A stretch of DNA of 25,084 nucleotides from Pseudobdellovibrionaceae bacterium (GCA_044359815.1 JBIKLL010000036.1:1-25084), one strand, 5' to 3'; positions 1-25,084 are shown, counted from the first letter of the stretch. Notes: generated by a model not told the origin, from the letters alone. Numbers and translations: made by a program.

Positions 1-147
1 TAATGGCCCTTTTGCCAAGCCCTTTTGATCAGCAAGCTCTGACAAAAAATCAATAGAGCCAAAAACTTCGTAGCCCACACCCTGACATTCAATGATGGCA
101 TGATCACTAGTGACTTCGATGATTTTTCCATTCAGATAGCCGATCAT
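1..147 (-). CDS. ruvA: Holliday junction branch migration protein RuvA, N-terminal part (runs off the window)
   Basis: Manual translation from ATG at 147: MIGYLNGKIIEVTSDHAIIECQGVGYEVF..., with the RuvA N-terminal MIGxLxG and GVGYEV motifs. It lies directly downstream of ruvC and is not in the ORF track. Confidence 0.92.
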   Translation of the reverse strand, partial: MIGYLNGKIIEVTSDHAIIECQGVGYEVFGSIDFLSELADQKGLAKGPL

Positions 148-149
148 TT

Positions 150-695
150 TTAAACCTCTGCTTGTCGCTGAGCCTTCAAGATCAATTTATTTATTGGGTT
201 TTGCAATTGAAAAGCGTGATGAACTGCCAGCGCCAAAGCATCTGAGGCATCAATAGGCGAAAGATCTTTGATCATAAAATATCTTTGCAGGGCAATTTGC
301 ACCTGTACTTTGTCGGCGGCACCGCTTCCAGCAATGGTTTTTTTAACAACACGGGTCGCGTATTCAAAAACCTGAGCCTTAAGGTTTACTGATTCAGCAA
401 TCACCACCCCTCTGGCATGACCTAATTTAAAGGCGCTGTCTGCGTTTTTTCCCATAAATATTTTTTCGATACTGACCTGATCGGGACGGTATTTGCGCAG
501 TATTTCCTGAATGGACTGTGATAATTCACCCAATCTGTCAGGCAAAGGCTTTTGTTCAGACAGTTTTATAATCCCATGTCTTTTGTAAATCACTTTTTGC
601 TGAGCCCATTGCACGATCGCAAATCCTGTTATGCGACTGCCGGGATCGATTCCTAAAATGGTTATTGCATTGCCGTGATCAGGGTTCTGTGCCAA
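150..695 (-). CDS. ruvC: Crossover junction endodeoxyribonuclease RuvC
   Basis: ILGIDPGSRITG, IEKIF, KLGHARGV, GSGAADKVQV and DASDALALA motifs. TTG start at 695 has AGGA 5 nt upstream; exact start uncertain. Confidence 0.96.
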   Translation of the reverse strand: MAQNPDHGNAITILGIDPGSRITGFAIVQWAQQKVIYKRHGIIKLSEQKPLPDRLGELSQSIQEILRKYRPDQVSIEKIFMGKNADSAFKLGHARGVVIAESVNLKAQVFEYATRVVKKTIAGSGAADKVQVQIALQRYFMIKDLSPIDASDALALAVHHAFQLQNPINKLILKAQRQAEV

Positions 696-704
696 GCTAT
701 TCCT

Positions 705-1451
705 ATGTATAAAATTTCAAATGAGAGTTTAAAAAACTACGAAGAGCTTATGCGCAAAGATCCCTCCAGCCGCGCTTTTGCTCCGTTAGCTGAAGCCTAT
801 CGCGAACGTGGAAATCTGTCACAGGCGGAACGCTTGGCTCGAAGCGGCATCAAAAAAAATCCGACTTATTCAGCGGGTTTTACTTTGTTGGCCCGGGTGT
901 TAATGGATCTGGAGCGCCCCTTTGAAGCTATTGAAATTTTAGAAAAAGCCATAGACTTGGACCCACAAAATTTATTGGGATTTCAATTGTTGGGAACTTG
1001 CAGACTGATACTGGGCGAAACCAAAGAAGCTTTGCGTTCGTTTAAGATGGTTTTATTTTTAAATCCTCAACATGAAAAAGCCAAAATGGCTGTGACTAAA
1101 TTGGAAGGCATTACGGCCCTGGATTACGAGGAAGATATTTTTGAATATGGGCCTAATAAATCGACAGTCTTCAGTGAACCCAATCTGGATCAGCGCTTGG
1201 AAAAGAGTCTTTCGATGTTTGATGCCATGGTATTAAGAGGCAATTTTGAAAAAGCAAAAAATATTTTAGCTTTTTTAAAGCCACTGTTTCCCAATAACAT
1301 TGAAATAGAAACTCGCGAGCACGGATTAAAACGCCGTTCATTCACCAGTCCAGAACGGCCCGCTATACCTGCCAAACAAAAAAAACTGGCCAAACTGCAA
1401 ACACTTTTGGCTTCGGTTCAAAAGCTTTCGCAGCAAGAAAACCAAACCTGA
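705..1451 (+). CDS. Tetratricopeptide-repeat protein
   Basis: Helical TPR-type repeats (FAPLAEAYRERG..., LARVLMDL...AIEILEKAIDLDP, LGTCRLILGETKEALRSFKMVLFLNP). ATG at 705 preferred over the track start at 675, which overlaps ruvC. Confidence 0.85.
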   Translation: MYKISNESLKNYEELMRKDPSSRAFAPLAEAYRERGNLSQAERLARSGIKKNPTYSAGFTLLARVLMDLERPFEAIEILEKAIDLDPQNLLGFQLLGTCRLILGETKEALRSFKMVLFLNPQHEKAKMAVTKLEGITALDYEEDIFEYGPNKSTVFSEPNLDQRLEKSLSMFDAMVLRGNFEKAKNILAFLKPLFPNNIEIETREHGLKRRSFTSPERPAIPAKQKKLAKLQTLLASVQKLSQQENQT

Positions 1452-1459
1452 GATTTATT

Positions 1460-1490
1460 TTGACAACATTCACGGTGGGCAGTTTATAAG
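1460..1490 (+). promoter_or_regulatory. Possible sigma-70-type promoter for efp
   Basis: Perfect TTGACA at 1460-1465 and TATAAG at 1485-1490, but the 19-nt spacer is longer than optimal. SD CAGGAGA at 1498-1504. Confidence 0.35.
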
Positions 1491-1508
1491 ATTTAGACAG
1501 GAGAATGT

Positions 1509-2072
1509 ATGTACGAAAATGCAGATTTTAAAAAAGGGCTTCGCATTATGGTTGAAGGCTCACCTTATTCGATCATTGATTTTCAACATGTTAAACCAGG
1601 CAAGGGCAATCAGTTCACACGAACAAAAATGCGCAACCTTTTAACAGGTCAGCTTTTGGAGCGAACTTTTAAATCCGGTGAAAAATTTGAAGTTCCAAAT
1701 GTTGAAAACAAAGAAATGCAGTTTTTGTATAAAGACGATGGGGGATTTAATTTTATGAATCCTAGCTCCTTTGAACAAATCATGCTCAATGAAACTGAAG
1801 TCGGTGATTCAAAAAACTACCTGACTGAAAATATGGAAGTGGTTTTGTTTTTTTATAACGACCGACCGGTTTCTGTAGACGTACCAAAGGCTGTAAATCT
1901 GAAGGTTGCCCACACAGAGCCAGGCATCAAGGGCGACAGAGTCCAGGGTGCAACAAAGCCAGCTACCATGGAAACAGGACTTGTGGTCAGCGTTCCGCTG
2001 CATATTAATGAAGGCGATATGCTCAGGATAGACACGACCACCGGGGACTATGTTGGCAGGGTTAACGATTAG
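1509..2072 (+). CDS. efp: Translation elongation factor P
   Basis: HVKPGKG loop, EPGIKGD, KPATMETG, VPLHINEGD, IDTTTGDY; 187 aa; SD present. Confidence 0.98.
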   Translation: MYENADFKKGLRIMVEGSPYSIIDFQHVKPGKGNQFTRTKMRNLLTGQLLERTFKSGEKFEVPNVENKEMQFLYKDDGGFNFMNPSSFEQIMLNETEVGDSKNYLTENMEVVLFFYNDRPVSVDVPKAVNLKVAHTEPGIKGDRVQGATKPATMETGLVVSVPLHINEGDMLRIDTTTGDYVGRVND

Positions 2073-2166
2073 TCTTAACTTAATGCGTTAAGTCTCATTA
2101 CTTACTAATGAATCAGAGATAATTAAGTGTTCGCAAAAAGGATAGAAAATCCTTAAAAGGAGCACT

Positions 2167-3234
2167 GTGGAATCCACTCAATTTCATGATGAAATTGAAC
2201 TCGAAATTGCAATTTTGCTGAGCGAGCTCAAACAACCAGATTTGGTTGCCGACCGTTTGCTCAAAAAATATGAAGATATATTTTTATCAAAATCTCAGCT
2301 GCATTCAATATCGCAGTTTTTTATCCAATCGGGATTTAAGGAATCATTGCTTATTTTTTCTTTAAAGCATTTACAAATGAACAACGGACTATCGTGGCCG
2401 CACTTTGCGGAAGCTCTGTATACAAATCAAAATGCTGATAATCTGCTGATTGTAGAAACCTTGATCCGCGGCGCTCAGGAAACCGAAGCCTTGGATGAAT
2501 TATCAAAATCAAGTATTTATAAACTGAATCCTGAACTGGAAAAAGCCCGGGCCTCCAAAAAGCGCAGATTTTCACAGGAACTGGATATGCAAAAATCCGA
2601 ATGGCTTTCACAAGTGCAAATGTTCAAAAGCCAAAGGATGCAGGAAGAGGAATTAAACCTGCTGCTGAAACTTAAAAAATATTTCCCCCTTGATACAAAA
2701 ATCCAAGAAATGTTAAATGACTCCACCGCTCGAAAAGCCCAGCATTCGGCAGAGCAAACCGAGGTCAAGGAAAGTCACCAACACATCAGAAACATCTTGA
2801 AAGAACCTCGCTCTGCTGAGGATCAAACACTGTTGACCCTTTTGACTGAGCAGATTCAAGAGACTTTAAAAAAATCTGAAACTCATTTGGATGATTTTGT
2901 CTTGCTGTTTTGCTTTTTGGAAGCCTTTGATCATGCCGCCGAATTATACAAAACCTGCTCAAAAGTTCCCGAAGCCAGTAAATGGCTGTATCTGGAAGTC
3001 TTGATCCTGTCAGACCATTTTCTGGAAACCCTGCAACTGGTGCAGTCCATGGAAAGCAATTTTCAAGATGATCCTGACACTATGTTTGGATTAGCGTACT
3101 TAAAAGCTCAAGCTCTTTGGGGATTGAACCGTCGATTTGAAGCCATCGAAATTTTAGAACAAATCATTCAACTAAGACCCGATTACCGAACCGCCCAATC
3201 ATTATTGAGCGAATGGAGAACCTACACAGCATGA
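2167..3234 (+). CDS. TPR-like helical protein, positional equivalent of B. bacteriovorus Bd2492 / M. xanthus SgmX
   Basis: GTG start with AAGGAG SD. C-terminal TPR-like segment (YLKAQALWGLNRRFEAIEILEQIIQLRPDYR). Directly upstream of tamB-tamA with an ATGA overlap. Orthology inferred from synteny only. Confidence 0.7.
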   Translation: MESTQFHDEIELEIAILLSELKQPDLVADRLLKKYEDIFLSKSQLHSISQFFIQSGFKESLLIFSLKHLQMNNGLSWPHFAEALYTNQNADNLLIVETLIRGAQETEALDELSKSSIYKLNPELEKARASKKRRFSQELDMQKSEWLSQVQMFKSQRMQEEELNLLLKLKKYFPLDTKIQEMLNDSTARKAQHSAEQTEVKESHQHIRNILKEPRSAEDQTLLTLLTEQIQETLKKSETHLDDFVLLFCFLEAFDHAAELYKTCSKVPEASKWLYLEVLILSDHFLETLQLVQSMESNFQDDPDTMFGLAYLKAQALWGLNRRFEAIEILEQIIQLRPDYRTAQSLLSEWRTYTA

Positions 3235-6200
3235 AAAAGGCTCTGTGGATCACCCCATTAACATTGTTAGCGGCATTGATTGGTGTGTTGTATTATTCGC
3301 AGCCTTATATTTCAAAATTTGTACTGGAAAAAGTCATCGAAGCCATTGAATCTAAAGCACCCGTAAAAGTCAGCATCGAGACCTTTGATTATCATCTGTT
3401 CCTACCCAGAGTTGAGCTTGAAGGAATCAAAGTCAAAAGTCAGATGAAGGGCATTTCAGACCTGGACATCAAATTGATTGAAGCTTATTTGGACATCCCT
3501 GATTTAATAGCCGGGCAATTTTCATTGTCAGAGATCTGGATTCATGAAGTGGATTCCACAATCAGAATCGACCAATTGCCTAAAGACCCCAATTCAGAAA
3601 TGATAATCCCTGTGAAAGACATTTTGGCTTTGGCTCAAAAACTGCCCATAGCAAAAATCTTTGCAAAAAACTGGAAACTCAACATTTTGTCCACCGAAGA
3701 CAAATTAAATATTCCCCTTAATGATTTGTCCCTACTTATTAAAAACTCAAAATCTAAACTGGAAGCCCGTGGCAGTCTGCAAATCGCCGAAGGTAAAATA
3801 AAAACCTATAGTAATCCTCAAACTGATTTGGCTCTGGTTATGACTTTGAACAAATCGGCTATAGAAATTGATCAGTTGATAGTTTCTGCTTTGGATTCAA
3901 AAATTCAACTGGAAGGGGTGTTTCAAAATCCTGAAAAGCTATTATTAAACCCCGAAGGTAAAATTAAATACGATATGTCCCTGACCACCGACAAGCTCAG
4001 CTTAGAAACAAAAAAATATTTAAAGTTCCCTGCCCTGCAGGGCCTGCTATTGTCACAGGGTGAACTGACCATCAATGGAATAAAAAATATCAAGGCAACG
4101 GGCGCTTTGAAATCCCAAGCTCTTAAGGTCGACGAATTTTGGATTGGCGATGTTTTTTTAAAAGCCCAGTTCGCTGATAAAAAAATCACTTCAGACAAAA
4201 TAGAAATTAAAAACCCAGGCGGACGCGCAACACTGAACAATGTTGAATGGAAATACAATAATGAAAATAGTTTTCAGTCTTGGATCAAAGGTGAGCTGGC
4301 CACTAAGCACATTGATCTGCACGAGCTCTTGAAAGCACTGGATGTGGGCGACCTCCCCCTGGAGCTTTTAATTGAAGGAAATCTGAACTGCGAAGGTCCG
4401 CTGAGCCCAACACCCAATGTCACGTGCAAAGGAAAGCTTGGCGGAAACAATATGGAAGTCCGCTCGGGAGATCAAGCCACAGACATTATCGCAGCCCTTG
4501 ATGAGTTTGAAACTCAAGGATCAGTCACCATTACCAATCAACAAGTTTCTTATGCAGCTCAATTAAATGTACAAGGTGATGCCGGAAAATCCGAAGGAGT
4601 GATTCATTACGACAATGGCTTTCAAATTTCTTTTGAAACTCCTAAGCTGAGTTTCGGAAAAGTCCGATCCTTGGCAAATCTGAATATTGAGGGTGAAACC
4701 GGCCTGAAAGGCACGACTTCCGGTGATTCTAATGCTGCAGTATTTGAATTAGCCTTTGAAGGTAAAAATATGTTTCTAGAAAACTATTTTTTAGGTGAAC
4801 CTAAAGGCAACATAACCTACAAATCGGGAAGATTAAAGTTTTTAAATACTCGCAGTCGCATTGGCACTAGCTATCTGGATGCAGAAATCGAACTGAATCT
4901 GCCAGAAAAACAAATCGAAATTTCTGCCAAGGGTGATCACATGAACCTAGGTGATTTACCACCGATTTTTTATCACCTTTATGAATTCCCCTTCGAATTG
5001 GCTGGCAGCGTGGATATGAACGCTAAAATCTGGGGGCCCTTAGTTCTGAATCAGCTTTCCTATGATGCAAAATTTAATCTGCATAATCCTATCGTACGAG
5101 GCGAGCGATTTGACAGTGGGTTTATCAGTGTGGCTTCTGACCGAGGACAATTTGAAATCCGTGAAGCCAAGATTTATAAAAACAAGTCAATTGTGTCGGC
5201 CAGTGGATTAGGGTTTCCCGATGGACAGGTTAATTTCTTGGTCAGAGGGTCCAGATTTTTGCTGGAGGAATCAGAAACCGTCACCAAAATTGGCACTGAT
5301 ATTTCAGGAGTGTTTGATTTTGCATTGGACCTGACAGGACCCATATTTTCACCCGATGTGAAATTTAACGGCAGGATCAGCGATTTAACTGTGGATCAGG
5401 AAGAACTGCAGAATTCAGAAGCTTCGGTTAAATTTTCTAAGCGCTTCATCGAAGGCAGCGCAAACTTTCTGAACGGCAAAGTCAAAAGCCAGTTCCAGCT
5501 ACCCTTTTCCGCTGATGACCCAATGAGATTAAATATCAAAACCATCAACTGGAACTATTCATCATTGGCCGCACTGATCGGTGGCGGAGATTTGATAAAA
5601 AGCTATCAAAGTGGTTTGACGGCCTTTTTAGACTTGAACTCTGAAAGGGGCGGAATCTGGAATGCCACAGGAACTGGCGAAGTTAAAAAAATATTCTTAA
5701 AACGCGACAATTTGTCTTTTGAAAACACTCAGCCCATCCTGTTGACTATGAACAAGGGTAAAATCAGTTTAAAAGATTTTATCTTGTTGGGACCTGAAAC
5801 AAATCTGGAACTAAAGGGCGAGGATTTTACCAGCCAAAGACTGAATGTAACTGCAAAGGGCAGTACCAACCTGCGTCTGCTGCATGTGTTTTTACCTTTC
5901 CTGGAAGATCTTAGCGGAAAAGCCACAATTTCAACTAATTTTGCAGGTCCCATTACCAAACCTGAAATTTATGGATCTGCTCAGCTGCAAAATGGTTTTA
6001 TTAAAATCAAAGGCTTCCCCCACCCCTTTGAACAATTGCTGGGACAAGTTCAGTTTTCACAAAACAAAATCATCATCGAAAAAATCTCGGGCCTGTTAGC
6101 AACCGGAAAACTGCTGGGCAGCGGATCCATATTAATCGAAGAAAGAAACTTGAATTGTAATATCAAAGCCAATTTGCAAAATGCGACTTTCAATGTGCCT

Positions 6201-7178
6201 GACAAAATACAAACCACAGGCAATGCTGATGTTACGTTGACTGGAAATTGGTTTCCATTTCTGTTGTCTGGAACTTATCACGTACAAGGCGGTCTGTTCA
6301 GAAAAGAATTTACTGAAGAGACTGGGCGCGCTGTGATCAAACAATCAAGCTACCTGCCTAAAGTGATTTTGCAAAAATCTTTTGAGCCCCTATTGCTGGA
6401 TTTACAAATTAATTTTGATAAGCCCTTGGCCATAAAAAACTCTATGGTGGATGGTTCAGTTGATGGGGCCTTGCAAATCAAGGGTCCCCCCAGATCACCT
6501 ACAATTTTAGGAAAACTGAATATGGGCAAGCAATCAAAACTGACCTTCCGAGACAAAATATTCGAAATCACCACAGCCAATGTGAATTTCAATGACCCCG
6601 ACCAACTAGATCCAGAAATTTATCTGAATGCCAGGAGTCGTATCAATGAATACGATGTCTCGTTGCTGGCTCAGGGTAAAGGTAAAAACAGATTGATCCG
6701 TTTAACCAGCGTGCCTCCCTTGGCTGAAAAAGACATTATTTCGTTACTTGCTCTGGGCATAACCTCGGACAATTTGGCAAAAAAATCTACACAGGATCAA
6801 AACGAATCCAATGCCTACAATGAACTGGGTGCACAGATATTGGCCAACACTCCTTTGTCAAAAAATCTGCAGCAAAATTTGGGAGTGGACTTGCAAATCA
6901 CTAACCAATACGATGACACCAAGGGAGCTGCTGTGCAAAAAATCACTTTGTCACGTAAGATCAGCGAAAAAGTGAACGCCTCTGCCAGCAGACTGCAGGG
7001 TAAGCAAAGTTCGACCGAGGTAAAATTGCAGTACAAAATTAACAATAACGTTTCAGCTATTGGCACATATGAAAACAGATCGACCAGTGAAACAGGTGTC
7101 AATAATTCCAATCAAGACCAGGGATCAACACAAAGTATTTTTGGGATCGACTTGGAGTACAAGAAGGAATTTAAGTGA
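3231..7178 (+). CDS. tamB: Translocation and assembly module TamB (AsmA-like, C-terminal DUF490-type domain)
   Basis: About 1315 aa with an N-terminal TM anchor, a beta-rich body and a C-terminal LTSVPPLAEKDIISLLALG...GIDLEYKKEFK region. Precedes an Omp85 gene. ATG at 3231 overlaps the upstream TGA. Confidence 0.88.
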   Translation: MKKALWITPLTLLAALIGVLYYSQPYISKFVLEKVIEAIESKAPVKVSIETFDYHLFLPRVELEGIKVKSQMKGISDLDIKLIEAYLDIPDLIAGQFSLSEIWIHEVDSTIRIDQLPKDPNSEMIIPVKDILALAQKLPIAKIFAKNWKLNILSTEDKLNIPLNDLSLLIKNSKSKLEARGSLQIAEGKIKTYSNPQTDLALVMTLNKSAIEIDQLIVSALDSKIQLEGVFQNPEKLLLNPEGKIKYDMSLTTDKLSLETKKYLKFPALQGLLLSQGELTINGIKNIKATGALKSQALKVDEFWIGDVFLKAQFADKKITSDKIEIKNPGGRATLNNVEWKYNNENSFQSWIKGELATKHIDLHELLKALDVGDLPLELLIEGNLNCEGPLSPTPNVTCKGKLGGNNMEVRSGDQATDIIAALDEFETQGSVTITNQQVSYAAQLNVQGDAGKSEGVIHYDNGFQISFETPKLSFGKVRSLANLNIEGETGLKGTTSGDSNAAVFELAFEGKNMFLENYFLGEPKGNITYKSGRLKFLNTRSRIGTSYLDAEIELNLPEKQIEISAKGDHMNLGDLPPIFYHLYEFPFELAGSVDMNAKIWGPLVLNQLSYDAKFNLHNPIVRGERFDSGFISVASDRGQFEIREAKIYKNKSIVSASGLGFPDGQVNFLVRGSRFLLEESETVTKIGTDISGVFDFALDLTGPIFSPDVKFNGRISDLTVDQEELQNSEASVKFSKRFIEGSANFLNGKVKSQFQLPFSADDPMRLNIKTINWNYSSLAALIGGGDLIKSYQSGLTAFLDLNSERGGIWNATGTGEVKKIFLKRDNLSFENTQPILLTMNKGKISLKDFILLGPETNLELKGEDFTSQRLNVTAKGSTNLRLLHVFLPFLEDLSGKATISTNFAGPITKPEIYGSAQLQNGFIKIKGFPHPFEQLLGQVQFSQNKIIIEKISGLLATGKLLGSGSILIEERNLNCNIKANLQNATFNVPDKIQTTGNADVTLTGNWFPFLLSGTYHVQGGLFRKEFTEETGRAVIKQSSYLPKVILQKSFEPLLLDLQINFDKPLAIKNSMVDGSVDGALQIKGPPRSPTILGKLNMGKQSKLTFRDKIFEITTANVNFNDPDQLDPEIYLNARSRINEYDVSLLAQGKGKNRLIRLTSVPPLAEKDIISLLALGITSDNLAKKSTQDQNESNAYNELGAQILANTPLSKNLQQNLGVDLQITNQYDDTKGAAVQKITLSRKISEKVNASASRLQGKQSSTEVKLQYKINNNVSAIGTYENRSTSETGVNNSNQDQGSTQSIFGIDLEYKKEFK

Positions 7179-10000
7179 TTCTAAAATTCCTTGTTTTTAT
7201 TTTACTGATTCCTTGGCATAGCTTTGCGCAATCAATTGATCTATCTGAATTGCCCGCAGACATTAAAAAGCAGGTTATCAGTAAATTTAAATTTCTGCAG
7301 GACAATGATCCCGAAGAAGAGAAAAAGAAAGATTCGAAATCCAAAGAATCAAAATCCATATCAAACAGTAAAATCAATTTACCCTTTTTGGATGAACTGA
7401 TTCAGTATTTGATCACTGAAATGCAGTTTAGCCGTGTCTCGGCCGAAGAAACTTCACCTCAAAAATACAAAATTTATTATCAACTGACAAAAAAAATTCA
7501 GAAAATCGAGATCTCTGGCAATCGATCAACATCCAGCTCTGAGCTCAGAAACGAATTTGCAATCAGTGAAAAAACAATCTTTGATAAAAACGCTATCATT
7601 GAAGGTGCTGAAAAAATCAGACAGTACTACAATGAAAAAGGCTTTCCTGATGCCAAAGTCGAACTGTCTCTGTCCGAACCCAATAAAGCCTTTGTTGAAA
7701 TCGGGATTAGAATCATCGAAGGCCCTCAGCAGAAAATAAAAACGGTTGAATTTATCTGTCCCAATCTGGCTTTGGTTCAATTGCTAAAACGCAAATCCAA
7801 ATCTTATTCCAACGAGCCATTGACAGCGAAAGTGATGCAGCAATTGAAAAAGGATCTGATGAAGGCTTTGTCTGAAAATAATTATTTCAGAACTGATTTA
7901 CTGGAGCCTGAATTGGTGCAAGCCTCAGATAAAAAATCGTATTCACTGATTTACCGTTTGCCATTTTATGACAAATACAAACTGGAGTTTGACGGAAATA
8001 TTTCAATCAGCGCCAGGGCACTGGAATCAGCCATGGATATTGAAAACTACCACACAGCCAATCCACAGATAGCAGCCGAGCTGGGTTCCCGAATCAAAAA
8101 CCATTATCTGTCCCAGGGTTATGCTCGTGCCGAGATCAAAGAGTCAGAAACTGTGAACGAAAAGGCTTTTTTAAGAACGATTAAATTTAGTGTGCAAGAA
8201 GGTCCTCGGATTAAAATCAAAAGCATCGAGTTTTTTTCGCGCAATCAGGATAGTCATCAATCATACCGAGATTTTATTTTTACAAATGGCGGAGAAGTTT
8301 TAGCTGAAGGTTATTATGTTCGTGAAGAGTTAGATCATGGACTGAATGCCCTGATTGTTGATTTACAAAACAGAGGTTATTTGAAATCTAAGATCATCAG
8401 CTCCCGATCGACCTTTGATAAAGATAAAAAAACCATGACGGTATTTATTAATTTGGATGAAGGCCCCGTGACCTATCTGCAAAAACTGGCTTTTGAAGGC
8501 AATAAATCATTTTCTCAAGACACTTTAAAAAATCTGCTACCCATCAAAGAAAAAGAGCCCTTGCAATTGAATCTGCTGGAAGAGGCTTTGGACAAGGTCA
8601 AATCCCATTATCAGGAGCAGGGATTTATTGAAATGACTATCCTGAATGAAAAAGCTGACCTGGTAAAATACAACGAAGACAATACTAAGGCCGAAGTCAT
8701 TATCCGCATCAACGAAGGCCCCAAAGTGATAGTGGGCTCGATTATTTTAGAGGGAAACACTTTCACCAAAGACTACGTGCTGATGAAGGAATTGGAATTC
8801 AGCAACGGCGAAATCTTAACACCCTCTAAAATTGACGAAAGCTTAAAGCGGCTTCAACGTCTGGGGATTTTTGGCAGTGTTGATATTAAAATGCTCGAAG
8901 AAAGATCCAGCATTTCGGTCAGAACAATTATTGTCAGAGTCTCTGAAAGGGACCCTGGATTATTTAATTTTGGCTTGGGTGTAAATAATGAAAGACAACT
9001 GACATTGCGAGGCTACACAGGGGTTGCGTACAGAAATATTGGCGGGACGGCTCGCGCAGCCAGCCTGAGGTTTGACGGAAATTACAACGTAGCTGAGGTG
9101 AAGTATTTGGAAAACAAAATCACCGTAGGATATTTAGAACCTTACATTTTGAATTCCCGTGTGCGTGGAAGATTAAATCTGACCCGGTCAAAAACCATCA
9201 ATGACCAAATCACAGACAACAGCCGGGGGATTGAAACCAATCAAACCTCTTGGGCCTTTGAGCAGGACATAACCTCGCACATCACAGCCACCTACGAATT
9301 ATTAAGCATCGCTACCATCAAAGACTTTGCCATCAATGGTGAAGATTGCATCACTTGCACCACGATCAATATCGCATCGACAGGTCCGACATTGGACATC
9401 GATTACCGTGATCACCCCTTCAACCCCACCAAAGGCACTTTTACCAGGATGAGTCTAGAGTACGCCTCGCCAAGCCTTGGAAGCTCGCGCACCATCCAAT
9501 ATTTAAGGGGTTTTGCTTCGTTTTCACATTATTGGTCACCTTGGAAACCCGGATGGACCTGGGCTAACTCGTTTCGCTACGGGTATTTGGAAAACCTCAG
9601 CAAAGAAACCGACGGAGGAGTTCCTTATGATAAAAAGGGCTTGGTCATGGGGGGACAGTCCACTATCAGAGGCTTTGAGGGTAAAGAAGCTTTTCCCAAT
9701 GAACAATTTGATTTTGGCCCAGGGTATTTACTGACCACCCAAGCTGACAGTTATTTGATCAAATCTGAAATCCGCTTTCCTGTTTACAAAAATTTTGGCG
9801 GGGCGGTTTTTTATGACGGCGGTGCCGTCGTGATTAAAGATCTTTATATCGAAGATTCTTATCGCGACGCCGTAGGTATCGCGGCTCGTTACAATACTCC
9901 GGTGGGAGCGGTGTCTTTTGAGTTCGGTTACAAATTGGACACCATAGCCAAGCGTAACGAAAATCAATGGGCCTTGCATATTTATATCGGAACATTCTAG
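7175..10000 (+). CDS. Omp85-family outer membrane protein (TamA/BamA-like) with multiple POTRA domains
   Basis: Signal peptide (..SFA/QS), repeated POTRA motifs (IEISGN, LAFEGN, IILEGN, YxxxGY/F), DYRDHPFNPTKG, the loop-6 IRGF motif, TPVG and a terminal Phe. GTGA overlap with tamB. Confidence 0.93.
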   Translation: MILKFLVFILLIPWHSFAQSIDLSELPADIKKQVISKFKFLQDNDPEEEKKKDSKSKESKSISNSKINLPFLDELIQYLITEMQFSRVSAEETSPQKYKIYYQLTKKIQKIEISGNRSTSSSELRNEFAISEKTIFDKNAIIEGAEKIRQYYNEKGFPDAKVELSLSEPNKAFVEIGIRIIEGPQQKIKTVEFICPNLALVQLLKRKSKSYSNEPLTAKVMQQLKKDLMKALSENNYFRTDLLEPELVQASDKKSYSLIYRLPFYDKYKLEFDGNISISARALESAMDIENYHTANPQIAAELGSRIKNHYLSQGYARAEIKESETVNEKAFLRTIKFSVQEGPRIKIKSIEFFSRNQDSHQSYRDFIFTNGGEVLAEGYYVREELDHGLNALIVDLQNRGYLKSKIISSRSTFDKDKKTMTVFINLDEGPVTYLQKLAFEGNKSFSQDTLKNLLPIKEKEPLQLNLLEEALDKVKSHYQEQGFIEMTILNEKADLVKYNEDNTKAEVIIRINEGPKVIVGSIILEGNTFTKDYVLMKELEFSNGEILTPSKIDESLKRLQRLGIFGSVDIKMLEERSSISVRTIIVRVSERDPGLFNFGLGVNNERQLTLRGYTGVAYRNIGGTARAASLRFDGNYNVAEVKYLENKITVGYLEPYILNSRVRGRLNLTRSKTINDQITDNSRGIETNQTSWAFEQDITSHITATYELLSIATIKDFAINGEDCITCTTINIASTGPTLDIDYRDHPFNPTKGTFTRMSLEYASPSLGSSRTIQYLRGFASFSHYWSPWKPGWTWANSFRYGYLENLSKETDGGVPYDKKGLVMGGQSTIRGFEGKEAFPNEQFDFGPGYLLTTQADSYLIKSEIRFPVYKNFGGAVFYDGGAVVIKDLYIEDSYRDAVGIAARYNTPVGAVSFEFGYKLDTIAKRNENQWALHIYIGTF

Positions 10001-10043
10001 TATAAGACCCAAAATCTAAAGCAATTTCAGCAAAGGATATTTC

Positions 10044-11552
10044 ATGAAAAAACACCCCGTGCGCGTTTATCCATCCAAAGAATCTTTACCCAGGGAAAAC
10101 CAATTGGCTTGGAAGCTTGCAACGCTTGCCACTGACAATGTTGATATTGATCCCAAAGTCACAGACATGGTTATCAATCGCATTATTGACAATGCCTCTG
10201 TGGCCATAGCTTCTGTCAACCGAGGGCCAGTGATGACAGCCAGACTGCAAGCCTTGGCTCACCCAAAACCAAACGGCGCTTTGATATTTGGAATGCCATT
10301 AAATCAAAAATTTTCTTGCGAATGGGTGGCTTGGGCTAATGGCACAGCTGTTCGTGAATTGGATTATCATGATACTTTTTTGGCAGCGGACTATTCGCAC
10401 CCCGGTGACAACATCCCACCCATATTGGCGGTGGCACAGCAAAAAAACAAAAGCGGAATGGATTTATTAAAAGGCCTCGTCACAGGTTATGAAGTTCACG
10501 TAAATTTAGTAAAAGCCATTTGTTTACATAAACATAAAAAAGATCACATTGCGCATTTGTGCCCCGCACAGGCTGCAGGAATCGGAACTTTGTTGGGATT
10601 ATCTACTGAAACAGTTTTTCAAGCCATTCAACAAGCCGTTCACGTATCATTCACAACCAGACAATCTCGTAAGGGTGAAATCTCGTCTTGGAAAGCCTTT
10701 GCACCGGCCCACGCTGGTAAATTAGCGATTGAAGCCGCTGATCGTTGCATGAGGGGCGAAGGAGCTCCCTCACCGATTTATGAAGGCGAAGATTCAGTGA
10801 TTGCATATATGCTGGATGGTAAAGATGGTAAATACGAAGTCCCTCTGCCAGAAAAGGGTGAAGCTAAAAAAGCGATTCTGGAAACTTATACCAAAGAACA
10901 TTCTGCCGAATACCAATCACAGGCTTTGATTGATTTAGCAGCCAGAATGAAAACCAAGATTTCTGATTTTGATAAGATCAAAGAAATTGTGATTCACACC
11001 TCACATCACACTCACTACGTGATCGGTACTGGCGCAGGCGATCCCCAAAAAATGGATCCCAATGCCAGTCGCGAAACCTTAGACCATTCAATCATGTATA
11101 TTTTTGCAGTGGCCCTACAGGATGGAAAATGGCACCACGTTCATTCTTATTCACGCGAACGCGCTACCCGACCCGACACTGTGAAGCTGTGGCACAAAAT
11201 CAAAACCCTAGAAGATCCAAAATGGACTGAGGCCTATCACAATCCTGATCCCAATAAAAAATGTTTCGGCGCTAAGGTTGAAATCATTTTTAACGACGGC
11301 ACTAAGCTGATTGACGAACTGGGTGTGGCCAATGCCCATCCTGCTGGCGCAAAACCATTTGAACGCAAAGACTACATCAGAAAATTTGATGAACTGACGT
11401 TGGAAATTATCGGGCAATCAGAACGCAATCGGTTTTTGGATTTGGTTCAAAACCTGCCAAAACTGTCCAGCGCCCAGGTTCAAGAAATTAATGTGGTCGT
11501 ACCAGAATCACAGATGAAATCACGTGCAGCTGACAACAAAGGAATTTTTTAA
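10044..11552 (+). CDS. prpD: 2-methylcitrate dehydratase (MmgE/PrpD family)
   Basis: [48 protein letters not shown] motifs; adjacent to prpB. Confidence 0.95.
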
Positions 11553-12448
11553 TGTTATTTGCAACTGAAACCGCAGCTGAAAAACGCAAAAGCTTTCGTG
11601 CCCAATTAAAAACAGGAAAGCTTTTGAAATTTCCTGGAGCCTTTTCCCCACTGGTTGCCATGCAACTGGAGAAACTGGGAGCCAACGGGATTTATATTTC
11701 AGGTGCCGTTTTGGCCAACGATTTAGGTTATCCCGATATTGGACTGACAACATTGTCAGAGGTCGCAAACCGTGGCCGCCAAATCGCCAGGGTTACCAAG
11801 CTTCCATCAATCATAGATATTGATACTGGCTTTGGAGAACCCATGAGCGCCGCCAGAACCGTGCAAGAATTAATCGAACTGGGACTGTCAGGTTGCCATC
11901 TAGAGGACCAAGAAAATCCAAAACGCTGTGGTCATTTGGATGGAAAATCCTTGGTTGACTCGAAAGCCATGTGCATGAAGGTTTCGGCGGCCAGCAAGGC
12001 AAAAACCTTGGATCAAAATTTTTTAATTATCGCCAGAACAGACGCCAGAGCCAGCGAAGGCTTGGATAAGGCCATAGAACGGGCAAAGGCTTACGTCGAT
12101 GCCGGCGCTGAGATGATTTTCCCTGAAGCTTTACAAGACGAAAAAGAATTTGAAAAATTCAGAGCTGCTGTGAAAGTCCCACTGCTGGCCAACATGACAG
12201 AGTTTGGAAAATCCAAGCTGCTGAATGCCACTCAGTTAACAAATCTGGGATACAATATGGTTATCTATCCAGTGACTACGTTGCGACTGGCTCTTAAGGC
12301 CGTGGATGCAAACTTTAAAAAGATTTTTGCTGATGGAACACAAGATGGCGTGATTGACCAAATGCTGACTCGCAAAGAGCTTTACGAGATCGTTCAGTAT
12401 GAGAAGTATAATGATTTCGACCAAAACATCTTTAACTTCAAAGTCTGA
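11552..12448 (+). CDS. prpB: 2-methylisocitrate lyase
   Basis: DIDTGFG, EDQENPKRCGHLDGK, IIARTDA, PLLANMTEFGKS motifs; TAATG coupling to prpD. Confidence 0.96.
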   Translation: MLFATETAAEKRKSFRAQLKTGKLLKFPGAFSPLVAMQLEKLGANGIYISGAVLANDLGYPDIGLTTLSEVANRGRQIARVTKLPSIIDIDTGFGEPMSAARTVQELIELGLSGCHLEDQENPKRCGHLDGKSLVDSKAMCMKVSAASKAKTLDQNFLIIARTDARASEGLDKAIERAKAYVDAGAEMIFPEALQDEKEFEKFRAAVKVPLLANMTEFGKSKLLNATQLTNLGYNMVIYPVTTLRLALKAVDANFKKIFADGTQDGVIDQMLTRKELYEIVQYEKYNDFDQNIFNFKV

Positions 12449-12450
12449 CC

Positions 12451-12606
12451 GCGATCAAATTAACAGAATTAGAATTTCAGATTTTTATTTAGAAAGGTTA
12501 CGGCTTCCTGCCTCATCCACTCGGGCCAAGGCCCCCGCCATCCATGGCTCCGCGGAGAACCTTTCTAAATAAAAATCTGAAATTCTAATTCTTCTAAATT
12601 GATCGC
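12451..12606. repeat. Long inverted repeat with a GC-rich structured loop
   Basis: Perfect 35-bp arms 12465-12499 / 12558-12592 plus outer GCGATCAA/TTGATCGC (12451-12458 / 12599-12606). Begins 2 nt after the prpB stop. Confidence 0.92.
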
Positions 12607-12620
12607 TGATAGCTTTTCGC

Positions 12621-12717
12621 GCTAACGGCCGCACTGCGTATCTTTGTGTTGCTTCATCAATTGATGCCGCAACACAAAGATACGCAGTGGCGCGCTCGCT
12701 GCACAAGCCACAAAAAT
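12621..12717 (+). repeat. Palindromic repeat family unit A (core without a full outer arm)
   Basis: GCTAACGGCCGC (12621-12632), hairpin CACTGCGTATCTTTGTGTTGC...GCAACACAAAGATACGCAGTG, GCGCGCTCGC (12690-12699), then TGCACAAGCCACAAAAAT shared with unit B. Confidence 0.9.
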
Positions 12718-12844
12718 ATTAACTAAGGAAATTCTTAAACTCTCAAACCGCTATACGCTGAGACTATGGCTAAATAAAATCAACATGCTTTTTGCAATTT
12801 GATATCAGATTTAATTCCTAAAATTGGTTTTGGCAGAGCAACTT

Positions 12845-12864
12845 CAGATATGTGCGTTGCTCGC
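12845..12864 (+). repeat. Decayed right-half remnant of the repeat family
   Basis: CAGATATGTGCGTTGCTCGC resembles CAGATATGCCATGCGCGCTCGC at 15879-15900; no partner motif found. Confidence 0.4.
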
Positions 12865-12887
12865 TTCCTAAACGCGGACTGCCTAAG

Positions 12888-13098
12888 GCTAAAAAACTTT
12901 GATATTTAAATTTTTACTTTTCGATTCTGCGTTTTTCATTTTTGTGGCTTGTGCAGCGTCGCGCTCTGCGTATCGCTGGAGTGCGGCGCCGCCAGGTGAA
13001 GCACTCCGCGAGACGAAGTGCGGCCGTTAGCGAAAGCCACAAATTTGAAAAATGCAGAATCGAAAAGAAAAAATTTATAAAGTTTAAAGTTTTTTAGC
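12888..13098 (-). repeat. Palindromic repeat family unit B with imperfect outer arms
   Basis: Outer arms GCTAAAAAACTTT...CTTTTCGATTCTGC...TGTGGCTT / AAGCCACA...GCAGAATCGAAAAG...AAAGTTTTTTAGC. Core motif on minus at 13020-13031, variant partner GCGCGACGC at 12956-12964, inner stem GGAGTGC/GCACTCC. Confidence 0.9.
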
Positions 13099-13474
13099 GG
13101 CAGATGATGCGGGTGATGTAGTGCTCAGGTTCTTTGCCTTTGAGCTCGATGATTTCGGAAATCAATCCGCCGTCAGCCATTTTCACGACATTTTGTCTGT
13201 GCCTGTTTACCTGGGTCCCGTACTGCACTAATTCTTTACCCATCATTTTGCAGTAGTCACTGGCCGGAGTGATGTTGCTGGCTAAATCTTGGTGTAATGC
13301 TAGAGGCTTACCACCTACGGTCAGTTTAGGTTCGATAACAGTGATAGATCCATCAAAATTTGCAAATGCCGATTTGTATTGGACATTGTCGTTTATTTTC
13401 AGACACACTTCAGCGGCTTGTGCTGACTGAAAATTTAAACCCAATACCAGAAAAAATAATTTGATAAAATTCAT
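13094..13474 (-). CDS. Small secreted hypothetical protein (126 aa)
   Basis: ATG at 13474 with AAAGGGA SD 6 nt upstream; signal peptide MNFIKLFFLVLGLNFQSAQA; 3 Cys. No family recognised. Confidence 0.75.
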   Translation of the reverse strand: MNFIKLFFLVLGLNFQSAQAAEVCLKINDNVQYKSAFANFDGSITVIEPKLTVGGKPLALHQDLASNITPASDYCKMMGKELVQYGTQVNRHRQNVVKMADGGLISEIIELKGKEPEHYITRIICR

Positions 13475-13788
13475 CACTGATCCCTTTTGAGAGTTGTTGT
13501 TTACAAAAATTCCTGCTGAACAAGTGGGCAGACTTATCAAAATTATGTTTTCTCACGAACCATTAAATTTATTTTCTTGGTTTAACTGAATTCTTTTCAA
13601 ACCAAACATCAAGAGATCGGCAAAATGTTTTTCAAAAAACGAATTTCGAAAACACTTTTAAAAATTAATTCTACAGAGGCAAAACTGCGAACCGAGGATT
13701 TTTTCAGCGAAGTTATTTTTAGTTCCGATTTTAATATTGCGCAGCGTCACTTGCAAGAGTGCGCGCCGAACCCACGTCGCTTAAACGA

Positions 13789-15612
13789 TTATTTAGCCTT
13801 CTGAGAAAGCTCTTCCCAGCGCTGATACAATTTATCAATTTGGCTCTGATGATTTGATATTTCCTGCATGACCTCAGTCAGTTTTCTAGAATCACTGACC
13901 ACCTCAGAGCTTTGGCTTTGATTCACCAGATGCTCTAGCTCTTTTTCAGTTTTTTGAATCACAGCTTCGATGCCATCCAGTTCAGTTTGTTCTTTGAAAC
14001 TGAGTTTTTGTTTTTTAGAAGACTCACTCTTGCTGTCAGAATTTTTTGGATTTTTTTTGTTTTGCTTAAGCTTATCTTGAAAAATCTGCTGTTGATCATG
14101 CCAGTCCTGCCATTGATCAAATCCCACCATGGTATCGATTTGCTTTCCGCCCTGTTCATCGATACCAAAAGCTAAAATCTGATCGGTCACCTGATCCAAA
14201 AAATATCTGTCATGGGTGACCAAAATAATAGCCCCATTAAAATCTTTTAAAACTTCAGCTAGTGTGTCCAATGTCTGCATATCTAAATCATTGGTGGGCT
14301 CATCCAGCACCAATAAGTTTGTTTCTTGCAACATCAATTGGGCCAACAGCAACCGGCTTTGTTCACCGCCAGACAGTTTTCTGACGGGAGCTTCCATTTG
14401 TTCATGTCTAAATAAAAATCGCGCCAAATAGCTTTTGATGTGGACATTCACACCCTGAAAAACCACCGTGTCCCCTACAGGGCAAATGGTTTTTTGCACA
14501 GATAATTCGGGATCCAAGCTGTCCCGATTTTGTTCAAAATAAGTCAGATTCAATCTTTCTGCGTGAAACACAGTGCCCGTATCAGGTTCGACAGTTTTAT
14601 TCAGGATTTTAATCAGGGTTGATTTGCCGCTGCCATTCACACCCATTAACCCAATCCGAGAAGTCCTTGAAATCAACAAATCCATCTGCGGAATAATTAA
14701 ATTTCCATTGTATGATTTTGAAATCCCCTTGGCTTCGATCAGTTTTTTGGGATTTTTTTCAAGAGTTTGAAAATCAATTCTGACAGCCTGATTTCGATTG
14801 CGTTCACTCAGATCATCAACAGTATCAGCCAACCGGTGGGTTTCATTAATTCTGGCTTTTTGTTTTGTCTGCCGGGCCTTAGCTCCCCGCCTGAGCCATT
14901 CAGTTTCCCTACGCAAAGTATTTTTCAGTTTGGTTTCCCTGGTTTCTTGCGCGCTCAGCAAATCCTCTTGCACCGTTAAAAAATGAGCATAATCGCCTTT
15001 TACACTCAGAATTCCATCGCTGTATTTGCGATTAAGCTCAATCACTCTGTTGGCAATTTTTTGAATAAACAATCTGTCGTGGCTGATTGTGATGCTGGCG
15101 AAATTGGCTTCTGAAATCTGTTTTTCCAACCACAGGATGCTTTCAATATCTAAATGATTTGTGGGCTCATCAAACAAAAATAAATCAGGATCCTTCATCA
15201 TTTCACGGGCCAGCGCCACGCGCTTTTTCCATCCGCCTGATAAATTTTTAATCAAAATATCGGGCTCAAACTGATTCAAAGAAAGCTTTGTCATGAGCTC
15301 TTGAGCTTTTGCAGTGGCCTCCCAATCATCAGGATCCGCAGCCCCTTCCATGATCACTTGAAATAAATTTGAGCCTTCCTTAAATTGAGGCACCTGTTCC
15401 AAATACCCAATGCGCAAACCCTTTTGCAAAGCCAATCTGCCCGCATCGGGTTTTTCAATCCCTGCAATGATTTTTAGCAGGGTTGATTTACCGGCTCCGT
15501 TGGGACCGATCAAAGCGATTTTTTCCGACGACTCCACTGAAAAAGTCAGTCCGTCAAACAAGGCCTTGCTTTCAAAAGATTTTGTCAGTTCATGAGCTCC
15601 AAATAAAATCAA
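13789..15612 (-). CDS. ABC-F family ATPase, Uup-like
   Basis: Two NBDs (GPNGAGKST/LSGGWKKR/DEPTNHLD and GVNGSGKST/LSGGEQSR/DEPTNDLD), no TM domain, ETEWLRRGAKAR linker, C-terminal KLSFKEQ coiled coil ending in RWEEL. Probable TTG start at 15612 with AGGGGA SD 8 nt upstream; track start 15693. Confidence 0.92.
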   Translation of the reverse strand: MILFGAHELTKSFESKALFDGLTFSVESSEKIALIGPNGAGKSTLLKIIAGIEKPDAGRLALQKGLRIGYLEQVPQFKEGSNLFQVIMEGAADPDDWEATAKAQELMTKLSLNQFEPDILIKNLSGGWKKRVALAREMMKDPDLFLFDEPTNHLDIESILWLEKQISEANFASITISHDRLFIQKIANRVIELNRKYSDGILSVKGDYAHFLTVQEDLLSAQETRETKLKNTLRRETEWLRRGAKARQTKQKARINETHRLADTVDDLSERNRNQAVRIDFQTLEKNPKKLIEAKGISKSYNGNLIIPQMDLLISRTSRIGLMGVNGSGKSTLIKILNKTVEPDTGTVFHAERLNLTYFEQNRDSLDPELSVQKTICPVGDTVVFQGVNVHIKSYLARFLFRHEQMEAPVRKLSGGEQSRLLLAQLMLQETNLLVLDEPTNDLDMQTLDTLAEVLKDFNGAIILVTHDRYFLDQVTDQILAFGIDEQGGKQIDTMVGFDQWQDWHDQQQIFQDKLKQNKKNPKNSDSKSESSKKQKLSFKEQTELDGIEAVIQKTEKELEHLVNQSQSSEVVSDSRKLTEVMQEISNHQSQIDKLYQRWEELSQKAK

Positions 15613-15711
15613 GCTGATATTCCCCTGGCTGTCGTTGTTAGACCGAAAGTGACTGTTGATCTGCAACATGGCAAGCAAAATGGACTGAATCAAAAAATCA
15701 TTGATTCTGAA

Positions 15712-15967
15712 TTAGTTTCCTGAAGCCAGAACTCATATTTTCAAAAATTCCTTTGCTGTATATCTTTTGAATACTTGCTAACGGCCGCAAGCTCATCTCT
15801 CGTGTTGTGTCATTTAATTTCATTGGGTTTATGATCAATAAATTATCACCAAGCCAATGAAATTAAATGACACAACACCAGATATGCCATGCGCGCTCGC
15901 AAATGTATTCAAAAGATATACAGCAAAGGAATTTTTGAAAATATGAGTTCTGCCTTCAGGAAACTAA
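15712..15967 (+). repeat. Palindromic repeat family unit C (complete, 256 bp)
   Basis: 63-bp outer arms 15712-15774 / 15905-15967 with one mismatch. GCTAACGGCCGC at 15777-15788, perfect 25-bp inner stem 15802-15826 / 15854-15878, CAGATATGC, GCGCGCTCGC at 15891-15900. Confidence 0.95.
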
Positions 15968-15997
15968 CCCCAGATTGATTAGTTGCCTTTAAATTTA

Positions 15998-16099
15998 TGA
16001 CTCAATACGAGAGATGAGCTTGCGGCCGTTAGCAAGTATTCAAAAGGTGTGAAATCATAGAAATATTTTTTAAAATTCAAATTCCCCACAGACAGGTGG
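15998..16099 (-). repeat. Palindromic repeat family half-unit D
   Basis: Core motif on minus at 16022-16033. 16003-16099 is a diverged direct repeat of 24123-24220. Its own partner arm is missing. Confidence 0.88.
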
Positions 16100-16219
16100 T
16101 CTTATACCTACCCAGTAGGGCAGTTGGTGCGCCTCGTAAATGACTTTGTTCGTTCCCTCTAAAGACTAAAAATGTTAACAAATTTCAAAAGTAAAAATTA
16201 ATAAATTCAGGAGATAAAA

Positions 16220-17371
16220 ATGGCAGAATACGTAAACCCCGACTATGTTGCTGAACCCGAAAAAATGAATGTCAAAAAAGGCCTTGAAGGCGCGGTGATC
16301 GACACATCCAGCGTTTCAAAAGTGAATCCTGATACAAATTCATTGATTTACCGTGGCTACCCGGTGCAAGAGCTGGCTGAAAAATGCAGCTTCGAAGAAG
16401 TCGCGTATTTAATGTACAAAGGCGAACTGCCAAATCCCACAGAGTTGAAAGATTTCGAAAAATTAGAACGCAGTTACCGCGACATCACCAAAGATAATTT
16501 GCAAGTGATCAAAACCCTGCCCAAAAAATCACACCCTATGGATTCTATCCGCACAGGGGTCAGTTTTTTAGGCTGCGAAGACGAACGGATCTGGGATGCA
16601 AAACCGGCAACTAATTATGACAAAGCGGTCAGACTGCTGGCAAAAATCCCAACCATGATTGCTGCTGATTTTAGATTTAAAAAGGGACAGGACTTTATTG
16701 CTCCTGATAAAAACCTTTCGATTTCTGAAAACTTTTTTCACATGTGCTTTGGCAAAGTTCCTGACAAACAAATCGTTAAGGCCTTTGATGTGTCATTGGT
16801 TCTGTATGCCGAACACAGCTTTAATGCCTCGACATTTACAACCCGAGTGGTCACCAGCACTGAATCCGATATTTATTCTGCGACAGTGGCAGGCATTGGC
16901 GCCTTGAAAGGCCCACTGCACGGTGGCGCCAACGAACAGGTCATGCACATGATGCTGGAAATTGCAGACCCAGCAAAGGCTGAAAAATGGATGCTGGACG
17001 CCCTGGCAGCCAAACGAAAGGTCATGGGATTTGGTCACCGAGTCTATAAATCAGGTGATTCTAGGGTTCCCACTATGAAAAAATATGCTCAAAAAATGGC
17101 AGACATTACGGGACAGCAAAAGTGGATGCAGATTTACGAAACCCTTGAAAAGGTCATGGTCGACAAGAAAAAAATCTATCCAAATTTGGATTTCCCTGCG
17201 GGCCCAGCGTATTACATGATGGGATTTGAAATTGATTTTTTCACACCGATTTTTGTGATGGCTCGAACCACCGGTTGGTCAGCCCACATTATGGAACAAG
17301 CAGCCAGCAACAGGATTATCAGGCCACTGAGTGAATACATCGGTAAGCCTCAAAGACGGGTTGAAAAGTGA
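16220..17371 (+). CDS. prpC: 2-methylcitrate synthase / citrate synthase
   Basis: KGLEG, LIYRGY, LYAEHSFNASTFT, GPLHGGANE, MGFGHRVY, PNLDF motifs; short type-I size; near prpD/prpB; SD CAGGAG. Confidence 0.88.
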   Translation: MAEYVNPDYVAEPEKMNVKKGLEGAVIDTSSVSKVNPDTNSLIYRGYPVQELAEKCSFEEVAYLMYKGELPNPTELKDFEKLERSYRDITKDNLQVIKTLPKKSHPMDSIRTGVSFLGCEDERIWDAKPATNYDKAVRLLAKIPTMIAADFRFKKGQDFIAPDKNLSISENFFHMCFGKVPDKQIVKAFDVSLVLYAEHSFNASTFTTRVVTSTESDIYSATVAGIGALKGPLHGGANEQVMHMMLEIADPAKAEKWMLDALAAKRKVMGFGHRVYKSGDSRVPTMKKYAQKMADITGQQKWMQIYETLEKVMVDKKKIYPNLDFPAGPAYYMMGFEIDFFTPIFVMARTTGWSAHIMEQAASNRIIRPLSEYIGKPQRRVEK

Positions 17372-18480
17372 TTTTTAAACTTAAAGTAATACTTAAAGCC
17401 GCTCTCAATAGTAAAAGCCCTGCTTTAACAAGATCTCTGATGTGCCTGATTCTGACTGGACTTTTGGCCTCCTGCGGATCAGGCAGCAAAAAGAATCAAA
17501 ACAGCGGCGGCGCCCCTGTGGTCAACGCTGCTTTGAACGAACAGAACGTTCCATTAAAGATTGCCTTTGGTTCCTGCGCACAACCCAGAACAGCACAACC
17601 AATCTGGAAAAAGATTCTGGAACAAAAGCCCGAGGCTTATTTAGCCCTGGGTGATAACACCTACACCAATGACAAAGACGAAAATTATTTGGACACGGCT
17701 TACAAACTGCAATGGCAAGTCCCCGAATGGGTAGAGGTCATCAAAACCGTGCCGGTTTTTGCCACCTGGGATGATAACGATTACGGTTTAAATGATGGGG
17801 GTAAAAACTTTGCCCTTAAGAAGGATTCTCACGATACTTTTTTAAAATATTTTAATTGGTTAAAGCCCAAAATGGCTTCAGAGGATGGAATTTATTATTC
17901 TGTGTCCCTGGGAACACCCGAACAAACTCTGCACTTTATATTTTTAGACACCAGAAGCTTTAGGGATGATCTGGAAATCAACGACAAACCCAAAAGCCCA
18001 TTGGATAAATACAAACCCACCAAGGACATTAAAAAAACTCTGCTGGGCGAGGAACAATGGAAATGGCTTGAAGCCGAAATGGCTAAACCAGCATCCATCA
18101 GAGTGATAGTTTCAAGCATTCAGTTTTTAGCCACCGAACAGGGCTTTGAAAAATGGGCAAACTTTCCGCACGAAAGAAACCGATTGATCCAATTGATTAA
18201 CAAAACATCTCAACCCAGTGTTTTTATTTTATCTGGGGACAGGCATTTTTCAGAAATTGCTGAGCTGAAAACAAAATCAAAAACCATTTCTGAAATCACA
18301 GCCTCGGCAATCAATCGAATAAGCACCATTGAAAACGAACCCAACAGGTTCAGGCTGGGAAAGCTCTATAACAAAGAAAATTTTGGCATGATGGAAATCG
18401 ACTGGAATGAAAGACAGGTTGGCTTTCGCATTCACGACATACACGGAAACACAATCAACCAAGCAAGTTATAAATTTTAA
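17368..18480 (+). CDS. PhoD-like metallophosphatase, probable lipoprotein
   Basis: IAFGSC, LGDNTY, WDDNDY, LDTR, LLGEEQWKWLE, LSGDRH motifs; lipobox LLASC. Start uncertain. Confidence 0.88.
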   Translation: MIFKLKVILKAALNSKSPALTRSLMCLILTGLLASCGSGSKKNQNSGGAPVVNAALNEQNVPLKIAFGSCAQPRTAQPIWKKILEQKPEAYLALGDNTYTNDKDENYLDTAYKLQWQVPEWVEVIKTVPVFATWDDNDYGLNDGGKNFALKKDSHDTFLKYFNWLKPKMASEDGIYYSVSLGTPEQTLHFIFLDTRSFRDDLEINDKPKSPLDKYKPTKDIKKTLLGEEQWKWLEAEMAKPASIRVIVSSIQFLATEQGFEKWANFPHERNRLIQLINKTSQPSVFILSGDRHFSEIAELKTKSKTISEITASAINRISTIENEPNRFRLGKLYNKENFGMMEIDWNERQVGFRIHDIHGNTINQASYKF

Positions 18481-18482
18481 TT

Positions 18483-19208
18483 ATGAATGAACTAATGACA
18501 TCAGAAAACCTATTGGCTTTTGCAACCCTGTTTATGCTGGAGCTGGTATTAGGCATCGACAATATTATTTTTATTTCGATAATTTCCAGCAAACTGCCCG
18601 AGAACCTCAGAAACCGCGCACGAACCGTGGGCCTCAGCTTAGCCGTTATCACCAGAATATTGCTGCTGATGTCGATCAGCTGGGTTATCAGCTTAACCGA
18701 GCCTTTGTTTCATGTGTTCACAAAAGCCATTTCCGGCAGGGACTTGATTCTAATTTTTGGTGGTTTATTTTTAATCGCCAAAAGTACTTTTGAAATCCAT
18801 CACAAACTGGAGGAAGCTGGCTATCCCCAGGAAAAACGTTTTAAGGCCTCAAGCTTTGCCTCGGTCATAGCTCAGATTTTAATTTTGGATATTATTTTTT
18901 CATTGGATTCGGTGATCACAGCTGTGGGAATGGTTGATTCCATTCAGATTATGATTGCGGCTGTGTTGGCCTCGACCGCTGTTATGATTGTAAGCGCCAA
19001 ATCTATTTCAGACTTTGTTGAAAAGCATCCGACACTGAAGATGTTGGCTTTGAGCTTTTTAATTTTAGTGGGCGTAACCCTGTTGGTAGAGGGCATGGGA
19101 CAACATATCAGCAAAGGCTATATCTATTTTGCCATGGCGTTTTCACTGACAGTCGAAGTCCTAAATATCAGGCTTAGGGTGAAATTTAATACCCTTAATA
19201 AATCTTGA
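18483..19208 (+). CDS. TerC-family integral membrane protein
   Basis: LELVLGIDN, DIIFSLDSVITAVG, KHPTLKMLALSFL, KGYIYFAMAFS motifs. Confidence 0.95.
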   Translation: MNELMTSENLLAFATLFMLELVLGIDNIIFISIISSKLPENLRNRARTVGLSLAVITRILLLMSISWVISLTEPLFHVFTKAISGRDLILIFGGLFLIAKSTFEIHHKLEEAGYPQEKRFKASSFASVIAQILILDIIFSLDSVITAVGMVDSIQIMIAAVLASTAVMIVSAKSISDFVEKHPTLKMLALSFLILVGVTLLVEGMGQHISKGYIYFAMAFSLTVEVLNIRLRVKFNTLNKS

Positions 19209-19239
19209 AACGAAGGTCCTTTTATAGTTCGATTGAACT

Positions 19240-20682
19240 ATGAACAGGGACTTTGTTCTGATTTATCTGAATGGCAAGCGACTTGAAATCAGGGGCAGGG
19301 ATTGCTTTTTGATGATGAGCGATTATCTGCGCTACCAAAAGCAAATGACGGGCACCAAGGTTGTCTGTGCTGAAGGCGATTGCGGAGCCTGCACCTGCCT
19401 AAGATTTTCACCTTTGTCTGCTGAGCAAAGATTTGTTTCCTTTAATTCTTGTATAATGCCAGTGGCTTTATTAGATGGAAGCCACATAATCACCGTTGAA
19501 GGAATTGCCGAAGATTCCGGCTTAAACCCCATTCAAAAGGCCATGGTCGAATGCAATGGTTCACAGTGCGGATTTTGCACACCGGGTTTTGTAATGTCCT
19601 ATTGTGATTTGTTTGAGAGAAAGCCCGGTAAACTACAACAAACCATCACCGAAAAAAATATTAAAAATGCACTGACTGGCAATCTGTGTCGGTGCACAGG
19701 CTATCAATCAATCATAGATGCTGGCAGTAAAATTAAAAAACTGGCCACTGTTTCTGACCGTTACAGAAATCCAAAAATTGAATCAGAGCTTTCATCACAT
19801 TTAAAAAAATCAGTTTACATCAAACATGAAGATTTAATTTTTTATGCACCCACAACCGTAAAAGCTGCTACCGCTTTCAAAGCCAAAAACAAAAATGCCA
19901 TGGTCTTTTCCGCTGCGACGGACCTGGGTGTGCCAATCAACAAGGGTAAGCTGAAACCCAAAGCTCTATTAAGCCTGAACCTGATAGCTGATTTGTATAA
20001 ATCCAAATTTTCAAAGACCACAAAATCTTATATGATTGGCGCCAAGGTAACCCTGACCGAAATTGAAAATACCTTGGGGCCACAGATACCAGAATTTGAA
20101 AAACTGCTTCAGGTTTTTGCATCACCTCAAATCAAAAATTCAGCGACGTTGGCCGGCAATGTGGCCAATGGATCACCTATTGGTGACACCCTGCCCTTTT
20201 TGTCAGTGATCGGAGCCTGGGTGCATTTACAGGGACAGAGCTCAAAACGTAAAATCGCCTTTAACAAATTTTATAAGGGCTATCGAAAGCCAGATATCAA
20301 AACAGACGAAATCATAACCGCCATTGAAATCCCTATCCCCGAACCTGAGGAAATTCTGCGTCTGTACAAGGTCAGTCAGCGAAAGGATTTAGACATTTCG
20401 GTGGTCAGCGCTGGGATCAGAACCGTGATTAAAGAAAATAAAATTATAGAGTTTAAGTTCAGCCTTGGCGGAGTGGCTGAAACTGTAAAACCCCTGCCAT
20501 TGACTGAAAAGTTTTTGACACAAAAACTAATTTCAGATGAGACGATTCAGAAAGCCTGTCAGGTTTTATCCAAAGAAATCAAACCACTGTCAGATCTGAG
20601 GGGACAATCTGATTATCGCAATAAATTATCGCAAAATTTCCTGATCAAGTTTTTTAAAGAAATCGAACATGACAGAATTTAA
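19240..20682 (+). CDS. xdhA: Xanthine dehydrogenase small subunit (2Fe-2S plus FAD domains)
   Basis: GTKVVCAEGDCGACT, SQCGFCTPGF, GNLCRCTGY, FASPQIKNSATLAGNVANGSPIGD, KVSQRKDLDIS motifs. Confidence 0.94.
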   Translation: MNRDFVLIYLNGKRLEIRGRDCFLMMSDYLRYQKQMTGTKVVCAEGDCGACTCLRFSPLSAEQRFVSFNSCIMPVALLDGSHIITVEGIAEDSGLNPIQKAMVECNGSQCGFCTPGFVMSYCDLFERKPGKLQQTITEKNIKNALTGNLCRCTGYQSIIDAGSKIKKLATVSDRYRNPKIESELSSHLKKSVYIKHEDLIFYAPTTVKAATAFKAKNKNAMVFSAATDLGVPINKGKLKPKALLSLNLIADLYKSKFSKTTKSYMIGAKVTLTEIENTLGPQIPEFEKLLQVFASPQIKNSATLAGNVANGSPIGDTLPFLSVIGAWVHLQGQSSKRKIAFNKFYKGYRKPDIKTDEIITAIEIPIPEPEEILRLYKVSQRKDLDISVVSAGIRTVIKENKIIEFKFSLGGVAETVKPLPLTEKFLTQKLISDETIQKACQVLSKEIKPLSDLRGQSDYRNKLSQNFLIKFFKEIEHDRI

Positions 20683-23005
20683 AAGCAGGCCTTTAGATTC
20701 AGCAACAACACACGTTAGCGGCGAATCCGAATACGTTGATGACAGAAGCATACAATCAGACGAAGTCTTTGTAGAAGTCGTTTACAGCCAAAAAGCTCAT
20801 GCCAAAATTATTGATATAGATTTTAAACAAACTCAGAAAATCAAAGGCTATGTAGCGCATTTTACGGCCAATGATTTAGCTTTTAATAAATGGGGCACAA
20901 TTTTTCAGGATCAACCCTTGTTGGCTGCAGATCAGGTCCAATTTGTGGGTGAACCCATTGCCCTGGTTGTGGCTGACAACCGTTGGATTTTATCTGAATT
21001 AAAAAATTCTGTGGTTGTAAAATATAAGGACCTGCCAGCGATTATGGACATTGATTCTGCCATCAAAGCAAAATCATTTATTGGCGAAACCCGTCGTATC
21101 AACAAAGGCAATTTTGAAAAGGCTTTTGGCGAAAGCCCACACAAACTGACAGGCAAAATCACAATCGCAGGACAAGATCATTTTTATCTGGAATCACAGG
21201 CCTGCGTGACCTACCCCAAAGAAAATTATTTGGAAGTTCATTCAAGCTCACAACATCCCACAGAAGTTCAGCATGTGATTGCACATGCACTGGGCCTAGA
21301 ATCAAAAGACGTGGTTTGTATCGTCAAACGAATGGGTGGAGCTTTTGGTGGCAAGGAATCACAGGCAGCACCCTTTGCTGCCTTTACAGCATGGGTCGCC
21401 AAAAGACTGAATCGCCCTGCCCGATTGGTCCTTACCAAAGACGACGATATGATTATGACTGGCAAGCGCAATCCATTTGAAAACAAATACCAAGTGGGTT
21501 TTGATCAAACGGGAAAACTGCTGGCGCTAAAGGTAGATCTTTTTTCTGATGGTGGAGCCTATGCTGATTTATCAACGGCGATTATGGAAAGAGCCATGCT
21601 TCATTGTGATAATGCCTATTTTATCCCAAACGTCAGCATCATTGGCACTGTTTGCAAAACTCATCATCACCCACACACGGCCTTTCGTGGTTTTGGTGGT
21701 CCCAAAGGTGTTGCCACTATCGAAAACATTATTGAGGAAATTGCTCAGGCATTGGGTAAAGACGCCTTAGAGATCAGAAAACTAAATTGCTACAAAGTTT
21801 CCAAAGACAACCAGACACCCTATGGACAGATTGTGCAAAACAACAATCTGCCAAAATTATTTGAAACCCTCGAGCATTCTGCAAATTATTGGCAAAGACG
21901 AAAACTTATTACTGAAAAAAACCAGACTGACAAATTTTATCTGTACGGAATGTCCATGACTGCCGTGAAATTTGGGATTTCATTCACCACCCGTTTTTTA
22001 AATCAGGGAAGCGCCTTGGTAAATATTTATACCGATGGTTCGATTCAAGTTTCAACGGGTGCTACCGAAATGGGTCAAGGGGTTAATACCCGCATAGCTC
22101 AGGTCGTGGCTGATTGTTTTGGCATAAGCCCGTCAAAAATTTCTGTGATGCCCACTTCAACTGAAAAAATTCCTAACACTTCACCAACGGCTGCCAGCAG
22201 TGGCACTGATATCAATGGCAGTGCTGCAAAAATTGCCTGCGAAAAAATTAAGTTTCGCCTAAGCCAACTAGCTGAAAAGGTTCTGGACATCCCCGTTGAA
22301 AAACACGCCCGATTCACTGCGGCTCCAGGCACAGAGGCCGAATATCAATTTACTGATGAGCAAAGCAAACAGTTTTTGTTTAAGGATTCAAAGGTTGCGG
22401 ATCCTGCTAATCCCAACAAAGCCATAATGTTTGAAGACCTGATTAAGGAAGCTTATTTTTCCAGAATTTCATTGCAGGACGTAGGGTATTTTAAATACCC
22501 AGGGATTCATTACAACAAAACCACAGGTGCGGGTGAGCCCTTTTATTATTTCACCCAAGGAACCGCTGTCAGCGAAGTCCAAATTGATCGCTTTACTGGT
22601 GAACTTAAAATTTTGCGCACTGATATTTTGATGGATCTGGGTAATCCCATTAATAAAGATTTAGACATTGGACAAATTGCCGGTGGATTTATACAGGGCA
22701 TGGGCTGGGTGACGACAGAAAAGCTTTATTACAAAAATGGCTTACTGCTGTCGCATTCACCCAGCACTTACAAAATACCTAATGTGCAAGACATCCCTAG
22801 GATTTTTAATATCGATTTATTGTCTAACCCAGATAACAAAAAGAACCTGCACGGAACCAAAGCTGTCGGCGAACCCCCATTGTTGCTGTCACTGTCTGTG
22901 TGGACGGCGATCAAGGATGCTTTGCAAACCCATCAGGGAAAACAGGTTTCCCTGAAACTTCCGGCAACCTTTGAAGAAATTTTTAACCACTTGAACAATC
23001 AATAA
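20669..23005 (+). CDS. xdhB: Xanthine dehydrogenase molybdopterin-binding subunit
   Basis: QDHFYLE, RMGGAFGGKESQ, AFRGFGGP, TEMGQG, PTAASSG, KAVGEPP (substrate-binding Glu/Arg and catalytic Glu motifs intact). Confidence 0.95.
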   Translation: MTEFKSRPLDSATTHVSGESEYVDDRSIQSDEVFVEVVYSQKAHAKIIDIDFKQTQKIKGYVAHFTANDLAFNKWGTIFQDQPLLAADQVQFVGEPIALVVADNRWILSELKNSVVVKYKDLPAIMDIDSAIKAKSFIGETRRINKGNFEKAFGESPHKLTGKITIAGQDHFYLESQACVTYPKENYLEVHSSSQHPTEVQHVIAHALGLESKDVVCIVKRMGGAFGGKESQAAPFAAFTAWVAKRLNRPARLVLTKDDDMIMTGKRNPFENKYQVGFDQTGKLLALKVDLFSDGGAYADLSTAIMERAMLHCDNAYFIPNVSIIGTVCKTHHHPHTAFRGFGGPKGVATIENIIEEIAQALGKDALEIRKLNCYKVSKDNQTPYGQIVQNNNLPKLFETLEHSANYWQRRKLITEKNQTDKFYLYGMSMTAVKFGISFTTRFLNQGSALVNIYTDGSIQVSTGATEMGQGVNTRIAQVVADCFGISPSKISVMPTSTEKIPNTSPTAASSGTDINGSAAKIACEKIKFRLSQLAEKVLDIPVEKHARFTAAPGTEAEYQFTDEQSKQFLFKDSKVADPANPNKAIMFEDLIKEAYFSRISLQDVGYFKYPGIHYNKTTGAGEPFYYFTQGTAVSEVQIDRFTGELKILRTDILMDLGNPINKDLDIGQIAGGFIQGMGWVTTEKLYYKNGLLLSHSPSTYKIPNVQDIPRIFNIDLLSNPDNKKNLHGTKAVGEPPLLLSLSVWTAIKDALQTHQGKQVSLKLPATFEEIFNHLNNQ

Positions 23006-23779
23006 ATGTCACAACTGGATTTTATTAATTCAATAGAACAACTGCAAAAAAACCAAACGCCATTTGTGTTGATTACTTTGGTTGATGAAAAGGGTCATGC
23101 CCCACAGGATGTGGGCGCAAAAGCTATTGTCACCCATCAGGGCCTTTATTTTGGGACTGTGGGTGGTGGCAAAATCGAAGCTAAGGCCATTCTGTTTGCC
23201 CAAAATATTTTGAACCAAACCGAACCCGATCCCAGACATTTAAAAAAATGGAATTTGCAAACCGATGTGGGCATGAGCTGCGGTGGCGAAGTGACTTTAT
23301 TTTTTGAAGGTTATTTTGTTTCAATTAAAAACGTCGTTATATTTGGAGCAGGTCATGTGGCCCAAGCTTTGTGCCGAGTCCTGCTGCCATTGGATTTTCA
23401 AATCACAGTGATCGATCCCAGACCCGAATGGATTGAAAAACTACCGGCTTCCCAAAATCTAGTAGCGACACTGGAACCAACTCCCACCAACAGGGTTAAA
23501 AGCTTTCCTGATGATTGTTTTTTTGTGGTGATGACCCAAGGTCATTCAACAGATTTACCCATACTGGAAGCACTGTTAAAAACTAAAAATCCAAAATACA
23601 TTGGGTCCATCGGCAGCGATGTAAAAGCTCTGAAAATCAAAAAAGATTTGTTAGCACTGGGTGTGGACCCTAATCAGATCGAAAAGCTGCGATGCCCCAT
23701 TGGGATTGATATTCCCAGCAACAATCCCCACGCCATCGCAATCTCTGTCGGCGCTCAGATTTTGCAACACTGCAAATAA
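23006..23779 (+). CDS. xdhC: Xanthine dehydrogenase accessory protein XdhC
   Basis: GTVGGGKIE, GMSCGG, IFGAGHVAQAL, VMTQGHSTD, IGSIGS, CPIG motifs; follows xdhB. Confidence 0.94.
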   Translation: MSQLDFINSIEQLQKNQTPFVLITLVDEKGHAPQDVGAKAIVTHQGLYFGTVGGGKIEAKAILFAQNILNQTEPDPRHLKKWNLQTDVGMSCGGEVTLFFEGYFVSIKNVVIFGAGHVAQALCRVLLPLDFQITVIDPRPEWIEKLPASQNLVATLEPTPTNRVKSFPDDCFFVVMTQGHSTDLPILEALLKTKNPKYIGSIGSDVKALKIKKDLLALGVDPNQIEKLRCPIGIDIPSNNPHAIAISVGAQILQHCK

Positions 23780-23801
23780 ATCCTATCGTTTTAAGAATGG
23801 T

Positions 23802-24220
23802 CCACTTATCTGCGGTTAATTAGAATTTTAAAAAATATTTCTATGGTTTTACACCTTGAGAATACATTTGCGAGCGCGACGTTTAATTTACCGCCGCATA
23901 TCTGGTGATGCGTAAATACAAAGGTAATTTTTTTCACTATTTTTAGACACTCGCTAACGGCCGCGGGCTCATCTCTCGTAATGAGTCATTTAGACTAATC
24001 ACTTTTACGATTAATAAATTATCTTAAACCTGATTAGTCTAAATGACTCAACACCAGATATGCCCCGCGCACTCGCTGCATGTGTCTAAAAACAGTAAAA
24101 ACAAATTATCTTAGCATTTATGCAATACGAGAGATGAGCTTGCGGCCGTTAGCAAGTATTCACAAGGTGTAAAACCATGGAAATATTTTTTTAAAATTCT
24201 AATTAATCGCAGGCAAGTGG
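23802..24220. repeat. Nested composite palindrome E: a minus-strand unit enclosing a plus-strand unit
   Basis: Outer arms 23802-23865 / 24156-24220; minus-unit motifs at 23870-23878 and 24142-24153; middle arms 23909-23950 / 24082-24124; plus-unit motifs at 23953-23964 and 24067-24076; perfect 20-bp inner stem 23982-24001 / 24031-24050. Confidence 0.95.
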
Positions 24221-24262
24221 GTCAGTTATTAAGTTTTTTCGACCAAAAAGCAAAACTTGTTT

Positions 24263-24278
24263 TGGCACTCTGATTGCA
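24263..24278 (+). promoter_or_regulatory. Sigma-54 (-24/-12) promoter
   Basis: TGGCAC-TCTGA-TTGCA matches TGGCAC-N5-TTGCW with correct GG-N10-GC spacing; intergenic and oriented towards the CDS at 24493. Confidence 0.75.
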
Positions 24279-24297
24279 AATTGCTGATTCATCAAAG

Positions 24298-24439
24298 GCA
24301 AAAGGAAACTGAAAGTGATTTTTGTAATGTAGAAAATTCCTGAAGTGATTGTTTAGAAAGCAATTTAAGAACAAACTTCAAAATTTTCCAAGGACAAAAT
24401 CACACCACAGTGGCCCACCGGTGCAAAAGGAAACTGAAA
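24298..24439 (+). repeat. 17-bp direct repeat in the putative 5' leader
   Basis: GCAAAAGGAAACTGAAA at 24298-24314 and 24423-24439, identical. Confidence 0.8.
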
Positions 24440-24492
24440 TTAAAAAACAAAAAACCTGAGCCATAAGGCTCAGCAAAAAATAAGGAGAATCT

Positions 24493-24882
24493 ATGAAAAA
24501 CAATTTCTTAAAACTAACTGCAGCTTTATTGGTAACTGCATTTTCTGCAGCTGCATTTGCTGGCTACGGGATAGGTACCGGTATGGATGACAACAGATAC
24601 TGCTACAACACAGATCGCTTTGGTAAAACCTATGGCAGCCCGGTAAATTCTTTGCTGTGTGCATCGCAATATGTGGTCGCCGAAACCGAATCCGATGGCA
24701 GACATTGTTTTGCGGCCGATGAAGACGGCGACGCTTTTGGATATGCAATTGATGTTAAATACTGCTTTGATCATTATCAAAGTGGCGCAGCTGAAGGTGG
24801 TTACAATGCATGCTTTAGGGCCGATTCAAACAACGTCACCTACGGATATGCTGTAGCTGACAGATATTGCCAAGTATACTAA
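24493..24882 (+). CDS. Secreted protein with three 35-aa C-x18-C repeats
   Basis: Strong SD TAAGGAG; signal peptide ending AAAFA; 6 Cys in three C-x18-C units at a 35-aa period. Confidence 0.88.
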   Translation: MKNNFLKLTAALLVTAFSAAAFAGYGIGTGMDDNRYCYNTDRFGKTYGSPVNSLLCASQYVVAETESDGRHCFAADEDGDAFGYAIDVKYCFDHYQSGAAEGGYNACFRADSNNVTYGYAVADRYCQVY

Positions 24883-24887
24883 ACACC

Positions 24888-25084
24888 AACTGATCCACTT
24901 GCCTGCGGTTAATTAGAATTTTAAAAAAATATTTCTTTGTATTTTATTTCTTGTGGATACATCCAGCGAGCGCGCATGGCATATCTGGTGATGCGTAAAT
25001 GCAAAGATAATTTTTTTCACTATTTTTAGACACTCGCTAACGGCCGCGGGCTCATCTCTCGTAATGAGTCATTTAATTTAGCTA
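24888..25084. repeat. Second nested composite palindrome F (truncated by the window end)
   Basis: Diverged direct repeat of about 23801-23992, with GCGAGCGCGC at 24966-24975 and GCTAACGGCCGC at 25036-25047 in the same arrangement as E. Confidence 0.92.

Follow-up and report, generated by a model that had tools for sequence, protein, structure and literature searches.

The window, i.e. the whole 25,084-nucleotide stretch of DNA from a Pseudobdellovibrionaceae bacterium analyzed here, contains a series of repeat units that share the 12-mer GCTAACGGCCGC (motif A) and are summarized in Table 1. An earlier note had listed seven sites of this motif, and all of them were found at the positions and on the strands claimed (7/7), each between genes (7/7); no extra match with up to two mismatches was detected in the window (shuffled sequences: 0.70 ± 0.86). 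The full unit layout proposed at the same time, with outer arms enclosing two facing motifs and an inner stem-loop, applied only to unit C (motif A at 15777) and to the inner unit with motif A at 23953, and failed for the others. The left outer arm of unit A is missing and its place is occupied by a hairpin of a second family, F2 (arms 12440-12499/12558-12617, 87% complementary), which scored 32 bits (E 0.17) against the Rfam model TwoAYGGAY and did not reach the 43-bit cut-off. The partner motif of unit B is the variant GCGCGACGC (12956-12964). The arms of unit C (15712-15774/15905-15967) pair at 62/63 positions, as had been claimed, and the unit folded as single-stranded DNA (ssDNA) with z = -25; independent contigs enter its left arm and motif A from unique DNA with zero differences. 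The motif A copy at 16022 is without a partner motif, and the arrangement of this half with unit C is found intact at other places in the genome, e.g. C6 and C106. The motif at 24142 has its partner in TCGCGCTCGC at 23870 and forms the outer unit of a nested pair, and the copy at 25036 belongs to an inner unit interrupted by the contig end.

Table 1. Repeat units and associated features in the window (positions counted from its first nucleotide; A, motif A; B, motif B; R2, covariance model of the tip)
Feature	Position	Strand	Details
F2 neighbouring hairpin, second family	12440-12617		TwoAYGGAY-like GC tip between 60-nt AT-rich arms
Unit A, short subtype A3	12621-12712	+	R2 60.5 bits on - strand
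Unit A, parts	A 12621-12632; inner stem-loop; B 12690-12699; remnant right arm	+	
Unit B, subtype A3	12907-13077	-	R2 95.5 bits
Unit B, parts	arms 12907-12950/13034-13077; A 13020-13031	-	40/44 arm positions paired
Unit C, subtype A1	15712-15967	+	inner member of nested pair; R2 97.1 bits
Unit C, parts	A 15777-15788; B 15891-15900	+	63-nt arms (62 paired); 42-bp inner stem
Right half of outer unit, formerly enclosing unit C	15968-16099	-	B half missing
Right half of outer unit, parts	spacer; A 16022-16033; outer arm 16036-16099	-	
Unit D, complete nested unit	23795-24227	-	R2 92.5 bits (inner), 55.3 bits (outer)
Unit D, outer parts	B 23870-23879(-); A 24142-24153(-); arms 23826-23865/24156-24195		
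Unit D, inner parts	A 23953-23964(+); B 24067-24076(+)		
IS1-like terminal-repeat remnant, left end of unit D	23795-23816	+	17/22 identical to IS left end
IS1-like terminal-repeat remnant, right end of unit D	24206-24227	-	18/22
Unit E, nested, cut by contig end	24888-25084	-	IS1-like end 24888-24909, 18/22
Unit E, parts	outer arm; outer B 24966-24975(-); inner A 25036-25047(+)		

The genome-wide count that had been suggested gave 139 exact copies of the 12-mer in 95 clusters, i.e. a dispersed family, with 1/139 copies inside an ORF of at least 120 amino acids. The many dispersed units are gene-less and without coding capacity, and measure about 200-430 nt. Two different motifs face each other in the basic unit, and inverted 12-mers arise through nesting only. 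The strict alternation in orientation reported before is true of the window and is explained by this nesting, because both nested layouts read A+ and then A- on the plus strand: neighbours less than 450 bp apart alternated in 43/44 cases, more distant ones in 25/33. Copies are located between convergent genes in 39/60 cases (background 348/2349) and have housekeeping and secreted-protein genes as neighbours; their orientation to transcription is 8:9, and no excess of promoter-like sites was found at the elements.

As 38/102 clusters lie at contig ends of the assembly, which is 91% complete, and as the core can be joined in the wrong orientation between long inverted arms, fold-back or chimeric assembly joins were considered as the source of the units. 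This explanation is largely refuted and scarcely credible: in four other sequencing runs the unique flanks are joined to the arms with no differences and at 20-40-fold depth over the elements, the single-contig genome of a relative (G254) holds 48 copies, and the tip described below covaries across genomes.

The 12-mer is a local variant of one side of a hairpin tip of ~70 nt with the consensus GCG..GYGC / GCRTATC ... GRAGAYG / GCGGCCG and an apical G-N-A loop. The motifs had been called invariant, which holds within this genome only; in relatives, the 12-mer varies. Nor are the facing motifs non-complementary as stated before: some of their positions are complementary, with better pairing on the opposite strand, and the tip folds better on one strand in 67/67 units. 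A covariance model of the tip (R2) matched in 20/149 other genomes of the order and in 0/126 genomes outside it. The covariation check proposed earlier was positive, as the stems covary, 95% of cells are paired (slid controls: 36-50%), and 29/41 pairs of the alignment changed on both sides, with G-U-tolerant pairs; a comparison with Rfam gave no match to a described family at gathering score. Loops were counted in 107 of 109 tips (two were not parsed) and comprise GNA triloops (50/107), GNRA (16/107), and GNYA (10). They lean to the DNA type; GNA mini-hairpins have a far higher stability in DNA according to the cited sections of PMC13037366.

The exact 12-mer occurred 0-3 times per genome in 181 family members, the same as a reversed control, a relaxed two-box pattern gave three single matches in relatives (chance), and the two-box pattern over GTDB gave 40 single matches with no common fold, judged by eye to be chance. 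Among the metagenome matches 4/13 were chance, and scans of viral sequences were empty. The copy number of the tip ranges from 0 to over 100 per genome, with a patchy distribution; the tips of G254 are 0.94 alike, and G053 had 23 tip matches among 24 candidates scored. Some sites, at dapB and an aminotransferase, are kept across genera. Sites shared with this genome amount to 7/74 (background 5.2%, p 0.09), and ancient shared sites were rejected as a rule on this count. At co-directional sites in relatives, the better-folding strand is antisense in 22/29 (p 0.008). The copies showed no replichore bias (28/48, p 0.31), and terminus depletion with a lagging-strand bias in G254 was unsupported after GC skew had located the terminus. 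No description of the tip was found in the literature searched. The tip is an old folded motif spread across a whole order of bacteria and apparently undescribed so far.

The observation that arms differ between copies and match within a copy was confirmed, with an identity of 0.98 within vs. 0.75 between copies in this genome. In G254, the arms are 97.5% paired within a copy and share 0.34 identity between copies (shuffled 0.29). Arm symmetry ends 62-70 nt from GCRTATC (quartiles, n = 94), at about 67 nt, with medians of 64.5-69 nt in G254, G241, G212, and G053, and the terminal repeats begin ~85-90 nt from GCRTATC. Mirror copies of the site-specific flank were present at 18/50 sites (null 0.4%), eight of them extending into a coding end. 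The GC content of the arms compared to local DNA is 0.65 vs. 0.46 in G254 and 0.22 vs. 0.37 in this genome. In a sister population, seven orthologous sites retain the arm beside the shared flank and have a different interior, which is inverted in three; the sister contigs are short-read assemblies chosen as filled, and swaps could be chimeric joins across repeats. No empty orthologous sites were seen among these contigs, chosen as they were, or in the G241 congeners, which are too diverged.

Of the A1 arms, 31/79 match an IS left end at 15/22 or better (shuffles 0.06%), 25 of these 31 beginning 71-74 nt from the core, and 48/79 fall below 15/22. The matched terminal repeat borders a gene for an IS1-like transposase (NF033558, E 5e-15, below cut-off); 27/28 IS1-like loci have terminal inverted repeats, nearly all AACTG..CC, and the element is present in 146/384 genomes of the order. 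The 91%-complete assembly of this genome gave no match to the IS1-like transposase; multi-copy IS are often missing from bins. No tip was found beside IS1-like genes (0/36 loci; 0/29 loci with the terminal motif). In this genome, F2 tips are likewise bounded by the IS1-like end (five matches), as is an F4 tip in G056, and TIRYT ends of this genome enclose F4 tips in 12/23 pairs and the 12-mer in 0/23 TIRYT/subclass-2.1 repeat pairs. In G254, 12/48 copies are bounded on both sides by terminal repeats belonging to two HUH 'TIRYT' transposase genes (NHFH/Y..NP), and 36/48 are without a recognizable terminal repeat. Among the 17 gene-less repeat pairs of both G254 TIRYT types, 12 enclose an intact tip and two none; in two, whose ends differ, one and the same insert interrupts the tip, and in one a decayed half tip adjoins a transposase (Y1) gene. 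The locus L347 is a perfect repeat pair, empty and without a tip. The A1 arms below 15/22 (48/79), the G254 copies without a terminal repeat (36/48), and the absence of the IS1-like transposase from the assembly are observations that weigh against the explanation preferred below, as do the lack of empty sites, the possible chimeric joins in the sister contigs, the tip matches of G053, where two profiles found no Y1 gene, and the following two results. None of the tested Y1-gene repeats occurred at the sampled copies in G241, G212, G209, G227, G294, and G284. Target-site duplications of elements were not in excess (2/86 and 6/51 vs. null 2.5% and 4.8%), none were evident at the 14 copies with both ends, and none were clear at IS loci. 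The outer ends are borrowed terminal repeats, IS1-like here and of TIRYT type in the relative, which places the element among MITE/TIR-dimer repeats.

The folded single strand had earlier been read as recognized by a protein, with REP/RAYT, IS200/IS605 ends, and attC as possible models. Selection probably acts on the folded strand with its conserved mismatches, and we infer that a protein may recognize the tip; the named models were not upheld. GTAG and GTGG were present at the 5' foot of 1 and 0 of 51 hairpins here and, among relatives, of 6 and 12 of 86; the foot has no conserved tetranucleotide, and no tip lay within 1.5 kb of 51 and 45 Y1/integrase loci. No short subterminal hairpins flanking tnpA/tnpB were found. 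The bottom strand of attC sites folds better and has unpaired bases, a likeness to the tip, but RYYYAAC ... GTTRRRY boxes were absent (0/53), the TTAGC end varies in relatives, and the two tyrosine recombinases of this genome gave best matches to XerC/XerD-type models (catalytic domains scanned). An integron was rejected, as there is no cassette array, integron integrase, or attC box. Eleven Y1 ORFs are encoded in this genome, the nearest 12-mer being 4,075 bp from a Y1 gene. For the 8-copy Y1 family, no long flanking inverted repeats were found at 29 loci of relatives, a profile search did not uphold a resemblance between the arms and the sequence upstream of these genes, and a single degenerate remnant lies ~350 bp from one gene. 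Two profiles found no Y1 gene in G053, no enzyme gene adjoined the sampled copies, GIY-YIG was limited to one 650-aa ORF in the genome, and reverse transcriptases were found neither in this genome nor in 3/4 relatives.

We consider it slightly more probable than not that the units are non-autonomous, MITE-like hairpins built in layers and moved in trans via borrowed transposon ends, with an exchangeable, selected tip. Arms and outer ends differ from lineage to lineage and are derived from unrelated transposons. The outermost layer would be a decaying transposon terminal repeat of ~20 nt, IS1-family-like here and HUH-Y1 'TIRYT' in the relative, and the copies of each lineage were most likely carried into gaps just behind stop codons by the transposase that matches these ends, supplied in trans. 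The middle layer would consist of arms of ~45-50 nt that drift freely while complementarity is kept within the copy; one arm may template the other upon folding of the strand, over the observed reach of ~67 nt from the tip. The inner layer would be the lopsided tip of ~70 nt, selected as a structure and probably as ssDNA bound by a putative protein. Recombination appears to swap, invert, and nest tips between copies, with the caveats given for the sister contigs.

Related repeats are known. The repeats of the NH[YF]H/Y..NP gene of TIRtron/TIRYT (TnpA-Y1 subclass 2.1) also form dispersed dimers, and such dimers bound the 12/48 copies in G254; neither a conserved central tip nor copy-specific perfect arms appear in the descriptions cited (sections of Di Nocera 2013, PMC3733652, and Quentin 2018, PMC6006769). 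In this genome, moreover, IS1-like ends are present instead, and elsewhere most copies lack a recognizable end. IS-derived MITEs are likewise gene-less with ends matching an IS terminal repeat, but the elements studied here are inside out, with a conserved centre, decaying ends, and an interior not derived from an IS; no target duplication was found, and the same centre has other ends in other lineages.

Alternatively, the tip itself could be active. A putative enzyme would bind it on ssDNA, nick at a fixed distance, and repair by fold-back, so that one flank is copied anew in inverted form over ~45 nt at every insertion; if a transposon end lies within that flank, the outcome would be a two-ended MITE, the tip making MITEs instead of riding on them. 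We regard this as unlikely, as we do the related proposal of a transposase-independent ssDNA signal, bound by a putative host enzyme, that acts as MITE-maker and palindrome ruler through templated rewriting of a ~45-nt zone on each side, with F2 and F4 as sister tips. If the latter were true, perfect palindromes would be made and maintained, and any neighbouring DDE or HUH end would yield a two-ended MITE. The fixed symmetry reach in several genomes, the near-unique arms around near-identical tips in G254, the occurrence of one tip with three unrelated end families, the mirror copies of gene ends, and the presence in G053, where no Y1 gene was found, are consistent with an active tip. However, the base composition of the arms is unlike that of local DNA in both G254 and this genome, arms here are clearly homologous between copies, orthologous sites keep arms while tips change, none of the sampled copies has an enzyme gene next to it, and the perfect repeat pair at L347 has no tip.

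A REP/REPIN-type element, whose mismatched tip would be acted on by a domesticated HUH Y1 nuclease (cf. bulged REP and E. coli TnpA-REP), is quite unlikely in our judgement. The REPINs and REP-BIMEs described in the cited sections of Bertels and Rainey (2011; PMC3116915) and PMC8266576 are also hundred-copy intergenic hairpins, with parallels in the location behind stop codons, convergent-gene bias, nesting, compensatory variable stems, conserved mismatches, and one favoured, better-folding strand; the 11 Y1 ORFs and the decayed half tip beside a Y1 gene in G254 would also fit. According to the same sections, they are species-specific and contain two inverted copies of one REP, whereas here two different motifs face each other and the tip is common to several families. 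Furthermore, the GTAG/GTGG foot and a REPtron are lacking, the conserved part is apical and not at the ends, no tip lies near the surveyed Y1/integrase loci, the 12-mer closest to a Y1 gene in this genome is 4,075 bp away, the 8-copy Y1 family has no long flanking inverted repeats in relatives, no Y1 gene was found in G053, and replichore bias is absent. A structured host RNA, i.e. a 3'-UTR or antisense element for termination, stability, or protein decoy whose spread would be secondary, is very unlikely. The model would be TwoAYGGAY (RF01731), which shares a conserved tip, an elongated basal stem, variable copy number, and a possible mobile-element-like spread (cited sections of bioRxiv 10.64898/2026.09.22.753630) and which the neighbouring F2 family resembles; family A, in contrast, has no AYGGAY loops, forms a single unbranched hairpin, and does not match the model. 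Although order-wide conservation, covariation with G-U-tolerant pairs, the position behind stop codons and between convergent genes, persistence of some sites across genera, the antisense preference (22/29), and the GNRA loops (16/107) argue for RNA, GNRA is outnumbered by the DNA-favoured GNA (50) and by GNYA (10) together, orientation to transcription is balanced here (8:9), copy number is patchy (0 to over 100), shared sites number 7/74 against a background of 5.2% (p 0.09), and promoter-like sites are not in excess.

To our knowledge, known small bacterial repeats keep their ends while the middle drifts. In the elements described here, the middle is kept across several families of the order, and the arms drift yet remain paired over a fixed reach; one middle is combined with ends from DDE and HUH transposons that are unrelated to each other. 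Should the tip serve as an ssDNA signal for protein binding, this would point to an unrecognized factor in the biology of repeats. With its 48 nearly identical tips, each between unique arms, the closed genome of G254 offers a clean system for palindrome correction and MITE origin. If the tip is only cargo, it would still represent an undescribed structured motif family (model R2), explaining many assembly breaks.

The hairpin units of family A are layered, with outer arms around a tip that carries two facing motifs, A (a 12-mer) and B. All seven exact copies of motif A listed in the earlier note were found in the window, where no additional match occurred at up to two mismatches (0.70 expected), and the near-perfect arm pairing of unit C (62/63) was confirmed. 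Throughout the window's genome (2.95 Mb, 41% GC, 91% complete), 139 exact copies fall into 95 clusters, one copy lying within an ORF, and just 7 extra copies have one mismatch. The simple units belong to three subtypes (14 A1, 44 A2, and 9 A3). Most loci are nested, with an inverted inner unit at the apex of the outer unit, and complete nested layouts are of two types (17 and 15 clusters). Because both layouts read A+ then A-, the alternating orientation claimed previously holds for 43 of 44 close pairs, but it is not strict among distant pairs (25/33). Contigs of four other lake-water runs joined unique flanks to arms with zero differences, and read depth in run X1 climbed from some 10 to 213-426 across the elements; family A is therefore not an assembly artefact.

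Features of the window, its genome (G000) and relatives' genomes (G009, G254, G472); C and L numbers denote contigs and loci
Feature	Location	Description
Unit A	window:12621	Left arm lost to adjoining F2 hairpin
Unit B	window:13020	Complete
Unit C	window:15777	Complete
Outer half	window:16022	Orphan
Nested unit D		Complete
Unit E		Cut by contig end
F2 hairpin	window:12440-12617	Second hairpin family; two GGA-type loops on - strand; weak TwoAYGGAY match; about 60 motif matches genome-wide, some copies with IS1-like ends
Small proteins	window:24493-24882, 13094-13540	Two; signal-peptide-like starts, no Pfam match; each adjoins elements
Gene neighbours	window:10044-12448, 16220-17371, 19240-23779	Ordinary genes
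TIRtron	G000:C8:9478-10287 (L083)	Y1 gene (NHFH/YIYQNP) flanked by 26-nt F3 inverted repeats; F4, a third tip family, lies within 12/23 F3 pairs elsewhere
HUH-Y1 genes	G000:C49:93316-93948 + 7 paralogues (L084-L090)	Eight copies, 87-93% identical, without inverted ends; microsatellite runs upstream of several; conserved 60-nt leader; relatives in 92/181 family genomes
B-half repeat	G000:C56:2350-2620 (L433)	Degenerate tandem triplication of family-A B half; lies some 350 bp upstream of a gene of the 8-copy Y1 family
tRNA-like genes	G000:C84:38349-38574, C107:26517-26763	Seeming long GC-rich hairpin insertions near T-arm
F5 hairpins	G000:C30:5134-5283, C58:8307-8432, C75:98-516, C84, C107	Asymmetric; 6 copies, several adjoining tRNA-like sequence
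Short perfect palindromes	G000:C101:10528, C107:10669, C88:6999, others	Two families of roughly 16 and 10 copies; some adjoin microsatellites
Stacked tips	L157:1070-1176 (G009)	Family-A tip inside F4-type tip
Insertion sequence	L421:558-1514 (G472)	IS1-family-like, below NCBIfam cut-off, without Pfam transposase match; no clear target duplication
Insert	L352:1485-1860, L387:1370-1860 (G254)	About 110 nt, multi-hairpin; splits tip in both elements
Reverse-transcriptase matches	L332-L341 (G254)	Ten, of which seven form two sets of equal score; likely group II introns

Copies of family A lie directly behind stop codons and favour gaps between convergent genes (39/60 vs 348/2349, p 6e-18). In the window, elements separate the methylisocitrate lyase and methylcitrate synthase genes; other neighbours are an orphan gene, an ABC-F (Uup-like) gene, and a xanthine-dehydrogenase-type cluster with XdhC. 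No replichore bias was found for the copies of G254, a relative assembled as a single contig (28/48), and the sites that the window's genome shares with relatives showed no excess over background (7/74, p 0.09).

The exact 12-mer is private to the lineage of the window's genome, with 0-3 copies per genome in 181 genomes of the family. The folded single strand proposed in the earlier note was retained but changed sides, as the opposite strand folds better in 67/67 units. A covariance model of this better-folding strand revealed the same core in other families. An improved model, R2, was then run on 149 other genomes from the order and matched 20, with 9/26 and 9/31 in two families and 0/30 sampled genomes of the own family; copy counts per genome were capped at 24, a value that thus reads as at least 24. 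No match was found among 126 genomes outside the order. In two genomes of another family, the 12-mer and its partner recur almost letter for letter. Across 34 tip sequences, 95.4% of cells were paired and both-sided changes occurred at 29 of 41 pairs; slid controls gave 36-50%. These figures overstate covariation, since the sequences share ancestry and were aligned by fitting them to the model. The apical loop is most often GNA (50/107; GNRA 16, GNYA 10), the commonest class in 11 of 21 genomes. According to PMC13037366, GNA mini-hairpins are much stabler as DNA than as RNA, which tilts the reading of the tip towards single-stranded DNA.

The arms follow a different pattern of likeness. In 39 units of the window's genome, the two arms of one copy have a likeness of 0.98, against 0.75 for arms of different copies. 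Among the 48 copies in G254, the tips are 0.94 alike, and the arms show 75 mismatches in 2,955 pairs, a between-copy likeness of 0.34 (shuffled 0.29), and a GC content of 0.65 vs 0.46 in the surroundings. The reach of the symmetry is fixed: in the window's genome, arm pairing is 0.95-0.99 at 10-50 nt past the 12-mer, 0.53 at 60-70 nt, and then background. Sampling of 94 copies that lack a recognisable end put the limit at 62-70 nt (quartiles) from the tip motif GCRTATC; medians per genome were 64.5-69 nt (four genomes) and 51-56 nt (two genomes). Mirror symmetry takes in site-specific flank at 18 of 50 sites (null 0.4%), reaching a coding end at 8 of the 18.

Beyond the arms, some copies carry transposon ends. 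An insertion sequence found in G472 has a left end to which the A1 arm-end consensus corresponds; 31 of 79 A1 arms agree with it at 15 or more of 22 positions (null 0.06%), and 25 of the 31 start 71-74 nt from the core. This element codes for a 294-aa protein with IS1 as best family (E 5e-15, below cut-off), and its ends are AACTGGCCCACTT. The IS1-like element occurs in 146/384 genomes of the order, with terminal inverted repeats at 27 of 28 loci, nearly all AACTG..CC; the window's assembly (91% complete) gave no match. In G254, 12 of the 48 copies are bounded by repeats of two NHFH/Y..NP HUH genes, a kind described in PMC6006769 and PMC3733652 as subclass 2.1 or TIRYT. The 17 gene-less pairs of these repeats enclose an intact tip (12), a split tip (2), a decayed half that adjoins a transposase gene (1), or none (2). 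Both split tips hold an identical insert between different ends, and this insert could itself be another small mobile element. Each of the three end families begins some 85-90 nt from GCRTATC, immediately beyond the symmetric zone. Tips are not tied to one kind of end: the IS1-like end also bounds F2 tips in the window's genome and an F4 tip in G056, and the TIRYT ends of the window's genome hold F4 tips in 12/23 pairs and the 12-mer in 0/23.

Nine metagenome contigs were available from a sister population (87-96% identity). In the seven compared, the flank-side arm was kept in 7/7, the interior was different in 7/7, and the outer core was inverted in 3/7, swaps that short-read mis-joins could mimic. 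The insert common to two differently ended G254 copies is less exposed to this caveat because G254 is a single contig. A family-A tip lies within an F4-type tip in G009; tips therefore stack as modules.

Family A works like MITEs, TIR dimers, and REPINs, but shares the defining features of MITEs only in part and belongs to no REP, attC, or Rfam family. The Rfam search proposed earlier gave no match, a GTAG/GTGG foot was not found at the hairpins, nor were attC boxes at the copies. No published description was found in the openly accessible literature searched. That the tip is a RAYT-type substrate appears quite improbable; the idea that copies might flank Y1 or integrase genes was not borne out: in 51 and 45 such loci, scanned over about 1.5 kb, no tip occurred. 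The recombinases of the window's genome are XerC/D-like, and it has no reverse transcriptase.

There is a slimmer chance that the tip is a host RNA. The folding strand is antisense at 22 of 29 co-directional sites of relatives, an excess that favours an RNA-related constraint, but this bias is absent in the window's genome (8:9). Somewhat less remote, though still unlikely, is a rival reading in which the tip drives the making of palindromes and would thereby create MITEs. Against the view that the outer ends were borrowed from transposons stand the lack of a recognisable end in most copies in most genomes, the absence of a Y1 gene in G053 by two profiles, and the failure to find a target duplication at family-A copies.

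The layered structure, the order-wide tip, the strand preference, the fixed reach, and the ends matching two transposon classes were established directly. The proposal as a whole, to which we give slightly better than an even chance, is that copies would spread in trans by a transposase whose ends the lineage's copies carry. One arm would template correction of the other, a general mechanism known from quasi-palindrome repair, and ends outside the corrected zone would decay. Tips would be exchanged by recombination, and the tip, which is ancient and common to several families of the order, would be selected via a putative binder.
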